Part shown: positions 1-64,000 of the stretch, piece after piece
How positions within the stretch are numbered: position 1 is the first letter of the stretch
How the letters are laid out: each line of letters begins with the position of its first letter
NCBI GenBank assembly: GCA_964632315.1
Contig: CAZWEM010000004.1
Location: 98,758 to 162,757 of the forward strand
Direction of reading: 5' to 3'
DNA: 64,000 nt
DNA from: an uncultured archaeon
GTDB taxonomy: Archaea > Asgardarchaeota > Lokiarchaeia > Sigyniarchaeales > SOKP01
Made by a program: the position numbers and the translations under genes
The notes under the pieces: model-generated
What the model saw: the letters and a program-made list of their open reading frames with translations, nothing else
What the model was told of the DNA's origin: nothing
Database searches by the model: none

Positions 1-1385
1 ACTTGGGCTAATCGTGCAGCTTCAAGGATCTCATCATCTCCAGCCTCTGGTTTTCCAAACGAAATATTTTCTTTAATTGAACGTGGAAATAGGTAAATAT
101 CTTGCTCTACGTATCCTATATGTTTTCTTAATATTTCTAGTGGATAATTTTGTATGTCAATTCCATCTAAAAGTATAGTTCCACTGCTTGGCTTATAAAG
201 CGACAATATCAATTTAGCTAATGTAGTTTTACCACATCCAGTAGGTCCCACTAATGCAACAGTTTGATTGGGCTCAATAGAGAAGGTCAAATTCTCAAAA
301 ACTGGAGTGACATTATTAGATTCATCTTCATAATCAAAACTGACATTTTTAAATTCAATATGACCTTGAAAATTTTCTGGCCATCTATTTAGAGTAGTTG
401 CAGAATCATTTTCGCTTTCCCCTTTTGATAAGGCCTTAAAAAGCCTTTTACATGCTGCAAAACCACTCATCATATCGTTAGTTGCCCAGAAAATTGTATT
501 TGTGGGATCGATTAATGTTGTTAATAATAGATTGACAGAAACTAATACTCCAATCGTAAGTGTATTAAAATATACAAAAATACAGCTTAACATGAACATT
601 GTACTAATCGCTAAATACAAAATTAATAAGGGATAAAATCTAGATTGTACTCTGTTTTCTCCGATCCAATTATCCCTAAATGCTCGAACCGCTGAAAGGA
701 ATTTTTTACGCTCTCTTTTTTCAGCCGTGAAAGTCTTAATTACCGATGTACCACTAATGTCATCTTGAAGGGTTATTGCGATATTGGAATGCTTTTTCAT
801 TCTTGCGGTAACAAATGGCGAAAGTGCTTTTCGATAATGCAGAATAAAATATAGGTAGAAAATAAGGAATGGAATGAAAAATAAAGCAAGTTTAAAATCA
901 AGTAGGTCAAATAAAATAATAGCGGTTATAGCTACTTGAATAAATGGATAAATATAAAAAGCACCGTGAGAGACCATCGTATTAATAATTCTCAGATCAT
1001 AAGTAGCTAATGCTTGCAAATCTCCCGTTCTTGCACTATCATGATATTTAAGTGATTTTGATTGAATTACATCAAAAAATTCAGTTCGCATATCTTTTTC
1101 AATTTTTAGCCCTAAATAGTGACCCAACATCATTGAACTATAATCCATAGAGATGTTTATTAGGTATAAAGATAAAGCCAAAAAAATGAAAGGAAGAATT
1201 TCTGTTATAGTGCTAATCTGTATCGTCTTATCAACAATATCTCCCAATACGAGAGGAATTAGTGTTCTTGTAAACAGAACAAAAACTATGGTAATACCAA
1301 CTAACAAAACAAATATTTTTTGCCTAAACAGATGGTGTAAAAGCCAAGATAAGTGGCTTTTATATCTTCTAATTTCTGAGTTCAT
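1..1385 (-). CDS. ABC transporter ATP-binding/permease (MsbA/MdlB-like exporter), 3'-partial, runs off the window edge
   Basis: Not in the ORF track. Manual translation from ATG 1385 (an in-frame TTG at 1400 is an alternative start) gives MNSEIRRYKSHLSWLL, then TM helices, Walker A VALVGPTGCGKTT, Q-loop GYVEQDIYLF, and DEILEAARLAQ at the window edge. Confidence 0.9.
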   Translation of the reverse strand, partial: MNSEIRRYKSHLSWLLHHLFRQKIFVLLVGITIVFVLFTRTLIPLVLGDIVDKTIQISTITEILPFIFLALSLYLINISMDYSSMMLGHYLGLKIEKDMRTEFFDVIQSKSLKYHDSARTGDLQALATYDLRIINTMVSHGAFYIYPFIQVAITAIILFDLLDFKLALFFIPFLIFYLYFILHYRKALSPFVTARMKKHSNIAITLQDDISGTSVIKTFTAEKRERKKFLSAVRAFRDNWIGENRVQSRFYPLLILYLAISTMFMLSCIFVYFNTLTIGVLVSVNLLLTTLIDPTNTIFWATNDMMSGFAACKRLFKALSKGESENDSATTLNRWPENFQGHIEFKNVSFDYEDESNNVTPVFENLTFSIEPNQTVALVGPTGCGKTTLAKLILSLYKPSSGTILLDGIDIQNYPLEILRKHIGYVEQDIYLFPRSIKENISFGKPEAGDDEILEAARLAQ

Positions 1386-1474
1386 AAATTTTTCATCCAA
1401 TCTATTAACTTAAAAATTTCCCAAATCATAAAAGATTACTGATAATCACACTTAATGAAAATCATTAGATTGAA

Positions 1475-2527
1475 CTAGGTTTGAGAAAGTAGTTCTATCA
1501 GAGCTCGTGGAATTTCCTTATAATTCTTTACTGCAAAAAACTTTCCTCTCCCGGCATTAGCAATTTCGCGACATGTGTCAATTCCCCGATCAGCATCATT
1601 ATTAGCGGGCATTCCTATAACGTGTAATTTAGGAAAGTTTTTGGCTAATCCTATGGGATCCTTTCCACGATTATAATTCCCATCTGTAATTAATATCCCG
1701 AATTTTTGATGAGTCTTTTCTTTGATTTTGTTAAGTTCTTTTAAACCTTTTTCAAGACCAATAGAAATATTAGTAAACCCTACTGCTTCCGAATCCAAAA
1801 TTTCATCAATAATAGTAAATACGGGTTTTTTCTGATCTATTTTTTTGAGAGTCATCGCTGTAGAATTAAATAGAATGATGGCGAATTCCTCCTTTTCCAT
1901 ATTATAAGCAAGGACAGATGTAGTCAATGCAGCATTCAGTAATAATCGTCCATACATGCTACCGCTCGTGTCAAGGATCAAAACAACCTTCCTTTTTTGT
2001 CTTTGTCGCTTAATTCCATGTATATCATTATATGCGAGTGTTTTATTAGCAACTTTTAAAGGGTGGTGTTGCAGAGTCTCATCCAAATCAAACTCGGGTT
2101 CTCCTATTTGATAAAAAGGTATGACCTTCTTGAATGAACCCCTTATTCCTTTACTTGTAATTCTTAAGGAAGTTTTTATTATACTTTGACGAGCTAATCT
2201 TCGAAAAATATATTTATACTTTTTAGAGATGGGTCTTCTTATGAAAAAGTAAACTTCTGCCATAGATTCAGCTGACTCTTTGGCTTTCTCTGTGAAGAAT
2301 TTTACTCCTTCATCAGAATCTAATGCATCAGTTGCTGCATATACGTTTGACTTCAATAATCCCATTATTGCTTCCAAATTTTTATAACTTATAGCTAAAT
2401 AAGTCAACTCTTTAATTTGTTTATAATCTAAAGAATTTGCTAAATGTAGATAATAATCTGGCTTTCTCTTTTTCTTTCGAATTATCTCATACCTCAAAAT
2501 TTCATTATCAGGGATCCTTTCAGTCAT
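1475..2527 (-). CDS. VWA (MIDAS) domain protein, CoxE/MoxR-associated; possibly expressed as a -1 frameshift fusion with the upstream ATPase
   Basis: MIDAS motif DTSGSM, TNI, ITDG. The frame stays open upstream to 2599. Confidence 0.88.
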   Translation of the reverse strand: MTERIPDNEILRYEIIRKKKRKPDYYLHLANSLDYKQIKELTYLAISYKNLEAIMGLLKSNVYAATDALDSDEGVKFFTEKAKESAESMAEVYFFIRRPISKKYKYIFRRLARQSIIKTSLRITSKGIRGSFKKVIPFYQIGEPEFDLDETLQHHPLKVANKTLAYNDIHGIKRQRQKRKVVLILDTSGSMYGRLLLNAALTTSVLAYNMEKEEFAIILFNSTAMTLKKIDQKKPVFTIIDEILDSEAVGFTNISIGLEKGLKELNKIKEKTHQKFGILITDGNYNRGKDPIGLAKNFPKLHVIGMPANNDADRGIDTCREIANAGRGKFFAVKNYKEIPRALIELLSQT

Positions 2528-2583
2528 CCTAACATGGAGACGCTGCTTCTCCTTCTCCTCTTCTCTAGGGGAAAAATCATCGA

Positions 2584-3456
2584 TTATTGAAAATCCGTCT
2601 TATTTAGCACTGTAAGGACTAGATCAGTTATAACTTCAGATTTGTTTCGAGTAATTCCATCTTCTAATTCAATTTTATTATGTAAAGACATAATTGAATT
2701 TTCAATCCACTCTTTTGTGCTTTTTGAATTACCTGTTCTTGAAATGATATCTGCTAAGTCAATTGCTCCTCTTATTGAACTTCCACGTCTGAGAGAACTA
2801 CTCCCCCTTGAAAGTTGAACAATTTTTTGAGCAATTTGTGCTATTTTTTCTCCTTCCGAATCATTTAGACTCGCTTCTTTCTTAATTATTAAGACTTCTT
2901 CGTCAGGATTTTGATAATCCAATTTTATCCAGATAAATCTGTCTTTTAATGCTTCTCCAAGTATAGTAACTCCAATATGAGCTGCTGGATTTTGGGTAGC
3001 TATAACAAAAAAGTTATCCTTAGCTTCAATTAGCCCTAGTTTAGGAATATCAATAATCCGTTCATCTAAGGAAGTTAAAAGAGAGTTTTGAGTGTTTTCT
3101 GGCATTCTGTTAATCTCGTTGATGAATAAACAACCACCATTTTGCATTGCTTTGGTTAATGGACCATAAATATAGGAATCTTTAGTATAACCATTTGAAA
3201 TGGCGAGTGGCGGATCAAAATATCCAATAAGATTATGCGGCAAAGTTTCCTCAGAACAATCTATCCTATAGAAATTAGAATCAAAATAAGATGCTAAAGC
3301 TTTAGCTATTGTAGTTTTTCCCACTCCTACATCTCCCTCAATAAGGATATTTTTCCCTACTGAACGTGCTAAAATCATTTTTCGTAATTCTTCTGACCTA
3401 CCAATAATAGCATACTTCTGTTGTATTTCTTTGACAGTTTCAGACACATCTACCAT
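2584..3456 (-). CDS. MoxR/CoxD-family AAA+ ATPase
   Basis: Walker A GDVGVGKT, Walker B variant FINEINR, ATQNP, LKDRF, SIRG sensor II; adjacent to a VWA gene. Confidence 0.9.
   Translation of the reverse strand: MVDVSETVKEIQQKYAIIGRSEELRKMILARSVGKNILIEGDVGVGKTTIAKALASYFDSNFYRIDCSEETLPHNLIGYFDPPLAISNGYTKDSYIYGPLTKAMQNGGCLFINEINRMPENTQNSLLTSLDERIIDIPKLGLIEAKDNFFVIATQNPAAHIGVTILGEALKDRFIWIKLDYQNPDEEVLIIKKEASLNDSEGEKIAQIAQKIVQLSRGSSSLRRGSSIRGAIDLADIISRTGNSKSTKEWIENSIMSLHNKIELEDGITRNKSEVITDLVLTVLNKTDFQ
2590..2596 (-). other. Putative -1 ribosomal frameshift heptamer G_GAT_TTT
   Basis: It is in the correct X_XXY_YYZ phase just before the ATPase stop. The -1 frame is open from 2599 and continuous with the VWA ORF. 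Confidence 0.55.
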
Positions 3457-3585
3457 AAGTTCTAAAATTTATCATTTCTAAAAAACTAGTCTGCTAGATT
3501 TTATTCCTCTTAAGAATTTGAAGAAACCTGTAATGATAATATTTTGAGAAAGGTTTTCTTTCAGAATTCATTTTAATTTTGCATA

Positions 3586-4437
3586 ATGCCGATATCTTCC
3601 GAATTTATCAAGCTGGTCGAAGAAGTATCAAATGAAATTAATTTACCAACAATAAAAGATATTATTGTACCACCCTACAATAATGAGTCAAAGAAAGCAA
3701 ACTTTTCTGCAATTGTATTAGAGGATTCTACAATAGGTTTAATTTTTATCAATCTTAATCCAACAATTAAACAAAAATTTAAAACAGAGGACTTTTCGAA
3801 ATTAAAAAAGAGGGGATTATTGCAATTATCAAGATCATTTAAATCTAAGGACTTATTTGAAAAATCACTGGGTTTAGGTTGTATTAATGCGATTAGCCAA
3901 TTCATTTTTAAAAAAGCAAACTTTAATCTTAATTTCACATCTGATTCCCTTGGCTTGCTAAATATTAAACATAATGATATAATTGGCATGGTAGGTTTTT
4001 TTCCACCCTTGGTAAAATTAATTGAAAAAATCGGATCTAAATTGATTATCATTGAAAAAAAACAAGAATTAGTTCAAGAGACAAATTCATGGACAGTAAC
4101 CCTTGAACCAAGTAAGTTAAAAGATTGTAATAAAATTTTAATTACAGGAACTACAGTTTTAAATGAAACAATCGATAATATTTTACAGTATTGTACAAAT
4201 GCAACACACGCATCTATTATAGGGCCTTCTGCTAGCTTTCTGCCGGATCCTATATTTGAGCGAGGTATTAATATTATAGGGGGTGCCTTCGTTATTGATT
4301 CAGATTATTTAATCAGATCGATACAAGGAAATATAAAATGGGGTAAATCTGTTGAGAAATATGTTATTCATAGGGAAAATTATCCAGGATATGAGGATTT
4401 TATTTCTCATATACTCAAAAACAATTCACAATTATAA
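3586..4437 (+). CDS. DUF364/DUF4213-type Rossmann-like protein (putative metal or pterin chelation)
   Basis: SLGLGCINAISQ, GMVGFFPP, ITGTTVLNETID and IGPSAS motifs typical of DUF364. Confidence 0.85.
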   Translation: MPISSEFIKLVEEVSNEINLPTIKDIIVPPYNNESKKANFSAIVLEDSTIGLIFINLNPTIKQKFKTEDFSKLKKRGLLQLSRSFKSKDLFEKSLGLGCINAISQFIFKKANFNLNFTSDSLGLLNIKHNDIIGMVGFFPPLVKLIEKIGSKLIIIEKKQELVQETNSWTVTLEPSKLKDCNKILITGTTVLNETIDNILQYCTNATHASIIGPSASFLPDPIFERGINIIGGAFVIDSDYLIRSIQGNIKWGKSVEKYVIHRENYPGYEDFISHILKNNSQL

Positions 4438-4440
4438 GCT

Positions 4441-5319
4441 TCAATTAAAAAAAATGTGATATAACGAGGGCATATTAGGAATTGGAAGAAAATTAAATAC
4501 ATAAAGAAATAGGAATGCAAATCCAAGTAATGTAAGAACTATAAAAATCATATCTAACAAATTAAACCGAATTTTAATTAAGTTTGTCCTTGTTTTATAG
4601 ATCCCAAAACATCGATTCTCCATAGAAAGAGAGGTTATTTGTCCTTTTCTCAAAGTAGATACCAAGGTCCCAATCATTCTCTCAGTGATAAATGAATATG
4701 CTTTACGAAACGTTTTAACTTGATCCATGCTAAAGCCACGTGCTTTTTGAGCTAATGCAATTGTTTTAGCCTCTTCTTCAATTGAAGGAATGAATCGAAG
4801 ACCCACCATAAAAGCAAAACAAAATTTATATGGAATTCTCATTTTGATTAGCGCGTACACAAAATCTTTAGGAGAAGTTGTATTAGTAAACAATATCGCT
4901 GAAGTGTAAAGAGTTAATATAATAAAGAAAGCTTTTAAAGCAAAGTATACTGCTAATCTTCTAATTGGTAAAAATCGTAAGTTAAACAAATAAAATAGAA
5001 TGATTTCATTCTCAGTTGGCAGGGCATTAAAAAAGATATTTAAAACAACACTAATTAGCAAAATTATTACCATAAAACGTAATTTTTTAAAAATAAACTT
5101 TGGTGTAATTTTGGCTATAAACAACATAATGATAACAGATAAAGATAATAAGGATTGTAAAATAATGCTACCAATAAGGAAGGTTTCGATTGTTAGAAAT
5201 AAAAGAAATAATAATTTTGAAATTGGTGTTAATTTGTGAAAAAAAGAATTGTTTGAAATATATGCAAATAGATAATCTCTATTATCTAATATTCGGTTTT
5301 TATGTGCCAGATAATTCAC
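4441..5319 (-). CDS. ecfT: ECF transporter transmembrane component T
   Basis: LTPISKL N-terminus, LRFIP, AQKARG and SMENRCF coupling-helix Arg motifs. Confidence 0.92.
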   Translation of the reverse strand: MNYLAHKNRILDNRDYLFAYISNNSFFHKLTPISKLLFLLFLTIETFLIGSIILQSLLSLSVIIMLFIAKITPKFIFKKLRFMVIILLISVVLNIFFNALPTENEIILFYLFNLRFLPIRRLAVYFALKAFFIILTLYTSAILFTNTTSPKDFVYALIKMRIPYKFCFAFMVGLRFIPSIEEEAKTIALAQKARGFSMDQVKTFRKAYSFITERMIGTLVSTLRKGQITSLSMENRCFGIYKTRTNLIKIRFNLLDMIFIVLTLLGFAFLFLYVFNFLPIPNMPSLYHIFFN

Positions 5320-7109
5320 ATCCCTTGTATGAGTTTATTTATTTTATTTAATAATAATATTGGTCCAAGATTTTGATGTTTATTGAAATAGTTCTCTTTG
5401 GTGTCATAATCAATTAATGTACCATTTTTATTCAATTCTAAAATTCGCTTGGTATATTTTAATAGGAGATGATAATCATGTGAGGAGATTATAATTGTTT
5501 TGCCTCTTTTATTTTCTAAATAAAGCGTCTCAATTAGAAAATCTATTGTCCTTTGGTCTTGCCCTATAAAAGGTTCATCTAATAAAATAATTTCTGGATT
5601 ATAAATGAAGATTGAACTTAAATTCAATCTTCTTTTCTGGCCCCAGCTTAATTGGAAAGGATTTCGATTCTGATCTACAATACCTATTAATCTAATTAGT
5701 TTGTTTAAGTATTGATCTGAAATTTTATCTGCTATATTAAAGTTTATGGGAGCATATAATATTTCATCTTTTAAAGTTTGTTTAAAGATCATATTTTCTG
5801 GATTCTGAAATATAAATCCGATTTTTTGAGCATATTCAATTGGATCAATGCTGCTTAAATTCATTCCGTTAAAAAAAATCTTTCCTTTGGTTGGTTGGTA
5901 TAGATTAGCTAATAAATACAACAAAGTTGTTTTTCCCGAACCGTTTGCTCCAATTACCCCTATAAAATCGCCTTTCTCAATCTTTATGCTTAAATTCTCG
6001 ATTGCTTTGATTCCACTATTAGGGTATTTAAAACCTAACTCTTTAGTTTCTAAAATTACATTTTTTTCAGTAATTTTATTATTTCTGACTGAATCTTCAG
6101 GTATTTTACCTTTTAGCGATTCAATGTACAAATCTGAAAAAAGAATTTTTAAATCATTAGGATTGTAAAATTCTTCAGTTTTAGGATTAATTTCGGAATC
6201 AAGAGTAATTTTCTTTAATAAGATAAGATCTTTTTTGTTTAAATCTCCGATAAGGTCAAAGATCTGCTCGAAATGAATTGGTTTTGGTGTATTCGGATGA
6301 TTTTGCTTATTTAATTGATTAAAAACATCACTGAACCATGGAACCCTAAGATTACACTTTTTTAACACATTATAATCATTTGTAAAAACTTCTCCTATTT
6401 TCCCCTTTACTTGAGATTCTCCGTTCTCATTTAAAACAAGAATTTTATCTGCAATATCCAATACCCTAGCTAATCGATGTTCAATTATTATGAGTGTAAG
6501 GGAATATCTCTCTGATTGTTTTAATTTTTTTAATTGATTTAATAATAAACTCTCTGAATTTTGATCTAAATAAGCAATTGGTTCGTCTAAAATTAAAATT
6601 TTAGGTTCCATTGCCAAAAATGAACTAAGTACGGTAAGTTGTTTTTGACCCCCACTCAATTGATTTATATCTCTATTTAGTAGATGTTTAATTTGCATAA
6701 ATTCGGCAATCTCATCTACTTTTTTTACTATATCTTCTTCTGGATATTGTAAATTTTCTAAACCGAAAGCTATTTCATCCCTAACTGTAAATGTAGTTAA
6801 TTGATCTAATGGGTTCTGGTTAACTAGGCCAACTATTTTACTTAATTCCGAAAATTTATAATCCCATACATCTTTACCAAAAATCTTTACAGACCCTTTC
6901 ATATAACCCTTTAATCGCCATGGAATAATACCATTCATCGCATAAGAGAGGGTAGATTTTCCGCTTCCACTTGGTCCAGCTATGATTAACGTTTCTCCAT
7001 CTCTAAGCTCAAAAGTAATATTTGAAACTGCAGGAGTTTTATTTTTTTCCTTTCCATAAATAAAAGAGAAGTTATCATAAGAAAGGGCGGCATTATTAAT
7101 TAGGATCAC
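5316..7109 (-). CDS. ecfA: ECF transporter ATPase with duplicated A-A' domains
   Basis: Two ABC domains: GPSGSGKS / LSGGQKQ / LDEP and GANGSGKT / LSWGQKRR / LDEP; QNP Q-helix motifs. Confidence 0.93.
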   Translation of the reverse strand: MILINNAALSYDNFSFIYGKEKNKTPAVSNITFELRDGETLIIAGPSGSGKSTLSYAMNGIIPWRLKGYMKGSVKIFGKDVWDYKFSELSKIVGLVNQNPLDQLTTFTVRDEIAFGLENLQYPEEDIVKKVDEIAEFMQIKHLLNRDINQLSGGQKQLTVLSSFLAMEPKILILDEPIAYLDQNSESLLLNQLKKLKQSERYSLTLIIIEHRLARVLDIADKILVLNENGESQVKGKIGEVFTNDYNVLKKCNLRVPWFSDVFNQLNKQNHPNTPKPIHFEQIFDLIGDLNKKDLILLKKITLDSEINPKTEEFYNPNDLKILFSDLYIESLKGKIPEDSVRNNKITEKNVILETKELGFKYPNSGIKAIENLSIKIEKGDFIGVIGANGSGKTTLLYLLANLYQPTKGKIFFNGMNLSSIDPIEYAQKIGFIFQNPENMIFKQTLKDEILYAPINFNIADKISDQYLNKLIRLIGIVDQNRNPFQLSWGQKRRLNLSSIFIYNPEIILLDEPFIGQDQRTIDFLIETLYLENKRGKTIIISSHDYHLLLKYTKRILELNKNGTLIDYDTKENYFNKHQNLGPILLLNKINKLIQGM

Positions 7110-7115
7110 CCTCTA

Positions 7116-7721
7116 TTAAAATGTAGTTGGTACGCCAGCTTTTATAAGACTACTTTTTACCACTTTACCCAATAATCCAACAATTAACATGCCTGAGATA
7201 AAAGCAAACATGAAAGCAAGGACCCATAAAGACCAGTGGAGAGCCCATCTCTGATTTACTATCCAGAAAAAAGGAGCTTGAAAAAAGTTGCCAAATCCCC
7301 CTGCAATAGCCCATCCTAATTTCGTTTCACCTTCCCCAATTTTTTCCATTAACCAGAATCCGCCTGCCAAACATAATCCTTCCATTACATTCACAAAAAT
7401 GATTAGTAAACCCCAAGGATCACCAAATAAAAACTCAAGTAATCCTTTAGAAAACATAGTGATTAATATATTAGGTTTTTTTTTAGTTAAACCGTAAATT
7501 ATTGACGCCCATATGACATGATGCCCACTTATTAATTGCGTGCCCCCTGTTAAAGGATACCAAACTTTAATTAGTATACTAAAAGGTATTAAGCTAGATA
7601 TAATCCCTCCCAATACCCCAATTATTGTAGAATAGAGTAAATCTAAATTAGTTATCTTCTTTGACTCAACTTTATACCCTGTTTCTCTATATGTTTCATT
7701 AGTTTTTTCTTGGGTTTCCAT
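7116..7721 (-). CDS. ECF transporter substrate-binding S component (group I; substrate unknown)
   Basis: ~200 aa with about six TM helices, directly upstream of ecfA-ecfT. Confidence 0.8.
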   Translation of the reverse strand: METQEKTNETYRETGYKVESKKITNLDLLYSTIIGVLGGIISSLIPFSILIKVWYPLTGGTQLISGHHVIWASIIYGLTKKKPNILITMFSKGLLEFLFGDPWGLLIIFVNVMEGLCLAGGFWLMEKIGEGETKLGWAIAGGFGNFFQAPFFWIVNQRWALHWSLWVLAFMFAFISGMLIVGLLGKVVKSSLIKAGVPTTF

Positions 7722-7760
7722 TTTTTTATCTTCCTCAATATTATGAATTATTTTGTATTT

Positions 7761-8309
7761 TCATATGATTTCAATCAAAGCTAATTGTTGAACTGAATAT
7801 TGCGAGCTAACTTCCCCAATAGGCATGACTGATTGATTTAAAGCAGATCTTAAAGGTCCGTCTCCAAATAACGGGTAACCTCCTTCCGCATACGCAATTA
7901 TAACCAAGTTAGGATAATTTCTAGCTATTGATAAATTTAAAGGTTGCGGAGAACGATAAGCATCTCGCCCCCATAAAATAAATGTCAGGGAATTAGGGTT
8001 GTCATTTAAAATATCCTCCACTTCTAATATACTCCAAAGAGATACTCCAGAGTATACTTTTTCGTAAGAATTTCCCACTCTATTTTCAAAAAAGAATTTT
8101 TGATCGATGACTTGGATATACTTACTTGATTTTAATTCGTTTAAATTGATCGTTATATCTCCTTTTACTCCAGATCCATTAATTTTTATGGTATTTGGAT
8201 TCTGAAATAAATTGATATCTAAAGTGATCACCGCATAAATCGTAAGCCAAAATGCAGTTAATGCGATACATATAGACGCTACTAAAATATAAAAGTTCCT
8301 TCTATTCAT
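7761..8309 (-). CDS. Membrane-anchored sulfite-oxidase-fold (Oxidored_molyb-like) single-domain protein lacking the Mo-ligating Cys
   Basis: N-terminal TM helix; YSGVSLWSIL, GRDAY, IIAY and DGPLRS motifs. Confidence 0.75.
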   Translation of the reverse strand: MNRRNFYILVASICIALTAFWLTIYAVITLDINLFQNPNTIKINGSGVKGDITINLNELKSSKYIQVIDQKFFFENRVGNSYEKVYSGVSLWSILEVEDILNDNPNSLTFILWGRDAYRSPQPLNLSIARNYPNLVIIAYAEGGYPLFGDGPLRSALNQSVMPIGEVSSQYSVQQLALIEII

Positions 8310-8322
8310 AGAATTCTCAATT

Positions 8323-9186
8323 TTAATAATTTTTGGTATAATATTTTTTTTTATAATAATAGATTATTGATATAAGGCTAATCCCTAGCAATAAGTTAAT
8401 TATTGGAAATCCATCTATGCTTTCACTCTGGAATATCAAATTAAGAGAATGAGTATATGATACGGAATGATCCTGACTAAATGCAGAATCATTAATTACT
8501 CCTATATTAAATTCATATAATTTGGTTCTATCAAATTGAATGTCAAAATCCTTATCAGATGTGGATAGTTTTCTAGAAATCTCTAATGTATAATGGGAAT
8601 TAAAGGCTGTTGTATATCCAAGTCCTATTGTTGAGAGATCATTTTCATTGGTATGACCGTTAGGACCAAAACTTTGGTCTATCCCAAAGCCATTTGAGTT
8701 ATTAATCGGCGAAAGCTCATTGATGTACCAAACCCATGAATCAATATATCCACCGCCCATATGAGAAGTATCCATCCCACCTGGGTAATATGCGGTAAAA
8801 TTAGGCACGTTTATATTCCAACACATATAAAACCCATCTCTAGTACTTGGATGAGTGGTATGATCTGGCCAAACACATAAAATAAAGAGATTATTATCAT
8901 TTCTTATAAATGACATGTTAAGAGTAGTGATAATGGCATGGTCTATAGTGGAGACATTAATTTGAGCATGACCTTCATTATTTTCTTGCCAAAAAGTCTC
9001 ATTTGTAATACCATCTAATCGTATATTAGCATTTGGATAATAAGGAACGTTTATTATTTGTCCTGTATGATGTTCTCTACAATCTCCAGAGAAAGCTTTT
9101 GAAATTGGGATGATAAATAGAATTATAAGGAAAAAAAACAATAAAGAGACATTTAATAGTTCTTTAAGTTTCAATTTTACTCTCAC
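8323..9186 (-). CDS. Secreted DOMON/EbdC-like putative heme b-binding protein with a C-terminal Loki-CTERM-like anchor
   Basis: Signal peptide; IRLDG..E.FW, LCVWPD, D.W.W, YTLEISRKL.T.D..DIQF pattern; candidate Met and His ligands; C-terminal IDGFP + TM + KKK. Confidence 0.7.
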   Translation of the reverse strand: MRVKLKLKELLNVSLLFFFLIILFIIPISKAFSGDCREHHTGQIINVPYYPNANIRLDGITNETFWQENNEGHAQINVSTIDHAIITTLNMSFIRNDNNLFILCVWPDHTTHPSTRDGFYMCWNINVPNFTAYYPGGMDTSHMGGGYIDSWVWYINELSPINNSNGFGIDQSFGPNGHTNENDLSTIGLGYTTAFNSHYTLEISRKLSTSDKDFDIQFDRTKLYEFNIGVINDSAFSQDHSVSYTHSLNLIFQSESIDGFPIINLLLGISLISIIYYYKKKYYTKNY

Positions 9187-10334
9187 GAACTTGTGATTGT
9201 GACGTTTATTAAATAAAGGTATTTAATATATTGAGCTCTTGGCCGACCAGGAACTAATATACTAAAAGGTCCACTATCGTATCCTAATTCTCTAGCATAA
9301 GGCCAAACTGGATCAGTTACACCAAAACCTGTTTCTCCCCATTCTCTTTGTTTATTTACTAAACACATAAGGAGATTCGTATCTGGTAGGGGGACTCCTG
9401 TAAGATCTTGTTGAGATTTATTGACTCTATCTGCAGCAATATAGGGAGGGACAATACCATCTTCAACATCTGATTGATCATATGCAGCGACATCTTCACT
9501 TGGACTAACAACCCCATCCACAGCATATAGTCTCAATGAATAATTCTTTCCGTTAGCAGAAGTATGTGATATTATTTCGGAGATATTCCGACCCCAGTAC
9601 TGTCTATTAAAATTCCAATCATCAAATCTGTTATAGGAATAATTTGCAGTAAATTCATTAAGATTCTTATTTTGTGGAGTTATCTCATACTCCTCTACTC
9701 CATCAACTTGTACTGAGACTGTCCAGTTATCTTGTACTGCTATCTTTTCTAAATTAAGGCATTGAACATTCCAGTTTTTACCTATTATTGAAAAATTACC
9801 ATAAGTATCACCTAATGGAGAATCTGCTAACCATTTGTTATCCGCTGCTATAACAATTACTAATGGATCCTGCGGACCTTTATACATTTTTTGCACTATA
9901 TTTTGAGAAGAAACTTGTTCTTGTACCGTTTGTCCTTTAGCAGTTAAATTCATAGTATTTGCGTAAAAGGTATCAAATTTTTCGAGTACATTTAATAAAT
10001 CTACTCCTGTTACTAAATGATCATCATAATAAAATTGATAACAAAATATCACGTCTTTATATTCATTGATTCTTGAACCAGACGTGTCTTCATCTTCCTC
10101 CATAGCTAATTGAATCCCTTCTAAAATGTCTGATAGAGTTATCTTTATTGTATTTGTTTGATTGTCAAGCATAAAGTAGGCACCATTAGGAGCAGTACTC
10201 CAATCAGCGGGTAGCCCTTTATATCCTTCTTCTTGAGGTTGAGGTTGATTCAGAATGAATATTAATCCAATTCCACCAGCAATCGCTACTATTGCAATTA
10301 AGCTTATTCCAATGTAGATATCTTTTTTCTTCAT
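9183..10334 (-). CDS. Membrane-anchored protein with two divergent Oxidored_molyb-like domains
   Basis: N-terminal TM helix; TGVDLLNVL, YWGRNISEII, YAVDG, SGPFSILVPG..YIKYL. Confidence 0.65.
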   Translation of the reverse strand: MKKKDIYIGISLIAIVAIAGGIGLIFILNQPQPQEEGYKGLPADWSTAPNGAYFMLDNQTNTIKITLSDILEGIQLAMEEDEDTSGSRINEYKDVIFCYQFYYDDHLVTGVDLLNVLEKFDTFYANTMNLTAKGQTVQEQVSSQNIVQKMYKGPQDPLVIVIAADNKWLADSPLGDTYGNFSIIGKNWNVQCLNLEKIAVQDNWTVSVQVDGVEEYEITPQNKNLNEFTANYSYNRFDDWNFNRQYWGRNISEIISHTSANGKNYSLRLYAVDGVVSPSEDVAAYDQSDVEDGIVPPYIAADRVNKSQQDLTGVPLPDTNLLMCLVNKQREWGETGFGVTDPVWPYARELGYDSGPFSILVPGRPRAQYIKYLYLINVTITSS

Positions 10335-10370
10335 TTTTTATGAAACTGAGTTTAATTGATTTAGATAATT

Positions 10371-10394
10371 CGATATAAATTATTAAACATAACG
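10371..10394. promoter_or_regulatory. ModE-box-like operator overlapping the TATA box of the 10334 gene
   Basis: CGATAT-AAATTATTAAAC-ATAACG matches CGNTAT-N12-ATANCG and contains TTTATAT on the minus strand ~40 nt before the start codon. Confidence 0.7.
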
Positions 10395-10469
10395 TTTTTA
10401 ATTCGACTAATTTAACATTTGTTATATTATTTATTTAATTGAGGGAATCTAATATCCTCATTAATTGTT

Positions 10470-10486
10470 AAAAAGAAAAAAAAAAA
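10470..10486 (-). terminator. Oligo-T tract (probable archaeal terminator) after the triple-repeat gene
   Basis: TTTTTTTTTTCTTTTT on the minus strand ~10 nt after the stop at 10497. Confidence 0.5.
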
Positions 10487-10496
10487 GACTTATATG

Positions 10497-11921
10497 TTAT
10501 ACCAAAATTAGCATTTCTATACAATTTCTATTCCAATACGGCCCTAGATTGATATCTGATTGTACCGTCATGTTGATTATGGATCGGAAAGGACCATCAT
10601 CCAAGGGATCAAAATCAGTTCCACCGTAGGCAAAAATGCATTCAGCATAACCAGCGTTCATAAGTTTAGTGATGTTCAAATAACCTTCTGCATGTTCCAC
10701 AGAATTATACCCATCAGCTGCGATGAACGTATAATTTACGGCTCCACCTGTTAGTAAAGATTCTTTTTCGAGAATATCCCTGATGGAAACGCCTGAATAT
10801 GTCCCATTTCTATCTATGCTTCGGGCATAAAATTGATTCGTAAATTGCTGGTATTTACTTGATGTTAATTGTGTCATTGTCAATGATATACTACCCGTAG
10901 TTCCGCTACCATCAAAAGTGATAAAGGGTTCCCCTATAATTTGCATCTCCGTACAATTTCTATTCCAAAACTTGCCAAGATTAGGATCTGGATTTACTGT
11001 CATATTGATGATTGATCGAACAAGTCCATCACTTTCAGGATCAAAATCTGTACCACCGTAGGCAAAAATGCATTCAGCATAGCCAGCATTCATCAATTTA
11101 GTGATGTTAAAATAACCACCAGCAGCTACCGCAGAATTATAGCCATCAGCTGCGATGAATGTATAATTTACGGCTCCACCATTCAATAATGATTCTTTTT
11201 CGAGAATATCCCTGATGGAAACGCCTGAATATGTCCCATTTCTATCTATGCTTCGGGCATAAAATTGATTCGTAAATTGTTGGTATTCACTTGATTGCAA
11301 ATCAGACATGGTTAGTGATAAAGCACTTGTCGTTCCACTACCCCATATCGTCATTACTACATCTTCTGGTTCAACTCCTGCTATGATTTGCATCTCAGTA
11401 CAATTCTTATTCCAAAACTTGCCAAGATTTTCATCTGGAAATACGGTTATGTTGACGATTGATCGAATAAGACCATCTACTTCTGGAATAAAATCAGTTC
11501 CACCATATGCAAAGATGCATTCATCATAATCAGCATTAATCAAATCATTGATATTAAAGAAGTAGCCAGCAGCTACAGCAGAATCATACCCATCGGCTGC
11601 AATAAATGTAAAATTTAATGCATCACCAGTCAATAGGGATTCTTTTTCGAGAATATCTCGAATGGAAACACCGGAGTAAGTTGCATTTCTATCTATACTT
11701 CGGGCATAAAATAGATTCGTAAATTGACGATATTTACTCGATTTTAGCTCGGACATGGTTAATGTGAAATCATTCGTGGTCCCACTGCCCTTTATAGTCA
11801 ATACTACATCTTCTTCTTGACTTGGAGGTTGATTCATAACAAAATAAACACCAATGCCAATTCCAGCTCCTACTAAGACAATTATTAAAACTATAATTCC
11901 AATTTGAGCACTTTTTTTCAT
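10497..11921 (-). CDS. Membrane-anchored surface protein with three tandem Oxidored_molyb-like domains
   Basis: N-terminal TM helix; three copies of YSGVSIRDILEK / FIAADGY / CIFAYGG / DG..RSI / WN.NC; many N-x-S/T sequons. Confidence 0.8.
   Translation of the reverse strand: MKKSAQIGIIVLIIVLVGAGIGIGVYFVMNQPPSQEEDVVLTIKGSGTTNDFTLTMSELKSSKYRQFTNLFYARSIDRNATYSGVSIRDILEKESLLTGDALNFTFIAADGYDSAVAAGYFFNINDLINADYDECIFAYGGTDFIPEVDGLIRSIVNITVFPDENLGKFWNKNCTEMQIIAGVEPEDVVMTIWGSGTTSALSLTMSDLQSSEYQQFTNQFYARSIDRNGTYSGVSIRDILEKESLLNGGAVNYTFIAADGYNSAVAAGGYFNITKLMNAGYAECIFAYGGTDFDPESDGLVRSIINMTVNPDPNLGKFWNRNCTEMQIIGEPFITFDGSGTTGSISLTMTQLTSSKYQQFTNQFYARSIDRNGTYSGVSIRDILEKESLLTGGAVNYTFIAADGYNSVEHAEGYLNITKLMNAGYAECIFAYGGTDFDPLDDGPFRSIINMTVQSDINLGPYWNRNCIEMLILV
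10500..11810 (-). repeat. Intragenic tandem triplication, units of ~432-447 bp
   Basis: The anchor TCTTTTTCGAGAATATC occurs at 10762, 11194 and 11641 (offsets 432 and 447). Units 2 and 3 share long identical stretches. Boundaries are approximate. Confidence 0.9.
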
Positions 11922-11980
11922 ATTTATCAGTTAGGTTTTTTAAAAGATTTATGTCTAATTTGTAATTAGTGTTATTTAAG

Positions 11981-12004
11981 TGTTATGTATGGACAGTCAT
12001 AACG
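11981..12004. promoter_or_regulatory. ModE-box-like operator next to the TATA/BRE of the 11921 gene
   Basis: TGTTAT-GTATGGACAGTC-ATAACG (GTTAT-N12-ATAAC), followed on the minus strand by CTTAAATA. Confidence 0.65.
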
Positions 12005-12273
12005 TAGAAAACAAGTTGTTAACACGTAAGAGAACTTTAGAATAAATTTTGGTAATAACATTTAATACGCTTTTTCGAATCAAGTTTACGTGTACAAGTC
12101 TATTTTCAGCCAACCTAAGTGGATAGAGAGGATATTTATCGTAAGTGTACCAAATCTCGTTTATTATCATTTAAAATTAGTATTTAATGATTTGAAATGA
12201 ATCTTTTTAATTTTGATATGAAAAAAGAATAATCTTACGATTTTTATGATAAAATTAAGTGAGATAAAAATAA

Positions 12274-13011
12274 TTAAGGTAAAGTAATTATATTTGTGCT
12301 CTCATCAAGATTGATAATACTCTTTACAGCTAATTGTTTTATAGTTCTAACAGCCATTATCGGGGGAACATCTAATAATTTCTTTAACTCATCAAGATTA
12401 CAACTCCCTTGATCCATTATGGTTGCAATGATATCTACTTCAGGGATTTCCTGCTCAGAATTTTCAATTAAGAAAGATGTAAAGAAGTTATTCCGTTTTA
12501 AATAGGTCATTTTTTTATTTAATTCTTCCATTTTATCTTGTGTATAAAGAGTTTTTAATTGAGCTTCTCGTGCTTCATTATCAATCTTTTGTTGTTCTAA
12601 CTGGCTTTTTTCTTTTTCCTCAGCTAAAATTTTGTCATTTAGGACTGACAAATTCGATTGAACATCATTTAACTCCATAGTTGGAGTGTTGAGTTCATTT
12701 TGTAGTCTTTCAAGAGTGGTAGTTAATTCTGTTGATTTTTTTGTTAACTCCAGTTTTGATGCTTTTAAATCATTTAATTTTGAATCAAAATCCCCAAATT
12801 TCGTTTTTAGTTCAGTTAGTTCTGAATTTTGAATCTCCAAGTTGGATTCAAGCTTTTTAATCTCTTCTTGTTCAGTTTTTAACATCTTCCACGAATTTCC
12901 AATATTTTGAATTGCATCTTCAGTATTTTTTTTAAATGATTGAACGTACTCATCAAAGTTCGATTCTAACTGTTCAATAGCAGCAAGTACATCTTTTAAG
13001 TTTGAGCTCAT
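12274..13011 (-). CDS. Long coiled-coil protein with a C-terminal winged-helix-like domain
   Basis: Heptad-rich E/K/L sequence over ~170 aa; C-terminus IIATIMDQGSCNLDELKKLLDVPPIMAVRTIKQLAVKSIINLD has a wHTH pattern. Confidence 0.75.
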   Translation of the reverse strand: MSSNLKDVLAAIEQLESNFDEYVQSFKKNTEDAIQNIGNSWKMLKTEQEEIKKLESNLEIQNSELTELKTKFGDFDSKLNDLKASKLELTKKSTELTTTLERLQNELNTPTMELNDVQSNLSVLNDKILAEEKEKSQLEQQKIDNEAREAQLKTLYTQDKMEELNKKMTYLKRNNFFTSFLIENSEQEIPEVDIIATIMDQGSCNLDELKKLLDVPPIMAVRTIKQLAVKSIINLDESTNIITLP

Positions 13012-13779
13012 TTAAAAATCAACCTCTTCTTTTAATTTTATAGTTTCAGATTGTTCATCATAGATAATGGGTCCATTTTCTTCAAGCATTTTAGCTATGA
13101 ATCTTTTCGCTTTATCTTCTCGCATATCAATTGCAACTAATATGTTTTTTAAATCAAGCGTACTACCTACTTGGAGAGTTTTTATAAGTTGTAATAAAGA
13201 AGAGTTAAGATATTTCTTATTTATCAAAATTTTCATAGCAGCGACTCTATTTTCGTATGACTGCACATATCTTTCCTTCTTGAGAAAGGTTTTTTCAAGT
13301 TCATCTTCAAGATCTTTTAGTTTTGAAGAAAAAATTTCATTTTCTCGGGAAAGTTCCATGAGAACATTTTCCAATTCTTTCAATCTTTTGTTTCGATTCT
13401 CAAATTCTTCTCTCTTTGATTTGATCGCCAAATTTGTTGATTCTATAGCTTTGTGATTTTCATCTATCTCATTTAGCAATTTTTGTCTTTTTTCTGATAA
13501 TAATTTATTATCCTCTTCAAAATTCCCGATATCTCGCTGAGTTTGAGATATCTTATTTTTAAGATTGTTGATCTCCTCGTAGTTTTCTTCGATTTGTTTT
13601 ATTAACTTATTTTTTTCTTTTTCATAATTTTCAATAGCTTCTAAAACAAGTTCGGGTTGCGCCCTTAATTTCGGGATATAATCACTATTTACCCCGCTTA
13701 TATTAACAATTGTTGAAACTATTTTTTTTAAAGATGTTTTGGCATCTAGAAGTGGAACTTCACTCATCCTTATCTCCAA
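13012..13779 (-). CDS. Long coiled-coil protein with a C-terminal winged-helix-like domain
   Basis: Coiled coil followed by LIKTLQVGSTLDLKNILVAIDMREDKAKRFIAKMLE..IIYDE; abuts the next gene with no gap. Confidence 0.75.
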   Translation of the reverse strand: MEIRMSEVPLLDAKTSLKKIVSTIVNISGVNSDYIPKLRAQPELVLEAIENYEKEKNKLIKQIEENYEEINNLKNKISQTQRDIGNFEEDNKLLSEKRQKLLNEIDENHKAIESTNLAIKSKREEFENRNKRLKELENVLMELSRENEIFSSKLKDLEDELEKTFLKKERYVQSYENRVAAMKILINKKYLNSSLLQLIKTLQVGSTLDLKNILVAIDMREDKAKRFIAKMLEENGPIIYDEQSETIKLKEEVDF

Positions 13780-13856
13780 TTTAAAATTATTTTTACCTAT
13801 AAGATAGGTTTCATGTTATTAAATTTGCATTTTTAGAAACCTATAGAATTTTAAGT

Positions 13857-14684
13857 TCAAATATTACGTGAGATTTGTTTAATAAAATTAGTTTTATTTA
13901 AACTCATTTGAAGATTTCTTCTTCTCATAACCTCGTTTAAGTCTTCAATTAACCTTTCTGCAAAATATGTAAAATTGAATTCAAATCCCGGATTTGTTTC
14001 ATAATAACTTTTCAAGAAATAGTTAAGTAGGTCAATTTTAAGTTTTGGATCATTCATTTCAAAAACTCCGGGTTTAGTATCTAGCAATGAACAACTTACC
14101 CAGGCAAGATCATCAATAGGATTTCCAATGTAAGCTTCCTCAAAATCAGTTCCATAAATTTCTCTTGTTTCAGTATTGAAGATAAAGTCTCTTAACCGCG
14201 TATCCCCTTTATTTAAAACGATAATATCTTCTTTACTAACTAAATTATTAATGTGGAGATTACCAAGCCATTCTGCTAATTTAAAGAGAGCATCCTCTAT
14301 TTTTTTTCTATAACTATTATCTAAGGAAGATATATCTTCTACATCAATTAATTTATCATTTATAAAGTCACATAAATTCTCTCCTTGGATATAGTTGAGA
14401 ATAAGAAATGGACTTTTAAAAAATAGAACATCTGGAACCCTTAATTCTTGATTTTTCAACTTGACTAACTCAGAATATTCCTTTTGAGCGTTTGTCGTCC
14501 GAAATATTTTTACTACTATATTTTTCGGGAAATGTTTTGTTGGTCTGTTAAAAATAAGTTTAGCGACGGAATTTTTTCTGCTATTTAATTTTTGGATGAT
14601 AAAATAATTTAATCTATCAACGAAATCAGGAAGATCGCCCTTGAGATTACTCACAATTTCCTTTCGGATCTCTAAGAGTTCCAT
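13857..14684 (-). CDS. Atypical protein kinase-like (RIO/Bud32/APH superfamily) phosphotransferase
   Basis: VVKIF, E of helix C, VPDVL, YIQG, catalytic-loop variant KGDTRLRDF, DFE, DDLA. Confidence 0.75.
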   Translation of the reverse strand: MELLEIRKEIVSNLKGDLPDFVDRLNYFIIQKLNSRKNSVAKLIFNRPTKHFPKNIVVKIFRTTNAQKEYSELVKLKNQELRVPDVLFFKSPFLILNYIQGENLCDFINDKLIDVEDISSLDNSYRKKIEDALFKLAEWLGNLHINNLVSKEDIIVLNKGDTRLRDFIFNTETREIYGTDFEEAYIGNPIDDLAWVSCSLLDTKPGVFEMNDPKLKIDLLNYFLKSYYETNPGFEFNFTYFAERLIEDLNEVMRRRNLQMSLNKTNFIKQISRNI

Positions 14685-14894
14685 TTTTACAAAATATAAG
14701 ATATTTCATATATTAAATGCTATACTATGTGTGATTTATAAAATCATTATTATAATAATTTTTTTCTTTAAAAAATGAATTATATTTATTTTGGGCATCA
14801 TCTCTTAATTAGGCGAACATCTTCGACTAAAAAATTAAATCATTTTTAGGATATTAAAATAATAAATAAATGCGATACACAAGTTTGTTTCCTA

Positions 14895-15776
14895 ATGAAC
14901 AACTATAAATATAAATTAGGGGTATTTTATGGAATTGACCCTGAAACAGAGATGCTTTCTAAAAAGTTCGTTGGAAATCTCATAAATGATGAAGAATTTT
15001 GTAAAGCATGTGAACTTCTTGAGCAAAAGGTTAAATGCGATCACTGTCGAGAAGATAAGAAAGGTCATGCTAGTTCCATTTATTACTTTGAACAAATTGG
15101 AGAAAATGTACCAGACTTTATTGACGAACCTGCAAAATATTTTCCTAAGAGTTTACCGGAAGTTGACTTTTTATTAGTCATTGGAATTCATCAAGATTTA
15201 TTGGCTGGACTTCCAGAATATCTGAAAGATAAACACTTATTAGCAGTCATCATCCCTATTGAAAATCCAAAATGGATTCCACCTGGTTTACAAGTCCAAG
15301 TTTTGGAAGAATTTGAAAAATTTGGAATTCAAGCAGCATTTCCTAAACCCTTCTGTGCATTAAGCAAAAATTTAAACCAATATAATGTAGAAGGATTCAA
15401 TATCACCCATAAAAGAGATCAAATTATAAAGTTCATTGATTATTTTAAAATTGGGGAACCAATTGTTGAATTCCTTCTTACAAAAGACGGAAGAGCTATC
15501 GAAGATACTTGTGTTCTTCAAACGGCTCCCTGTGGATCCACTTTTTTTATAATGCAACAACTTCATGGGAAATATATTGAGAATGATAAAACCAGTTTAA
15601 ATGAAAAAATTAGTAAAGCACATCATTCGTATCCATGTAATGCTTCAATGGATCAAGATTCTGTTTTAAAAGAATCCATACTTCATGTTGGGGGGTATTT
15701 AATAAGAAATGAAATAAGAAAGAAACTAAACCTACCAATTGAAGAGGAGAGGAAATTAGTTTATATCATTAAATAA
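14895..15776 (+). CDS. DUF166 family protein
   Basis: PKPFCAL, APCGST and HHSYPCNASM motifs; N-terminal Cys cluster CKAC..CDHC. Confidence 0.8.
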   Translation: MNNYKYKLGVFYGIDPETEMLSKKFVGNLINDEEFCKACELLEQKVKCDHCREDKKGHASSIYYFEQIGENVPDFIDEPAKYFPKSLPEVDFLLVIGIHQDLLAGLPEYLKDKHLLAVIIPIENPKWIPPGLQVQVLEEFEKFGIQAAFPKPFCALSKNLNQYNVEGFNITHKRDQIIKFIDYFKIGEPIVEFLLTKDGRAIEDTCVLQTAPCGSTFFIMQQLHGKYIENDKTSLNEKISKAHHSYPCNASMDQDSVLKESILHVGGYLIRNEIRKKLNLPIEEERKLVYIIK

Positions 15777-15933
15777 AAAATCTAATTAGTACATTCTAAA
15801 GATTTTGTAATAATAAATAACTATTCTACAGAAATCACTTTTCATTATCACAATAAAATATTTGAGATCTTTATGAGAAATAGGTAGAAAATTTTTAAAT
15901 TTTGTTCAGTATTGAAAATTAGGTGAATTTAAT

Positions 15934-18087
15934 TTGCAAGTTGAATGTTCAAGTCCAGTATGTAAGATTGATGATGAAGAAATCGAGGAAAGGGAATCGT
16001 TATTTGAAGTAAATTTCTGGAGGTTTATCATACCTTCCGTGATTATACTGGCTATTTCAATCTTTTTAGAATTTTTTACTAATCAAACTTTATTGAGCCA
16101 AATTTTGGCAATTATATCAATATTTCTTTCAAGTTATGACATTGTTAAAGAAGCAATTGAAGATCTTATCAAGAAAAAGATTACAGCAAATACTTTAATG
16201 GTAGTCGCCGCAGTTGCATCCTTTTTTATATTTCATGGACAAGAGGGCGCAACAGCAATTCTTTTATATGCGATTGCTGAACATTTGGAAGTAATTACTA
16301 CTGAACGTTCAAGAAATGCAATTAAAGAATTATATGAACTAACACCAGATGAAGCATTACTCAAAGTTAATGATTCATATAAGAATGTGAGTACTGATCA
16401 AATAGAGATTGGAGATATCATTGGAATTAAACCAGGAATGAAAGCACCTTTAGATGGAACTGTAATTGCTGGGCAATCATATTTTGATGAAAGTGCGATT
16501 ACAGGAGAATCAGTACCAGTTTATAAGGAAGAGGGTGATGAAGTATATGCTGCAAGCATTAATAGTGATAGTTTTATAGATTTGAAGGTTACTACTGTAA
16601 GCTCTAATACTGTAGTGGCTCAAATTGCTGAAAGTATAAAGCTTGCTCAACAAAATAAATCAGAGGGAGAAAAATTTATCGAAAAATTCGCACGTTATTA
16701 TACTCCTACTATTCTAATTGCATCAATAATGGTAATGATCATTCCAACAATAGTATTTCACTTAAATTTTAATGATTGGTTTTATCGAGGACTTGTTCTA
16801 TTAGTAGTTTCTTGTCCTTGTGCTTTAACTTTATCCACACCGATAGCAAATATTACAGCTTTAACAAAATTAGCAAAAGAAGGAATTTTAGTCAAAGGTA
16901 ATAAGTATATTGAGAAGGTGAATAAAATTAATGCATTTGCTTTTGATAAAACGGGAACTCTCACTGAAGGAAATTTAAAGGTTTTCGAAGTCCAGTCCTA
17001 CGGAATCGAAAAAGAGGAAGTTCTTTCTATTGCTGCAAGCCTTGAATCCCTCTCAGAGCATCCTATAGGAAGAGCAATTGTTAACCAAGTTTCTCAAATG
17101 GATATAGATACTTCCCCCGTTCAAAATTTCGAAATTATCAGGGGTAAGGGAATCAAGGGTGAGATTGACAATAATTTATATTATGTAGGAAGTAAGAGAT
17201 TCTTTCAAGATTTAGGAATTAAATTACCTAGAGAAGATTTAGATGCAATCGAAATTGCTGGAACAATTGCTATATTATTGGGTACAGAAAGTTCCATCTT
17301 AGGAATTATTTCGATTAGAGACGTTCTACGGGTTACTGCGCCTATATTAATCGATGGTTTGAAAAAAAGAGGTTTTGAAGCTGCACTTATTTCAGGCGAT
17401 AGTCAAAATGTTTGCAATGAAATTGGCGCTTGTCTTGATATTGATAGTGCTCGAGGTGAATTATTACCCAATCAAAAGATTGAGGAAATTGATAATTTAA
17501 AATCACAATATAATGAAGTTGCCATGGTGGGAGATGGCATAAATGATGCACCTTCTCTGGCTAGATCTGACTTAGGAATCGCTATTGGAGCTTCAGCTAC
17601 AGACTTAACACTTGAAACTGCCGATGTTATTATTATGAATGATGATCTAAAAAAAATTCTGACCTTTATTGATATCTCAACAAATACAAATAAAATTATA
17701 AAGCAAAATATTTGGACATCAATAATAGTAAAAGTTTTATTCGCTGTTTTAACGGTATTTGGATTGATGACTTTGTGGTTAGCAGTAGGTGTTGGTGATA
17801 TGGGAGTTTCTCTTTTAGTTTTGTTCAATGGTTTGACAATTCTAAGATATAGGAATAAATTTAAACAATTGAATATTGAAAAAGTTGAATCTAAAGCAAA
17901 AATGTTAATTTGTGAGAATTGTAAAACTAAGAGGTTGATCCCTCAACATCATGGCAGAGATATGCTAAAATCTCAGAATAAGTTAATTTGTTGGAGAAAG
18001 ATGCTTGATAGCGATGAAATAGAACCATGCGACGAAGAACTTCCATTATACTGTCCGAATTGTGAAAATAAGTTGCAAGTTGTGTAA
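15934..18087 (+). CDS. P1B-type heavy-metal-translocating ATPase (Zn/Cd/Pb, CadA/ZntA-like) with a C-terminal Cys/His-rich domain
   Basis: TGES, SCPC, DKTGT, SEHP, GDGIND; K in TM7 and D..G in TM8; SD AGGTGA before the TTG start. Confidence 0.93.
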   Translation: MQVECSSPVCKIDDEEIEERESLFEVNFWRFIIPSVIILAISIFLEFFTNQTLLSQILAIISIFLSSYDIVKEAIEDLIKKKITANTLMVVAAVASFFIFHGQEGATAILLYAIAEHLEVITTERSRNAIKELYELTPDEALLKVNDSYKNVSTDQIEIGDIIGIKPGMKAPLDGTVIAGQSYFDESAITGESVPVYKEEGDEVYAASINSDSFIDLKVTTVSSNTVVAQIAESIKLAQQNKSEGEKFIEKFARYYTPTILIASIMVMIIPTIVFHLNFNDWFYRGLVLLVVSCPCALTLSTPIANITALTKLAKEGILVKGNKYIEKVNKINAFAFDKTGTLTEGNLKVFEVQSYGIEKEEVLSIAASLESLSEHPIGRAIVNQVSQMDIDTSPVQNFEIIRGKGIKGEIDNNLYYVGSKRFFQDLGIKLPREDLDAIEIAGTIAILLGTESSILGIISIRDVLRVTAPILIDGLKKRGFEAALISGDSQNVCNEIGACLDIDSARGELLPNQKIEEIDNLKSQYNEVAMVGDGINDAPSLARSDLGIAIGASATDLTLETADVIIMNDDLKKILTFIDISTNTNKIIKQNIWTSIIVKVLFAVLTVFGLMTLWLAVGVGDMGVSLLVLFNGLTILRYRNKFKQLNIEKVESKAKMLICENCKTKRLIPQHHGRDMLKSQNKLICWRKMLDSDEIEPCDEELPLYCPNCENKLQVV

Positions 18088-18111
18088 TGAATTTAAAGTT
18101 AGAAAAATCAG

Positions 18112-18196
18112 TGCGGGAAGGGAGATTTGAACTCCCGTACTCCTACGAGACTGGATTCTGAGTCCAGCGCCTTTGACCAAACTTGGCAATTCCCGC
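18112..18196 (-). tRNA. tRNA-Leu(CAG), intronless, CCA not encoded
   Basis: GCGGGAA/TTCCCGC acceptor stem, CTGGA-CT-CAG-AA-TCCAG anticodon arm, long variable arm, GTTCAAATC T-loop. Confidence 0.96.
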
Positions 18197-18330
18197 TATT
18201 TTTGTATTTGTCTTCTAATTTGTATGAAAATAATTACATGGAGTTTTTATACCTTATGAAGTTATTTAAGGTAAATGTTTTATTATAAGTAATAGATATT
18301 ATGTATTAAGAATAAATAAATCCTCTAAAA

Positions 18331-19071
18331 ATGACAGTAGATCAAAATATTCCAAAAAGAGTGGATCAATCCATCATTGTGTATCAATTTAATGATCAAA
18401 TCGGTGATTTCGAAGAATTAATTATCGATCCAGATGTGAATTTAACTGATTTATTAGATGACGATTTCATTCTATTATTCATCGATCCTAAACATTATCG
18501 GGTTTGGCTTTGGCATGGTTGGAATACAACAACCCGAATGAAGTTTATTGCTGCGAAAATGGCTCAACCAATTAGAGACAAGCATGGAATAGCATATAAG
18601 ATTACTGCTGTTGATCAAGATAATGAAACACGCCCTTTTAATGTAATGATTGGTAAGGAAGAAGAAATTGATTATGAAAAGGAACAAACTGGTCCAGCCT
18701 ATGAAGGGAGTGAGGAGGATTTAGAACTATTACAAAGCCTCTCGAGAGAAAAAATTTTGCTTATTCTTGAGAAAGCAGGGATTCCTGAAGGATATGAAAG
18801 GAAAATGGTCATCGTTAAGAATAAAATATTTGGTTATAAAGAATATGAGAAGAATTACAGGGGATCAGTAATCATGGAGCCACAACTATTCCCCTTGAAA
18901 GAAGAAGTTGAAGATGGAGCATATTTAGCGGAAGATTATGTACCTCGAATGCTTTTTTCATATAACAATGTTGTTCTCACGGAATTACTTCAAAAAATAG
19001 AAGGAAATCAAGAAAAGGAATCTAATACAGACGTTATTGAAAAGACATCATTAAAAGAAAACAATGCATGA
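18331..19071 (+). CDS. Asgard single-domain gelsolin-like protein with a C-terminal extension (eukaryotic signature protein)
   Basis: LDDDFILLFID..RVWLWHG..TTRMKFIAAKMA..I..VDQDNETRPF matches the gelsolin-domain pattern. Confidence 0.8.
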   Translation: MTVDQNIPKRVDQSIIVYQFNDQIGDFEELIIDPDVNLTDLLDDDFILLFIDPKHYRVWLWHGWNTTTRMKFIAAKMAQPIRDKHGIAYKITAVDQDNETRPFNVMIGKEEEIDYEKEQTGPAYEGSEEDLELLQSLSREKILLILEKAGIPEGYERKMVIVKNKIFGYKEYEKNYRGSVIMEPQLFPLKEEVEDGAYLAEDYVPRMLFSYNNVVLTELLQKIEGNQEKESNTDVIEKTSLKENNA

Positions 19072-19078
19072 CAGTATC

Positions 19079-19216
19079 ATGTCTAACAGAAGAAGATATG
19101 TTAAAAAAAAGAAGTTTAAAACGTCACATAAAGCTATTTTAATACTTCTTATATTCATAATTAGTGCTTTAGCAAGCATTTTTCTTTTTCTTGCTTCGGC
19201 TCCTTGGTTACATTAG
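19079..19216 (+). CDS. Small polybasic single-pass (tail-anchored-like) membrane protein, 45 aa
   Basis: Below the ORF-track cutoff. Manual translation: MSNRRRYVKKKKFKTSHKAILILLIFIISALASIFLFLASAPWLH. Starts 7 nt after the gelsolin stop. Confidence 0.65.
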   Translation: MSNRRRYVKKKKFKTSHKAILILLIFIISALASIFLFLASAPWLH

Positions 19217-19277
19217 ATAATCAAACATTTAATCAAAATGATTTTATTTAGTCTAAACTTAATTAAAGATCATTAGT

Positions 19278-19985
19278 ATGAAGCTTAAAAAAATAGATTA
19301 CGTCTTTATTGTGTTAATTTTTATTATTACATTGGTTTCAATCGATCTCTTGATTAATAAATCACATAGAGTTATAATTGAAGATATATCGAAGTTTCCA
19401 CCATTTCAAAATTTAATTTCGGGTCTATTAATCACTTTTTTTGTAACTTTAATCGGAAATTTATTGCCATTCCCCACACCATACACCTTTGTAGTATGTT
19501 ATAGTACTTTGCCTTTTTTAAGCCTAAACCTTTTCGTACCTCTATTAGTTGGTTTTATAGCAAGCTTGGGTTGTTTAATAGGTGAAATGGGAGGTTATCT
19601 TACTGGAAGAGCTGCTTCTACAATGATTTCGGAAAAAGGCTTAGTTAAACTTTCTCGTTACCAAAAGATCCTTATAGATCATCCTAAATTTGCGCCCTTT
19701 ATGGTATTTATCGCGGCCCTTACTCCTATAAATGATGATATGATTACAGTTCCGCTAGGAATTTTAAAATATTCGTTCAAGAAAACTGTTTTTTGGTGTT
19801 GGCTTGGTAAATTAGGTTTAATGTTAATTTTTGCATATAACACAATCAATATCTGTAGTTTATTGGGGGGAGGAAATTGGATATTGAGTATCCTAACAAT
19901 ATATGCTATTACTATTTTTGTATATCTAATGATAAAAATTGATTTAATTGAATTATATAATAAAATTTTTAAGAAAAAGAGATAG
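19278..19985 (+). CDS. DedA/VTT (SNARE-associated) family membrane protein
   Basis: GEMGGYLTGR, ALTPINDD..VPLG and GK motifs. Confidence 0.85.
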   Translation: MKLKKIDYVFIVLIFIITLVSIDLLINKSHRVIIEDISKFPPFQNLISGLLITFFVTLIGNLLPFPTPYTFVVCYSTLPFLSLNLFVPLLVGFIASLGCLIGEMGGYLTGRAASTMISEKGLVKLSRYQKILIDHPKFAPFMVFIAALTPINDDMITVPLGILKYSFKKTVFWCWLGKLGLMLIFAYNTINICSLLGGGNWILSILTIYAITIFVYLMIKIDLIELYNKIFKKKR

Positions 19986-19986
19986 A

Positions 19987-21513
19987 TTAATCTTTATTCT
20001 TAATCTCTATACCATCCGGTAAAGTTATGCTATCAGTCATTAATCCTTCAGCTTTCTTATAATCATCAAAAGTTCTACCTTTAACCATGTTCATGTAATC
20101 TTTTAGCCTTTGATCAATTTCTGGATCTAATTTGATGATTGGGGGTGAATTAAGAATTTCCTCTACTTTTTCTCGTGCCCTCGTGATGATATTTTTAGCT
20201 CCTTTTTTATACCAAGTAGATCTTCTTGCCCTATCTGCTAATTTTGGCATGTATAATTCAGATTTCATGTGATTCCGAGTATGAGCTTCTGCTAAATAAT
20301 TCACACCTTTTGTTTCGCTCGTAGATACTTTTTTAATCACATCTAATCCAATGGTATCTTCGTTGACAATTATCCCTTCCATCATTCTCTTAATCATTCC
20401 AATTAAATCATCATCTATCACGAGTAATTCTAATGACTCTACTAAAGTGGCTTCATAGGTACCCGCACAAGTGATATAATTAATCCCTGCTTGAGCAGCT
20501 AACATTAACGTTTGTAATCTTTCATAGCCATTTTGCAGGTCTAGCAATTTAGAATCGGTACCTGCCCCCGGTCCACGAGAGGGAATATTGTAATATCTAG
20601 CTAATTGTGCAATACCAGCAGTTATTAATCCCATTTCGATGGAACCCATAGCAGAATTACCAGTTCTCATATCTGTGATATGTGAAACAGTTCCAAAAAA
20701 GATAGGAGCACCTGGATTGAAAATTTGAGACACAACAACACTACCTATTATTTCAGCATTTGTTTGTGTCAATAAACCAGCTAAGGTTACTGGAGCTGAG
20801 GCACCTGCCAGAGCTTCAGGTGCGATGATGGTTGGTTGCTTGTATTTTGCAAATACCGAAAAACCATTAGTCATTATCTGAGGCAAATGAAGCGGTGAAG
20901 TAGGATTCATAAAACCAATTAATCTCGGTCTTTTTATGAGTTCTTCATCCCCACCCACTATGATAGATGCCATATTCATCATATCTTGGGAAGCTAACCT
21001 TCCCAAACAGCCAAGACCATAAGGCTTTTTAGTATTTTTTACCCATTGATAAATACATTCCGAATGAATAGTTATATATGAAATATCATTCGGCCAGACA
21101 TCAATATGGGAACAAACTAAATTTTCTAATCGATCAACGATGCGTATTTGTTGGATAGTATCATCAAGAACAGTCTTTCTTACTCCTTTTTTACTATTCT
21201 TATCATAAATCTTCACAGGAGTTCCAATTGTAGCGAATTGACTGGTTTCAGTATTCACCTCAAAAGAGAATGATCCATCTGGACCATATAGCTTAAAATT
21301 ACTTGGTACAGTTTTAAGCTTTTCCTTAATTAAAGATTCCGAAAATTTTACGAAATCAGTATTGTCATCAATTATTGCCCCGTTATCTTTCAGAAGTTGT
21401 TTAACTTCATTAGAATCTATTTTGATCCCTACTTCGGTAAGGAGGGATATGGTGGCTGAATGGATTGCTTCAACTTCATCTTTCGAAAAGACTGCTAATT
21501 TTTCTAATTTCAA
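19987..21513 (-). CDS. Trimethylamine methyltransferase (MttB) superfamily, non-pyrrolysine
   Basis: IHSATISLLTEVGI, SPL, APVTLAG, TDSK..D.QNGYE, AGINYI, LVIDDD; no in-frame TAG. Confidence 0.92.
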   Translation of the reverse strand: MKLEKLAVFSKDEVEAIHSATISLLTEVGIKIDSNEVKQLLKDNGAIIDDNTDFVKFSESLIKEKLKTVPSNFKLYGPDGSFSFEVNTETSQFATIGTPVKIYDKNSKKGVRKTVLDDTIQQIRIVDRLENLVCSHIDVWPNDISYITIHSECIYQWVKNTKKPYGLGCLGRLASQDMMNMASIIVGGDEELIKRPRLIGFMNPTSPLHLPQIMTNGFSVFAKYKQPTIIAPEALAGASAPVTLAGLLTQTNAEIIGSVVVSQIFNPGAPIFFGTVSHITDMRTGNSAMGSIEMGLITAGIAQLARYYNIPSRGPGAGTDSKLLDLQNGYERLQTLMLAAQAGINYITCAGTYEATLVESLELLVIDDDLIGMIKRMMEGIIVNEDTIGLDVIKKVSTSETKGVNYLAEAHTRNHMKSELYMPKLADRARRSTWYKKGAKNIITRAREKVEEILNSPPIIKLDPEIDQRLKDYMNMVKGRTFDDYKKAEGLMTDSITLPDGIEIKNKD

Positions 21514-21527
21514 TTAAACATCACTCC

Positions 21528-22175
21528 CTACTTATCAGCAAGAATTTTTTTTATTTTATCTACTGCTTCAATAGCATCATCAGCATGGGCATCTGCTCCG
21601 ATTTGATCGGCCCAATCCTCAGAAGTAGGAGCACCTCCGACAATGACTTTATATTTATCTCGTAAACCTCGCTTTTTCAGCTCTTCTATTACTTCTTTCT
21701 GAAAATCCATAGACATCGTTAAAAGCGATGATAAGCCAATGACATCAGCACCTACTTCCTCTGCCTTAGATATGAATTGATCAGCGGTTACTTCTACTCC
21801 TAAGTTATATACCTCAAATCCGTTTGAAAACAAGAATGATCCTACAAGATCCTTACCAATGCTATGCACATCACTTTCCACCGTCCCTATTACAACTTTG
21901 CCTTGTGATTCTTTCTTTTCTCCAGCTGCTCGAATAGCAGGGTCTAAAACATTGTCAATAGCACCTTTCACCGTTTCAGCGGATCCAATAAGTTCGGGGA
22001 GAAATATTTCCTCTTCTTCAAATTGATCACCAATAAATTTCATAATTTCTCCTATGATTTTAAGAAGCTCTGATGCTGTCGCTTCTTTATTAGTCAAAAT
22101 TGTCTTACAATACTCAATCAATCCTTCTGTGTCCCATTCTGAAACCAGATCTTTGATTTTTTCCTTAATATTCAA
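21528..22175 (-). CDS. Methyltransferase cognate corrinoid protein (MttC/MtbC-like)
   Basis: DVHSIGK (DxHxxG), SSLLT, VGGAP, F.PEL cap domain. Confidence 0.93.
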   Translation of the reverse strand: MNIKEKIKDLVSEWDTEGLIEYCKTILTNKEATASELLKIIGEIMKFIGDQFEEEEIFLPELIGSAETVKGAIDNVLDPAIRAAGEKKESQGKVVIGTVESDVHSIGKDLVGSFLFSNGFEVYNLGVEVTADQFISKAEEVGADVIGLSSLLTMSMDFQKEVIEELKKRGLRDKYKVIVGGAPTSEDWADQIGADAHADDAIEAVDKIKKILADK

Positions 22176-22223
22176 TTTTTTTCCCGCTCAAATATAATAG
22201 ATTTTTTGATTTAAGATAAGTTC

Positions 22224-22247
22224 TTTTCAAAAAAAACTTTTTGAAAA
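22224..22247. promoter_or_regulatory. Perfect 10-bp inverted repeat in the divergent methyltransferase promoter
   Basis: TTTTCAAAAA-AAAC-TTTTTGAAAA; low complexity. Confidence 0.35.
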
Positions 22248-22307
22248 ACCTTATTTTATTATCATAAATTATTAAGCTCAAAATCTTTATTCCTAGATTG
22301 AATTCTC

Positions 22308-23816
22308 ATGAAGATGAATAAAATTGAAGTATTAGAAAAAGATGAGATAGAATTAATTCATAATAAAACTTTAGAATTATTAGAAAAGCTTGGAGTGAAA
22401 GTGGAATCGGAAGAAGCACGTAAACTACTTAAGAATAGTGGAGCTATTGTCAATGAAAGAACTCAAAATGTGAAATTTCCAGCGGATTTAGTATTAGAGC
22501 AGTTAAAAAAGGTTCCAGATCATTTCACACTATGGGGCACTGATAAATCCTTTAATTTTGAAGTGAATACTAAAACGGTGAATTTTGCGACAGTCGGGAC
22601 ACCAGTAAAAATTTATGATCCAACAAAGAAGAAAGGAATAAGAAAGACAAAATTAGCAGATACTATCAACCAGATTAGAATTGTAGATTCATCAAAAAAC
22701 ATAATGTGTTCCCACGTGGATGTTTGGCCTAATGATGTTCCCTATTTAGAGTTACATTATCATGCTATTAAAGCTTGGGCTACTCATAGTAAAAAGCCTT
22801 ATGGTTTAGGTTGTTTAGGTCGCGTTGCAAGCCAAGATATGATGGATCTTACTTCAACCATCGTTGGAGGTCATGAAGAACTGGTGAGATTTCCGCGTTT
22901 AATTGGATTTTTCAATCCAGTAAGCCCTCTAATTTTAAACAAACTCCAGCTCAATGGATTATTTATCTTTGCGAAAAATAAGCAACCGACCATCATCGCT
23001 CCTGCGGCAAGTGCAGGTTCGACCGCTCCAGTCACGCTAGCAGGATTATTGATTCAATCTAATATGGAAACTTTGTCTTCAATAACTTTAACTCAATTAA
23101 TAAATCCTGGATGTCCCGTGTTCTATTCTACCATGAATGCTCCAATGGATCCCCCTACTGGGAATGTAGCTTGGGGTTCAATCGAGACAGGGTTAATAAC
23201 CATTGGAGCCGCACAAATGGGACGTTTTTATAATATTCCCTCAAGAGGACCAGGATTAGTTACTGAATCAAAATGTTTTGATATTCAAAATGGATTTGAG
23301 AGGCTAATGACTCTTTTTTGCTCTGCTAATGCAGGCATTAATTACATAACTTGTGCCGGCACCTATGAGTCTTCACTTGCTGAAGCGTTGGAATTATTGG
23401 TCATAGATGATGAGTTAATTGATATAGTGAAAAGAGGTTTTAATGGCATACGAGTCGATGACGAAAGTATCGCGGTTGATCAGATCTCCCGAGTTGCTAC
23501 TGAAGGAAAGAATTATCTCATGTTAAAACATACGGTAAAAAATACCCGAAAAGAGTTATTCGTACCAAAATTGGTAGATCGTGATAGAAGAGGAATCTGG
23601 CAAAGAAATGGGGCAAAAGACATCATCACGAGGGCACGAGAAAAAGTGGATGAAATTCTTAAAACGCAAAAGGGTCTTGGAATTTCGCAAGAAATAGAAG
23701 GAAAATTACAAGAGATTTATAAAAAGATTTCCTCTCGCACCTATGATGATTTTAGAAAGGCAGAAGGAATGGATGATGATTCTCAACCAAAAGAATTACC
23801 TCAATTGGAGGATTAA
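22308..23816 (+). CDS. Second MttB-superfamily methyltransferase, non-pyrrolysine (paralog of 19987-21513)
   Basis: Same motifs; shares PYGLGCLGR.ASQDMM and AGINYITCAGTYE with the paralog. Confidence 0.92.
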   Translation: MKMNKIEVLEKDEIELIHNKTLELLEKLGVKVESEEARKLLKNSGAIVNERTQNVKFPADLVLEQLKKVPDHFTLWGTDKSFNFEVNTKTVNFATVGTPVKIYDPTKKKGIRKTKLADTINQIRIVDSSKNIMCSHVDVWPNDVPYLELHYHAIKAWATHSKKPYGLGCLGRVASQDMMDLTSTIVGGHEELVRFPRLIGFFNPVSPLILNKLQLNGLFIFAKNKQPTIIAPAASAGSTAPVTLAGLLIQSNMETLSSITLTQLINPGCPVFYSTMNAPMDPPTGNVAWGSIETGLITIGAAQMGRFYNIPSRGPGLVTESKCFDIQNGFERLMTLFCSANAGINYITCAGTYESSLAEALELLVIDDELIDIVKRGFNGIRVDDESIAVDQISRVATEGKNYLMLKHTVKNTRKELFVPKLVDRDRRGIWQRNGAKDIITRAREKVDEILKTQKGLGISQEIEGKLQEIYKKISSRTYDDFRKAEGMDDDSQPKELPQLED

Positions 23817-23819
23817 ACC

Positions 23820-25103
23820 GTGGCTGAAGAAAAGAGAAAAAAAACAGCAGATCAAGTAAATAAAGAATTAAGGGATAGATGGGATAAATTACACTTTGAT
23901 ACTCAACAAGGAAGAGCTGGAGAAGATCCTTATCCCACAGCTACAGGAAGTTTAAGAATTCCTTTGTATGCGACTAAATCATATGCATACTCCACATTAG
24001 ATGAGTTATTAAAAAACCACTATAATTATTCTAGAACTGAAAACCCAACTTTATATGCTCTTGATCAAAAATTAGCTACCCTTCATGGAGGAGAAGCGGC
24101 GCTGTCAGTTGCATCTGGAATGTCAGCGGTCCATTTAGCGCTTTCAAGTATTATCCAAACTCGCGTTGAAAGAAAAAGGGAGAAAAAGATTAGAGAGTTA
24201 CTTCCGCAAAATGATCCAGAAAAGATTCCAAATGTTCTGATTCATAACAATCAATATACTGGAGTTTATCGGTTACTTACCAAAATATATCCTCAAACTG
24301 GAGTTATGGCTAAAATTATCGATATGAGAAATTTGGATGAGGTCAAAAATGCAATAGATATTAATACAAGAGGAATGTTTATTGAAACACCCTCAAATCC
24401 AAACTTAGATGTATTAGATATAAAATCATGTACTGATATAATTCATGAAGCGGGAGGAAAATGTATTGTAGATAACACATTCGCATCACCCGCTTTACAA
24501 AAACCATTAAATTTAGGAGTGGATTTGGTTGTAGAAAGCTTGACGAAATTTATTAATGGTCATGGAGATACTCTAGGAGGAGCCATTATCGGGCCTAAAA
24601 ATGAATTACAAAACATACGTTATTTTTGGTTAGAAACGTTTGGTCCTGTAATGCATCCCTTTAGTGCATGGTTGATTTTAAGGGGTTGCCGTACACTTAG
24701 CATGAGGATGGAACGCCATTGTTCAAATGCCAAAAAGATTGCGCAATTCTTAGAAAAGCATCCTAAAATAGAGAAAGTAATTTATCCCGGATTAAAATCA
24801 CATCCAAATCATGAAATCGCAAAAAAACAGATGAAAGATTTCGGGGGAATGATCGGATTCGAACTGAAAACCGTTGAAGCATGCTATAAATTCATAAACT
24901 CTTTAAAATTGATTAAAGTAGGAGTTTCATTGGGAGACACGACTTCTTTAATAGAATATACTTCCGTTATGACGGGGATTGATTTGGCTTCTTGGGAAAA
25001 GAGGAGGATGAGAATGTCAGACACGCATTTTCGTTTTTCTGTCGGTTTAGAGGATCCAGAGGACTTAATTAACGATTTAGCACACGCATTAGAAAAAATA
25101 TAA
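23820..25103 (+). CDS. PLP-dependent Cys/Met-metabolism lyase (methionine gamma-lyase / cystathionine gamma-synthase family)
   Basis: YSRTENPT, SGMSA, ETPSNP, DNTF, SLTKFINGHGD (PLP Lys), SLGD, RFSVGLE. Confidence 0.9.
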   Translation: MAEEKRKKTADQVNKELRDRWDKLHFDTQQGRAGEDPYPTATGSLRIPLYATKSYAYSTLDELLKNHYNYSRTENPTLYALDQKLATLHGGEAALSVASGMSAVHLALSSIIQTRVERKREKKIRELLPQNDPEKIPNVLIHNNQYTGVYRLLTKIYPQTGVMAKIIDMRNLDEVKNAIDINTRGMFIETPSNPNLDVLDIKSCTDIIHEAGGKCIVDNTFASPALQKPLNLGVDLVVESLTKFINGHGDTLGGAIIGPKNELQNIRYFWLETFGPVMHPFSAWLILRGCRTLSMRMERHCSNAKKIAQFLEKHPKIEKVIYPGLKSHPNHEIAKKQMKDFGGMIGFELKTVEACYKFINSLKLIKVGVSLGDTTSLIEYTSVMTGIDLASWEKRRMRMSDTHFRFSVGLEDPEDLINDLAHALEKI

Positions 25104-25120
25104 ATATAAAAAAAATTGAT

Positions 25121-26494
25121 TTAAGTTGTTTTTACTTTATCCATTTTTTCTTGATGGAGTTCACTGAGTTTAATCTTCATCCCTATGACTTTTTTCTTAG
25201 TGAATGGGAAGAAATATAGACAGATTAACGAAATTCCCAAAGCCATACCGGGAACTATTACAAAAAGGAAACGTAACCCAAAATCTACATCAACATTCGG
25301 ATTTGGAATATATTCTTCCCAGCCTGTTTGAATGAAGACTAAACTCACTACAGATATAGAAAGAACCATGGATAATCGCATGAAGAAGTTGGCGATACCA
25401 AAAAAGATGCCCTCTCGTCGAACTCCCGTTTTTAACTCGTCATCATCTATCACATCTGCAACAATGTACCATATAAAGTAAAGCATCCCTCCGAAACCGA
25501 TTCCCATAAAAATTACGATGATAATTCCTTCCATGTAAGAAGAAATGAATAACATTGGTATCGAAGCAATAAAATATAAAATTATGGAAATACCATATCC
25601 GATCCTACTACCAAGCTTGACATCTAAACCTTTCCATACATACATGAAGGCTATGCCCACAATGTATAGAAGTCCCATTAAAATGGAGGTTTCAAACGCA
25701 GTTGTAGTTCCTAATATTCTCCTTGAAAATAAAGGTACGATTGTAGCTAATAATAGAAGAATGAACTCATACAAAAAGAACATAATAATATAAAGAACAA
25801 AACCTAAGTTTTTAAACGCATATTTTATTCCTTGGAACAGTGAGAAATGTTGCTGGTAGTCAAGCGTGAATTCCTCTCGTTCTTTAGCTCCCCATTTTAA
25901 GAAAATTATCAGTGAAACCCCAACTATAATTGAAGTTACAATACCGTTCATTAAATACCCGTCTCGAGTGCTAGTATCTCCGATAAAAATTCCGGGTATG
26001 ATTGCCGCTAAGATCAATCCAACAGCGGCGAAAATCTGTCGTATTGTATTCACTTGCGTTCGCTCTTCAACAGAAGTGTAAAGTTCTGGGAAAAGAGAGT
26101 CCGTAGGAAGCGCAATGAGAGTATAAGCGGTATCATAAAGTAATAACATCATTAAAAGGTAAAAGAATTGGGACATTTGACCTGCTAAAGGAGGAAGCCA
26201 AATTAAGATTTCTAAAGCCAATACAGGAAGGAAACCAATCATAATGTATATTCGGCGACGACCATATCTGCTATGAGTCCTATCTGAGAGATACCCAATG
26301 AGAGGATCATTAAAGGCGTTCCAGATTGTCCAGATAATGTATGCGGTCCATATTAGATTCATTGCTAATCCCACAGCGGAAAAGTAGAATGTAAATACCC
26401 AGAGATTAAACGCAGAGTTGATGAACCATTCAACACCATTTCCAAGCGAGAAGCTTACTTTCTGACCTAAACTAAATCTTTGACTCATGATCAT
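25121..26494 (-). CDS. MFS glycoside-pentoside-hexuronide (MelB-like) transporter
   Basis: WNAFNDPLIGYLSDRT..YGRRR, ADVIDDDELKTGVRREG; ~12 TM helices. Confidence 0.9.
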   Translation of the reverse strand: MIMSQRFSLGQKVSFSLGNGVEWFINSAFNLWVFTFYFSAVGLAMNLIWTAYIIWTIWNAFNDPLIGYLSDRTHSRYGRRRIYIMIGFLPVLALEILIWLPPLAGQMSQFFYLLMMLLLYDTAYTLIALPTDSLFPELYTSVEERTQVNTIRQIFAAVGLILAAIIPGIFIGDTSTRDGYLMNGIVTSIIVGVSLIIFLKWGAKEREEFTLDYQQHFSLFQGIKYAFKNLGFVLYIIMFFLYEFILLLLATIVPLFSRRILGTTTAFETSILMGLLYIVGIAFMYVWKGLDVKLGSRIGYGISIILYFIASIPMLFISSYMEGIIIVIFMGIGFGGMLYFIWYIVADVIDDDELKTGVRREGIFFGIANFFMRLSMVLSISVVSLVFIQTGWEEYIPNPNVDVDFGLRFLFVIVPGMALGISLICLYFFPFTKKKVIGMKIKLSELHQEKMDKVKTT

Positions 26495-26593
26495 TCATGT
26501 AAAAAATATTTATAAAAGGAGATTAGGATGAACAAAATTTAACCTTAATGATTTTATGAGATTGCTAGAAAAACAAGTAATATTCAGACGGTA

Positions 26594-26806
26594 TCAAAGA
26601 TTAGAATATTTATCTATAATGTACTCCTGTAATGAAAATGCGTATTTTTGTAAATTTAAAATCAAGATTTTCTGCTGAATCTCCCTTAGATAACTGACAT
26701 CAAGCTTTTTGAATTGTTTTTCTAGTTTACCAATAGTATTGAAAATTGAAACGATTACTTGCCAATCAGAAGCCCATTCATCATCTTGTATAGAAATTTG
26801 CTTCAA
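26594..26806 (-). CDS. Small helical hypothetical protein
   Basis: 70-aa ORF with SD AGGAGG before the TTG start. Confidence 0.7.
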   Translation of the reverse strand: MKQISIQDDEWASDWQVIVSIFNTIGKLEKQFKKLDVSYLREIQQKILILNLQKYAFSLQEYIIDKYSNL

Positions 26807-26915
26807 AATTTTAAGTCCTCCTTAATGTTATTTAAAAGCGTTTTATACTAAGAAAGACATAACTGATTACATTAAAAAATGTTTACATGATTAAAATTTA
26901 GTGATTTTTAACTTC

Positions 26916-27440
26916 TTACTTATCTAATTTAATAACACTGATTTCTGAGAGATTTTGGGTTATTCTAAAGTGCTTTTTAAAAATATTGTTTGAATTATGG
27001 TTCACAAATATTCCTAATAATAAATCTATAAGAATGAAAGGCGTGGCTTTGGAAACATTATTTAGAAAATATTGAGTAAATTTTGCTTTTTTGAAGCTTT
27101 TTTCATCAACAGATCTGATTTTTAATAAAAATTTTCCGATTGTTTGACCTTGGTTAAAATATTCAAATAAGAAAAAGTAAAAAAAGCCAATAATAAAGAG
27201 GTATACATTCGTATAGATATAAAAATATCCAAAATTAATGTACAGCGAAAGTGGAATAACGATTAAAATGATTATCATCATATCAATGAACCAAGAAAAA
27301 GATCTTTGAGTAAAATCGGCAAGTATTAATCTTTTATTAACATCTTTAACCCGTAAAGATAGATCATATCCACAATGAATGCAAATTCGTGAATCAGATT
27401 CTAAATTCTTACCACATTTCGGACAAAAATTAATGTTCAT
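26916..27440 (-). CDS. RDD family membrane protein with an N-terminal zinc ribbon
   Basis: CPKCG..CIHCG; R..SWFID, GQTIGK. Confidence 0.85.
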   Translation of the reverse strand: MNINFCPKCGKNLESDSRICIHCGYDLSLRVKDVNKRLILADFTQRSFSWFIDMMIIILIVIPLSLYINFGYFYIYTNVYLFIIGFFYFFLFEYFNQGQTIGKFLLKIRSVDEKSFKKAKFTQYFLNNVSKATPFILIDLLLGIFVNHNSNNIFKKHFRITQNLSEISVIKLDK

Positions 27441-27475
27441 TGGGAAGAATGAGTTGTTTCTGAAATTTATAATTT

Positions 27476-28624
27476 TTATAAATAAAGTTGAAAATATTGT
27501 TCAATTATATTTTTTGTATCTAAAAAATCCGAAACATCAATGATACGGTTGAGATCTTGAATATCCATTAATTCAAGCCGATACCGTTCTTTAAAAGCAT
27601 TCAAAAAATTATCCATTAAATTCTCGATTATAGAATTTTTTCGACTCGTATTAATGACGAGGGCAAACCCAAGCTCGACGTCATATTTTACAACTACATC
27701 CGATCTTTGAGTTTGAATAACATCTATTTTATCCGTTTTATCTAAAAATTCACTTAAAATGTGATTTATTCCAATTAAAACGCTTCCCCAAATAGTTGAA
27801 TCAATATTCCTAGCTTTCTTTTTATCCATTTTATAAGAATATAACAGAATTCCTGATTTATGGAAAATGTTTATCCCAAATATTTGGTTTGGTAAAATAA
27901 AAAACATTTCGGGATTCCTAATAAGCATAAAATCTACAGCAAAACTAGCAATCCAATATAAAATAATAAATAATTCTCTAAAAATTGAATTTCCTATAAA
28001 AACGTATAAGAGATATATCATAATTGGGATGATCGAAATTAGAGTGTTTAGAAAAAGTGGATAACTTTCATCAATTTTACTAGAGGAAAATGCAATTGAT
28101 AATGATCTATAAAGTAAGTAAACACTGATAGATAATAATAAAAGAACCACTAATACTAGCGTAAAAGGGCTATATTCATAGTTTATCAATGAAATGTCAG
28201 AGATTATAAATTCAAGAGGAATAGAGCTTTTAGTATTAAAAAGGATTGAACTACCTCTGAATAGATCCCCTATTAATAATCCAAAAAGCATCGTAAAATA
28301 AATATTGGGGAGAACATGAAGTTTCCCATAATCTTTGAAAAAAGAATATATAAAGGTACTTATGATTAAAACAGTGATATAAGCAATTAGAGAGTGTTTC
28401 CAAAGGAGTATGTTAATTTCATATGAATAATAGAAGAAAACAGAAAAAACATAAAATGAAGAAAAAATTATTCCTCCAGTCAGTACCGAAATAGCATTGA
28501 GAAAGGCGATTATATTAGTTCCATATTCATTTCTATTTTTAAGTATGTGAATTACCGTATAAAGTGAACAGAAAAGTATAAAAAGATATCCTATAAGAAA
28601 TGAAAGAGAAGATACATTTATCAT
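27476..28624 (-). CDS. 7TM membrane protein fused to a C-terminal longin-like domain
   Basis: About seven TM helices, then IFHKSGILLYSY..GSVLIGINHILSEF..F..F.ERY..IDVSDF. Confidence 0.72.
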   Translation of the reverse strand: MINVSSLSFLIGYLFILFCSLYTVIHILKNRNEYGTNIIAFLNAISVLTGGIIFSSFYVFSVFFYYSYEINILLWKHSLIAYITVLIISTFIYSFFKDYGKLHVLPNIYFTMLFGLLIGDLFRGSSILFNTKSSIPLEFIISDISLINYEYSPFTLVLVVLLLLSISVYLLYRSLSIAFSSSKIDESYPLFLNTLISIIPIMIYLLYVFIGNSIFRELFIILYWIASFAVDFMLIRNPEMFFILPNQIFGINIFHKSGILLYSYKMDKKKARNIDSTIWGSVLIGINHILSEFLDKTDKIDVIQTQRSDVVVKYDVELGFALVINTSRKNSIIENLMDNFLNAFKERYRLELMDIQDLNRIIDVSDFLDTKNIIEQYFQLYL

Positions 28625-28738
28625 GTTGAATTTTAATTTTTTTTGAGCTGATTTCGTTCTATATCTTATTGTATAATGAAGATATGTTCCTAAATATTTA
28701 TTTATGATTATACTTGTAAGAACTTTTTCCTCCCATAA

Positions 28739-29830
28739 CTACAAATAAGATCCAAATTCGTCCTTTAAAAGATCAATCGTTTGATTAAATTTAGAAACAT
28801 CGATTAAACCATTTAAATTCTCTAATGTATCTCTATGTTTCTCTGAAAACTTTTGGTTAAACTTATCGAGAGATTGCTCCAATAAAGCGCTTCTATGCTT
28901 GGCAATCAATAGTGTGGCATACCCTAAATTGTTATTAAAGCGGAAAAGAATTCCATGATCTCTCAGATTAATTGTATTTATTTGATCCTCAATATTTGAA
29001 AAATTAGATAAAATGTGATTAATTCCAATTAGTATACTTCCCTTTAAAACAGATTCCTCTAATTCTTGACGTTTTTCAAAATCATAGGAGTATAACAAGA
29101 TTCCTGATTTATGGAAAATAATAAAATTAAATAACTTATTTGTGAAAACAACAAATAGGGAGGGTTTTTTTAAAATAACATAAAAGTAGAAAAGAGTATT
29201 TATTAAATTCAGGATGAGATTAGCATGCTTTAGAAGATCACTTGTTGTGATAAGATATGAGATATATATGGAAACATTCAAACTAAAAATGGCTATATAG
29301 ATACTATAATATATCCCTAAATTCTTATCTTTAAAATTTGAAAATCCTTTTATTTGAGAGAAAATCAAAATGCCTATTATTAATACGCTTAAAATGATAA
29401 TTGAAGTAAGCAAATTGGTATCTTTAAAAATAAAATGATGATGAATAGTAATTGAAATAACAGTAAAGCTTTCAGAAGATAATAATTGGCCAATTATTAT
29501 GCCTCCAACTAATAGAAATGCCAGCAAAGGTATATATCTTAATTTACTAGTTTTATGTAATTCTAATATATGATTAGTAGTCCAAAGAATTAGGAATAAT
29601 AAATTGAAAATTAAGGATAAATTCCATAATATAAGAGAAATTTCATCATTTGTAGTATTAAACGTAGAAAATATGAAAAAAAAAATATAACAGTAATAAA
29701 ATAAATTCCCAAGGCTGAAGGTAATTATAAGTTTTTTCTCTGCTTTATATACCTCTTTACGTGTTAGGATTATTGTAATTCCAATAGCTAAAATGATGAT
29801 CAGAATTATACTATAGAGGAATGCATACAT
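28739..29830 (-). CDS. 7TM membrane protein fused to a C-terminal longin-like domain (paralog)
   Basis: About seven TM helices, then IFHKSGILLYSY..GSILIGINHILSNF..IDVSKF. Confidence 0.72.
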   Translation of the reverse strand: MYAFLYSIILIIILAIGITIILTRKEVYKAEKKLIITFSLGNLFYYCYIFFFIFSTFNTTNDEISLILWNLSLIFNLLFLILWTTNHILELHKTSKLRYIPLLAFLLVGGIIIGQLLSSESFTVISITIHHHFIFKDTNLLTSIIILSVLIIGILIFSQIKGFSNFKDKNLGIYYSIYIAIFSLNVSIYISYLITTSDLLKHANLILNLINTLFYFYVILKKPSLFVVFTNKLFNFIIFHKSGILLYSYDFEKRQELEESVLKGSILIGINHILSNFSNIEDQINTINLRDHGILFRFNNNLGYATLLIAKHRSALLEQSLDKFNQKFSEKHRDTLENLNGLIDVSKFNQTIDLLKDEFGSYL

Positions 29831-29956
29831 TTTTCGCTTGAAAAATTATTATGAATAATTCTTAGACATTTAAGTTATATTCCCACCCTAATATAAATAT
29901 TTATTTAAGTATAAATAAGTCTTGTATGAATTCCGAGATATAATTTAATAGAAGAA

Positions 29957-30463
29957 TTAACTGCATTTTCTTCTTATATTTCCTTTAAGCCAACCAACAT
30001 TACTCTCATCTAGAGAATCAAAATCGTGAACATAAGGTTTGATATCTAGAACTGGAGTACGATCAATCACATCAATATTTTTCACATTTATAGTATTTAA
30101 CTCAATATTATTAATGGCAAAGATCGACAAACCAATGGGATTCGGTCGAAAGGGAGTACGAGTGGCAAAAACACCTTTTTTTTCATTAGATAAAAAAGGT
30201 TTAGATTGAAGAGGAACTGGAAGTTTTACCAAATCAAAACTGTAAAGACAGATTAGGTGAGAAAAGCCTCCCAATTCATATAACCCCCTTTCATATTCAG
30301 GAAAAATCTCGATAAACCCTTCAGTATTAGACATCTTGAATTGAATGGGAATTCCTTTTAATTCTTTAAAAGGAGAATGGATTATTCCAATGGGAGTGAA
30401 GCAAATTTTCTTTGGAAAACGTCGGTTTTTACCATCGATTAATTTTCTTTTACTGATCTCCAT
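29957..30463 (-). CDS. tsaA: tRNA (N6-threonylcarbamoyladenosine(37)-N6)-methyltransferase TrmO/TsaA family
   Basis: PIGIIHSP, GVFATRTPFRPNPIGLS, TPVLDIKPY. Confidence 0.9.
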   Translation of the reverse strand: MEISKRKLIDGKNRRFPKKICFTPIGIIHSPFKELKGIPIQFKMSNTEGFIEIFPEYERGLYELGGFSHLICLYSFDLVKLPVPLQSKPFLSNEKKGVFATRTPFRPNPIGLSIFAINNIELNTINVKNIDVIDRTPVLDIKPYVHDFDSLDESNVGWLKGNIRRKCS

Positions 30464-30548
30464 AAATTTTATCTCAACTCTTTATAATAAAAAGCTTTTT
30501 CATGGATATTTAACTAAATAAAATAATTGTTGATTTAAAGATTAATCT

Positions 30549-32420
30549 ATGCTTTCATTCAAGGAATTTATTGAGGAAGAAGATTTAGTTTCCAAATTAA
30601 AATACCATTATCTCAGACATCCATTAGAAAACAGTAAAAAAATGCAATTGGATGATTTAATTCAAAAGACATTTAAATTAGATGAAAGTGATTTTGATAA
30701 TCAAAAAATCGACAAGTTTAGTTCCTTATATGAAAAAGAAATTCTTTTTAAAGATCGCCGAAAATCAGGTGAAATTTACACCCCAATAAACATTGTCCGA
30801 TACATTTTGAAAGAAATTGGATACAATGAAAGAAGTAATATCAGAGAGAAAACAATAATTGATATTAGTTGTGGAGTAGGGAGTTTTTTAATTGAATCTG
30901 TTAAGATACTAAAAAGAGTTTTATTAAAAAATCATGTAAATGACGATATCAAGATTCTTGAAGCAGAAAAGTTAATTCAAGTGTTCAATATAATAACAAT
31001 ACGGGTTTATGGTGCTGATTCGAACCCTATTGCTTGTATTCTATGCCAGTTAAACCTATTCTATACTTTAATGGATATAATTAGAGTTATAAAAGCAAAA
31101 AAGCCTCAGTATAGATTTGGCTTATTTAATATTATTAATATCAACTCAATCAAAATGCAATTCGACCAAAAATATGATTTTATAGTAGGAAATCCTCCAT
31201 ATTTGTTTTTAAGAGATATCTCGCTTTCTCAAAGGAAGTTGATAAAAGCCCAAAATTTGGAAACAAGCTCAGGACAATATGATCTATATCAAATCTTTCT
31301 TGAATTAGGTATCAAGCTATTGAAAAATAATGGTTTTTTGGGTTTTATTATTCCTGATTCAATTCTCGCTTTATCAAATAGAAGGAATATAAGAAAATAC
31401 ATTCTTGAAAATACAGTAATTAAAAAGATCTCTATTGTAGGATCTCAATTTGATGAGCCAATTGTTGCCAATGTTATACTGATCATTCAAAAAGAATTTC
31501 GAAAAACAAAACGGATTGAAAATCAAGTAAAAATCTCAAAAAATTTAAGTCGAACTGAATCTACTTTACCACAATTGTTATTTGAAAATCTTGATTATAA
31601 ATTTCTTGTCAATCTAGATGTGTTAGATATCCATATTTTAGAAAATTTAAGTCAAACATCAAAATTAAGAGATCTGATAAGAGATCAGCGATTTGAGATA
31701 CTTTTATCTCGAGGAGTTGAATTGGGTAAAGATGGAAAAATTATCTTCTGTGATAAATGCAGTACATACTCTCCGCTTCCAAAGAAAAGTTTAAAGTGTA
31801 AAACGTGTAATTCAGTCTTGCAGGAAGAAAAAATTGAAAGAATAATACAGAAAAAACCACCAATTGCTAGTAATGATGATTATAGAAGATTATTATATTC
31901 AATTAACCGATATAAATCATTAGAATTTAGATACATCTACATCAATAGACCAGGAATCATGTACAAATCCGAAGAAATATATAAGGATCGCATTGTAATT
32001 CGCCAATTGAATCAAGATAATTTGATATGTGCTACATATAATAATTTTGCCTATACCACCCAATCATTTTACAATTTAAAGATAAAAACATCCAAAATCT
32101 CAGAATTCACTAATTTTTATCTATTGGGATTATTGAATTCGAGTTTATTGTCATATTTCTTTATTAAATCTTTTGGTTCATATAAAAAGTTATTTCCACG
32201 AATTCTTATTGAAAAAATTGCGGCTCTACCAATTAGAATCCCTTTAAAAGAGAATGAAAAAGAGCTTTCAATTCAAATTCATCAAAATGTAGCAAATCTA
32301 ATTAAAAAAAATGATGCAGATCCGAGTATAATTGAAAAAATTGACGATTTGGTCTTTAAATTGTATGAAATTGAGAGAGATCAAATTTCTCACATTAAAT
32401 CATCATTAAATCATGTTTAA
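30549..32420 (+). CDS. N6-adenine DNA methyltransferase (gamma class, TaqI/Eco57I-like) with a zinc-ribbon insertion; apparently orphan
   Basis: GEIYTP, DISCGVGSF, GNPPY, TaqI_C-like LLGLLNS; CDKC..CKTC insertion. Confidence 0.88.
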   Translation: MLSFKEFIEEEDLVSKLKYHYLRHPLENSKKMQLDDLIQKTFKLDESDFDNQKIDKFSSLYEKEILFKDRRKSGEIYTPINIVRYILKEIGYNERSNIREKTIIDISCGVGSFLIESVKILKRVLLKNHVNDDIKILEAEKLIQVFNIITIRVYGADSNPIACILCQLNLFYTLMDIIRVIKAKKPQYRFGLFNIININSIKMQFDQKYDFIVGNPPYLFLRDISLSQRKLIKAQNLETSSGQYDLYQIFLELGIKLLKNNGFLGFIIPDSILALSNRRNIRKYILENTVIKKISIVGSQFDEPIVANVILIIQKEFRKTKRIENQVKISKNLSRTESTLPQLLFENLDYKFLVNLDVLDIHILENLSQTSKLRDLIRDQRFEILLSRGVELGKDGKIIFCDKCSTYSPLPKKSLKCKTCNSVLQEEKIERIIQKKPPIASNDDYRRLLYSINRYKSLEFRYIYINRPGIMYKSEEIYKDRIVIRQLNQDNLICATYNNFAYTTQSFYNLKIKTSKISEFTNFYLLGLLNSSLLSYFFIKSFGSYKKLFPRILIEKIAALPIRIPLKENEKELSIQIHQNVANLIKKNDADPSIIEKIDDLVFKLYEIERDQISHIKSSLNHV

Positions 32421-32585
32421 TTATACAAGGATTTTCTTGGAGAGATATGTCTTTAATATACGATCCCATTTGTCTGCTAATTCAGTTAGCCCAGTTTTCC
32501 TAAATAAGGAGACTGCACGTGTAAGTATGTCTTCTATTTCTTTTGTTCTATTATTGTTAATATAATTAAGGGAATAATCTTCCAT
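32421..32585 (-). CDS. Small 54-aa protein, paralog of 32683-32835
   Basis: Manual translation: MEDYSLNYINNNRTKEIEDILTRAVSLFRKTGLTELADKWDRILKTYLSKKILV. Confidence 0.72.
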   Translation of the reverse strand: MEDYSLNYINNNRTKEIEDILTRAVSLFRKTGLTELADKWDRILKTYLSKKILV

Positions 32586-32682
32586 TATATTGATTTATAA
32601 AAATAAAAGGAATATAAAGAAGAATATCATCAAGATGTAATAATTAGGACATCTATATGATAATATAGATAATATATGGAAA

Positions 32683-32835
32683 CTACATGAAATCCTTTGA
32701 ATCATAATAATTTTTTAAAATTCTCTCACTTTTCTTAGATAACTCGGTTAAACCTGCTTCATCGAAATAATTTTTCATTTTACCTAATAACCGGGCAATA
32801 TTTTCTTCATATTCTAAATCATTAGTCTCCATCAT
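32683..32835 (-). CDS. Small 50-aa protein, paralog of 32421-32585
   Basis: Manual translation: MMETNDLEYEENIARLLGKMKNYFDEAGLTELSKKSERILKNYYDSKDFM. Confidence 0.72.
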   Translation of the reverse strand: MMETNDLEYEENIARLLGKMKNYFDEAGLTELSKKSERILKNYYDSKDFM

Positions 32836-33078
32836 ATTATATTCACTCTAAAGTTTGTTATAAAGATTTATGTTATGGGGATAATGAGAATTTTATAGTT
32901 TACATTATATCTTTTTATATTAAAAAAATCTTTTTTGTATATTACCTATCGTTTTATCGAAAAACTTAAATCTTCTAATTTATAGCCCGAAATATTATTA
33001 AATTAAAAATAAGTATATAATTGATATAGAATTCAAGCAAAATAATGATAAATAAAATATAAGGGAGGTTATCTAAAA

Positions 33079-34002
33079 ATAGTACTTAAAGTTACATTCA
33101 ACGAGATTTTTGCAACTTGAAACGCTGCTGGTTATTTGATGGGTTTTTCAGTAAAAGAATTAACGTATAAAAACAAATATATACTATACTTAACGGAACA
33201 GGAGCTTGCAGGGCCATGGTTCAGTTTTAAACTGATTGGGAAACAGATAGGCAGTATCCCTGTAATACTAAAAAATATTGAACCAACTCCGATTTACAAA
33301 TTGGTGAATACTCGAACTGGTACCTTCATTGATCGTATTACGCTAGATTTCGACATCCAAGAATACTTGAAGAATTTAATGAAGAAGAATAAAATAATAA
33401 AACAAGAATTTAAAGCAGAGCATTCACTTATACGACTTTATGTAGATGTTTTTAATAAACCCAAAGTACCGTATATCAACACTTTTTTTACTCTTAAAAA
33501 CATCTCTGATTACAATTTAACTGACTTTTCCATGTATTTCGTATTTGATTTTGATATCAATGGATTAGACGGATATGATAACGATCTTTCTGGTTATGAC
33601 GAAGAAAATGATATTATTTATCAATATGATAAAACTGGATTACATGCTGGATTTTCACCCATCTCTCGATCGACTTTTCATGAAACTTGCCCAACTAAAC
33701 AATTTGCAATAACTAATGATCGCTTAAATCTCTCTAATAAAATACAGGATGAAACAGGAGAGATCTTATCGGCGCTTCAGATAAAATTCAAAACATTAGA
33801 ACCAGAACACTCCTTTCAAACTGCATTAGTTCTATCAGGAGGGCTAAGTAAAGAAGAGCTAGTTGAAAATATAATAGATGGAAAGGCTAATGCAATGAAA
33901 TTTCTCTCTCAAGTCAACCGGTCTGTGAAATCTGAACAAAGAAACAAGCAAGAGGAAGCTTTCATCAAAATTAATCAGCAGGAATCAGTCGATTGCAATT
34001 AA
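33079..34002 (+). CDS. Hypothetical beta-rich protein and candidate selenoprotein (Sec at TGA 33118-33120, proposed ATA start); the ORF track shows only 33136-34002
   Basis: SD GGAGGT at 33064-33069 lies 9 nt before ATA 33079. The frame reads VLKVTFNEIFAT-TGA-NAAGYLMGF and there is a SECIS-like hairpin in the 3' UTR. The CDS body is secure; the Sec extension is inferred. Confidence 0.7.
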
Positions 34003-34084
34003 TAAATCTAATTTGATGATTCAGGTAAAAAAGCCCAAGAGGAAAGTTACCTGATGAAAAACTCAGCAAGAGAAAAGATTTATT
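34001..34084 (+). promoter_or_regulatory. Eukaryote-type SECIS-like element in the 3' UTR
   Basis: ATGA (34016-19), helix TCAGGTAA/TTACCTGA (34021-28 / 34047-54), apical AAAAG-CC-CAAGA-GG-AAAG, TGAA (34055-58); outer helix AATAAATCT/AGATTTATT. Confidence 0.7.
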
Positions 34085-34094
34085 CCAATATTAA

Positions 34095-35321
34095 TTATGA
34101 TTCAAGAAAAAGGAACTTTATAGATTGATTTTTAATTATTTCATCTAATTTAATGATTTTTACAGGTTTTTTATAATTTCTGATAACTTTAGATTTCGAT
34201 ATTATATTTGAAAAGTTCTTTGAACAATTAGATGAGACAGTATTTAATATAATCACATAACATTTCATTTCACCCCATATACCTTTCCCATCAATGTAAT
34301 TTTGAAACGAATTCTCTTCGAACTTTGATTTTAATTCATCTTCTATGACTTGTTTGTCATCATCAAGCCCTTCATTATCGATTAATAAATAATCGATGAT
34401 TATTTTATTACTGTTCTCATCTTCTAAAAATAAGATCCCTTTTTGTTTTTGAAACTCATAAAGTATTCTAAATTGACCTGATTCTGAAAGCCTATATAGG
34501 GTATATAATAGATACTGATAATCTAAAATAAGATGGGAGCTTTCCAGTTTACTCTCAATAACATCTCTATAATCTTGATTTATTTCGTATCCAATTCCTT
34601 TTCGAAAGAGATTTTGAGCTACTTTTAATGAAGTCCCACTGCCTAAAAAGGGATCTAAAACAGTATCTCCGATAAAAGAAAACATTCTGATTAATCTATA
34701 CGGAATTTCTTCGGGAAACATTGCAATATGTTCTTTTTGTATAACTCCTGGAATTTTCCAATGTCCAACAAACCACTTTTTCCATTCACTTAAAGCTATT
34801 TTTGATAATTCTTTGGTTTTTCTATCTACTTTTCTTTTTTGACCTTCTACTTTCTTAAAAATTAAAATATGCTCATAATCATACGTTAATAAACCATTTC
34901 GTGGATAATATATCGAGCCCATCAATGAACATCCTCCTGTCGTGTTAGTTGTGCTTACTTTTTGCCAGATCACGTCTCCTAAATAATCAAATCCTAATAA
35001 TAGACAATCAGAAATGATCTTACTTGAAATCGATTCGATTCGATATCTTCCAAAGTCTCTAGCTCGAAGATATTGATCACCAACATTAATGACCATCCTA
35101 CAATGAGGCTCTAAAACCCGGTAACATTCTTTCCAAACAGTCGCTAATCGCTTAAAATATTCCTCAAACGAATCGAAATAACCAATTTGTGCTTCAGTTT
35201 CGTAATTTTTTATTTTTCCATAAGGAGGAGAAGTGATAATTAATTGTATAGAATTATCTTTAACCTCATTCATACGTTCCGATGACTTATAATAAATGTG
35301 AGGCTCATTAATTTCCCACAT
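34095..35321 (-). CDS. Beta-class N4-cytosine/N6-adenine DNA methyltransferase with a ~150-aa C-terminal extension
   Basis: TSPPY precedes H.AMFPEE and DPFLGSGT. Confidence 0.9.
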   Translation of the reverse strand: MWEINEPHIYYKSSERMNEVKDNSIQLIITSPPYGKIKNYETEAQIGYFDSFEEYFKRLATVWKECYRVLEPHCRMVINVGDQYLRARDFGRYRIESISSKIISDCLLLGFDYLGDVIWQKVSTTNTTGGCSLMGSIYYPRNGLLTYDYEHILIFKKVEGQKRKVDRKTKELSKIALSEWKKWFVGHWKIPGVIQKEHIAMFPEEIPYRLIRMFSFIGDTVLDPFLGSGTSLKVAQNLFRKGIGYEINQDYRDVIESKLESSHLILDYQYLLYTLYRLSESGQFRILYEFQKQKGILFLEDENSNKIIIDYLLIDNEGLDDDKQVIEDELKSKFEENSFQNYIDGKGIWGEMKCYVIILNTVSSNCSKNFSNIISKSKVIRNYKKPVKIIKLDEIIKNQSIKFLFLES

Positions 35322-35356
35322 ATAGTAAATATAGCCTAAATGGTTTATTTAAATTT

Positions 35357-36457
35357 TTAGTCAGAAATTTGTTGGAAATATCCAACTATTCGTAAGGTTC
35401 CATTAAACTTATTCATTTCAGTAATAATTCCGTTCAAACCCGTTCCGTCGTGAAATAACTTCTTGTCGAATTGAATTTCTATTTCACCAGATTTTCCAGG
35501 AAAAATTTCAACTCCTGAAGTAAATTTAAGTGGAGAGGATTTAAGATCCACTAATCCAAAATATTGAATACCATCATTTGGTTTAATGGAGCCTCCTTTT
35601 GGTTTATAAAATTGATTCAGATGAACAATGGCTTTGATCTTTTTTTCTGGAATAAATTTACCTTGAGTTGTAATCAAATTATCGCGACTAATCTGGTCTG
35701 CTGAGATGGTACCTTTCAATGCAAGCCCAACTCGATCCCCAACACCAGCAGTTTTAAAATTCCTATCTTGTTTTTGTATGCTTTTAATAATCACTTTCTT
35801 GTTTGTATCTTCATAACCGATTATCTCGACCATTTGACCCGCATATACCTCTCCTTTCTCTACAACACCTAATATAACGGTTCCAATTCCTTTAACTGGA
35901 AAAGCATGATCAATCATAACTTTACTATAATCTCTGCCAGAATCTCTATCGCGTGATAACTTTAAACCAAGCTCAATAATTTCTGCTTTTAAGATCTCAT
36001 AGTCCGTTTTCTGCTTTATATCAATTATTTTAGCAGCTTTTAAGCTGGTTGTAGAAAGAATTTTGAGTAATTTTTTCTTCAATTCTGGTAAAACCCATTC
36101 ATTTTTAGAGTCAACACCCGCAATTACAATCAGAGATTCAGTTTGATATAATTTATGATAAAGATCCATTCCAACGAGTATTTCACCAATAACAGCATTC
36201 AATTGTGTATTCGGATCAATAACTAATAGATGGATATTTGAAATAGAAAGGGTATGTAAAAAGGGTTTAATCTTTTCGGGGTATTCTACTGGTGTTAAGG
36301 CACAAAAAACATGATTATGAGCAGAATCTAACCTATTGAAGAACATGATATCACTCTTCGTTCCTGGAGACCCTATAGCTTGACCAACCAACTGCCTTAA
36401 ATCAAAATTGTCCCCGAGAATTCCCACGACAAAATTTTGTTCTGCTGCTTCACTCAT
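35357..36457 (-). CDS. Archaeal SelB-like translation factor (aSelBL; EF-Tu/SelB domain II-III protein with a degenerate G domain)
   Basis: GTKSDI, YPEKIKP, IDHAFPVKGIGTVILG, KSIQ..D, GDRVGLALKG; no GHVDHGK P-loop. Start reassigned to ATG 36457 (MSEAAEQ). Confidence 0.85.
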   Translation of the reverse strand: MSEAAEQNFVVGILGDNFDLRQLVGQAIGSPGTKSDIMFFNRLDSAHNHVFCALTPVEYPEKIKPFLHTLSISNIHLLVIDPNTQLNAVIGEILVGMDLYHKLYQTESLIVIAGVDSKNEWVLPELKKKLLKILSTTSLKAAKIIDIKQKTDYEILKAEIIELGLKLSRDRDSGRDYSKVMIDHAFPVKGIGTVILGVVEKGEVYAGQMVEIIGYEDTNKKVIIKSIQKQDRNFKTAGVGDRVGLALKGTISADQISRDNLITTQGKFIPEKKIKAIVHLNQFYKPKGGSIKPNDGIQYFGLVDLKSSPLKFTSGVEIFPGKSGEIEIQFDKKLFHDGTGLNGIITEMNKFNGTLRIVGYFQQISD

Positions 36458-36550
36458 TATTAAATTGAAATAATTTCTACAACAAAAGCTTTTCGATTTA
36501 GAGAATCTATATGTGAAAACATTATAATTAAACAAAAATTCTTATTAACC

Positions 36551-38059
36551 ATGTCCGTTCGGGGAACTATCACTCATGTGATCTTAATTTTAATGGATGA
36601 CGTTCGAGCAAGGCATCTATTTGATTTAATGAAAGATGGGAAACTCCCTCATATTAGTAAGTTAGCAAATAGTGGGATTTCATGTAAAAATTGCATCACA
36701 TCTTATCCAAGCATTACCTTCCCAAGTTATAGTAATGTCATACTAGGAGCGTATTCTGGATATTACCCAAAAGATGGCAGTGGAATTCCAATGTACCATT
36801 GGGTCGCAAGATCAGATCCTCCTGGTGAAGGAAGATTTCCTGATATTCATAATTATAGCTCAGGACGATACATACGTAAGATCAATAAAGATATTGGAAT
36901 TAATGTTAAAACTATATTCGAACAAGCGGGAGAGGGTAATTTTTTAAGTTCTCTCAATTTAATTAATCGGGGATCCACATTAATACCCCCAGAAGAGTAT
37001 ACAACCCTTTATATCCTCAAGACCGTTGAAAAAGTGTTTAAAGATCCAAAAAAGTTTCAATTTAATGACGTTCCAAGAGTTACAGTAGCATATGTTCCCA
37101 AAACTGATGATTTAATGCATCATAAAGGATTTGATCATCTAGAATATATTAAGGAAATAATGAAAGCCGATTCTGGAATCGGATCTCTTATAACTACACT
37201 TAAAGAAACTGGATATTTTGAATCTACTGCAATAGGAATTATTTCAGATCATGGAAATTACAAAGCGAAGAAAATGCATAATCTTGCCCCTTTTTTTGAA
37301 AGTAAAGGTTTAATACAATATAATCCCAAAAATGGAAAGGGTGACTTTGATGTAACCTTTGGCTCAGTCGGATTCTTTAATTTTCCAGGAAAAAATTGGC
37401 ATTTCCATCCATCTATAAGTGAAATGGAGAATTTAAAGGTAAGCGGTGGTATTAAAGGGAATTTGAATGCTTTTGAAATGTTATGGAGAATCCCAGGTAT
37501 AAAATACATGTACTACCGAGATGATAATAACACTCCTGATAAAGGAATAATTCACATAAGGTATCGGGATGAACAAGTTTCAATCCATGAAGGAAGAATA
37601 GAATATGAAGGTCATGGTAAAAATCAAAAAACTCGATATATTTTTGAGAATCTTGATGTATATGGATATGAAACCGATGAAAAAGCAGGAAATATATTAA
37701 ATGGAAAATTTCACTATATTGATGATTGGCTAGACTATACAAATCATGTAGATTTTCCTTTGATTATTGACCAGATTCCCCGCTATTTCAAAAATCCTCG
37801 CTCCTGTGATATCATGGTATCTACTTTAGGAGAATATGCATTTGGGTATGAGCATGGTAAAACAGTGGGCGATTATCCATATTCGCATGACATTTGCTTA
37901 CGTAAATCGATGGTTGTTCCATTTATAATTGGAGGATCTCCAAATATTCCGATAAAGACATTACCCTATTGTAAAACAACAGATATGGTTCCCACGTTAT
38001 TACATTTATTGGGCGAAACTCCTGATGGTTCTGTAGTAGGAAAATCTGTAATAAATTGA
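36551..38059 (+). CDS. Alkaline phosphatase superfamily, nucleotide pyrophosphatase/phosphodiesterase type
   Basis: LMDD, PSITFP (Thr nucleophile), DDLMH, SDHG, SHD. Confidence 0.88.
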   Translation: MSVRGTITHVILILMDDVRARHLFDLMKDGKLPHISKLANSGISCKNCITSYPSITFPSYSNVILGAYSGYYPKDGSGIPMYHWVARSDPPGEGRFPDIHNYSSGRYIRKINKDIGINVKTIFEQAGEGNFLSSLNLINRGSTLIPPEEYTTLYILKTVEKVFKDPKKFQFNDVPRVTVAYVPKTDDLMHHKGFDHLEYIKEIMKADSGIGSLITTLKETGYFESTAIGIISDHGNYKAKKMHNLAPFFESKGLIQYNPKNGKGDFDVTFGSVGFFNFPGKNWHFHPSISEMENLKVSGGIKGNLNAFEMLWRIPGIKYMYYRDDNNTPDKGIIHIRYRDEQVSIHEGRIEYEGHGKNQKTRYIFENLDVYGYETDEKAGNILNGKFHYIDDWLDYTNHVDFPLIIDQIPRYFKNPRSCDIMVSTLGEYAFGYEHGKTVGDYPYSHDICLRKSMVVPFIIGGSPNIPIKTLPYCKTTDMVPTLLHLLGETPDGSVVGKSVIN

Positions 38060-38094
38060 TAATTTTTTAATCCTATTTTTCTTTATTTTTTACC

Positions 38095-40911
38095 ATGGTA
38101 AATGCAAAAGAGATTGTAATAGTACCCGAAACTCACTGGGACCGTGAAACTTTATTGAATTGATGAATAAAGCGCGAGTGGTATCTCCCATTTCAAGAGT
38201 ATCGGGCGAGGCTTGTTCTACTGATGGACAAGTTAATTGATATATTAGAAAGAGACGAAAATTATTCAAGTTTTACCCTTGATGGTCAAGTAATTCCATT
38301 AGAGGACTATCTCGAAGTCAAACCAGAAATGGAAGAGAAGATCAGAACATTTGTAAAACAGAAAAGATTGTCTATTGGTCCGATGTACGTGCTACCCGAT
38401 GAATTTCTCGTAAGCGGTGAATCGCTCATTCGCAATTTATTGATAGGTTATCAATTATCGCAAAAATTTGGAGGCGTAATGAAAGTAGGATACATACCCG
38501 ATCCTTTCGGTCATATCGCCCAATTACCCCAAATCTTGAGTGAATTTGAATTACCAGCGATTCTATTTTGGAGAGGGTTCGGTAATGAATTCGAAGATAA
38601 CAAGCTTAATATGGAGTTTAATTGGGATGCTCCAGGAAATGCTGCTTCTATTTTGGCAATCCACCTAATTTTAAGTTACGGTTCAGTTGCTGACATCTCT
38701 ACTAAAAAGATTAAAGGGCAATATAAATCTGCATTAGGAAGGATAAAGCGTGTCGTATCAAAATTTGAACAATATACTGCAACTCCTTATATTGTACTAA
38801 ATAGTGGGTCTGATCATCACGAAGCCAGACCAGAAATTCCTGAAATTGTAACTCAATGGAATGAAAAATATCCAGATAAGTTAATGATTCAAAATGATTT
38901 TGAGTATTATATCAATAAAATTCTTGAGTTAAATCCGACTTTAAAATCATTTACTGGAGAATTACGGGGGGGACGGTATGCTCATTTGCTCTCAGGAGTA
39001 TTTTCCGCAAGAATGTGGATAAAGCAACGAAACAGTGCTATTGAATATTTGTTTGAAAAGTATGTAGAACCGATTTCAGCAATTTCATTGTTTCTCGATA
39101 AATATAATGAATTTAAATATCCCCAAGGATACATTCTCGCGGGTTTAAAATGGTTGATAAAAAATCATCCTCATGATAGTATATGTGGATGTTCAATTGA
39201 TCAAGTCCATAATGAGATGAGAACTCGGTTTGATTGGGCGGAACAAATAGGTGAAGAAATATTTAAAAATACAGCCTTGTATCTTTTTGATTTAATTAAA
39301 ATCGATTCATCAGGTAAAAAAATTCCATTTATAATATTTAACCCACTTCCGTGGAAAAGGGAGGATATCGTGAAATTTCATATTTCCTCACATATTAAGC
39401 ATGTAACGAAAGAAAGCCCGGGAGATTTCAGTATTATAGATTCAAACGGAAAAACTTTTCCATACCATGTTAAATATATTGAGGAAGAGCCTCGATATCA
39501 AACTGTTTTTTCTATTAGTCATTCATGTGGCTTTTTAGCTGAAATCCCTCCTTGTGGATATAAAATTTTTTATTTATTGCCGGATCAAAAACTCCCGATT
39601 TCTGAAAATAAGGTTTTAGAATTAAAAAGTGGGAAATATTTCATTGAAAACCAATACTATAAGGTGAATGTTGATCTTAACGGAAGGATTCATGTATTCG
39701 ATAAGGAAAGCAATAAATCATACGATGATATCTGTTTTTTTGAGGACGTAGGTGATTGGGGAGATGAATACGACTTTGCAGGACCACAAGAAAATCAGGT
39801 TGATCTCAGATTTACGTCAGAAGACTTAAATGTATTATCGATTGAGCAATTTATTGATGGGCTTTCCCAAAAAACAATCAGAATTGAAGCCAACTTGAAT
39901 TTACCTGCCGCTTTAACAGAAGATCGATATAATAGAGATGATTTTCTTGTTTCAAATTTAATCTCAATATTTATTTCACTTTATCAAGGAATCAAGCGCA
40001 TAGACTTCAAAGTGTTACTGAATAATAAGAGTAAAGATCATAGAATTCGGGTATTATTTCCTACGAAAATTAAAACTGATAAGGTAGATTGTGACGGGCA
40101 TTTTTATGTTGTATCCAGAAATGTAAATCTTCCATTAGCTGAAAAATGGGCTCAAAAACCCTTACCTACGAATCATCAAAAAGACTTTATCTCAGTTAGT
40201 GATAATGGAAATACATTCGGACTAATTAATAAAGGATTACCAGAATATGAAGCCGTAATAAATGAGGATGGAACGATTACATTAGCTATTACTTTATTGC
40301 GATGTATTGAGTGGTTATCAAGACACGATTTGAGTACGCGACCAAACAACGCCGGACCTGACTTAAGTACTCCCGGAGCTCAATGCTTAGGGAAACATAC
40401 ATTCGAATTTAGCATGGTTACCCATATAAATTCAAGTTGGATTGATGCTAAAATCCATCAAACTGGAAAAGAAGTTAATAACCCATTGAAAATCATCTTT
40501 CCCACGATTGCTCAGAGTCCTATGAGAACAACGGATAAGGTCATGCTTAAACCGTTTGGGATCTTGACTTATTTTGAAAATCCTCGAGAAGATATCAAGG
40601 AACCTTTCCTTCCTACTGAATTGAGCTTTTTAGAAATTGATAATCCAAACATTATCTTAAGTGCAATGAAAAAATCCGAAGCTCTTAGTGATTTAATCAT
40701 ACGAGTATATAATGTCTCTGATACACTTGAAGAAGGCATTATTAAATTGTATAAAGGACTCTCGATTTTAGAATGCAATATTGTAAATCTTTTAGAGGAT
40801 ATCCCCAAACGAAACATTTATGCTTCAATAAAGCTCATTAATGACAATACCCTAAAAATCTCATTAGATCCTAATGTGATAACAACAATGAAATTAAAAA
40901 TTAAAAAATAG
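38095..40911 (+). CDS. GH38 alpha-mannosidase (mannosylglycerate hydrolase MngB-like), split by a 30-nt BHB intron; exons 38095-38148 and 38179-40911, 928 aa spliced
   Basis: Spliced N-terminus MVNAKEIVIVPETHWDREWYLPFQEYR restores the GH38 HWDREWY motif; also LDGQ, PDPFGH and HDSICGCS. Confidence 0.9.
38149..38178 (+). other. Bulge-helix-bulge (tRNA-type) intron in a protein-coding gene
   Basis: Central helix CGTG/CGCG, bulges AAA and AGT, inner helix CTTTATT/AATAAAG, outer pairing TGGGA/TCCCA; contains in-frame TGA TGA. Confidence 0.85.
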
Positions 40912-40978
40912 TACTAGAACTGTACTTGTAGAAAATTTTAAAATCTATAAAAAAGAAATAAAAAGAGATACTAAATTA

Positions 40979-41530
40979 TTATTTAATCTCGATCTTCTTC
41001 TTTTCCGGCTCTGGTGGTGTTACTTTTGGAACTTTTACAGTCAAGATTCCTTTATCAAGATTGGCATCAATTTTGTTTTCGTCAATGTTTTCAGGTAAAT
41101 TGAAAGCCCTGTAATAGCTGGATGAATGATATTCTCTTCGGACTAATTGCCCTTCTTTCTCCTCTTTCTTTTCTTCTTTATGTTCTCCTTTAATTTCCAT
41201 GACACCATCTCTAATTGTAAGTTCAATATTATCCTTGTCTAAACCGGGCAATTCGGTAGTGATCTCGAAATGATCTTCTGCATCTTTAATGTTCGCTAAT
41301 GGGGTTCTAAAAAGAGGTTCGTCGTCTCTAATTCTCAAACTCAATGGTCTATAGCTTCTTCGTGAAAATGGCCACCAATTATCATTGAAAATGTCATCAA
41401 ACATTCGATCCATTTCTTGGAACAACGAAAATGGATTTTCTCGTCTTATCGATAATTCTCTTGACTTTTTATCTTCTTTATTTTCTTCATTAGTTTTATC
41501 TTTTTTCTTGACATCAATTTTTTCTGACAT
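40979..41530 (-). CDS. hsp20: Small heat shock protein (Hsp20/alpha-crystallin)
   Basis: ELPGLDK, YYRAFNLPE, A.LDKGILTVKVPK. Start reassigned to ATG 41530, which has SD GAGGT. Confidence 0.92.
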   Translation of the reverse strand: MSEKIDVKKKDKTNEENKEDKKSRELSIRRENPFSLFQEMDRMFDDIFNDNWWPFSRRSYRPLSLRIRDDEPLFRTPLANIKDAEDHFEITTELPGLDKDNIELTIRDGVMEIKGEHKEEKKEEKEGQLVRREYHSSSYYRAFNLPENIDENKIDANLDKGILTVKVPKVTPPEPEKKKIEIK

Positions 41531-41564
41531 AGAATCTACCTCGTTTATGTTTTTGTTATTATTT

Positions 41565-41585
41565 TTGTCAATCAATTGTTGACAA
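41565..41585. promoter_or_regulatory. Palindromic operator candidate at the hsp20 transcription start
   Basis: TTGTCAA-N7-TTGACAA, 21-41 nt downstream of a minus-strand TATA box TTTAAATA (41613-41606). Confidence 0.45.
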
Positions 41586-41706
41586 TTACTATATGTTAAA
41601 AATCGTATTTAAATGTTTCGATCAAGATATCTAAAGACTTACCGGTCTAGAGATGAAATTTATAACTATTAGTGATCTCATTATCACTTAATTTAAATTG
41701 AATTTT

Positions 41707-42108
41707 TCAAAAAAAATATCTTTCTTTCTTTTCTTTTTCCTTTAAGATTCCTTTCAAATCAACAAAAGGTTCTGGTTGATCAATTGAATTTCTCGAAAAA
41801 GTTTTTCTGTAAGATTGAATAATATCTTCAAAATCCTGAAAGAAAGTAGTGATTTCTCGATTAAAATTACTTCTATTAGAAAAATAAATGACAGATTTTT
41901 CCTTTTGACTCGAAATTTTAGGAAAATTCTGTATTAGATATTCATAAGCGTTTTTAATTTTTAGAAAATCATCATAATTTTTAGGATTTATTTTTTTTAA
42001 ATCAGGATGATATTTTTTAGCTAATTTATGATAAGCAAGCTTTGTATCTTCTAAAGTTGCATCTTGGTTTAATCCTAAGATATTCAAGCAATCGTCAAAT
42101 TTAGTCAA
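41707..42108 (-). CDS. J-domain (DnaJ-like) protein
   Basis: ILGL..AYHKLAKKYHPD..F.KIKNAYE. Confidence 0.88.
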   Translation of the reverse strand: MTKFDDCLNILGLNQDATLEDTKLAYHKLAKKYHPDLKKINPKNYDDFLKIKNAYEYLIQNFPKISSQKEKSVIYFSNRSNFNREITTFFQDFEDIIQSYRKTFSRNSIDQPEPFVDLKGILKEKEKKERYFF

Positions 42109-42205
42109 TTAGATCCCTCATAATCGATGATTTATTACACTAAGAATATAAATTTTACAATTTAAATGTTCAGCTGAATCAAAAAAAGTAATTAAAAAAT
42201 AAAAA

Positions 42206-42955
42206 TTATTTAATGATCCGTTTTTCGACCCATTTCGGCATAACTAAAGAGACATACATAAAAATTAAAGCGAGGATTGCGAAAATCCACGCAATGTACA
42301 CGTATATGGAATATCCGGGGTGGCCAAACACGACAATCATCAACGTATCCATGACAAACATCAAAAAGAATAGAATCATTGAGATCATCGCTGCAAAAAG
42401 GAACTGAAACCCAACTTTCGCTACGGGATCTGTCGATTTCTTTAGAGCTTTAAAGCATATACTTGCAATGATGATATATACTACATAAGAATAGACTATG
42501 AGTGCTAAAGTTGAATATAAGCGGATACTGACTAATCCTTCATAATCCTCATGGGGAACGCCCCACCAATTCCAGGGTAGAAAAAGTATCGCAATTATGG
42601 CCAGTCCTGAGATAATTATGAGGAAAAACCCTCTTTTTGCCCTATTTGTTAATTCAATAACAAATCTAAAGAGCGCCATATCAGCAAGAACTACCATACT
42701 ATAAGCGAATGGAAGTGAAAAGCGATATATCTCCTTGTAAAATCCGGTTATTACTGCTTCGGCTAATCCAATGGTAAGCATTACTATGGCTGCTGTGAAA
42801 AAAGTAAATACAAGAGATAAATAGAGTGGTGCGTTTACTTTCCTTTCACGCCATTTCATCATCATCCGAATGGTTAAGATTACGCTAAAAATAGAAATTA
42901 CACCATAATAAAGAAATATCGGAAAGACAATAAAGTCAAAAGGTGTATAACTCAT
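42206..42955 (-). CDS. Stand-alone 7TM membrane protein
   Basis: About seven hydrophobic helices ending in SLVMPKW; no soluble domain. Confidence 0.7.
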   Translation of the reverse strand: MSYTPFDFIVFPIFLYYGVISIFSVILTIRMMMKWRERKVNAPLYLSLVFTFFTAAIVMLTIGLAEAVITGFYKEIYRFSLPFAYSMVVLADMALFRFVIELTNRAKRGFFLIIISGLAIIAILFLPWNWWGVPHEDYEGLVSIRLYSTLALIVYSYVVYIIIASICFKALKKSTDPVAKVGFQFLFAAMISMILFFLMFVMDTLMIVVFGHPGYSIYVYIAWIFAILALIFMYVSLVMPKWVEKRIIK

Positions 42956-43120
42956 AAAACTATACTAAATTAGACAAATATAAATCTTCTCGATAATCTT
43001 ATTATCATTCTATGGTAATAATACCTTTAATACTTTCAAACATTAAGAATGTATTTTATCTGAAACTCTTTTTAAGTAATTCAGATTTTTATATAGAAAT
43101 CCATAAAACTTAGTGAAAAT

Positions 43121-44227
43121 ATGAAGAACTACGACATTATTATTATTGGAGCAGGTCCTGGGGGATCTGTAGCAGCAAAAATCGCTGCAGAAAATGGTTA
43201 CTCTACCTGTTTTTTTGAAAAAGAATCACTCAGAGAAGGTGGAAGATATAAAGCTTGTGGTGGTGCTATTGCTTGGGAACTTGTTGAAGAGATAGATTAT
43301 CCCGAAGAAAAAATAAGTCGGATAATAGAATCTTTAGAGCTTCATCATATTGATGGTGAAACTTTTTCCAAAAATGGAAAAGGTGCTGTAGTTTGGAGGA
43401 GTGAATTCGATAAATACATAACTGACTTGGCAATGGAAGCTGGGGCTCAATTAAATGACAATGAAAAATTAATTAAAATACAAAAATCAAATGGATCTTA
43501 CCTAATCGTGACTACTAAAGGTGAATATCAGGCAAAGTACGTGATTGCTGCAGATGGTGTGACTTCTACTACTCTAAACCTTTTAAAATGGCCATTTTTT
43601 GAAAGCAAGGATACTATTTTAACTATTACGCAAGAAATGAGAACCTCTCAGGAAGATATCAAACAATCCCTGGGAAGTGACAAAGTTCATCTCTTTTTTG
43701 GGATAGAAGATTTTATCACCGTTGGCTATGCTTGGCTATTTCCAAAAAAAGAAGCTATAACAGTAGGATGGGGCAATCAAATTGATTTAATAAAAAATTC
43801 TCGTGAGGAGTTTCAGAAATTTAGAAATTTATCATTTGTCAAAAATGCCCTAAAAAATTCGGAATTAGACGTGTTTAAACCTCATTTAATTCCAGTGGGA
43901 CTGAGATCAAAACTTTATGAAGATAATGTATTCGCCATAGGGGATGCTGGTGGAATTGTAGATCCAATTAGTGGAAAGGGCATACCATATGCGATGATGT
44001 CTGGTCAAATTGCAATTGAGACAATTAAATATTGTGAAGATAAAGAAAAGCAAGATAAGTTTGGTTCTCAATATTTAAAGTCATTAGATAGAAAATTTTT
44101 AAGAATTTTAAAAGCTAAGCGTATTGCTCGAGAAAAAATATTCAAGAATGATGAAAATTTGAAGAAATTTCTATCCCTTTGGGAAAATCATAGAAGTTCT
44201 GAGATTGTAATGAGAAAATTGATATAA
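43121..44227 (+). CDS. Geranylgeranyl reductase family FAD oxidoreductase
   Basis: GAGPGG, KACGG, AADG, GYAWLFP, GDAGG..P.SG.GI. Confidence 0.9.
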   Translation: MKNYDIIIIGAGPGGSVAAKIAAENGYSTCFFEKESLREGGRYKACGGAIAWELVEEIDYPEEKISRIIESLELHHIDGETFSKNGKGAVVWRSEFDKYITDLAMEAGAQLNDNEKLIKIQKSNGSYLIVTTKGEYQAKYVIAADGVTSTTLNLLKWPFFESKDTILTITQEMRTSQEDIKQSLGSDKVHLFFGIEDFITVGYAWLFPKKEAITVGWGNQIDLIKNSREEFQKFRNLSFVKNALKNSELDVFKPHLIPVGLRSKLYEDNVFAIGDAGGIVDPISGKGIPYAMMSGQIAIETIKYCEDKEKQDKFGSQYLKSLDRKFLRILKAKRIAREKIFKNDENLKKFLSLWENHRSSEIVMRKLI

Positions 44228-44247
44228 ATGGAAAGAGGATTAAGATC

Positions 44248-45315
44248 ATGAAATTTGGTGAATATGCAAAGACATTCATTCCACAAATAAATGAAGCAAT
44301 TAAATTACTTTTTCAAGAAAAATTAAAAACTGTTAAAAATGATTTTCTAGTTTCATACTATACAGAATTACGTGATTACATTTTATCTGGAGGAAAAAGA
44401 ATTCGACCTCTTCTCTCTATTGGTGCTTTCAACAGTTTGAATGAGGATCATAATGATAAGATAATAAATCCTAGTGTTGGAATAGAACTTCTTCATAATG
44501 CTTCTCTTATACATGATGATATTATCGATAAAGATAATTTTCGACGTGGAGAACCATCATTCCATTATAGGTTTCAGACATATCATCAAAAGCACAATTT
44601 GGAAAAAATGCAGAAGGTTGATTTTGGAAATTCAATTGGAATAATAGGAGGAGACTCCATGTATTTTTTAGGTCTGGAAGCATATCTATCCAATAATTTT
44701 GCTGATCCTTTAAATCTAAAAGCTATAAATTATTATCATCAAGCTTTCATCGAAATTGCAGATGGAGTCTTAATCGAAACCGAAATGGTGAATCGGAATA
44801 AAGTCTCTCTAAAGGAATACATTGAGATGATTTCTTTAAAAACTGGTGCTTTAATTGAGAAAGCTCTGTTAATAGGCGCTTCTTATGCTAATATTGATGA
44901 AAAATATAAAACGTATTTTTCAACGTATGGTATCAATCTTGGCATTATCTTCCAAATAGTTGATGATATTCTTGGAACTTTTGGAGATTCTAAGATTACT
45001 GGAAAACCTACAGATGGAGATATTCGTGAAGGTAAGTGGACCTGTTTATTGATTGAAGCGCTGAACAATCTAGAAATTGATGATAGAATTCTTCTAAACA
45101 GTTTGATTAAAAAAACGAACATTACAAACTCGGATGTTAGTAAAGTTAAAAAATTATTTCTGAAAGCAGATGTAATTAATTCGTGTAAAAAACAAGCTAA
45201 TAAATACTATGAAGAAGCTTCAGATGCCTTGAAAGAGTTATCTGTTGTGATAAAAAGCTCAGAATTAGAATTTTTCACCGATTTATTGGATTTTGTAACT
45301 AAAAGGGAATATTAA
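44248..45315 (+). CDS. idsA: Geranylgeranyl diphosphate / polyprenyl synthase
   Basis: GGKRIRP, FARM HDDIID..RRG, KT, SARM FQIVDDIL, DIREGK. Confidence 0.92.
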   Translation: MKFGEYAKTFIPQINEAIKLLFQEKLKTVKNDFLVSYYTELRDYILSGGKRIRPLLSIGAFNSLNEDHNDKIINPSVGIELLHNASLIHDDIIDKDNFRRGEPSFHYRFQTYHQKHNLEKMQKVDFGNSIGIIGGDSMYFLGLEAYLSNNFADPLNLKAINYYHQAFIEIADGVLIETEMVNRNKVSLKEYIEMISLKTGALIEKALLIGASYANIDEKYKTYFSTYGINLGIIFQIVDDILGTFGDSKITGKPTDGDIREGKWTCLLIEALNNLEIDDRILLNSLIKKTNITNSDVSKVKKLFLKADVINSCKKQANKYYEEASDALKELSVVIKSSELEFFTDLLDFVTKREY

Positions 45316-45336
45316 ATTCATGTAAAGCATCTCCAA

Positions 45337-46131
45337 TCATCTGTATATAATTGTGGATTTAACATTTTCGTTCATAATACCTTTAATTAAGTAATCTTTC
45401 TTCAAACCATTAAGAATTTGAACAGGTATCCCCAATTTACCAATTTCACTTATTAGTTTAAGCTTACTCTTTATTCCACCAGTAACATCGATTTTTTTAT
45501 CTAAATTTGCCAAATTAAGCTCATCAATTTGATCGATTCTTATTTCATTAAGAAATTTGATAGCTCCATCTTTTTCAATAAAAACTCCATCCTTTTCTAT
45601 GGCAAAAATTACTTTTGATACGCGAAATTTTTGAAGTTGTTTACATAATTCAAAAATTATGAGGTCTCCAGAAATTATTGAAAATTTATTATTACTATCA
45701 AGGATTATATCACCATATAGTATTGGAGTAACTCCTATTTCGAGGATTGATTCAATTACTTTTAAATTGTTTACTTTTATCTCCTTTAACTCTCTCATGA
45801 AACTACTAAATGGTTCTACTGCGACGACAGGATAATCTTTTTCTAAAAAGCTTCCTATTATTTTTGAATTTAATTTTACCATGACTTCATGTGTTTTAGC
45901 CAATCCATAGATTTGATTCTTTATTTTCTTGTTAAATCCATTAGAGATTCCATATTTTTTTGCTACTGGATGGCCAAAAGAACCACCTCCATGTACAATG
46001 ATCAATTTTTTTTTACTACCAACTATTTCTTCAACAGATTGTTCTAAAATTTCATTTCTAATAGAAAATGGTTTATTTTTATCTGTTAAAAGGCTTCCTC
46101 CCAGTTTAAGAATTATTATTTCAGTTTTCAA
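45337..46131 (-). CDS. ipk: Isopentenyl phosphate kinase
   Basis: KLGGSLLTDK, HGGGSFGH (IPK His), SGD, DVTGG. Confidence 0.93.
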   Translation of the reverse strand: MKTEIIILKLGGSLLTDKNKPFSIRNEILEQSVEEIVGSKKKLIIVHGGGSFGHPVAKKYGISNGFNKKIKNQIYGLAKTHEVMVKLNSKIIGSFLEKDYPVVAVEPFSSFMRELKEIKVNNLKVIESILEIGVTPILYGDIILDSNNKFSIISGDLIIFELCKQLQKFRVSKVIFAIEKDGVFIEKDGAIKFLNEIRIDQIDELNLANLDKKIDVTGGIKSKLKLISEIGKLGIPVQILNGLKKDYLIKGIMNENVKSTIIYR

Positions 46132-46172
46132 TTATAACACATCCAGAATCTTAATTTGATTCTATTGTATGT

Positions 46173-47366
46173 TTATTCTTTAAATCCTTCCATATCTGTT
46201 TTTATAAGCTTGACTTTAGGCGAATTTGAATTCAGAAGTTTAGATGGGCCACCAAGTTTTCCTTCGATAATCTCATGTTGAGGAATAACAGGTTTTATTG
46301 CTTTCTTAATACTCTCTGCCTGTGATTTATTCGTTATTAATACAAGTGAAGGCCCAGTATCTATTGAAAAATATACTTCAAAACCACTTTTTCTTAATTC
46401 ACGTACCTCAAGAATCACTTTTAAAGTGTCAGGATCCCAAGCTATTATATTTTCATTATTAGGGGCGGTCATCGTTATAGCGTGTAAGCACAATGTATCA
46501 TACTCAGCTAAATCTCCAATTTTCGATAAATCGTGACTATCAAGAGCATCTATAAATTTAAATATTAATTCTTTTCTTTTACTTAACCATGCTTCAAAAA
46601 ATGGGGATTTGAGAGATACGTTATGTGCTTGTGCAGTCTTAAGTTCAGATTTTATAGGAATTGTTAAAAATGAAATATTATCTATAAAATCTTGATGTTC
46701 TTCTCTATTCAATTGAATTGCAAAAGAATCTAATGGATCAATGGTGGGATGACTTAACCATAAAGAAAACCCTCCAGAAGAACTACGGCATCCAGAACCC
46801 GAGAGATATCTAGAAAAAATGCTGAGTAAACGTCTATTATTAATAAATTCAGGTATATTGTCATAAAGAATTGATGTTGCTGCTAATCCTAGTGCTGCCG
46901 AACCAGAAGCAGATGTACCTAATCCTTTTCCTTCCTCTTTTGAAGGAAAGAAGTTACGTGAAATTAAAAGAGCTTTAGTATTTATCCCTGAGAAATTTCT
47001 TATATTTTCTAATGAACCTTTAACTTTTTGAAAAGTTATTCTATCTGCGGACGTTCCATTCAAGAAAACGATATCGTTCTTTAATTCTTTATCAAATCTT
47101 AAATATGAAATCGTATATAAACTCTCATTATTTAACGAGATACTCGGAAAAAATGAGATTTGTTGTTTAAGATCGGAAAATCCATGATACTTTAAAATTC
47201 CTTGGATCGGATTAGCAAGAGAAAAAGCTTCCCCCTCTTCATTTATTGCTTCTCGATTTCGAGGTAATTCATCAAAAACATATTCCTTCTTAATTAATAG
47301 TTGGCAAATCTCTTCGTAATCTCTTTTTAGTTGAATATTAAGAGTTTTAGATATGGACGATATCAT
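46173..47366 (-). CDS. mvaD: GHMP-family (phospho)mevalonate decarboxylase, haloarchaeal PMD-like
   Basis: ANPIQGILKYHG, GLGTSASGSAA, SGSGCRS, YFSIDTGP. Confidence 0.85.
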   Translation of the reverse strand: MISSISKTLNIQLKRDYEEICQLLIKKEYVFDELPRNREAINEEGEAFSLANPIQGILKYHGFSDLKQQISFFPSISLNNESLYTISYLRFDKELKNDIVFLNGTSADRITFQKVKGSLENIRNFSGINTKALLISRNFFPSKEEGKGLGTSASGSAALGLAATSILYDNIPEFINNRRLLSIFSRYLSGSGCRSSSGGFSLWLSHPTIDPLDSFAIQLNREEHQDFIDNISFLTIPIKSELKTAQAHNVSLKSPFFEAWLSKRKELIFKFIDALDSHDLSKIGDLAEYDTLCLHAITMTAPNNENIIAWDPDTLKVILEVRELRKSGFEVYFSIDTGPSLVLITNKSQAESIKKAIKPVIPQHEIIEGKLGGPSKLLNSNSPKVKLIKTDMEGFKE

Positions 47367-47505
47367 CCTACCTTTATAATAGTTCCCAAATTAAATAAAA
47401 ATTTTGAATATTGTTAAATGATGTATGCTCAAATGATTTGATAAGCCTCTTCAAATTACGAAATAATTGACATAATTTTTTAAAAATTGAAGATTTTTTG
47501 ACAAT

Positions 47506-48672
47506 ATGAAACAATACTCTTCAGAAATATCTGGTTTTTATAAGTTTTCGATCGGGGAAAGGTTAAAACTTATTGATGAAAAAGTTGGCTTGACAAAAGA
47601 CGAGATAAACGTTCTAAAGAATTTTGGTTATTACCAACCTAAAAAAATGGATATGATAATCGAGAATGTCATTGCAAGTTACCAATTACCTTACTCAATA
47701 GCTTGTAATTTTAAAATAAATGGAAAAGATTACCTTATTCCAATGGTCATAGAGGAACCTTCAGTCGTAGCTGCTGCATCTAATCTAGCTAGAATGGCGA
47801 GGAAACATGGGGGATTCCACTGTGAAAAGATATCACAGATAATGATTGGACAAGTTCAAATTTTGAATATCAAAAATATTGATTTAGCAATAAAAAATAT
47901 TAAAGCAAACAAAGAAAAAATCATTAAATTGGCTAACGATCAAGATCCAATTCTGGTTAAATTTGGTGGAGGAGTTGTGGATATAGAAATACGTCCCATT
48001 GAAACCATACAAGGACCCATGATTATCGTGCATCTACTCGTAAATGTATTAGATGCAATGGGTGCCAATGCTGTAAATACTATGGCTGAGGCAGTAGCTC
48101 CATATTTAGCACAATTATGTCAAGGAGAGTTTCTACTTAGAATCATATCAAATTTAGCGACGCATCGGATTGCAAAATGTAGAGCAATTTTTGATAAAGA
48201 TATGCTAGGTGGTTCAGAGGTTGTTGAGGGGATTTTAAACGCATACGCATTCGCTAAAGCAGATCCATTTCGAGCCGCAACTCATAATAAAGGGATTATG
48301 AATGGAATAATTGCCTTAACACTAGCGACGGGTAATGATACAAGAGCAATTGAAGCAGGCGCTCACGCTTACGCTGCTTTGAATGGTAATTACCAACCGT
48401 TAAGTAAATTTAGTATTAACTCAGATGGACACCTTGTTGGAGAATTAGAATTACCAATTGCTTTAGGAATTATCGGGGGGCTTACTAAAACCCATCCATT
48501 GGCCAAAATATCTTTAAAAATTTTAGGCATTAATAAAGCAGAAGAATTAGCTCAAGTCGCAGTGGCAGTGGGATTATGTCAAAATGTTGCTGCTTTACGA
48601 GCTTTAGCAGCAGAAGGAATACAAGCAGGGCATATGAAATTACACAAAAGGAAAGCACAAAAGAATGAATAG
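47506..48672 (+). CDS. mvaA: HMG-CoA reductase, class II
   Basis: ENVI, EEPSVVAA, DAMGAN, RAATHNKGIMNG, EGIQAGHMKLH. Confidence 0.93.
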   Translation: MKQYSSEISGFYKFSIGERLKLIDEKVGLTKDEINVLKNFGYYQPKKMDMIIENVIASYQLPYSIACNFKINGKDYLIPMVIEEPSVVAAASNLARMARKHGGFHCEKISQIMIGQVQILNIKNIDLAIKNIKANKEKIIKLANDQDPILVKFGGGVVDIEIRPIETIQGPMIIVHLLVNVLDAMGANAVNTMAEAVAPYLAQLCQGEFLLRIISNLATHRIAKCRAIFDKDMLGGSEVVEGILNAYAFAKADPFRAATHNKGIMNGIIALTLATGNDTRAIEAGAHAYAALNGNYQPLSKFSINSDGHLVGELELPIALGIIGGLTKTHPLAKISLKILGINKAEELAQVAVAVGLCQNVAALRALAAEGIQAGHMKLHKRKAQKNE

Positions 48673-48770
48673 AGTAAGGTTCTACTGGTTTAAATATACC
48701 TTTTAGTTAATCAGTTGCCCAGATATTAAAGAGAAGCTAGAATATAGTTTATAATTAGATATTCTGTAAA

Positions 48771-49871
48771 TTATTCGAATTCAATGCCTCTTTGTTTTAC
48801 CCAATTCTTTAAAGATGATTCAATCACAACAGGAGTTTTAGCAAGTTCATTAATATCCTTACTTCCTGTTAAAAGCATTGTAATTTTTAGTTCATTCATT
48901 ATTTTCTCAATAAATTGATCAACTGATTCCTGTCCTTCTAAAGAGCCTATAAGAAATTGTCGAGCTATAGCGGCATAATTCGCTCCAAGTCTTAATGCTT
49001 TTGCTATATCAAATCCACTCCTTATTCCTCCACTCCCTATTACTTTAATTTTCGAAACATTGTTCTTGACTACAGAATTTACTTCAATAATACTTGCCGC
49101 AGTAGGGATGCCCCAATCCCAGAATAGCTTTCCAAGATCCATTCTAGATTGAGATTTTTGTTTCTTAGCTCTATAATATTCCACAGCAACCCAACTTGTT
49201 CCTCCCACTCCAGAAACATCAATTGCGTCAATACCGATCTCTACTAACTTTATGGCAACTTCTCTTGAAATTCCGCATCCCGTCTCTTTGATTATGATAG
49301 GGATAGAATATTGATTCTTGAGATCGTGAATTTTCTTTATAGCACCGGCAAATATTTTATCGCCTTCGGGTTGAATTACTTCTTGAATAACATTGAGATG
49401 TATTGCTAAAGCATCTGCATCAATATTTTTAATGAGTTCTTCTACATAATTAAAATTCTCTGAAGATGCAACTTGAGCAATTCCTATATTGCCTACGATT
49501 GGAATGCTAGGGGCGTTTTCTCGGACTGTAGAGAAAGTATCTTTTGTCTCAGGGTGTTTGAGAATTACTCTTTGACTTCCAACCATCATTGGGATTTTGT
49601 ATTTTTCAGCAGCTTTAGCAAGGAATATATTAATTTTTTTAGAAACTTCTGTCCCACCAGTCATTGCACCAATTATAATTGGAGCTGATATGGATTTCCC
49701 CAAAAAATCACAAGATAAAATAATGTCATCTAAATTTATCTCTGGTAATGAATTATGTACAAACTTGATATGTTCAAACCACGTCGATTCATTACTTTCC
49801 ACATTCTTCGTGCTCGTAAGTAAAATGTGCTCATCTTTTCTATCTTTTATGGGAATTTTAGATATATCCAT
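48771..49871 (-). CDS. fni: Type 2 isopentenyl-diphosphate isomerase (FMN-dependent)
   Basis: RKDEHI, AMTGG, GSQR, HLN..QE..QPEGD, KETGCG, GGTSW. Confidence 0.95.
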   Translation of the reverse strand: MDISKIPIKDRKDEHILLTSTKNVESNESTWFEHIKFVHNSLPEINLDDIILSCDFLGKSISAPIIIGAMTGGTEVSKKINIFLAKAAEKYKIPMMVGSQRVILKHPETKDTFSTVRENAPSIPIVGNIGIAQVASSENFNYVEELIKNIDADALAIHLNVIQEVIQPEGDKIFAGAIKKIHDLKNQYSIPIIIKETGCGISREVAIKLVEIGIDAIDVSGVGGTSWVAVEYYRAKKQKSQSRMDLGKLFWDWGIPTAASIIEVNSVVKNNVSKIKVIGSGGIRSGFDIAKALRLGANYAAIARQFLIGSLEGQESVDQFIEKIMNELKITMLLTGSKDINELAKTPVVIESSLKNWVKQRGIEFE

Positions 49872-49981
49872 CTTTACACCTCAATTACTAAAACTTTGTC
49901 TAAAGAAGTTACAGTAACACTTTTTTATAAAATTAGAGATTTTACCTCTTTCAAATTTAAAGCATTAAATTTTACTATCAT

Positions 49982-50950
49982 TTATTTCGTGGTTATTGCC
50001 CCATTCTTGTCTTGTGTAGTTAAGAAATTCCAATATCCTTGAGATTTGAATATTTTTGCAATTTTTTTCAACTCCTTTTCTTCTCCAAGAGTAATTACAC
50101 ATCCTCCGAGTCCGGCACCTGTCAATTTTGAGCCATAAGCACCATTTTTTAGTGCGATTTCATTAATTTTATCTATTGTCTCATTAGAAACATTAAGTTG
50201 AGATAATAAATCTTGATTAAAATTCATCAATTTCCCGACTTCTTCATAATTTCCACTTACCAACTCGAGCTCGGCGATTTCTGTATAAAATCCAATTTTA
50301 TCCACAATTGAGTCAAATAAGTGAGATTTTTCATCTTTAAGTCTTTTTACATTAGATATAACTTCTTTGGTATCATGTTCTTGATTTGTATAAGTGATTA
50401 ATACCTGAAAATCATCGGGAGGGTAAACAATATGGAATGGTTTTCCCTTTTGATAAAAAAGTATGTTTCCATACAAGCATGTGGTGTGGTCAATACCCGA
50501 GGGATTACCGTGCGTAATTTTTTCCATTTCTAGGGCAAAATTAAATATATCTGCTTTCTTTAAGTTTAAACCATAAAATTCACTCACGGCGCTTATTAAG
50601 GCAATGGATGTGGAAGCTGAAGAGCCTAAACCGGCATTTGGAATTATATCTGAAGAAAGTTCTATTCTTATGTCTTTTATTTCAATGTCAAATTTATTTC
50701 CGAGAGAATTTAATCCCAAAATAAACTGTGAATAGTTGGATGGAATTTTTTGTTCTATATCTACCAGATTACTTCCTTCATATTTTTTATTAATGGTCTT
50801 AAAATTAAGTTCAATTGAATTAAGTTTATTTTCTTCTACAATACAAGTTGAATTTAATGGGATTGCCATGCTGATTGAGGGAAATCCATAAACTACTGCG
50901 TGTTCTCCAAATAGGATGCACTTTCCTGGAACTTTTGAAGTTACTCTCAT
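49982..50950 (-). CDS. mvk: Mevalonate kinase
   Basis: PGKCILFGEHAVVYG, GLGSSA, HGNPSGID, KLTGAGLGG. Confidence 0.95.
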   Translation of the reverse strand: MRVTSKVPGKCILFGEHAVVYGFPSISMAIPLNSTCIVEENKLNSIELNFKTINKKYEGSNLVDIEQKIPSNYSQFILGLNSLGNKFDIEIKDIRIELSSDIIPNAGLGSSASTSIALISAVSEFYGLNLKKADIFNFALEMEKITHGNPSGIDHTTCLYGNILFYQKGKPFHIVYPPDDFQVLITYTNQEHDTKEVISNVKRLKDEKSHLFDSIVDKIGFYTEIAELELVSGNYEEVGKLMNFNQDLLSQLNVSNETIDKINEIALKNGAYGSKLTGAGLGGCVITLGEEKELKKIAKIFKSQGYWNFLTTQDKNGAITTK

Positions 50951-51069
50951 AATTTTAATTGATTTACATGATCATTTTAAAGCAGAGCGATTTCAATATT
51001 TTTAATAATTAATTTATTATAATTTTAATTAAATAAGGTTTAGAGTTATAATAAATAGGTATTTTTTAT

Positions 51070-51618
51070 ATGTTAATTGCGATTACTGGAGCTTCAGGAA
51101 TAGATCTTGCCGTGAAATTATTAGAAAACCTTCATGAAAATGGAATTCAACTTGAATTGATAATTTCAAAATTAGCACAACAAGTAATTAAAATTGAATC
51201 AAATTACGAAAAAAGCTATATTGAAAATCTAGCAGATAAAATGTATGATGTCGAGGATTTAACAGCAGAACCTTCTAGTGGTTCATACCTCATTGATACA
51301 ATGATTATTATACCATGTTCAATGAAAACATTGGCAGCAATAGCAAATGGATATGCTGAAAATTTAATAGCAAGAGCTGCAGATGTGATGATAAAAGAAA
51401 ATAGGAGGCTTCTTTTAGCTGTCAGAGAAAGCCCCTTTAGTGCGATTCATCTAGAGAACATGCTTAAGTTAGCAAGGTTAGGCGTCATTATCGCACCTCC
51501 TATTCCTTCTTATTACTATAATCCTAAAAGTATCGAAGATCTAAATAATCATATCGTAGGACGCATGTTAGATCAACTCGGTATCAAGAGTGATATAAAA
51601 CGCTGGGGAAATATTTAA
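51070..51618 (+). CDS. ubiX: Flavin prenyltransferase UbiX
   Basis: ITGASG, SSGS, PCSMKTLA, RAADV..KE, RESP. Confidence 0.95.
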   Translation: MLIAITGASGIDLAVKLLENLHENGIQLELIISKLAQQVIKIESNYEKSYIENLADKMYDVEDLTAEPSSGSYLIDTMIIIPCSMKTLAAIANGYAENLIARAADVMIKENRRLLLAVRESPFSAIHLENMLKLARLGVIIAPPIPSYYYNPKSIEDLNNHIVGRMLDQLGIKSDIKRWGNI

Positions 51619-51663
51619 CCACCTAGACTAAATATAGGAACTGGTACTTTTTTTAATACATCT

Positions 51664-52062
51664 TCATGTTTTTTTATCAATAGTTATATAACCTTCAGTT
51701 CCATTGACAGCTACCAAATCGTTAGATCTAATTTTTTTAATATCAATTTTATCAATGCAAGGAATTTCACTAATAATGCATCCGACTGCTATGACCGTGT
51801 CGATTTTTTCATTAACAATTGCGGCTGGGGCAGTTTTATTTTTCATCATTCTATACATTGTGTAAGATCCGACAGTGGAACCTTTCCCCATAGGGAAAAC
51901 TAAAACTTTTCCGGTAATTGATTGACCTTCCAATTCATGACCTACTTCAACAATTTTGCCCGTATTAGGATCTACACCACCATAGAATGAAATCCCTTCT
52001 CTTGTTACAAGTGCTTCAGCTTTTACCATACCTTTATATATTTTCCTTCCTAATAATTTCAT
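51664..52062 (-). CDS. Phosphomevalonate dehydratase small subunit (aconitase X swivel, DUF126)
   Basis: ISFYGGVDP.TG, GKGSTVGSY. Confidence 0.92.
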   Translation of the reverse strand: MKLLGRKIYKGMVKAEALVTREGISFYGGVDPNTGKIVEVGHELEGQSITGKVLVFPMGKGSTVGSYTMYRMMKNKTAPAAIVNEKIDTVIAVGCIISEIPCIDKIDIKKIRSNDLVAVNGTEGYITIDKKT

Positions 52063-53252
52063 TTTATAGCTTCCTCAACACATTCTTCCAAATTTCCAAT
52101 ACGAACTTTAAAATTGTTTTTTGCTCTGCCATAGTAACATGCTTTTGCTGAATCCACCATCATTCCTTTAAAACGTTCTTTAATTGGAGCAACTACACAA
52201 CATGTATCAGCAGCAAACTTAGCTCCAGCATCCTCAATTATTTTAGAATAACCTGCATTATCGGCTAGTTTTTTAGTAGGACGAGCCGTAGTTATCCAAA
52301 ACTCTTTTTTAACTTTTTTTCCTCTTAATAGTGTTGCGATTGTGGCAATTTCGTTTATGGTTGCATGAGGACATCCAATGCTTACAAAGTCAATTTCACT
52401 AAAATCATCAATTAACTCAGAACGAGCCTTTAACATATCCTCTTTGCTAATTTCAACACTACTTTCATTAGGCTTAGAATATTCGTTCCATTCAGGAGTA
52501 ATCCTTTCCATATGGAATAACGCAACGCCACCATAAGTCGCAATTGAAGCACAAAAAGCTTTTAACTCTTCTACTGAGGCATCAGATATCCCAGCAATGT
52601 AAGGGACTTTTTTTCCAATCTCTACCAATTTATTTCCAATTAGTTTTCCTAATACTCCAAATTGATCTGTTCCTGTAACATTAGTTTTAATCTTAAAAAG
52701 AATTTCTCCGTGACGGTTAGAATCTTTATGATACCCATAATTAGGTGTTTTCCCTGTGATTGCAGAGGCAAGGGCACTTGGCCCTCCCTCTCGATTAGTT
52801 CGAGCACCAATAACTGAATTTGCATAACAAACAGCACTGCTTTCGGCCCATGCTATATGTTCTCCATAGTGAGGGGTGTTCCCGATTAGATACGGTGTAC
52901 AAGAACAAGTAGTGATTATTCCCATCTTGGCAAAAGCATCAATGACTCGATTTTGATTCTTAACAAAATCCGCATCAATTCCTAGTGCTTGCCAATTTTC
53001 TCTATCCATTCCCGCAGGATTTAAAGTAGTTAATACTCTAACCTTTCCGTCTTCGGCTAATTCATTTAGAAATTCCAGTCCAGCTTCTCCAAGATTAGCA
53101 TAAGACACTCCAGCTACTTGAACCCCATAAACTTTAACCATTGAATCTGCTTCAAAGATTTCCCCGAGAGTTGTTAAAATTTCCATTGATTTCTTTGCAG
53201 CCTTCCCAAATTTTCCATCTAACATTTCTTGCTCTTCAGGAGTTAGATCCAA
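52059..53252 (-). CDS. Phosphomevalonate dehydratase large subunit (aconitase X, DUF521)
   Basis: GVSY, TTLNP, CSCTPY, WAESSA, GARTNREG, GCPH, DTC.VV, SAK. Confidence 0.93.
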   Translation of the reverse strand: MDLTPEEQEMLDGKFGKAAKKSMEILTTLGEIFEADSMVKVYGVQVAGVSYANLGEAGLEFLNELAEDGKVRVLTTLNPAGMDRENWQALGIDADFVKNQNRVIDAFAKMGIITTCSCTPYLIGNTPHYGEHIAWAESSAVCYANSVIGARTNREGGPSALASAITGKTPNYGYHKDSNRHGEILFKIKTNVTGTDQFGVLGKLIGNKLVEIGKKVPYIAGISDASVEELKAFCASIATYGGVALFHMERITPEWNEYSKPNESSVEISKEDMLKARSELIDDFSEIDFVSIGCPHATINEIATIATLLRGKKVKKEFWITTARPTKKLADNAGYSKIIEDAGAKFAADTCCVVAPIKERFKGMMVDSAKACYYGRAKNNFKVRIGNLEECVEEAIK

Positions 53253-53266
53253 TTAAAATCACTTCC

Positions 53267-54571
53267 TTACTCAAAATATCTTTTCAAATCTACCTTGGGA
53301 AACTCTGCTATATCAAAACTCTTTCCTTTAGCGAATAATGGTTTAGTTAAATCGAAACCCATTTTCGTTGTCATCTTCGTACCAGGTTCTGCACTTGGAT
53401 CCAAACTGCTTCCGGGCTCTCTATCTTTTATAACTAAATTCTTATCTCCTTGAAATCTAGTGGCCATTGCCCATTCTACAGAATTGGGATCGTAAATATT
53501 AATGTCTTTATCGACAATAAAAACGTGCTTACAACTCGTATGGCCCTTAAAAGTTCCTTTAATCGCTTTTTTACCGTCTTCTTCATTTCTTTTATCAATT
53601 TGGACTATTGCATGTAACCATGAACAACCTCCAGGATTTACGTTAACATCAAGGCACTTAACCCCTTGTTCAGTCACTTTCTTAAAAATAGTCGGTTCTC
53701 GGGGCATTCCCATTAATATTTTATGCTCTAATGCTCCGGGTAATAAAGCTTGCCAAATTGCGTCCTTTCTATGAGTTATTTTTTTTACTTCAAAAACTGG
53801 TTCTTCCCTAATTGTATCATAGGTCTCAGTAAGATCCACAAAAGGACCTTCAACATGCCTTTCATTTAAGTAAACCTTTCCCTCTAGTATAAATTCGGCT
53901 TCCGCAGGAATATGAAGATCAACTGAAGTAGCTTTAACGATTTTTACAGATTCTAAAGCATTTGCAATGTTTAACTCATCCACTCCAATTTCAACTGATG
54001 TTGCTCCAGCAATCATAATATTTGGCGTGTTTCCAATGCAAAAAGCGACCTCAAGTTCATCATTTCTTTCTAAAAATGTGTGAAAGTCACGTCCTCTCAC
54101 GATTCTCGTGGAGAATTTATTCCTCGAAAACTGCATAGCTCGATGAAAATCTAAATTTTGACCATATTCCGGATCTCTCGTAACGACCACAGCAGAACTA
54201 ATATAATTTCCACCATCGTTCTCACAATGAAATAAAATGGGTAATTTATCTAAATCCACGTTTGGTTCTATTATCTCTTGACACTGAGCATTAGTTATCA
54301 ATTCCGGTTCAGAGCGTTCAATGATTGCTTTACTTAACAATTGAATGAGATCTGCGGGACTTACCCCAAAATAGGAAGCGATAACATCCTTAGTACAAAA
54401 TAAATTACCAGCGACTCGAAATTCGGATTCTTTAATATTGTTAAAAATTACTGGCGTAGGTTCCATTTTTTTTAAAATGCTGGAGATTTCTAACCTCTTA
54501 GAAACCTCGATATCGACATTTCGAAGTTTCTTATCATTGTCTAACTTTTCAATATAATCACGGAATGTCAT
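53267..54571 (-). CDS. UbiD-family trans-anhydromevalonate phosphate decarboxylase
   Basis: EGPFVDLTETYD, EH..LMG.PREP, VEWAMATRFQ, SSLDPS; operonic with the AcnX genes and next to ubiX. Confidence 0.92.
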   Translation of the reverse strand: MTFRDYIEKLDNDKKLRNVDIEVSKRLEISSILKKMEPTPVIFNNIKESEFRVAGNLFCTKDVIASYFGVSPADLIQLLSKAIIERSEPELITNAQCQEIIEPNVDLDKLPILFHCENDGGNYISSAVVVTRDPEYGQNLDFHRAMQFSRNKFSTRIVRGRDFHTFLERNDELEVAFCIGNTPNIMIAGATSVEIGVDELNIANALESVKIVKATSVDLHIPAEAEFILEGKVYLNERHVEGPFVDLTETYDTIREEPVFEVKKITHRKDAIWQALLPGALEHKILMGMPREPTIFKKVTEQGVKCLDVNVNPGGCSWLHAIVQIDKRNEEDGKKAIKGTFKGHTSCKHVFIVDKDINIYDPNSVEWAMATRFQGDKNLVIKDREPGSSLDPSAEPGTKMTTKMGFDLTKPLFAKGKSFDIAEFPKVDLKRYFE

Positions 54572-54714
54572 GATTTATATCTCATTTCTCTACAATTATT
54601 TGTTTGAAAACTAAGAGGAAAATTTCTCATTATAAATATACTTTCTCTAGATTATTTAAGATAGTTAAATAGGTTGCAATTAATCATGGATTATAACGAA
54701 ATTAGAAAAATGAT

Positions 54715-56343
54715 TTAATATACTACATAAGTTGGGATATAAACGGGCGTCCAGTTCAACAAACCAATAGCATTTGGGTTCGTTTCATCTTTGTTTTCAA
54801 TACGACGTATTTCATATTCTAATAATGTTCCTTTGGACACGTCTCCAGTGACTCTTACCAAACCCTTAGTAAGATGACTTAAATCTCCGTTATTTGCTTG
54901 AGAGACTGGCTTTGACTTTAAAACCGCAAAAAGTGGGAAGAACATTTCATGAAACCCAGTATGGCCTTTGGGACATCTATTTAATCCAGGTATGTTTGGA
55001 ATAAGACAGCCCTTATCACAGAAATGAAGCGTAAACCCTCGATGATGATTCATTTCATGTTCCGTAATCTCCCCTAACATGGTTTTAGGAAGGACTTTAC
55101 CCAATTTAAGCTCTTCATATTCTCCTACACTTTTGCGTTCCTTATTCTTAATGAAATCACTAATCTTTGGGGGGTTAGCCACTACTTGCTTAAATCCATC
55201 TTGAATCTTCAGTAATCCTGAGATGCAGGTGGCACCAGAACCATATGAGCCGAAATATATAGTATCATTGGGTCGTGCATATTCTTCCATAATATATTCG
55301 ACTTGCGCCCAGACAGAAGCATTATACATATTTCCAAAGTGAGAGGGGACTCTCAATTGCGGAAGAAGCATACCCTTAACATTACTAATGAGCTTATAAG
55401 AAAGATTTTCAAGTGCTTCGGAAGAATACCCGCGCTCTTTTAACTTTAAGTACAACCATTCGGGTAAAATTGTAAGATCGTGCATGAAGTAATCTAATTT
55501 TTTAAGTAATGATGAAGTAACTTGCCCTTTTTTTAATCTTGGAAGGTTATTAATGTGTTTGATCCAACGCTTTTGAATAATCTGTTGCATTATTTTAATT
55601 GGGAGTTTGGAGAAAGGAGCATGAAAAGCGTAGAAATCGGCGTGAAAATCTCCTATATTCTTAGTTAAATCATCATAAGCTCTCATTTGAAAATCTAGAT
55701 ATGTATCAACCGAATAATGACCAAATGCCTTGGCATTCTTATCATAAGCTGGTCTAAAAAAATCATCGACATTTCCCGAAACTTTCCCAAATTTTTCGCT
55801 GAAAGTAGCGATCCTCGGGTTTTTAGATATCACTAACGCGACAGCACCCGAACCTTGAGTGGGTTCACTTGAACTACCTATGTGATATGAGGAAATGTCC
55901 GCGCTTATAACTAATGCACGATTAATCACTTCTTTTTCGATTAGAGCAATAGCATTAAGTAATGCTAAGGTTCCGCCAGCGCAGGCATTATATGTATCCA
56001 TCGTAAGAGCGTTAGGAGAGATGCTCAGTAATTCCGCAAATATATTTGAGACTGACTTTACTGCATACGTTATTGTTTCTGTTCCAACAAATAAAGCATC
56101 AATTTTTTTAGGAGAGATTTTACCTTTTTGCAGGGCATTATACCCTGCTTTTAATCCAATGGAGATAATATCTTCATCCACTTCAGGTACTCGCATTTCT
56201 ATAGACATTAATCCCTTCTTGTATTTATCTGGGTCAACTTTCCGTTCATTGGCAAGATCCTTTAATTTCAAATAATACCTTGGAGCGTGAAATCCTACAG
56301 AATCAATTCCAATGTCAGAAAACAAAAAATCATTACTAATCAT
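54715..56343 (-). CDS. mvaS: HMG-CoA synthase with a fused C-terminal DUF35-like (zinc ribbon + OB-fold) domain
   Basis: GTET (Glu), NACAGG (Cys), EPTQG.GAVA, FHAPF (His), GNMY, SYGSG; tail CDKGC..CPKGH..GTLLEYEIRRI..GLLNW..Y.P. Confidence 0.88.
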   Translation of the reverse strand: MISNDFLFSDIGIDSVGFHAPRYYLKLKDLANERKVDPDKYKKGLMSIEMRVPEVDEDIISIGLKAGYNALQKGKISPKKIDALFVGTETITYAVKSVSNIFAELLSISPNALTMDTYNACAGGTLALLNAIALIEKEVINRALVISADISSYHIGSSSEPTQGSGAVALVISKNPRIATFSEKFGKVSGNVDDFFRPAYDKNAKAFGHYSVDTYLDFQMRAYDDLTKNIGDFHADFYAFHAPFSKLPIKIMQQIIQKRWIKHINNLPRLKKGQVTSSLLKKLDYFMHDLTILPEWLYLKLKERGYSSEALENLSYKLISNVKGMLLPQLRVPSHFGNMYNASVWAQVEYIMEEYARPNDTIYFGSYGSGATCISGLLKIQDGFKQVVANPPKISDFIKNKERKSVGEYEELKLGKVLPKTMLGEITEHEMNHHRGFTLHFCDKGCLIPNIPGLNRCPKGHTGFHEMFFPLFAVLKSKPVSQANNGDLSHLTKGLVRVTGDVSKGTLLEYEIRRIENKDETNPNAIGLLNWTPVYIPTYVVY

Positions 56344-56710
56344 TAGATATTTTCACATTTACTTCGCATATTGAGCATTATATACAATATCAGCTTACAT
56401 ATTGTAATTTTTATTTATTCAAAAACTTATCTAGTTAAATATTAAATTCTCAAGCGATTAATCACTATATAATTATTACCCACGATCTAATATTATCAAC
56501 CGTTCATAATATTAAATGTGGTAAAGTTTTATGATTTTAATTGGAATCGTTTTATCGAATTAAATTTCTCATCATTTAACCTTATATTATATAAAACTCG
56601 GAGAATAGAATGCGTACTGATAATACAGAATGGGTATTTAAAAATCAAAATTTATATTATAAATCTTCATATTCTTAATTGTAGGATTCAATAAATGAAA
56701 TTGATAAATC

Positions 56711-57436
56711 GTGGAAAAATTACATTCTTTACCTTCAGGTGAATTACCTAAACACGTTGGGTTAATTCTCGATGGAAATCGTAGATGGGCTAAAAAAAAT
56801 CTACTTAATGTGAATGTAGGTCATCTTATTGGCTATAAAAATCTGAAGGAAAGGTTATTTGATTTCTTCGATGCTGGAATTCATTACTTAAGTATTTATG
56901 CGTTATCTTGCGAAAATGTGAGGAAAAGATGTGATGAAGAAATTGAATACATTTTCGGAATAATATTAGATGCTGTTGATACTGTTATTAAAGAATCCAT
57001 AGTAAAGGAAGAACGTGTAAACTTCAACGTGATTGGACGAACTTACTTATTACCTGCTTCCGTTCAGGCAAAAATAAAAGAGTTAATTGACTATACACGT
57101 AAGAATAGTAAAAATTTTATCAATTTATGCATCATGTATGATGGACAAGATGAAATTGTTGATGCAGTTAAAGCTATCGTCTCCAATAATGTGCGTGTCG
57201 ATAATATTGATAAAAAAGTTATCAAGAGTCACCTATATACGTGTAATTTTCCTGAAGTGGATTATATTATAAGAACTGGTATGGAAGACGGAGCAAGAAT
57301 CTCGGGGTTTTTGTTATGGGATGCTTCCTATGCAGAATTTAAGTTTAGAACCGATTTATGGCCAGATTACAATCAAGAGATGGTATATGAAGATTTATTG
57401 GAATATACCAAAAGAAATAGGCGAAAAGGAAAATAA
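56711..57436 (+). CDS. uppS: cis-prenyltransferase (undecaprenyl/dolichol-type polyprenyl diphosphate synthase)
   Basis: HVGLILDGNRRWA, IRTG..RISGFLLW, C-terminal RKG. Confidence 0.93.
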   Translation: MEKLHSLPSGELPKHVGLILDGNRRWAKKNLLNVNVGHLIGYKNLKERLFDFFDAGIHYLSIYALSCENVRKRCDEEIEYIFGIILDAVDTVIKESIVKEERVNFNVIGRTYLLPASVQAKIKELIDYTRKNSKNFINLCIMYDGQDEIVDAVKAIVSNNVRVDNIDKKVIKSHLYTCNFPEVDYIIRTGMEDGARISGFLLWDASYAEFKFRTDLWPDYNQEMVYEDLLEYTKRNRRKGK

Positions 57437-57570
57437 ATCGGTTTCAATAAATTTAAAACTAATTATTTTTATGATGATGTTAATTAAACCAGATTGATAG
57501 CAAGGCATAATTACTAAAGATTAATTTTCATGCTTAATTTATAATTCCAAAAGGTCCTTAGAGCGACATA

Positions 57571-59409
57571 TTGATGGTGGATACAGAAAATCCAATATCT
57601 TTGACAGTAACCAAATTTCCTCATAACTTGATCATTCCTAACATTATTAATAGCGTTACAATGCAAATTAGAAATAATCTTAATCAAGAAGCAGAATATA
57701 AATTTGCCTTTGAGGGTGAAAATCTTAAAGTTGATTTGAAATCAGATGAATTCTCAAGTAAAGTTAAGTTTGGACCAAATGAAACAAAGAATGTAAATTT
57801 GTATCTTAGTCCACTCAATGATGGTATTGGGAAATTAATTATTAATGCATACTGGTTAAAGCTTGTCGAGCAGAAAGTAAAAGTCCAAAAATTAAGAGAA
57901 AGCGTTTCAACTAAAAAGATTAAGAAAATTTTAGGGGATAAAAAAATTATACCGCCGATTTTAGCAGATTTTGATGCAAAAGAGTTTTTTAATTCCACTC
58001 TAAAATCTGATATTAAAAAACTTGAAAAAAACATCAAGAACTTGAGAAATGAATTAATAGAGGCTGGTGAAGAATCTAAAAAGAACCAAGAAATTGATTT
58101 AAATAACAACCTTAAGGAATTGGCAAGATCATATCTCTCTATAAGGGAATTCAATAAAGCTTTAGAAACTGCTTTAGAAATTTCCGATGAAAAGGAACAG
58201 TTGTCTTTATATTATAATTTGATTAGGGCTTATTCGGTTATTAGTTTTGAAGAATGTATGCAGACAGTTGCAGAATTAAAAGATAAGAATATAAAATTTA
58301 ATTTAATAAAGGATTTGGCAATTGATTTCGCGTTAGTAGATTTGGAGAAAATTGATTCAATTTTAAATTTAGTAGAAGATGGCTCATTTAAATTAAAAAT
58401 TATTATCGATGTCATCGGAAAGATTGCACCGAAAAACATTGAAATGGCGTTAAAATTATTCAATTATGTCCCTGATGAAACTTTAAAACTCAAAATTTTA
58501 TTTAATTTCATTCAAATGCTCTATGAGAATCAAAAAAAAGAGGAAATCCCTGAAATAGTTAAACTTATAAAAGAACTTGTCATAGATCCCCAAAATCACA
58601 CATTAATTGAAACAAATTCTCAAAATTTAGCATATAATTATTTGAAAGATGCAATTTATGTGCTTGCAGATGTGAAAAGTCCAGAATTTGCAGATTCTAC
58701 AATCAAGAATATTGCAAGAAAAGAAATAAGAGATAAATTAGAAATAGATTTGTTTGATGATCTTTATGTAATGGTTGACGAAGTGAGGACAAAACTTGAA
58801 CCAACTTTAATTTTCTCTCAATATTATAGTTTGAATACTTATAATTCTAAAATCTCTAGTGAGCTCCAAAATTTTGCATCTCTGGGTGGAAATGTGAGCA
58901 ATAATTTATTAACGGGTAATTTTGATTTCAATTTTGCATTAGTCTCTTTATTTAGTTTGAACTTTAGCATTTTCCCTTTTATTGACCGAATCTATTCTGA
59001 ATTTAATCATCACAAAAAACAGTCTTTTGCCTATTATATCTACCCTACAATCAATAATCACGATGAGGAAGAGCAAAGAGTCATGAAAAGAACACTGAGC
59101 CAGTTTTTTCCCTCGAGTAGATTTCCCTCTCATCTTATAATCTTCAATTTAGATTTTATTCCTTATCTGGGTCAACCGACTATAATTCTTTCGGGAGAAT
59201 CTGATAAGATTAAATTAAAAGTACAAGGTAACCTAGGTAACAAAGCCAACATTTTAATTGATCAAGAGATGTTTAAAGGTGGAAAATCTACAGTATTCTT
59301 AAGAGGAATATTTCAATCACCTAATATTGAAGTAATTAACCTAGTATTATCTTATGAGTTTATTAACGACTATAATATATTCAAAGAATTTTTAGAGTCA
59401 TTAACCTGA
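57571..59409 (+). CDS. Hypothetical protein: Ig-like N-terminus, helical-repeat middle, alpha/beta C-terminus
   Basis: 612-aa ORF; the domain layout is inferred from residue patterns only. Confidence 0.65.
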   Translation: MMVDTENPISLTVTKFPHNLIIPNIINSVTMQIRNNLNQEAEYKFAFEGENLKVDLKSDEFSSKVKFGPNETKNVNLYLSPLNDGIGKLIINAYWLKLVEQKVKVQKLRESVSTKKIKKILGDKKIIPPILADFDAKEFFNSTLKSDIKKLEKNIKNLRNELIEAGEESKKNQEIDLNNNLKELARSYLSIREFNKALETALEISDEKEQLSLYYNLIRAYSVISFEECMQTVAELKDKNIKFNLIKDLAIDFALVDLEKIDSILNLVEDGSFKLKIIIDVIGKIAPKNIEMALKLFNYVPDETLKLKILFNFIQMLYENQKKEEIPEIVKLIKELVIDPQNHTLIETNSQNLAYNYLKDAIYVLADVKSPEFADSTIKNIARKEIRDKLEIDLFDDLYVMVDEVRTKLEPTLIFSQYYSLNTYNSKISSELQNFASLGGNVSNNLLTGNFDFNFALVSLFSLNFSIFPFIDRIYSEFNHHKKQSFAYYIYPTINNHDEEEQRVMKRTLSQFFPSSRFPSHLIIFNLDFIPYLGQPTIILSGESDKIKLKVQGNLGNKANILIDQEMFKGGKSTVFLRGIFQSPNIEVINLVLSYEFINDYNIFKEFLESLT

Positions 59410-59431
59410 CAAAATTAATGTGTTGATACAT

Positions 59432-61135
59432 ATGGGTAAAGATAAGAGCAAAAAGAAGAAAAAAAGGAAAGGAGATTATGGAAATACCTTTTCAGATTTA
59501 ATGAGTGGCAATTCTACCTCCACAACTGAAGCGACAAAGGATAAAAAAGGAAAAAAAGTTAAAGCTACTCCAGTAGCAGGGGTCTCCATTGGAAATCCAA
59601 TTGATCGATCCTCCGATAGATTATTTCTAGGAACTGATTACCGTGAAATTTACATTCCAGAAAGAAGTTGGGCAGAGATTTTAGGAGATGTTGAACATTG
59701 GACTCCTTTACCCTTTACTCATGGGATTGAAATGGAACTCATCATTGCAGATGATAATGGTGAATATCCTCCTGGAGATGAAATGGTCTTTCGAATGAAA
59801 GAAATTGTAAAGGACGCTATAAAAATCATGGATCAGATTCTTTATCAAGGTAGAAACGACTTTTTACCCGTTCCAGATTACATCCGTTCTAAAGTTACTG
59901 CTCGACCATTTGGTCGGGACGATCTAGAGAAAGGTTATGCAATGGATATTCGATATCGATTGCCTAATGGAGTGGAAGTCGATATCGATACGTTTGCTCG
60001 TGATGGAAATGTTACCGCTGTCACTTACATTTTGGAATTAGTAACCCCACCTTGTGAGTATGTTGAAGAATTAGCATACTGGGCCTCAACATTATTCCTT
60101 TTGGCTAAAAATACATTACCAAACGATCTTCATATCATTGCGTCAGCAATAAATCCAGCAGCTAAAAGTTACATGAGGGGCCTATCACAATCTGATCATC
60201 ACCATTTGGGCTCCTTTCAGTCAAATCTTGAGAAGGCTCAAGCATATTCACTACTTAGGAATTTTCTACCTCATATAATCGCATTAACTTGCAATTCTCC
60301 AATTATTAATGGTAAACCAACTGATGTCGTGAAAATTATTAATAATCGAATAACGTCTCCTAATTGCACGAGGTCTCTTCGTCTTAAAAATAACACTACA
60401 ATGCTGAGTAACAATGACCCAAAACACTTTATCCCTTATTTAACTGATACGAATGATGAGACTTTGGCGTACTTCCTCCAAACGGTACAGAAGGCAAGCG
60501 TTGAGGATGGTAGGTTTCAGGACATCTTCCCATTTACAGATTGGAATACCATAGAATGTCGGATAAGCGACGCGCAAATCTCTATTTGTCGTAGAATCGG
60601 AATTGGGCTCCTCATACAAACAATTTATTATAAAGCGAAAAAACTGCTTGAAAGAGGTGTCTGGGTACCCGATGCGGGCTCAGAAACGATATGCCTTAAT
60701 AGACAAGGCGCAATAGAACGAGGTCTAATCTCATTATTTCGAGTCGCTCCTAACTTGACGAGAGAGGCACTTGCTCAATATGATTCGGAATTCGCAACTC
60801 AATATTTGGGACCCCCAGAACAACCCGTAAGATATATGACGCAAGCTGTTCAGCGAATGTTCTTTTATCTGAAAGATGAACTAAAAGAACTAGGATTTCT
60901 TTACTCACCTTTTCTAAAACCAATACTGCAGTCAGTCTTTGGGAATATCAGCTATGCTGAACCTCCAATGACAGAAGCAGAATACCAACTGAGCTTGTAC
61001 CAATATAAGTTGGATCACAACGAAGATCCTAATATCCTATACGATTTGATCTATTTTACCATCGAATATTGTCAAGATCCAATCAATAACCCATTAACTG
61101 GAACGCTATGCCTTCCGAAAGAAATGAGAGATTAA
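59432..61135 (+). CDS. Glutamate-cysteine ligase family 2 (GCS2/YbdK-like) carboxylate-amine ligase with a basic disordered N-tail
   Basis: GIEMEL, ILELVTPP, HHHLG, NSP, TIECRISD. ATG 59432 is preferred over GTG 59420. Confidence 0.78.
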   Translation: MGKDKSKKKKKRKGDYGNTFSDLMSGNSTSTTEATKDKKGKKVKATPVAGVSIGNPIDRSSDRLFLGTDYREIYIPERSWAEILGDVEHWTPLPFTHGIEMELIIADDNGEYPPGDEMVFRMKEIVKDAIKIMDQILYQGRNDFLPVPDYIRSKVTARPFGRDDLEKGYAMDIRYRLPNGVEVDIDTFARDGNVTAVTYILELVTPPCEYVEELAYWASTLFLLAKNTLPNDLHIIASAINPAAKSYMRGLSQSDHHHLGSFQSNLEKAQAYSLLRNFLPHIIALTCNSPIINGKPTDVVKIINNRITSPNCTRSLRLKNNTTMLSNNDPKHFIPYLTDTNDETLAYFLQTVQKASVEDGRFQDIFPFTDWNTIECRISDAQISICRRIGIGLLIQTIYYKAKKLLERGVWVPDAGSETICLNRQGAIERGLISLFRVAPNLTREALAQYDSEFATQYLGPPEQPVRYMTQAVQRMFFYLKDELKELGFLYSPFLKPILQSVFGNISYAEPPMTEAEYQLSLYQYKLDHNEDPNILYDLIYFTIEYCQDPINNPLTGTLCLPKEMRD

Positions 61136-61223
61136 GAATTTAATTCTATTTCTTTCTCAATCTTGTTTTTACAACTATTGTACGGGTCTTAAGAGAAATT
61201 ACATTCTAATGCATGACTTTAAA

Positions 61224-62624
61224 TTAAAGATTAAGTTGAACCAACTTTTTACTATTCTCTTGAATTTGATCTTCACTTAGCGAATATAATTTCCAAAAGA
61301 GAATCGTTCCAATAAAGATGAAAAGCATCGGAAATAATGATAATTGGATTCTTAATCCAAGTAATGGTATGGCACCAGTAGCTCCCGAGTGATAGCCGAA
61401 AAATGTCCTGATGATCCAAAATACTAGTGCGTTAATGGCGATGCTGATTCGGTTAAAAAACACGTTAGTTCCATTGTATAATCCCTCCTTCCTCTTACCT
61501 GTACTAATGGCAGCATTATCAATTATGCTGGAAAATATTGGCATCGTCATACTAATGAGAGCTCCATCAGTCGCCCCAAAGCAGAGCATTATGATGATCA
61601 TCCACGGTAATCCAGCAGGACCGTGTGGAATGAAAAATACTGGCATGGCGATGAAAAACATTAATGTTCCCCCCAATATAACCACTCGCTTTATGCCAAT
61701 TTTAAGTGAAAGCTTGTACCATAAGAATGCCCCGGGAAATACTGCGATAACGTAAAAAATTATTATAAGCTCTCCCAAAACGGGCAATAATAGTATATCA
61801 TTCACCAACCAAGGGACAGATCCCATCACGATTCCCATTGTGGTTCCATAACATAAGTAGAAGATAATGTAGCCAAGCAAATTTTTATCCTTAATGGTTG
61901 TGAATAAACTCTTGAAAAATGATTCTCCTTTCATAGAGATGTTGAGTTGAGATCGTCTTTGTTTCATATCTTCATCTTCGCGAACCCCAGGGATCATTAA
62001 AAAAACTAATATGACGCCTATTGCAGAAATGACGATGGCTTGAATAATATATCCTTCCTCTGGACCTAAAATCTCTAATATAAGGATCGGAATGACAACG
62101 CCCAATATGACTCCTGTAGTCTCTAAAAATACGGTAATGAACCCCGTTATTTTTCGATCGTTTGGATCACGGAATTTATCGGGAAATAATGCAATCCGAT
62201 TCACGTCAAATAATGAAAATGCAGTATCATTAGCGCATTGTACCACCAAATACCATATGAAGAGACCTAATTGCCCAATTATCAAAGCTGAAGGAGCAAC
62301 AAAGAAAAAGAAGGGCATCAAGGCCCATGGAATCGCTCCCATCATGATGAACGGGAATCGTTTTCCCCACCGTTTAGTAAATCGCGAGGATCTATCACTA
62401 AAATATCCTAAAATTGGATCATTGAACATATTATAGAACGTGAAAATGATCAATGCGACCAAATATAATGTTGGAGTTAAATTTAAGACATCTAGATAAA
62501 AATTGGGCATTTGAATCGAATATAATTGACCAAACATCAATCCAATAAGATTTCCTAATTGAAACGATCCCATAATTCTCTTTGGATACCTTTTAATTGA
62601 TCTATTCCTATCTGATGACTGCAT
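61224..62624 (-). CDS. MFS GPH (MelB-like) transporter
   Basis: YNMFNDPILGYFSDRS..WGKR.P, TGKRKEGLY; ~12 TM helices. Confidence 0.9.
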   Translation of the reverse strand: MQSSDRNRSIKRYPKRIMGSFQLGNLIGLMFGQLYSIQMPNFYLDVLNLTPTLYLVALIIFTFYNMFNDPILGYFSDRSSRFTKRWGKRFPFIMMGAIPWALMPFFFFVAPSALIIGQLGLFIWYLVVQCANDTAFSLFDVNRIALFPDKFRDPNDRKITGFITVFLETTGVILGVVIPILILEILGPEEGYIIQAIVISAIGVILVFLMIPGVREDEDMKQRRSQLNISMKGESFFKSLFTTIKDKNLLGYIIFYLCYGTTMGIVMGSVPWLVNDILLLPVLGELIIIFYVIAVFPGAFLWYKLSLKIGIKRVVILGGTLMFFIAMPVFFIPHGPAGLPWMIIIMLCFGATDGALISMTMPIFSSIIDNAAISTGKRKEGLYNGTNVFFNRISIAINALVFWIIRTFFGYHSGATGAIPLLGLRIQLSLFPMLFIFIGTILFWKLYSLSEDQIQENSKKLVQLNL

Positions 62625-62767
62625 GGTATGAATTACTCTTCTTTTTTTTATTCCTTAATTTAAATTCTCTTAAGGTTATAAAAAGGTTTAGCTTTAATGA
62701 TTCATTTTTTAATGAGAAAATTGTTAAACTGGAACACATACTCTTCCAAAAGAGATGCCTGAATAAA

Positions 62768-63538
62768 TCATTTTGATGGTTTTATCTTCAGAACTGCTTC
62801 TCTTTCTGTTCCTTTTAGTTTGCGAATAGCATAAAGAGTTATCGTTGATGATACTCCCATTTTTCTCAAATTCTTTACATAAGATAAGACTTTTTGTTTA
62901 TTTTTTCCAACCATGTTATCTTTAAGTGCCCATCCAACCCCTTTTCTTACCAAATCTTCTTTATCCCAAACCAAGTTATCACATAGTTCTAAGAGAAAAT
63001 CAACATGGTCTCCTTCAGACCCCATTTTTCTTGTAAACGTGACCACGCTAACCCTTTTTTTCCAAATATAGTCTGAATTATTCCATTTTTTTAATAGCTC
63101 CTTTGTCTCGTTAGGATAGTTTCTTAATAATGGTTGCATGATATAAAGTGAATAAGAATCAGTTGGCCCCCAGTCTTTTAAATAATTAACGATCTCTTCT
63201 AAAAACTCGAAATTTTGAGGGGTCATCGATGGAATACTGAGTTCTAAAAGTTTTAATCCAAATATTGTTTGAGCAATATAATCAGAATTATAAAATTGCT
63301 TTGATAAACTAATCTTTTGTTTAAAGGAAAGTTCATGAAATTCTTGAGTAAATCTTTTGAGTATTTTTCTAATCTCTGAGACTGATAAACCGTAAGCCTT
63401 ATGTACAAGATTTTCATTATGCTTTTTTTCCCAATTAAAATATTCTTCTTTAGAATTAAATTTTTTTATAGCTTCTATCTCTAATTCTTTGGTGATTCGA
63501 TTATATAAATCTTGTATAACCATATTATTACTCTCCAA
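62768..63538 (-). CDS. DNA alkylation repair protein (AlkD-like HEAT-repeat glycosylase)
   Basis: YGLSV..IRKI, DW..TD, W.KR, EDLVRKGVGWALK. Confidence 0.85.
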   Translation of the reverse strand: MESNNMVIQDLYNRITKELEIEAIKKFNSKEEYFNWEKKHNENLVHKAYGLSVSEIRKILKRFTQEFHELSFKQKISLSKQFYNSDYIAQTIFGLKLLELSIPSMTPQNFEFLEEIVNYLKDWGPTDSYSLYIMQPLLRNYPNETKELLKKWNNSDYIWKKRVSVVTFTRKMGSEGDHVDFLLELCDNLVWDKEDLVRKGVGWALKDNMVGKNKQKVLSYVKNLRKMGVSSTITLYAIRKLKGTEREAVLKIKPSK

Positions 63539-63570
63539 ATTAAAGTAATAAAAATAAAAAAATAAATGAT

Positions 63571-63996
63571 TTATTTGTTTCGTTCAAAAAAAACGTAATA
63601 TATTAAGCGTATTAAAATCAAAATCAGTGCTATAAATTGATATGAAGTTGTAAGGAAAAGAATCATCGTATCTTGGGCGATGAATAAGGCAGAAATGAAT
63701 AAGGTGATGTATAAAAGAAGCAATAGAAATAACCAAAGGGCTATGATAATGTGTTCTTTCTTTAAACCATAACATATCCACACTGTCAAAGCACAAAATA
63801 CGAAAGGTAAAAAGAACATGTTCATGGGCGAGAAAAAGTAGAGAGGTGCCATAAATCCGATTAAGAAAAACACAATGATAGCTCCAAAGAGAAGAATGCT
63901 GGAGATAATCCGAATTATTTTTTGCCATAAAGGGAAATCGACTTTCCATTGAAATTTCTCATATAACTTAACCATAAAACTCCATCTATCACTCAT
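63571..63996 (-). CDS. Hypothetical 4-TM membrane protein
   Basis: 141-aa hydrophobic ORF. Confidence 0.6.
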   Translation of the reverse strand: MSDRWSFMVKLYEKFQWKVDFPLWQKIIRIISSILLFGAIIVFFLIGFMAPLYFFSPMNMFFLPFVFCALTVWICYGLKKEHIIIALWLFLLLLLYITLFISALFIAQDTMILFLTTSYQFIALILILIRLIYYVFFERNK

Positions 63997-64000
63997 TTTC

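Follow-up and report, generated by a model that had tools for sequence, protein, structure and literature searches.

Seven co-directional open reading frames, all on the minus strand, occupy positions 4441-11921 of the window (the whole stretch of DNA analysed, 64,000 nucleotides from an Asgard archaeon), with ModE-type operators ahead of the first and second genes. The four upstream genes (g1 to g4) encode surface proteins and the three downstream genes an ECF transporter. An initial reading, made from the sequence alone, had described seven co-directional genes, two ModE-like boxes at their promoters, a complete group I ECF module (S, A-A', T) and about six Oxidored_molyb-like domains on three membrane-anchored proteins, with the Mo-ligating Cys missing ahead of the GV motif in every domain. 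All of these claims held, the domains being distributed as three in g1, two in g2 and one in g4. A further claim, that of a secreted heme-DOMON-like protein, held in part: the g3 product appears to be EB_dh/DOMON-like, but is anchored at its C-terminus and not simply secreted.

The ECF module and the surface proteins

The S component (7116-7721) belongs to the YkoE family (PF09819, 30.4 bits with a cut-off of 25.2), and its profile matched the YkoE structure 5EDL with an E value of 3e-4. Next to it are the genes for a YkoD-like fused A-A' ATPase (5316-7109), with two ABC_tran stretches and a TIGR04521 score of 353 bits (cut-off 330), and for a T component of the CbiQ family (4441-5319; PF02361, E 2e-23). 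The order of these adjacent minus-strand genes (4441-7721) is identical in 13 related loci, and S homologues across Loki/Hodarchaeia are 72-94% identical. Together, the three genes encode a group I (dedicated) ECF transporter of the YkoEDC type. In Bacillus subtilis, YkoEDC transports thiamine as a group I ECF system with YkoE as S component (PDB 5EDL; PMC5037267), and in both systems the genes for a PF09819 S component, a fused double ATPase and a T component of the CbiQ type stand together. They differ in the binding pocket, where the residues aligned to the thiamine-coordinating Trp49, Glu77, Gln95 and Asp131 are His68, Glu96, Glu114 and Trp153, so that only Glu77 is retained; the His replacing Trp49 is invariant. 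YkoEDC also has no counterpart of the extracytoplasmic SUOX-like domains that are tethered or fused here. The present module, moreover, comes with either a Moco riboswitch or a ModE box, and ThiC shows no covariation with S.

The g1 product (10497-11921; 474 amino acids) consists of an N-terminal TM helix and three tandem repeats, 67-78% identical to each other. It matched Oxidored_molyb (PF00174) in Pfam with an E value of 3e-9, and each repeat matched the g4 profile (alignment A1) with E values of 1e-17 to 3e-21. An orthologue of g1 is absent from the 13 related loci, this genome being the only one with the gene among the loci compared, and g1 is regarded as an accessory component. The g2 product (9183-10334; 383 amino acids), a core component conserved in family f1, where every locus has an orthologue, has a TM helix and two SUOX-like domains, at about residues 46-203 and 205-382. 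In its AlphaFold model (pLDDT 93), residues 49-201 aligned with PruR (VIA-align Z 12.3-13.2, the highest on residues 52-201; rmsd 2.0-2.4 Å) and residues 147-382, approximately, with the Moco domain of sulfite oxidase (VIA-align Z 13.4). A library search among 1.84 billion proteins retrieved just 36 clusters for g2. The g4 product (7761-8309; 182 amino acids) has a TM helix and a single domain, and with its model (also pLDDT 93) Foldseek ranked PruR first (7kom/7kp2/7kos/7rkb), followed by SorA, sulfite oxidase and YedY. The fold of the Moco-binding domain is present, with a Foldseek E value of 1e-5 and VIA-align Z scores of 12-13 to sulfite oxidase, SorA and SoxC.

No conserved Mo-ligating Cys was found ahead of the GV motif, and neither alignment A1 nor A3 has a Cys that is invariant. 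The only Cys in g4 is within the TM helix and those of g1 are downstream of the GV motif, while C98 of g2 has a YedY-like spacing, yet is found in only 2 of 28 homologues. The hairpin of g4 is shortened, with 22 residues between aligned blocks versus 38 in SorA. On the basis of the models of g2 and g4 and the profile matches of g1, and in the absence of binding data, the domains of g1, g2 and g4 are predicted to have a SUOX fold nearest to that of the non-catalytic pterin binder PruR, a periplasmic protein of Proteobacteria (PDB 7kom, 7kp2, 7kos/7kou and 7rkb; PMC11194511). In PruR, the cleft is truncated and binds small pterins other than Moco, and a Pro-Trp motif stands where the Cys used to be; the protein signals to the c-di-GMP enzyme DcpA, a GGDEF-EAL protein encoded in the same operon (PMC11194511). 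Likenesses to PruR include the small, non-catalytic, extracytoplasmic and Cys-less SUOX-like fold and the shortened hairpin, PruR being the best match of both g4 and the N-terminal domain of g2. In contrast to PruR, the partner here is an ECF S component and the neighbours are ECF genes, the g4 sequence has no PW dipeptide, the domains are TM-anchored and repeated or fused, and sequence identity is merely 8-20%. With the molybdoenzymes of the SUOX family (sulfite oxidase, SorA/SorT, YedY/MsrP) the domains share the Moco-binding fold and the GV..L, DGY and GP.R motifs, but they differ in the lack of a conserved Mo-ligating Cys, in the shortened Cys hairpin and, in the case of g4, in the absence of a catalytic partner or dimerisation domain.

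The remaining gene, g3 (8323-9186), encodes an extracytoplasmic, putatively EB_dh/DOMON-like (NxrC-like) protein and is present in 8 of the 13 related loci. Pfam EB_dh matched all eight orthologues (best E 1.3e-8); the match of this copy (E 0.033) was below the cut-off. The g3 profile matched NxrC (7b04_C) over 55 residues with an E value of 4e-5. GDCxxxH, M138 and H240 are invariant, and M138 and H240 can only be proposed as candidate haem b ligands, an inference from sequence alone. The protein has a signal/TM segment at the N-terminus and an anchor at the C-terminus, and a weak Loki-CTERM match (E 0.002) was below cut-off.

A physical link between the surface domains and the transporter is supported at two levels. 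The g4 gene is always directly upstream of S, in all S-bearing f1 genomes and in genome G123, and in Thorarchaeia, families f12, f22 and f24, Thermoplasmata and Bacillota, S and a SUOX-like domain are joined in one protein. In addition, the predicted g4-S complex reached an ipSAE of 0.67 (median of three runs), with 0.00 for the best control. This mark is attained by 58 of 80 solved complexes and by 2 of 110 mismatched pairs, although these benchmark counts hold only roughly because our own alignments were used for g4-S. At least 95% of the contacts agreed among runs, with a partner pLDDT of at least 86. The docking of g4 on S is therefore supported, as a model prediction.

Regulatory elements and distribution of cofactor genes

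Both operators are near-palindromes of the form CGTTAT-N12-ATAACG with one mismatch, assigned to neither strand. Operator 1 (11981-12004) is located 59 nt upstream of the g1 start codon and operator 2 (10371-10394) 36 nt upstream of that of g2; only six sites with one mismatch exist in the whole 4.45-Mb genome. When the Escherichia coli modA operator was read directly, its half-sites and spacing turned out to be identical to those of both operators. Operator 2 is conserved before the g2 orthologue in related loci, and the motif, with up to two mismatches, immediately precedes the first gene of the cluster in loci L001, L009, L011-L015 and L017-L019. In three Bacillota loci the orthologous operons are preceded by the Moco/Wco riboswitch RF01055 (54-66 bits; gathering score 36), and in locus L010 a MobB gene is within the cluster. 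The genome encodes a 137-amino acid ModE_repress-like wHTH protein (E 4e-13, below the curated cut-off), whose gene adjoins that of a CBS-pair protein. It differs from E. coli ModE in being short and in lacking the Mop/TOBE domains. The putative regulation resembles that of the ModE and RF01055 regulons in operator half-sites and spacing, and in the riboswitch before bacterial orthologues, but these are known to control oxyanion transporters, molybdoenzymes and the genes for Moco synthesis, rather than an ECF importer.

The genome is 99.5% complete and has 15 AOR (AFOR_N) and 5 molybdopterin-oxidoreductase (PF00384) genes. MoaC, the MoaA C-domain, MoaD, MoaE, MoaB and MoeA are all missing from it, and tblastn searches of the genome with MoeA, MoaB, MoaE, MoaD, MoaC, WtpA and MobB of a congener gave no match. 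The sole MoCF domain is CinA-like, and two MobA-like genes are retained. In congener G113, a 10-gene tungstate-transport/Moco-biosynthesis cluster occupies the same syntenic slot as the ECF cluster, the order being VWA-MoxR-[MoeA MoaB MoeA MoaE MoaD MoaA MoaC WtpCBA]-kinase-DUF166 in the congener and VWA-MoxR-DUF364-[ECF cluster]-kinase-DUF166 here. The DUF364/DUF4213 gene (3586-4437, plus strand; Pfam), convergent on T, adjoins T also in locus L018 and not in the other related loci; with so weak an association, a role of its product as cytoplasmic partner of the importer is no more than a possibility.

Among 151 Asgard genomes, 148 of which have AOR, S or PF09819 was found in 54 and MoaC in 74, with no overlap (26 expected), while MoeA, present in 77, coincided with S in a single genome (G087). 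Both the S state and the MoaC state occur inside each of seven genera (genera g1, g3, g6, g7, g17, g35 and g41). Since related genomes are not independent, the hypergeometric P for this exclusivity overstates the case. Neither marker was present in 17 of the 151 genomes, including 11 of family f5 and the 100%-complete G141, a count reached after rescuing five genomes by MoeA matches and G077 by a g4 fragment. ThiC served as a control, and was present in 25/25 f1 genomes, this one among those having it, and in 0/52 genomes of f7, f12 and f22, with or without S. Outside Asgard, all 27 fused-S genomes have AOR and 21 of them have no MoaC. The either-or rule is not universal, because four Bacillota genomes (all those with fused S) and two Thermoplasmata keep MoaC.

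Proposed cofactor salvage and rival explanations

Some twenty Wco/Moco enzymes, the absence of synthesis genes and an ECF importer with six surface domains in the slot that holds the biosynthesis cluster in relatives make the uptake of ready-made cofactor probable. The operon is thus likely to encode a group I ECF importer dedicated to the salvage of external pyranopterin (molybdopterin) cofactor, in place of de novo synthesis. In this view, the ModE-like protein would repress from both operators when Mo/W or cofactor is sufficient. According to models and context, the six tethered Cys-less domains of g1, g2 and g4 would catch the pterin cofactor at the cell surface, where g3 might bind it or keep it reduced. 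The g4 protein would then sit on S, its TM helix lying next to the last helix of S and the loops of its pterin cleft above the S pocket, and hand over the ligand. Import would be powered by the fused A-A' ATPase with the T component, and inside the cell the two MobA-like enzymes may modify the cofactor for about 15 enzymes of the AOR type and about 5 of the DMSOR type. Because MoaD/E, MoaB and MoeA are all missing, metal-loaded Wco/Moco (or a bis-pterin) is favoured as the most plausible imported species over cPMP or bare MPT, without this being proven.

The same salvage had been inferred in the sequence-only reading, which had also named checks on it, and those that could be run were all favourable. 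The comparison with sulfite oxidase and MsrP revealed the SUOX fold, with PruR as nearest match; the S clade co-occurs with the domains and is fused to them in several lineages; the boxes match the modA operator and bacterial orthologous operons have Moco riboswitches; and moaA/C/D/E, moaB and moeA are missing. Clustering of S with the S component for a known vitamin, which would have refuted the idea, is met only formally: S falls in the YkoE Pfam family, but Trp49 is replaced by His and Asp131 by Trp, and ThiC is independent of S. Binding of Moco, Wco or MPT by the domains or by S, and the identity of the species crossing the membrane, remain inferred, with no biochemical evidence. Several points count against salvage: Moco is a chemically labile compound when free; g4 has the shortened hairpin in common with PruR, the nearest fold, whose ligands are small non-Moco pterins; contig C10 encodes an ABC system with a ModB-like permease, by which an oxyanion could be imported; the ModE-like protein has no Mop/TOBE domains; and the phyletic pattern has the exceptions given above (MoaC alongside fused S outside Asgard, MoeA in G087, 17 Asgard genomes with neither marker). 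If true, an Asgard archaeon would be obtaining Wco/Moco ready-made, and no published description of such a prokaryotic import route was found in the literature searched. The closest parallel is Caenorhabditis elegans, which takes finished, probably protein-bound Moco from other organisms through the diet (PMC7849362, PMC9793310). Acquisition of a finished cofactor made by others, as proposed here, would be common to both, but the nematode is a eukaryote for which no transporter has been identified, whereas a specific prokaryotic membrane importer is put forward in our case.

Among the rival explanations, the module could be an ECF tungstate/molybdate importer like CbiMNQO/NikMNQO, with SUOX-like domains binding the oxyanion. 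Oxyanion transporters are the usual targets of ModE operators, found here, and of Moco riboswitches, found before bacterial orthologues, and WtpA of the congener has no homologue in this genome. Nevertheless, S-bearing genomes without MoaA/C/D/E, MoaB and MoeA could not make use of the oxyanion in any known way, S is of the vitamin-type YkoE family and not CbiM/NikM, and the surface domains have a pterin-binding fold, all of which make this option improbable. We consider equally hard to sustain, albeit judged without the distribution of folate and methanopterin pathways, the import through PruR-like domains of a non-Moco pterin or related heterocycle (neopterin/monapterin, a precursor of folate or methanopterin, or a 7-deazapurine). 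In its favour, tetrahydromonapterin and neopterin are ligands of PruR proteins, whose truncated hairpin recurs in g4. It would leave unexplained, however, why S and MoaC/MoeA exclude each other, why the ECF cluster stands where the congener has its Moco/Wtp cluster, and why Moco riboswitches, ModE boxes and a MobB gene go with such operons.

It also seems unlikely that an intermediate which is early or still without metal (cPMP or MPT) is imported in place of the finished cofactor. cPMP is the most stable intermediate, and G087 keeps MoeA alongside S. However, 53 of the 54 S-bearing Asgard genomes, this one included, have no MoeA, and with MoaD/E and MoaB also missing here, no known chemistry would lead from cPMP or MPT to the finished cofactor. 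Finally, an ordinary YkoEDC-type thiamine/HMP importer, as in the COG annotation and in source names such as 'ABC-type thiamin/hydroxymethylpyrimidine transport', would fit PF09819 membership and the fused YkoD-like ATPase, but can be all but discarded, given that ThiC is present (25/25 f1) or absent (all f7, f12 and f22) whatever the S status, that the thiamine-stacking Trp49 is an invariant His, Asp131 a Trp and Gln95 a Glu in S, and that neither a THI-box nor any other Rfam family was matched in 3400-13000, the regulatory elements being of the Mo/W type.

The ECF module and its surface-domain partners

Seven close-packed open reading frames, all on the minus strand, occupy positions 4441-11921: genes for three surface proteins (g1, g2 and g4), for an EB_dh/DOMON-like protein (g3), and for a YkoEDC-type group I ECF module consisting of an S component (PF09819), a fused A-A' ATPase (TIGR04521, above cut-off) and a T component (CbiQ). 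In g1 (474 aa), an N-terminal transmembrane helix is followed by three tandem repeats, 67-78% identical; the protein matches Pfam Oxidored_molyb (E 3e-9) and each repeat matches the profile of the g4 family (E 1e-17 to 3e-21), and a phmmer comparison of g1 with PDB sequences gave only chance-level matches. The 182-aa g4 carries a transmembrane helix and a single domain. The structures nearest to its AlphaFold model (pLDDT 93) are the PruR pterin-binding proteins 7kom, 7kp2, 7kos and 7rkb, Cys-less relatives of the sulfite-oxidase (SUOX) fold, and next come the molybdenum cofactor (Moco) domains of SorA, sulfite oxidase, SoxC, nitrate reductase and YedY. The family of g2 (383 aa, model pLDDT 93) is rare: a library of 1.84 billion proteins contains only 36 clusters of it. 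The g4 profile did not match g2 in hhalign (E 0.16), and the two SUOX-like domains of g2 emerged from the fold search: by structure alignment, residues 49-201 resemble PruR (Z 12.3-13.2, rmsd 2.0-2.4 Å) and residues about 147-382 the Moco domain of sulfite oxidase (Z 13.4). Two claims of the sequence-only reading held here: the count of six SUOX-like domains (three in g1, two in g2, one in g4), and the absence of the Mo-ligating Cys, the hairpin that precedes the GV motif having no conserved cysteine in any domain. This former Cys hairpin is also shorter than that of SorA.

The 287-aa g3 has a C-terminal membrane anchor. Pfam EB_dh was found in 8/8 of its orthologues (best E 1.3e-8), and its profile matches nitrite oxidoreductase subunit C (7b04_C, E 4e-5). 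Possible roles for g3 are haem b binding, holding of the cofactor or its protection against oxidation.

The gene order g2-(g3)-g4-S-AA'-T is kept in family f1 (Lokiarchaeia/Hodarchaeia-type MAGs), where identity between loci is 72-84% for S, 35-55% for g4 and 26-50% for g2; g3 was found in 8 of 13 loci, and the triple-domain g1 is special to the source genome (G000) among the loci compared. A g4 orthologue lies immediately upstream of S in all S-bearing f1 genomes and in G123, a genome of family f27. In the Thorarchaeia (f7) and in families f12, f22 and f24, S is a 350-385 aa protein in which PF09819 is followed by one additional transmembrane helix and a C-terminal SUOX-like domain. Precomputed annotation places both Pfam families in one protein in eleven database homologues, and in the fused S of Bacillota PF00174 scores above the Pfam cut-off (29.5 bits). 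Modelling of the S-g4 complex gave a median ipSAE of 0.67 (0.71, 0.54, 0.67), against 0.00 for the best control. The mark applied is reached by 58/80 solved complexes and 2/110 mismatched pairs, counts that are only approximate here, since author-made alignments were used. At least 95% of the contacts agree between runs, and partner pLDDT is at least 86. In the model the g4 transmembrane helix (residues 8-34) packs against the final S helix (155-175), a topology shared with the natural fusions. On the outer loops of S lie g4 loop 76-82, which corresponds to the shortened Cys hairpin, and loop 115-122 of the DGY region. To our knowledge no complex of this kind has been solved, and memory of a solved structure is therefore unlikely to be the cause of the pass. 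Binding of g4 to S is thus supported, as a model prediction.

Cofactor demand, biosynthesis and exchange at one locus

The source genome (99.5% complete, 8.6% contamination) encodes 15 AOR-family and 5 PF00384 proteins as Mo/W enzymes. The sequence-only reading had proposed a check for moaABCDE; once run, it showed a genome without MoaC, the MoaA C-domain, MoaD, MoaE or MoaB. Genome searches recovered no MoaC, MoaA C-domain, MoaE or MoeA, and the sole MoCF_biosynth protein is CinA-like, not MoaB/MogA. No matches were obtained by tblastn with a MobB or with MoeA, MoaB, MoaE, MoaD, MoaC and WtpA of a congener, whose MoaA hit generic radical-SAM genes only. Two MobA-like genes are kept; salvage typically leaves this mark, a tailoring step retained although the rest of the pathway is lost. 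We infer, from sequence alone, that this archaeon requires a W/Mo pterin cofactor that it has no genes to make.

The congener G113 does not have the ECF cluster. Its gene order is VWA-MoxR-[684 aa]-[MoeA MoaB MoeA MoaE MoaD MoaA MoaC WtpC WtpB WtpA]-[402 aa]-kinase-DUF166, and that of the source genome is VWA-MoxR-DUF364-[T AA' S g4 g3 g2 g1]-two coiled-coil genes-kinase-DUF166. The flanking genes are 81% (VWA), 70% (MoxR), 55% (kinase) and 72% (DUF166) identical; in G113 the kinase is kept, and one 402-aa gene stands in place of the coiled-coil pair. The Moco clusters of two other genomes (G109 and G019) also adjoin DUF166. Importer and biosynthesis/tungstate-uptake clusters are therefore alternative cassettes for one syntenic slot.

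The same alternation was seen in one even sample of 151 Asgard genomes, with S scored by protein search or by PF09819 above cut-off. AOR genes were present in 148 genomes, MoaC in 74, MoeA in 77 and S in 54. S and MoaC never occurred together (0/151, against 26 expected; hypergeometric P 6e-23, a value that is overstated because related genomes are not independent), and S coincided with MoeA in a single genome, G087. Both the S state and the MoaC state are present within each of seven genera (g1, g3, g6, g7, g17, g35 and g41, genus handles not to be confused with gene names), so the switch occurred many times. Neither S nor MoaC was found in 23 genomes, eleven of them in family f5. Five of the 23 have MoeA, which points to assembly gaps, and another (G077) carries part of g4 at the end of a contig. 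The absence of S, MoaC and MoeA alike from 17 sampled genomes, among them the 100% complete G141, remains unexplained.

Some of these genomes deserve mention on their own account. G087 (family f7, genus g41) has a fused S and a MoeA match (C88:561-1052) without MoaC, both matches lying near contig ends; the combination is possibly transitional, or else an artefact of binning. G141, of the same genus as the source genome, has 11 AOR genes, and the search for an alternative cluster in it returned only an ordinary SUOX-family enzyme gene (L109:1344-2399; PF00174, E 2e-36), on a locus that also carries a GPP34 homologue. Family f5 has AOR genes with no S, MoaC or MoeA. One f5 genome (G133) encodes, at L108:7722-12716, a 337-aa protein, its N-domain weakly similar to Oxidored_molyb, and directly after it two exporter-fold ABC half-transporters (ABC_membrane + ABC_tran), possibly an alternative importer for the same cargo.

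Outside Asgard, many Thermoplasmata have the fused S, as do one complete Methanobacteriota chromosome (CP070732.1) and four MAGs of Bacillota/Clostridia. All 27 non-Asgard genomes with fused S have AOR genes and 21 have no MoaC, the six exceptions being the four bacteria and two Thermoplasmata. The Bacillota genomes combine the system with biosynthesis, just as other cofactors can be both salvaged and synthesised. The Moco/Wco riboswitch RF01055 precedes the operon in three of the four bacterial loci (66, 55 and 54 bits; gathering score 36).

Nature of the cargo

The most economical reading, which we consider likely in the absence of ligand-binding or transport data, is an importer of the W/Mo pyranopterin cofactor (Moco/Wco), in which Cys-less SUOX/PruR-like domains would capture the cofactor at the cell surface and pass it to a YkoE-derived S. 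A caveat on this cargo is that the cleft in which PruR binds its small pterins is truncated, and g4 has the same truncation. The pterin precursor allowed by the sequence-only reading fares less well, since MoaD/E, MoaB and MoeA are also missing and cPMP or metal-free molybdopterin would be dead ends by known chemistry; the metal-loaded cofactor is therefore inferred to be the likeliest cargo. Uptake of tungstate or molybdate was rejected because S-bearing genomes have none of the enzymes needed to use the oxyanion. The source genome does encode a separate ABC system (C10:31772-35677; L022:1273-5178), with a weak SBP_bac_11 binding protein, an ATPase and a fused double permease that scores above the ModB cut-off and at the sulfate-permease cut-off; it may import an oxyanion, a route that thus stays open. 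Thiamine or HMP uptake was rejected on two grounds: the distribution of ThiC, present in 25/25 f1 genomes and 0/52 of f7, f12 and f22 regardless of S, and the S pocket, where thiamine-binding residues are changed (Trp49 to His68, Gln95 to Glu114, Asp131 to Trp153) and only Glu77 is kept.

A bolder form of the cofactor-import reading, which we favour by a narrow margin, is that obligate auxotrophy for the finished W/Mo pyranopterin cofactor extends over large parts of Asgard (Lokiarchaeia, Hodarchaeia, Thorarchaeia and others) and of the Thermoplasmata. These cells would import it from partners or necromass by the ECF system with its surface pterin-capture domains, a cassette that would stand in, at the shared slot, for the cluster for tungstate uptake and Moco biosynthesis. 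The prevailing view is that all organisms that use Moco/Wco make their own, and we know of no route by which prokaryotes take it up; the literature searched contained no description of a prokaryotic Moco/Wco importer or of an association between ECF and SUOX domains. Near precedents are the ECF thiamine transporter YkoEDC (PMC5037267), the pterin sensor PruR (PMC11194511) and the uptake of dietary Moco by C. elegans (PMC7849362), the only precedent for acquisition of the cofactor, for which no transporter is known. If this is true, the system would be the first found in any organism to transport Moco/Wco as the cofactor itself. The cofactor would be traded as a 'public good' in anoxic sediments, and Asgard cells would depend on their syntrophic partners for a concrete metabolic need. 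A defined importer would explain how roughly half of the Asgard genomes sampled support many AOR enzymes with no biosynthesis pathway, and it would extend the ECF paradigm with extracytoplasmic capture domains. Reconstructions of metabolism that count such genomes as devoid of functional W/Mo enzymes would be corrected. Work on Asgard syntrophy and cultivation would gain a cofactor dependency that can be tested, for instance in media with cofactor sources, and the importer could serve as a tool for Moco delivery into cells.

Regulation and accessory genes

Two ModE-type boxes, at 10371-10394 and 11981-12004, each differ by one mismatch from CGTTAT-N12-ATAACG, and in ten related loci the same motif closely precedes the first gene of the cluster. 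In NC_000913.3, the modA operator of E. coli, an established ModE site, is CGTTATATTGTCGCCTACATAACG. With one mismatch, the source genome contains six sites in total, the remaining four being C1:69240-69263, C2:80294-80317, C21:52322-52345 and C28:40693-40716. The Moco/Wtp locus of the congener (L021) contained no such operator at up to two mismatches, and full-text literature searches with the operator string returned unrelated papers only. An Rfam scan of window positions 3400-13000 (E up to 1) gave no match, so the archaeal locus is without a Moco or THI riboswitch. Elsewhere in the source genome, a 137-aa ModE_repress-like wHTH protein without TOBE domains is encoded at C8:79395-79808 (L107:1486-1899), and the short gene is followed by one for a CBS-pair protein (L107:970-1395); the two products might form a split sensor for the operators.

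Next to the cluster, a DUF364/DUF4213 gene ('putative heavy-metal chelation'; 3586-4437, plus strand) converges on T; it is also present in L018 and in none of the other related loci. Between the cluster and DUF166, genes for two abutting coiled-coil proteins of ~250 aa and a RIO-like kinase lie on the minus strand (12274-14684). In G123, a gene for MobB with an Fe-S domain (L010:6996-7781) sits between the ECF T gene and the g4-like and S genes. Finally, a calcineurin-like phosphoesterase (Metallophos) is fused to a SUOX-like domain at L005:8698-10356, L081:2600-3898 and L094:3693-4958. The fusion gene opens the operon in this one Thorarchaeial (L005) and these two Bacillota loci, standing immediately upstream of fused S, AA' and T in L005 and followed in L081 by a SUOX-like protein, a 331-aa protein, fused S, AA' and T. 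Such an ecto-phosphoesterase might trim dinucleotide forms of the cofactor in Thorarchaeia and Bacillota, which is inference only.

Follow-up and report, generated by a model that had tools for sequence, protein, structure and literature searches.

The window, that is the whole stretch of 64,000 nucleotides analysed, carries on its forward strand a gene whose database counterpart, in Loki-type Asgard archaea, is a hypothetical protein of 287 residues, followed by a structured element in the 3' untranslated region (Table 1). The reading frame of this gene is open from position 33052, the upstream in-frame stop lying at 33049-51, and it continues through a single TGA and then through TTG 33136 and ATG 33139 as far as the TAA; the database protein is 20 codons shorter than the coding sequence inferred here. 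No ATG, GTG or TTG codon was found between the stop at 33049-51 and the TGA at 33118. A preliminary description of the same DNA had placed a GGAGGT sequence nine nucleotides before an ATA codon, had read the frame as I-V-L-K-V-T-F-N-E-I-F-A-T-[TGA]-N-A-A-G-Y-L-M with one TGA only, and had described a 3' element built of AUGA, an 8-bp helix, AAAAG, a CC:GG ministem, GA and a 9-bp outer helix, and all of these were located where it had put them. A second hairpin (34062-72), which that description did not include, lies within the outer helix.

Table 1. Features of the predicted selenoprotein gene and of its 3' element (positions in the window).
Feature	Position	Strand	Basis or remark
Full coding sequence (predicted)	33079..34002	+	307 codons including Sec14, then TAA 34000-02
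Shine-Dalgarno sequence GGAGGT	33064..33069	+	Read directly; same spacing kept in orthologous loci
Inferred AUA initiation codon (codon 1)	33079..33081	+	9-nt spacer after GGAGGT
UGA, predicted to be read as selenocysteine (residue 14)	33118..33120	+	Invariant TGA; aligned Cys/U in homologs
ATG, Met21 of the extended protein	33139..33141	+	Start in database annotations; the ORF listing calls TTG 33136
Cys306, last residue but one; may act as resolving or partner thiol	33994..33996	+	In at least 90% of aligned rows; role inferred
Whole SECIS-containing 3'-UTR structure	34001..34084	+	Fold, covariation in 79 sequences, selD-model match
Outer helix, 9 bp	34001-09 / 34076-84	+	Minimum-free-energy and centroid fold
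SECIS core hairpin, type II	34016..34057	+	Conservation, covariation
AUGA; U	34016-19; 34020	+	Core, 5' side
Upper stem, 8 bp, UCAGGUAA / UUACCUGA	34021-28 / 34047-54	+	
AAAAG bulge; ministem CC / GG	34029-33; 34034-35 / 34041-42	+	
U; GA	34055; 34056-57	+	Core, 3' side
Second small hairpin CUC-AGCAA-GAG	34062..34072	+	Inside outer helix; compensatory changes

Conservation upstream of the annotated start was assessed as per-position entropy in 76 orthologous loci. The in-frame TGA at codon 14 was retained in all 76, and the 20 codons 5' of the annotated ATG display a three-base periodicity, the entropy from codon -57 to that ATG being low at positions 1 and 2 and high at position 3, just as it is downstream of the ATG. 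Within these codons all four bases are seen at the third position of GGN and FNEI swaps with WHDV; the stretch of five codons that separates TGA from ATG is kept in frame (GGN x4, TAY and an L/V/I codon). The gene is present in 123 of the 134 genomes of the window's family (f1), with an identity of 70-95% across genera, and nearly all of the full-length family f1 matches listed have one TGA. The pattern is that of the SECIS-dependent selenoproteins of Asgard archaea, a conserved in-frame UGA with conservation at the protein level on both sides of it.

Sec/Cys pairs, in which homologs carry Cys aligned to the UGA of the window gene, were also found. The orthologs of the sister family f3 begin with ATG and have Cys at the Sec position (M..ICVNCKEKGY); these and the distant homologs P0129, P0131, P0133, P0144 and P0149 align from residue 1-6, with C at position 14 in the motif C-x-x-C-K-E-K-G-Y (variants CVNC, CLNC, CANC and CIDC). 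One protein with Cys at position 14 (L094) was matched by BLASTP at E 4e-31. In the more distant Asgard families f4, f2 and f31 the motif is CTVU, CSIU, CKWU, CSSU or CASU, and a BLASTP alignment with one such CxxU relative (L098) at E 2e-37 sets U on U. Both the Cys-form and the CxxU-form relatives have the N-terminal segment contiguous with the remainder of the protein and start with ATG. The window protein itself reads F-A-T-U, the residue at -3 being F, L, I or Y throughout family f1, and no Cys stands three residues from Sec (CxxU or UxxC) in the window protein. A Cys near the C-terminus is found in at least 90% of aligned rows, including the Cys-form homologs ending in WCK(D). No SECIS-like element follows the stop codon of the f3 Cys-form orthologs, and the f3 genomes G138 and G135 still carry SepSecS. 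A strict SECIS pattern was not found 3' of the distant CxxU relatives L098-L102; a conserved GUGA hairpin does occur after the stop in L098 and L099.

An AlphaFold2 model of the extended protein (pLDDT 89.6, pTM 0.88) has residues 3-11 as the first beta-strand of a sandwich, so the N-terminal extension belongs to the fold. The protein is predicted to be a cytoplasmic beta-supersandwich of the GH15/GH94 N-terminal-domain type followed by C-terminal helices, with Sec14 modelled in the loop after the first strand. VIA-align superposed model residues 1-280 on supersandwich N-domains with Z 19-20 and rmsd 2.6-3.2 A over 216-238 residues, a match which rests on a predicted model and, as a shared fold, shows no function. 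Foldseek agrees with the GH15/GH94 N-domain fold, and the ESM Atlas lead to a GH94 supersandwich scores 0.83. Profile searches gave no Pfam match at E 0.01, including to the GH94/GH15 supersandwich family PF06165, no NCBIfam match and no relevant match in the PDB; for the Cys homologs, too, no family was returned by profile and sequence searches. The preliminary description had recognised neither a thioredoxin fold nor a CxxU motif, and this is borne out for the window protein, an all-beta supersandwich with C-terminal helices whose best matches are GH15/GH94 N-domains, while its relatives do carry CxxU or CxxC.

A redox-active or metal(loid)-binding centre is the most likely role for Sec14, given that these relatives have CxxU or CxxC and that the Cys near the C-terminus is retained; this is argued from motif logic, in a family (f1) without the CxxU partner Cys. 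Sec14 would probably pair with Cys306 as a selenenylsulfide in family f1, which lost the Cys at -3. A different proposal, that the protein is a restriction endonuclease working with the two DNA methyltransferases encoded on either side, was rejected because of its identity across genera, its occurrence in most genomes of the family, its supersandwich fold and the absence of nuclease similarity. The long matches P0148, P0152 and P0154 of the representative search were discarded as low-complexity or Ig-like.

AUA is a poor, weak start codon, and we know of no demonstrated case of AUA initiation in Asgard archaea. The start proposed earlier at ATA 33079 is nevertheless supported by comparison of the orthologous loci, where the codon at this place is ATA in 67 of the 76, ATC in three, ATT in two and TTG in one. 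In many of these loci in-frame stops occur just 5' of the AUA codon, often between it and the Shine-Dalgarno sequence, codon periodicity starts one codon after it, and the ATG of the Cys-form orthologs aligns exactly to it. Translation would accordingly begin at AUA 33079, nine nucleotides after a strong Shine-Dalgarno sequence. The ATG at codon 21 is invariant as well (76/76 loci), in a place where the Cys-form homologs have Phe or Ile. Because of this invariance, internal initiation might give a short, Sec-less form from codon 21 next to the long Sec form from AUA, for example when selenium is scarce, and inefficient initiation at AUA would be expected to favour such an arrangement. Two products are nonetheless rather unlikely: no Shine-Dalgarno-like sequence precedes ATG 33139, the short form would be without strand 1 of the sandwich, and the invariant Met may be simply structural.

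The core of the 3' element runs from AUGA-U through the upper stem, AAAAG, a CC/GG ministem with a 5-nt loop and AAAG back through the upper stem to U-GA. As a single sequence, 34001-34084 folds at -17.1 kcal/mol (z -1.9). Among 77 sequences no change is seen in the A, G and A of AUGA or in the 3' GA, and the U of AUGA is present in at least 90%; across 79 sequences pairing is kept in 93.3% of cells, compared with 25-51% in slid controls, double changes occur at 16 of the 20 pairs, and none of 500 shuffles reaches the real pairing. Relative to the family consensus of the upper stem (UCAAAUAA/UUAUUUGA), two pairs are changed in the window and both are compensated. The element always lies 10-20 nt after the gene stop, in about 80 genomes. 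It is this comparison across loci, and not the single sequence, by which a chance origin of the TGA and the RNA structure is excluded.

The type II eSECIS-like model has a core GA_[G/A]A, mostly AUGA_GA, an upper stem of 7-15 bp, a bulge of 4-12 nt, a ministem of 2-8 bp and an apical loop of 2-6 nt (PMC11227280), and the window element lies within these limits, having the AUGA/GA core, a stem of 8 bp, a bulge of 5 nt, a ministem of 2 bp and a loop of 5 nt. Euryarchaeal (methanogen) SECIS elements are defined by a GAA_A asymmetric bulge between the lower stem and a G+C-rich upper stem; that bulge is not present in the window, which has the AUGA/GA quartet and an A+U-rich 8-bp stem. The Rfam SECIS families (e.g., RF00031) gave no match, either in the window at the gathering threshold or in 33950-34150 at E up to 10. 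In function the element would be a SECIS, but it falls outside the Rfam SECIS models.

A covariance model made from 26 Loki-type selD 3'-UTR elements only (R2) had its best match in the 128 kb searched for the window at 34009-34085 (15.6 bits, a weak E of 0.1, outer helix unaligned). Applied to 14 orthologous loci, the same model found the element at the same place in 13, the best scores being 26.1 bits and E 1.3e-4; elsewhere in the 92 kb of these loci it made only two matches. The model of the window family's own elements (R1), which is overly sequence-specific, was searched against the whole genome with 150 of 13,209 first-look candidates scored; it returned the element itself at 60.2 bits, the next matches reaching at most 28 bits and none of them standing behind known selenoprotein genes. 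A loose AUGA...GA pattern scan of the genome gave 80 matches, mostly due to chance, and led to the hdrA-vhuD operon and two other SECIS-bearing loci.

The genome also holds the machinery for selenocysteine. A tRNA-Sec(UCA) scored 61.3 bits (SeC(tca) in ARAGORN) and is adjoined by SepSecS (372.6 bits), an EFSec-like factor (236.9 bits) lies on the same contig, and a PSTK-like kinase (157.8 bits) and two selD genes with one in-frame TGA each were identified; the matches to PSTK and EFSec, which cover the full length or the N-terminal part, fall below cut-offs curated on other lineages. The earlier reading of the gene as a 307-residue selenoprotein with Sec14 is upheld by the conserved TGA, the Sec/Cys pairs, the SECIS and this machinery. 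We put the probability at about 0.9 that 33079-34002 encodes such a protein, started at AUA, with UGA 33118 read as Sec and a type II SECIS in the 3' UTR. UGA 33118 would be decoded as selenocysteine by Sec-tRNA(UCA) together with the archaeal EFSec, and the eukaryote-like SECIS some 900 nt downstream would direct the recoding.

If UGA were instead a true stop, a conserved 13-codon upstream open reading frame (a leader peptide) would end at 33120, the protein would begin at ATG 33139 and the 3' hairpin would be a terminator or an unrelated L7Ae-type k-turn. Gene callers and databases do start at ATG or TTG, the ATG is invariant and AUA is weak, but this account is very improbable: the five codons that follow TGA are conserved as codons, in the same frame, relatives of the Cys and CxxU forms have the N-terminal segment contiguous and ATG-started, AlphaFold2 uses it as strand 1, ATG 33139 has no Shine-Dalgarno sequence before it, and the 3' element is matched by the selD-SECIS model and is missing from Cys-form genes. 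That a near-cognate tRNA for Trp, Cys or Arg reads the UGA, with the 3' structure stimulating plain readthrough, appears most improbable given the complete Sec system of the genome, the layout that the element has in common with the same genome's selD and hdrA-vhuD SECIS, and the aligned Cys of CxxC or U of CxxU, a classical Sec signature, even if the identity of the inserted residue cannot be read from sequence data. A C/D-box sRNA gene between the two convergent genes, in place of a SECIS, is scarcely credible as an account of the 3' element, as its Rfam C/D snoRNA matches are all sub-threshold (23.5 bits where the gathering score is 43; 17.6 where it is 45) and are to be expected because the k-turn motif (UGAUGA ... 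CUGA) is shared, whereas its G.A pairs are stacked beneath an internal helix of 8 bp that carries an A-rich bulge and a ministem, the arrangement of a SECIS and not of guide regions, its place after the gene stop is constant and the selD SECIS model recognises it.

Seven selenoprotein families are known from the published surveys of Asgard archaea, all of them found via homology to known ones (PMC11227280; review PMC13188914), and the family described here is absent from the published lists searched (PMC4989117, PMC11227280, PMC9723677, PMC11291895; review PMC13188914). It is quite likely that the selenoprotein belongs to an unlisted, Asgard-wide, non-thioredoxin family with a GH15/GH94-N-like supersandwich, existing in CxxU, xxxU and CxxC states, AUA-initiated in the window's family and, in some genomes, dependent for its synthesis on the splicing of a 28-32-nt tRNA-type (bulge-helix-bulge) mini-intron directly after the Sec codon. 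To our knowledge, the supersandwich fold is new for a selenoprotein. A widespread family of unusual fold, with other forms in other Asgard lineages, would thus join the short list of archaeal selenoproteins, and its chemistry may also be new. Gene callers and UGA-ORF searches miss the gene because an N-terminal UGA behind a non-AUG start leaves a normal-looking open reading frame. The Sec, CxxU and CxxC variants form a natural series for studying Sec/Cys exchange, and with this element the type II SECIS, the proposed intermediate towards the eukaryotic SECIS, would have a second example that is independent of the first.

Among known proteins, the structures matched by the model are GH15 glucoamylase and glucodextranase (1lf6, 1ulv), GH94 phosphorylases (2cqs, 8bou) and cyclic glucan synthase (8rf9). 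Unlike these, the window protein is free-standing and lacks an (alpha/alpha)6 catalytic domain; it shares 11-15% identity with them and has a Sec/Cys motif that is absent from GH15/GH94 N-domains. The f3 Cys-form orthologs, from the same order (e.g., the single-contig genomes G138 and G135; 6,035,313 bp and 4,361,485 bp), have the length and domain order of the window protein, align with it from residue 1 and retain both the near-C-terminal Cys and the G-Y motif that comes after the active site, but they start with ATG, have CxxC (CVNC) in place of FATU and are about 26% identical.

With the SECIS of eukaryotes (form 2) the element shares its 3'-UTR site, the tandem G.A quartet of AUGA...GA, a ministem and the unpaired As that follow the upper helix; that helix has only 8 bp in the window (9 counting U.U), and an extra hairpin stands on the 3' side of the internal loop. 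SBP2 is absent from Asgard archaea (PMC4989117, PMC11227280). The type I SECIS of the hdrA-vhuD operon in the same genome (G000 contig C52) resembles the window element in its AUGA-N, its 8-bp stem (UCCUGUAA, compared with UCAGGUAA in the window), its AAAAA-rich loop and N-GA, in the small hairpin after the core and in its site directly after the stop codon. It differs in lacking a ministem; a single SECIS there covers several UGA codons spread over two genes, and the products are known redox enzymes with Fe-S/FAD domains, unlike the window protein.

The selD (SPS) gene of Lokiarchaeia (Mariotti 2016, PMC4989117; Huang 2024, PMC11227280) encodes an unrelated protein with a GUxCK motif, as against the AUA start and xxxU motif of the window gene, whose upper stem is also family-specific. 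Like the window gene, selD has an N-terminal in-frame UGA and a 3'-UTR element of type II eSECIS-like form ('lokiSECIS'). The selD elements share a common layout of outer helix, AUGA-N, upper stem of 6-8 bp, A-rich bulge, ministem and N-GA, followed by a second hairpin with a UGCGA/UGCAA-type loop, an element also present in the window, and the layout at the window locus is that of both selD SECIS of this genome.

The gene at 33079-34002 (+; 307 codons) is, with a probability of about nine in ten, a true selenoprotein gene whose decoding system is of a known kind and whose family is new to the published lists. The preliminary description had read it as a selenoprotein with selenocysteine (Sec) at codon 14 and a eukaryote-like SECIS in the 3' UTR, a reading supported by a TGA kept in 76/76 loci, Sec/Cys pairs, SECIS covariation and the decoding machinery. 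Five families have been reported in Loki, with 'no further selenoprotein candidate' (Mariotti 2016; PMC4989117), and seven were later found by homology to known ones (Huang 2024; PMC11227280). Two further lists give HdrA, Prx, MvhD, SPS and VhuU (Sun 2021, PMC9723677; Valentin-Alvarado 2024, PMC11291895), and a 2026 review adds no families (PMC13188914). The present family is absent from all of these; a full-text literature search for novel Asgard selenoproteins found nothing beyond the published lists, its coverage being incomplete and priority thus unproven.

The Shine-Dalgarno sequence, spacer, ATA codon and frame through the TGA claimed earlier were borne out by direct reading. From the ATA the frame reads IVLKVTFNEIFAT, TGA (33118-20), NAAGYL, ATG (33139) and stop TAA (34000-02), and the stretch from the upstream stop (33049-51) to the TGA contains no ATG, GTG or TTG. 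ORF calling places the start at TTG 33136, and the public protein record (287 aa) begins at ATG 33139. The 402 close relatives of this 287-aa protein, 286-289 aa in length, are all hypothetical proteins of Asgard archaea (Promethearchaeota) and, as annotated, share the N-terminus MGFS. When the DNA upstream of the annotated Met was examined in 80 genomic loci, the frame was found to continue in 76 as (K)IVLKVxFN[ED][IV][LF]AT-TGA-Nx[AS]GY[LVI]-M, the TGA being invariant. Column entropies show a three-base rhythm from the codon after ATA to the ATG, as in accepted coding sequence, and the extension varies in a codon-type manner (GGN with all four third bases, TAY, FNEI exchanged with WHDV); 5' of the ATA the rhythm is absent and in-frame stops are frequent. 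Orthologs hence keep TGA at codon 14 with protein-type conservation on both sides. If the TGA closed a leader peptide ahead of a separate ORF, the codon-level conservation, in the same frame, of the five TGA-ATG codons would go unexplained. The start codon position holds ATA in 67, ATC in three, ATT in two and TTG in one of the 76 loci with a continuing frame, and the ATG of Cys-form genes aligns to it, which supports ATA as the putative start.

The gene was present in 219 of the 400 Asgard genomes surveyed. Within the window's family it occurs in 123 of 134 genomes, and nearly all full-length matches among those listed carry one TGA. In the sister family of the same order, full-length matches have an ATG start and no stop; their N-terminus is M-x-x-x-I-D-[FY]-[ED]-T-[IV]-C-[VI]-x-C, the second Cys being position 14, and their C-terminal end is WCK. 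BLASTP aligned this Cys form with the window protein at E 4e-31, U14 on C14, and no SECIS-like element was found 3' of the stop in the sister family's Cys-form genes. When the extended protein, its TGA read as Cys, was searched against 1.84 billion representatives, the matches included distant homologs of 316-322 aa, aligning from residue 3-6, with C-x-N-C-K-E-K-G-Y opposite F-A-T-U-N-A-A-G-Y. Homologs with Cys at the UGA position, one of the outcomes that the preliminary description proposed to look for, therefore exist. Three more distant lineages (f4, f2 and f31) have CTVU, CSIU, CKWU, CSSU or CASU at the site (U on U, E 2e-37). As judged from these alignments, the family occurs in three states, CxxU, xxxU (the window) and CxxC. 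Since SepSecS is also present in Cys-form genomes, the Sec/Cys difference reflects an exchange at the level of the gene, and the Sec trait itself is not lost.

The window's genome (4.45 Mb, 99.5% complete, 8.6% contamination) holds the Sec machinery that had been anticipated, PSTK and EFSec as '-like' matches. SepSecS, tRNA-Sec and the EFSec-like gene form a small cluster within 5.5 kb (contig C35:1160-6640).

Features of the candidate gene, its flanks and the Sec machinery of the same genome
Feature	Position	Strand	Remarks
Shine-Dalgarno GGAGGT	33064-69	+	read in sequence; 9-nt spacer to start codon
ATA, candidate start codon	33079	+	read in sequence
Eco57I/TaqI-type DNA methyltransferase	30549-32420	+	one flank of gene
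N6/N4-type DNA methyltransferase	34095-35321	-	other flank of gene
tRNA-Sec			61.3 bits; ARAGORN: SeC, anticodon tca; adjoins SepSecS
SepSecS			372.6 bits; adjoins tRNA-Sec
EFSec-like factor	contig of tRNA-Sec and SepSecS		236.9 bits
PSTK-like kinase			157.8 bits
Two selD genes			single in-frame TGA in each

A confident AlphaFold2 model (pLDDT 89.6, pTM 0.88), for which Sec-form, CxxU and Cys-form sequences were aligned, has extension residues 3-11 as its first beta-strand, followed by a loop (pLDDT ~66-76) bearing Sec14. The predicted fold is the beta-supersandwich found as the N-terminal domain in GH15 glucoamylases, GH94 phosphorylases and cyclic glucan synthase, matched with Z scores of 19-20 and an rmsd of 2.6-3.2 A over 216-238 residues; the protein lacks a catalytic domain, and family-profile searches gave no match. 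Cys306, adjoining a two-residue bridge at 304-305, is conserved in at least 90% of aligned sequences, and Cys204 is not conserved. Given the family's CxxU/CxxC history and its conserved C-terminal Cys, Sec14 may be a centre that is redox-active or binds metal(loid)s, possibly paired with Cys306; this is the weakest step here.

Gene order is kept among relatives: an Eco57I/TaqI-type methyltransferase (51 loci) precedes a 670-aa double small-GTPase protein (Arf-like and Ras/Roc-like domains; 78/80 loci), which lies just upstream of the gene. On the other side follows an N6/N4 methyltransferase in convergent orientation (43 loci), and beyond it an EF-Tu-domain-2/SelB-like protein whose G domain is degenerate (27 loci) or, alternatively, a phosphodiesterase (39 loci). 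In the window the GTPase gene is missing, and its place (32421-32835, -) holds two small paralogous ORFs of 54 and 50 aa sharing the motif ...GLTEL...ILK.Y. Methyltransferase synteny kept across genera (51/80 and 43/80 loci) is unusual for mobile restriction-modification genes, and no nuclease is evident beside the two. The 392-aa EF-Tu-domain-2 protein at 35357-36535 (-), with a degenerate G domain and a downstream neighbour in 27/80 loci, has SelB as its best NCBIfam match (74.5 bits, far below cut-off). No functional link between these neighbours and the selenoprotein gene is defensible.

It was also observed that four orthologous loci carry inserts straight after ACU-UGA: L044 (2941-2995; 29 nt), L047 (2938-2995; 32 nt), L048 (2939-2995; 31 nt) and L077 (2942-2995; 28 nt); such inserts also occur in genomes G188, G192, G195 and G226. 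In the four loci they break the frame, with the coding potential of both flanks retained and the 3' SECIS intact. They fold into a 4-bp helix CUUG/CAAG, 3-nt bulges AAU and AAA on either side, and an inner helix with compensatory changes; equal-position cuts in both bulges restore ACU-UGA-AAU. The inserts look like tRNA-type bulge-helix-bulge mini-introns in mRNA. A GH38-like gene in the window (38095-38195, +) reads ...ETHWDRE up to a 30-nt insert that contains two stops, after which it resumes as WYLPFQ...; the insert folds into the same helix-bulge-helix shape (CGUG/CGCG, AAA bulge, CUUUAUU/AAUAAAG). Elsewhere in the genome, a 159-codon ORF on contig C14 (~57585-58200, -) has two adjacent TGA codons (...HAD-UU-ADNM...) and, 17 nt past its end, a SECIS-like hairpin AUGAU-UUCUUUCA-AAAAAGAUUAG-UGAAAGAA-GGAC. 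Two further SECIS-like hairpins, of hdrA-vhuD type, lie on contig C8 (~107300-107800, -), 17 nt past a 120-codon ORF with in-frame TGAs, and on contig C3 (~40465-40600, -), where no long ORF is obvious in the nearest 270 nt.

The RNA 3' of the stop forms a 9-bp outer helix (34001-09/34076-84) in both minimum-free-energy and centroid structures, enclosing the hairpin AUGA-U-UCAGGUAA-AAAAG-CC-CAAGA-GG-AAAG-UUACCUGA-U-GA and a second, small one (CUC-AGCAA-GAG). The element lies 10-20 nt past the stop in essentially all orthologous loci; among 77 distinct sequences the A, G and A of AUGA and the 3' GA are invariant, and the U is kept in at least 90%. The upper stem is mostly UCAAAUAA/UUAUUUGA, from which the window's UCAGGUAA/UUACCUGA differs by two compensated pairs, and three further loci show other compensated changes. 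In the four-helix structure 93.3% of cells are paired, compared with 25-51% for slid partners, with double changes at 16/20 pairs; 0/500 shuffles reached the observed values. The proposed search with a Loki SECIS covariance model, built as an independent test from 26 selD 3' UTRs alone in genomes of the window's family, pointed to the same element: with filters off, the best match in the 64-kb window on both strands was 34009-34085 (15.6 bits, E 0.1). Across 92 kb from 14 diverse orthologous loci, the model gave 15 matches with E up to 1, of which 13 fell on the gene's 3' UTR, the strongest at 26.1 bits (E 1.3e-4). The window element works like a SECIS yet lies outside the Rfam SECIS models, none of which matched it. 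It fits the type II eSECIS-like model of PMC11227280, which has an AUGA_GA core, a stem of 7-15 bp, a bulge of 4-12 nt, a ministem of 2-8 bp and a loop of 2-6 nt. The elements of the two UGA-containing selD genes of the same genome share its layout, including the second hairpin and outer helix, whereas that of the hdrA-vhuD operon (contig C52) has a near-identical core but lacks the ministem.

What the first reader, a model, noticed from the sequence alone, without database searches (positions are those of the whole stretch)
38095..38190. tRNA-type bulge-helix-bulge intron inside the active-site motif of a protein-coding (GH38) gene
Seen: from ATG 38095 the frame reads PETHWD-RE-[TLLN**IKRE]-WYLPFQ, so a 30-nt insert with two TGA stops splits the conserved GH38 HWDREWY motif. 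The RNA folds as a BHB: 4-bp central helix CGUG (38143-46) / CGCG (38173-76), 3-nt bulges AAA (38147-49) and AGU (38177-79), a 7-bp intron helix CUUUAUU/AAUAAAG, and an exon-exon side of one C-G pair plus UGGGA/UCCCA across a 5-nt bulge. Established: the archaeal splicing endonuclease EndA cuts after the second nucleotide of each bulge and RtcB ligates; the well-known archaeal mRNA intron is crenarchaeal cbf5. Applying that rule removes exactly 38149-38178 and gives GAC CGT GAA TGG TAT = D-R-E-W-Y, a 928-aa enzyme. Inference: this Asgard archaeon splices a metabolic mRNA, and expression depends on splicing because the unspliced RNA encodes only 22 aa. That could act as a switch conceptually like HAC1/XBP1 non-spliceosomal splicing. 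Similar introns may be hidden elsewhere as truncated gene calls.
Basis: partly seen in the sequence, partly recalled or inferred. Interest (0 to 1): 0.95.

Follow-up and report, generated by a model that had tools for sequence, protein, structure and literature searches.

The report
Mobile mini-intron in Asgard mannosidase gene
A 30-base insert with stop codons splits the zinc-binding motif of a sugar-cleaving enzyme gene in a Loki-type Asgard archaeon; it has the shape cut by the tRNA-splicing enzymes, behaves in about 100 related genomes like an intron that must be removed from the mRNA, and appears to be spread by a neighbouring DNA-cutting gene, although no spliced RNA has yet been seen.

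Summary
Observation confirmed to the base. Removing 38149-38178 restores HWDREWY and a 928-aa GH38 enzyme. The same site carries an insert in 16 of 95 family genomes (four genera). Across all searches I found 28 different inserts, 27 of 30 nt and one of 29 nt, all with an in-frame stop. The bulge-helix-bulge core forms at the one cut position that restores the protein (27 of 28) and at no shifted position. The intron stem covaries, the flanking codons are frozen, and interrupted genes stay under purifying selection (dN/dS 0.11-0.19). The host has a two-subunit EndA and RtcB. Presence is random on the gene tree. In 12 of 27 intron alleles (0 of 18 intron-less) an antisense LAGLIDADG gene sits upstream, often behind an orphaned first exon, and intron sequence tracks that nuclease, not the host gene. 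This window lacks the nuclease. So it is most likely a selfish, mobile mRNA intron, not a HAC1-like switch. LeuRS, EF-2 and VhuD in this genome hold similar inserts. No RNA evidence. This scan noted the same intron and cassette before in other genomes; I took the cassette lead from there and tested it. In print I found only cbf5 as a coding-sequence case.

The parts
38095..38148 (+). Exon 1 of the GH38 gene (18 codons), carrying the zinc ligands His14 and Asp16 and the 5' strand of the central helix
   Evidence: HWD aligns with SpGH38 His13/Asp15
38149..38178 (+). 30-nt BHB intron with two in-frame TGA
38179..40911 (+). Exon 2 of the GH38 gene (910 codons plus stop)
38143..38146 (+). Central helix, 5' strand (CGUG), exonic
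38147..38149 (+). 5' bulge AAA; predicted cut between 38148 and 38149
38150..38172 (+). Intron hairpin: stem 38150-56 / 38166-72 and loop
38173..38176 (+). Central helix, 3' strand (CGCG here; CACG or CAUG in most relatives)
38177..38179 (+). 3' bulge AGU; predicted cut between 38178 and 38179
38137..38142 (+). Exon-side pairing, 5' strand: C38142 with G38180, and GGGA with 38186-38189 (weak)
38060..38094 (.). 35-nt spacer; in 12 relatives this position holds the antisense LAGLIDADG gene and often an orphan exon 1; absent here
36551..38059 (+). Upstream phosphodiesterase-family gene (PF01663), the usual neighbour and likely left homology arm for the cassette

Best explanation
The insert is a tRNA-type intron in a messenger RNA. 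The transcript folds the BHB; the host's two-subunit EndA cuts after the second base of each bulge (38148|38149 and 38178|38179); RtcB joins the exons, giving a 928-aa GH38 alpha-mannosidase-family enzyme. Unspliced RNA makes only a 22-aa peptide. SHOWN: the geometry, the conservation pattern, the intact gene, the enzymes in the genome. INFERRED: cutting and joining in the cell. The intron is there because it is selfish cargo. In relatives a cassette of about 1.4 kb (antisense LAGLIDADG gene, new leader, replacement exon 1, intron) sits exactly at the exon junction and leaves the old exon 1 orphaned upstream. INFERRED (about 0.75): the nuclease cuts intron-less alleles, repair copies the cassette in, and the intron plus recoded codons protect the new allele. 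The nuclease gene later decays or is deleted, leaving the intron alone, which is the state in this window.
For: 16 of 95 family genomes in four genera carry a stop-bearing insert at this site. 28 distinct inserts, 27 of 30 nt and one of 29 nt, all with an in-frame stop. In 27 of 28 only one cut register restores the protein; the 4-bp central helix forms there in 27 of 28 and at no shift of 1-4 nt. 93% of structure cells pair; 7 of 9 intron-stem pairs show two-sided changes; 0 of 500 shuffles and no slid control reach this. Codons GAC CGT GAA are fixed in 28 of 28 intron alleles (16 of 16 from the pattern-free search) against 2 of 46 intron-less, while neighbouring codons vary. dN/dS 0.11-0.19 with or without the intron. 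EndA alpha with Tyr/His/Lys and the crenarchaeal-type loop, an EndA beta-like paralogue, and RtcB are present. Mobility: 21 state changes on a 74-gene tree against 22.6 when shuffled; nuclease in 12 of 27 intron alleles and 0 of 18 intron-less (Fisher p = 0.001, overstated by kinship); PF14528; orphan exon 1 with native codons in L042, L055, L059, L065; intron differences follow nuclease identity (rho -0.67), not GH38 identity (rho 0.11).
Against: No spliced RNA, intron circle, cleavage assay or peptide. The BHB is not the dominant predicted fold: central-helix probability averages 0.22 across relatives (0.64 here), the exon C-G pair about 0.01, and the consensus fold prefers a competing pairing. 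Many of the 28 inserts came from a pattern search that fixed CGTGAA. Covariation counts are inflated by shared descent. This genome has no match to the cassette nuclease, so the route by which this allele got its intron is inferred from relatives. Nuclease activity and target are untested.
Confidence: 0.9

Rival explanations
1. Translational bypassing: the ribosome hops from GAA (38146-48) to GAG (38176-78), as in phage T4 gene 60, and no RNA is cut.
For: In this window take-off and landing codons both encode Glu, and a stop and a hairpin lie between.
Against: The last codon of the insert is GAT in 24 of 28, and a Glu codon in only 2. The first stop lies 3-6 codons into the insert, not next to the take-off site. 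Hopping does not explain the conserved central helix. The features of gene 60 are from my own knowledge.
Confidence: 0.03
2. Stop-codon read-through or selenocysteine recoding gives a protein with a 10-residue insertion.
For: The genome has a tRNA-Sec call and TGA-containing selenoprotein-type genes; both stops here are TGA; the length is a multiple of three.
Against: Relatives use TAA (12), TAG (4) and TGA (17) at varying positions; one insert is 29 nt and shifts the frame. The encoded peptide is not conserved and would split HWDREWY, which is unbroken in solved GH38 structures.
Confidence: 0.01
3. The gene is dead, or works from the downstream ATG at 38224 (895 aa), and the insert is a scar.
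For: An 895-aa ORF with an ATG exists; the genome has an intact paralogue.
Against: That product lacks two of the four zinc ligands. dN/dS is 0.11-0.19 and exon 1 is conserved in all intron alleles; downstream frames are intact at 907-920 codons.
Confidence: 0.02
4. The insert is removed at DNA level in part of the population, or EndA only cuts and the RNA is degraded.
For: Intron-less alleles with the same GAC CGT GAA context exist (L004, L005).
Against: Near-identical contigs in three runs show only the insert form; the one 30-nt-shorter contig in X1 has divergent flanks, so it is another lineage. Cutting without joining cannot explain purifying selection.
Confidence: 0.03
5. The intron is spliced but kept as a regulatory switch, like HAC1/XBP1 (not exclusive of the best explanation).
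For: All 28 inserts stop translation, against 62% of shuffles and 20 or 17 of 28 in the other frames; the BHB competes with another fold. A negative-regulator role was proposed for the cbf5 intron (PMC2738675).
Against: About 79 of 95 relatives lack it, very close sisters differ, and presence is random on the tree. 19 of 28 stops share one position, so they are not independent. A homing cassette already explains a site in a conserved motif.
Confidence: 0.12

Closest known systems
cbf5 pre-mRNA intron of Desulfurococcales and Sulfolobales (Yokobori 2009, PMC2738675)
   Same: Short (16-44 bp there), relaxed BHB, cut between the second and third bulge base by a two-subunit EndA, placed in an active-site region, variable interior.
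   Different: Different phylum and gene; near-fixed 30-nt length; patchy and laterally moving rather than one gain with losses; linked to a free-standing nuclease; one of several such sites in the genome. cbf5 splicing is shown by experiment, this is not.
HVO_1309 mRNA of Haloferax volcanii (PMC7714728; PMC10485636)
   Same: An mRNA cut by EndA at a BHB.
   Different: That site is in the 5' UTR and does not break a reading frame.
Asgard tRNA introns (bioRxiv 10.64898/2026.10.13.758758)
   Same: Same lineage and motif, repeated gains, two-subunit EndA; splicing also not yet shown.
   Different: That study covers tRNA genes only ('mRNA' occurs 0 times) and found no general route of arrival; here a candidate route is visible.
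Collaborative homing in phages (described in PMC10448857)
   Same: A free-standing nuclease next to an ORF-less intron, acquired together at the intron site.
   Different: Cellular archaeal genome; protein-spliced 30-nt intron rather than a group I ribozyme; the cassette inserts at the junction and supplies a replacement first exon.
Archaeal rRNA BHB introns encoding homing endonucleases (reviewed in PMC2738675)
   Same: BHB intron made mobile by a homing nuclease; deletion derivatives exist.
   Different: There the nuclease lies inside the intron; here it lies outside, upstream and antisense.

Membership tests
EndA/RtcB-spliced BHB intron (cbf5 type) | 4-bp central helix with a 3-nt bulge on each strand | tested here: met
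   27 of 28 inserts; 99% of cells paired
EndA/RtcB-spliced BHB intron (cbf5 type) | Cut after the second base of each bulge restores the functional sequence | tested here: met
   The BHB register is the only register that restores HWDREWY in 27 of 28
EndA/RtcB-spliced BHB intron (cbf5 type) | Intron-side helix kept by compensatory change | tested here: met
   7 of 9 pairs with two-sided changes
EndA/RtcB-spliced BHB intron (cbf5 type) | Exon-side helix (strict form); relaxed forms are accepted by two-subunit enzymes | tested here: inconclusive
   One invariant C-G, then an internal loop and GGGA/UCCC; low predicted probability. Relaxed form, as for cbf5
EndA/RtcB-spliced BHB intron (cbf5 type) | Host encodes a two-subunit EndA with the specificity loop, and RtcB | tested here: met
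EndA/RtcB-spliced BHB intron (cbf5 type) | Spliced transcript or EndA cleavage demonstrated | not testable with these tools
   needs RNA or an in vitro assay
Collaborative homing unit | Free-standing homing endonuclease gene next to the intron and inherited with it | tested here: met
   In relatives: 12 of 27 against 0 of 18; intron tracks nuclease
Collaborative homing unit | Nuclease gene present at this locus in this genome | tested here: not met
   35-nt spacer, no tblastn match; none in the genome at 1e-8
Collaborative homing unit | Nuclease cuts the intron-less site and spares the intron allele | not testable with these tools
   needs a cleavage assay
Group I or II self-splicing intron | Ribozyme core of several hundred bases | tested here: not met
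   30 nt; no Rfam match above chance
Programmed translational bypass | Matching take-off and landing codons | tested here: not met
   Glu landing codon in 2 of 28
GH38 alpha-mannosidase family | Four GH38 Pfam domains and the HWD zinc motif | tested here: met
Mannosylglycerate hydrolase MngB (NF007331) | Score above the curated cut-off | tested here: not met
   493 bits against 1138; substrate unknown

The most novel reading that the evidence does not exclude
One family of Loki-type Asgard archaea routinely splices protein-coding mRNAs, including essential ones, with its tRNA-splicing machinery, and these 30-nt introns spread between species on free-standing homing endonuclease cassettes that bring a replacement first exon. 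That would be a prokaryotic system of many mobile, protein-spliced mRNA introns in the group closest to eukaryotes.
Probability: 0.7. Interest if true: 0.93.

Novelty: new variant of a known kind. Interest (0 to 1): 0.86.

Why it matters
Papers I could search report EndA splicing of only two archaeal mRNAs, one of them inside a coding sequence. A second phylum with several such introns per genome would change how Asgard genomes are annotated: genes such as LeuRS and EF-2 are called truncated. It would also give a testable answer to the open question of how short BHB introns, too small to encode a nuclease, are gained. It shows intron invasion of mRNAs tolerated through a trans-acting protein machinery in relatives of eukaryotes. 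This is an analogy to spliceosomal and XBP1 introns, not evidence of shared ancestry.

Tried and rejected
No RNA holder was listed for this stretch, so expression could not be examined. An ab initio genome scan (BHB plus joined frames plus codon score) gave no excess over 2-, 4- or 5-nt bulge controls and missed known cases (one search timed out); it gives no count of introns and I used it only for leads. A paralogue-based scan found three stop-bearing 30-nt BHB inserts among 44 candidates. Rejected candidates: G000 C2:101966 (a TGA in an HdrA-like CSI*ILGP motif, read as selenocysteine), C14:54946, C5:23309 and window position about 43211 (inside an intact ORF). No second copy of this intron's sequence was convincing elsewhere in the genome. 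Rfam gave only chance hits. The sigma-70 scan does not apply to archaea and matched shuffles. The one-clade tree test did not finish. The nuclease had no PDB sequence match. Whether this window's exon 1 is of the cassette-borne type is unsettled: it shares a KE motif with two cassette exons, but DNA distance does not single them out. The three complete genomes of the order searched have no close orthologue (best E 1e-13 or weaker). No structure or complex prediction was needed.

Full report
Observation. The sequence is as described. From ATG 38095 the frame reads PETHWDRE, a 10-codon insert with two TGA, then WYLPFQ and 910 open codons. Removing 38149-38178 gives 928 aa; leaving it gives 22 aa. 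The downstream part has all four GH38 Pfam domains, and an intron-less orthologue matches solved bacterial GH38 enzymes with HWDREWY unbroken. In the Streptococcus enzyme His13 and Asp15 of this motif bind zinc (PMC2815779), so exon 1 holds two of four metal ligands and a start at 38224 would lose them. The substrate is unknown: the MngB model scores 493 against a cut-off of 1138. A contig of run X1 bridges the insert without a difference, two more runs cover it, and X5 holds a four-change variant that keeps the pairing. The fold alone is not unusual (z = -0.51), so the case rests on relatives.

Relatives. A pattern-free search of 154 genomes of the order found the orthologue in 95 genomes of the family; 16 of them, in four genera, have a match 30 bases longer with stops inside. 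Record titles name mostly Promethearchaeota. With genome and metagenome pattern scans there are 28 distinct inserts, all at the same junction, 27 of 30 nt and one of 29 nt, all with an in-frame stop. The sharpest test is: in 27 of 28 only one cut register restores the protein, and the 4-bp central helix forms at that register in 27 of 28 and never at shifts of 1-4 bases. On 29 distinct aligned rows, 93% of structure cells pair, 7 of 9 intron-stem pairs have two-sided changes, and neither shuffled nor slid controls come near (kinship inflates this). The exon codons that build the motif are frozen, GAC CGT GAA in 28 of 28 intron alleles (16 of 16 from the unbiased search) against 2 of 46 intron-less, while adjacent Pro, Thr and His codons vary. 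Interrupted genes are alive: dN/dS is 0.11-0.19 in all pair types.

Machinery. The genome encodes two EndA paralogues and RtcB. One has the Tyr, His and Lys of the active site and aligns best with Aeropyrum EndA, including the N-terminal loop region; the other lacks the His. Kaneta and colleagues report that Asgard EndA is of the two-subunit type with this loop, which allows relaxed motifs to be cut (PMC5829648). That matters, because the exon side here is weak: the drawn BHB is 2.3 kcal/mol above the local minimum, the central helix has a mean predicted probability of 0.22, and the exon C-G pair about 0.01. Most cbf5 introns are also relaxed.

Why it is there. On a tree of 74 orthologues the intron changes state 21 times, as often as shuffled labels (22.6); strongly supported branches force at least 16 changes. 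Close sisters that differ in state are unusually divergent in exon 1 (0.19 against 0.07 in the gene body; intron-less pairs 0.06). Among loci with at least 1 kb upstream, an antisense ORF of about 390-400 aa lies before exon 1 in 12 of 27 intron alleles and 0 of 18 intron-less. It has two LAGLIDADG-like motifs and passes the PF14528 cut-off. Its six best genome matches all abut intron-bearing GH38 genes. Upstream of it an orphan exon 1 with the native codons ends at the junction in L042, L059 and L065, three codons past it in L055, and is decayed in L038 and L040. The cassette moves as a unit: L038 and L059 share 60% GH38 identity but 90% nuclease DNA and differ at 2 intron bases, whereas L059 and L065 share 92% GH38 identity but 70% nuclease DNA; intron differences follow nuclease identity (rho -0.67), not GH38 identity (0.11) (pairs are not independent). 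L056 looks like L040 after loss of the nuclease between the two exon-1 copies. In this window only 35 bases separate the upstream gene from the ATG and no nuclease match is found, so it is most simply a late stage with the intron left behind. The cutting step and the direction of transfer are inferred.

More sites. My own scans gave leads that I checked in relatives. LeuRS (G000 C41:26283, minus) and EF-2 (C25:29388, minus) carry 30-nt stop-bearing inserts with full central helices, shared with three and two relatives in varied form and absent from the others parsed. In VhuD/MvhD (C9:43621, minus) removal restores WK-TGA-GYG as in relatives, where TGA is probably selenocysteine. I have no reliable genome-wide count.

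Rivals. Ribosome hopping fits this window (GAA to GAG) but only 2 of 28 inserts end in a Glu codon. Read-through fails on TAA, TAG and the 29-nt variant. A dead gene fails on dN/dS. A regulatory switch is possible but unsupported: the universal stop (28 of 28 against 62% in shuffles) may be a fail-safe, yet 19 share one position.

Comparison and verdict. It works like the cbf5 intron and meets every family feature I could test except a strict exon helix; splicing itself could not be tested. Reviews name two EndA-spliced archaeal mRNAs, cbf5 and a Haloferax 5' UTR; a 2026 preprint on Asgard introns treats tRNAs only and leaves their arrival open. My searches cover open-access papers only. The nuclease link resembles collaborative homing in phages. 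This scan has noted the same GH38 intron, the cassette and other such introns before; those notes were leads, not evidence. Verdict: real, a new variant of a known kind; splicing 0.9, spread by the cassette about 0.75, interest 0.86.

Noticed in passing
G000 C41:26283-26254 (minus), L115/L151: LeuRS gene split by a 30-nt BHB insert with a stop in the MGYD-SFGLPAE motif; three relatives carry variants, the others parsed lack it.
   Followed up: yes
G000 C25:29388-29359 (minus), L114/L179: EF-2 gene split by a 30-nt BHB insert with a stop before DEEQERGIT; two relatives carry variants.
   Followed up: yes
G000 C9:43621-43592 (minus), L116/L206: VhuD/MvhD-type gene with a 30-nt BHB insert one base before a probable selenocysteine TGA, so it would need both splicing and recoding. 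G041 (another family, L219) seems to have a different insert of about 31 nt at the same place.
   Followed up: partly
G000 C32:49145-49116 (minus), L117: 30-nt stop-bearing insert with BHB shape in a gene with an AIRS_C domain downstream; not checked in relatives.
   Followed up: partly
L165 (G009 C316): The LeuRS gene of G009 shows a further 30-base lengthening with two TAG inside the matched stretch, perhaps a second intron.
   Followed up: no
family genomes: Relatives of the cassette nuclease occur in 76 of 134 family genomes, often several per genome and often in longer ORFs; their sites could mark other introns.
   Followed up: no
L004, L005, L003: Intron-less alleles that keep the intron-type codons GAC CGT GAA/GAG, next to an intron-bearing sister (L002): possible precise intron loss.
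   Followed up: partly
G000 tRNA calls: ARAGORN finds only 30 tRNA genes, most with odd intron calls, in a 99% complete genome, in line with heavily interrupted tRNA genes.
   Followed up: no
G000 small contigs such as C74, C80, C90, C103-C113: GC-rich contigs in a 33% GC genome, probably contamination (8.6% reported).
   Followed up: no
window 43121-48672: Cluster that looks like isoprenoid and mevalonate pathway genes (reductase, prenyl synthase, kinase, decarboxylase, HMG-CoA reductase), judged from sequence motifs only.
   Followed up: no
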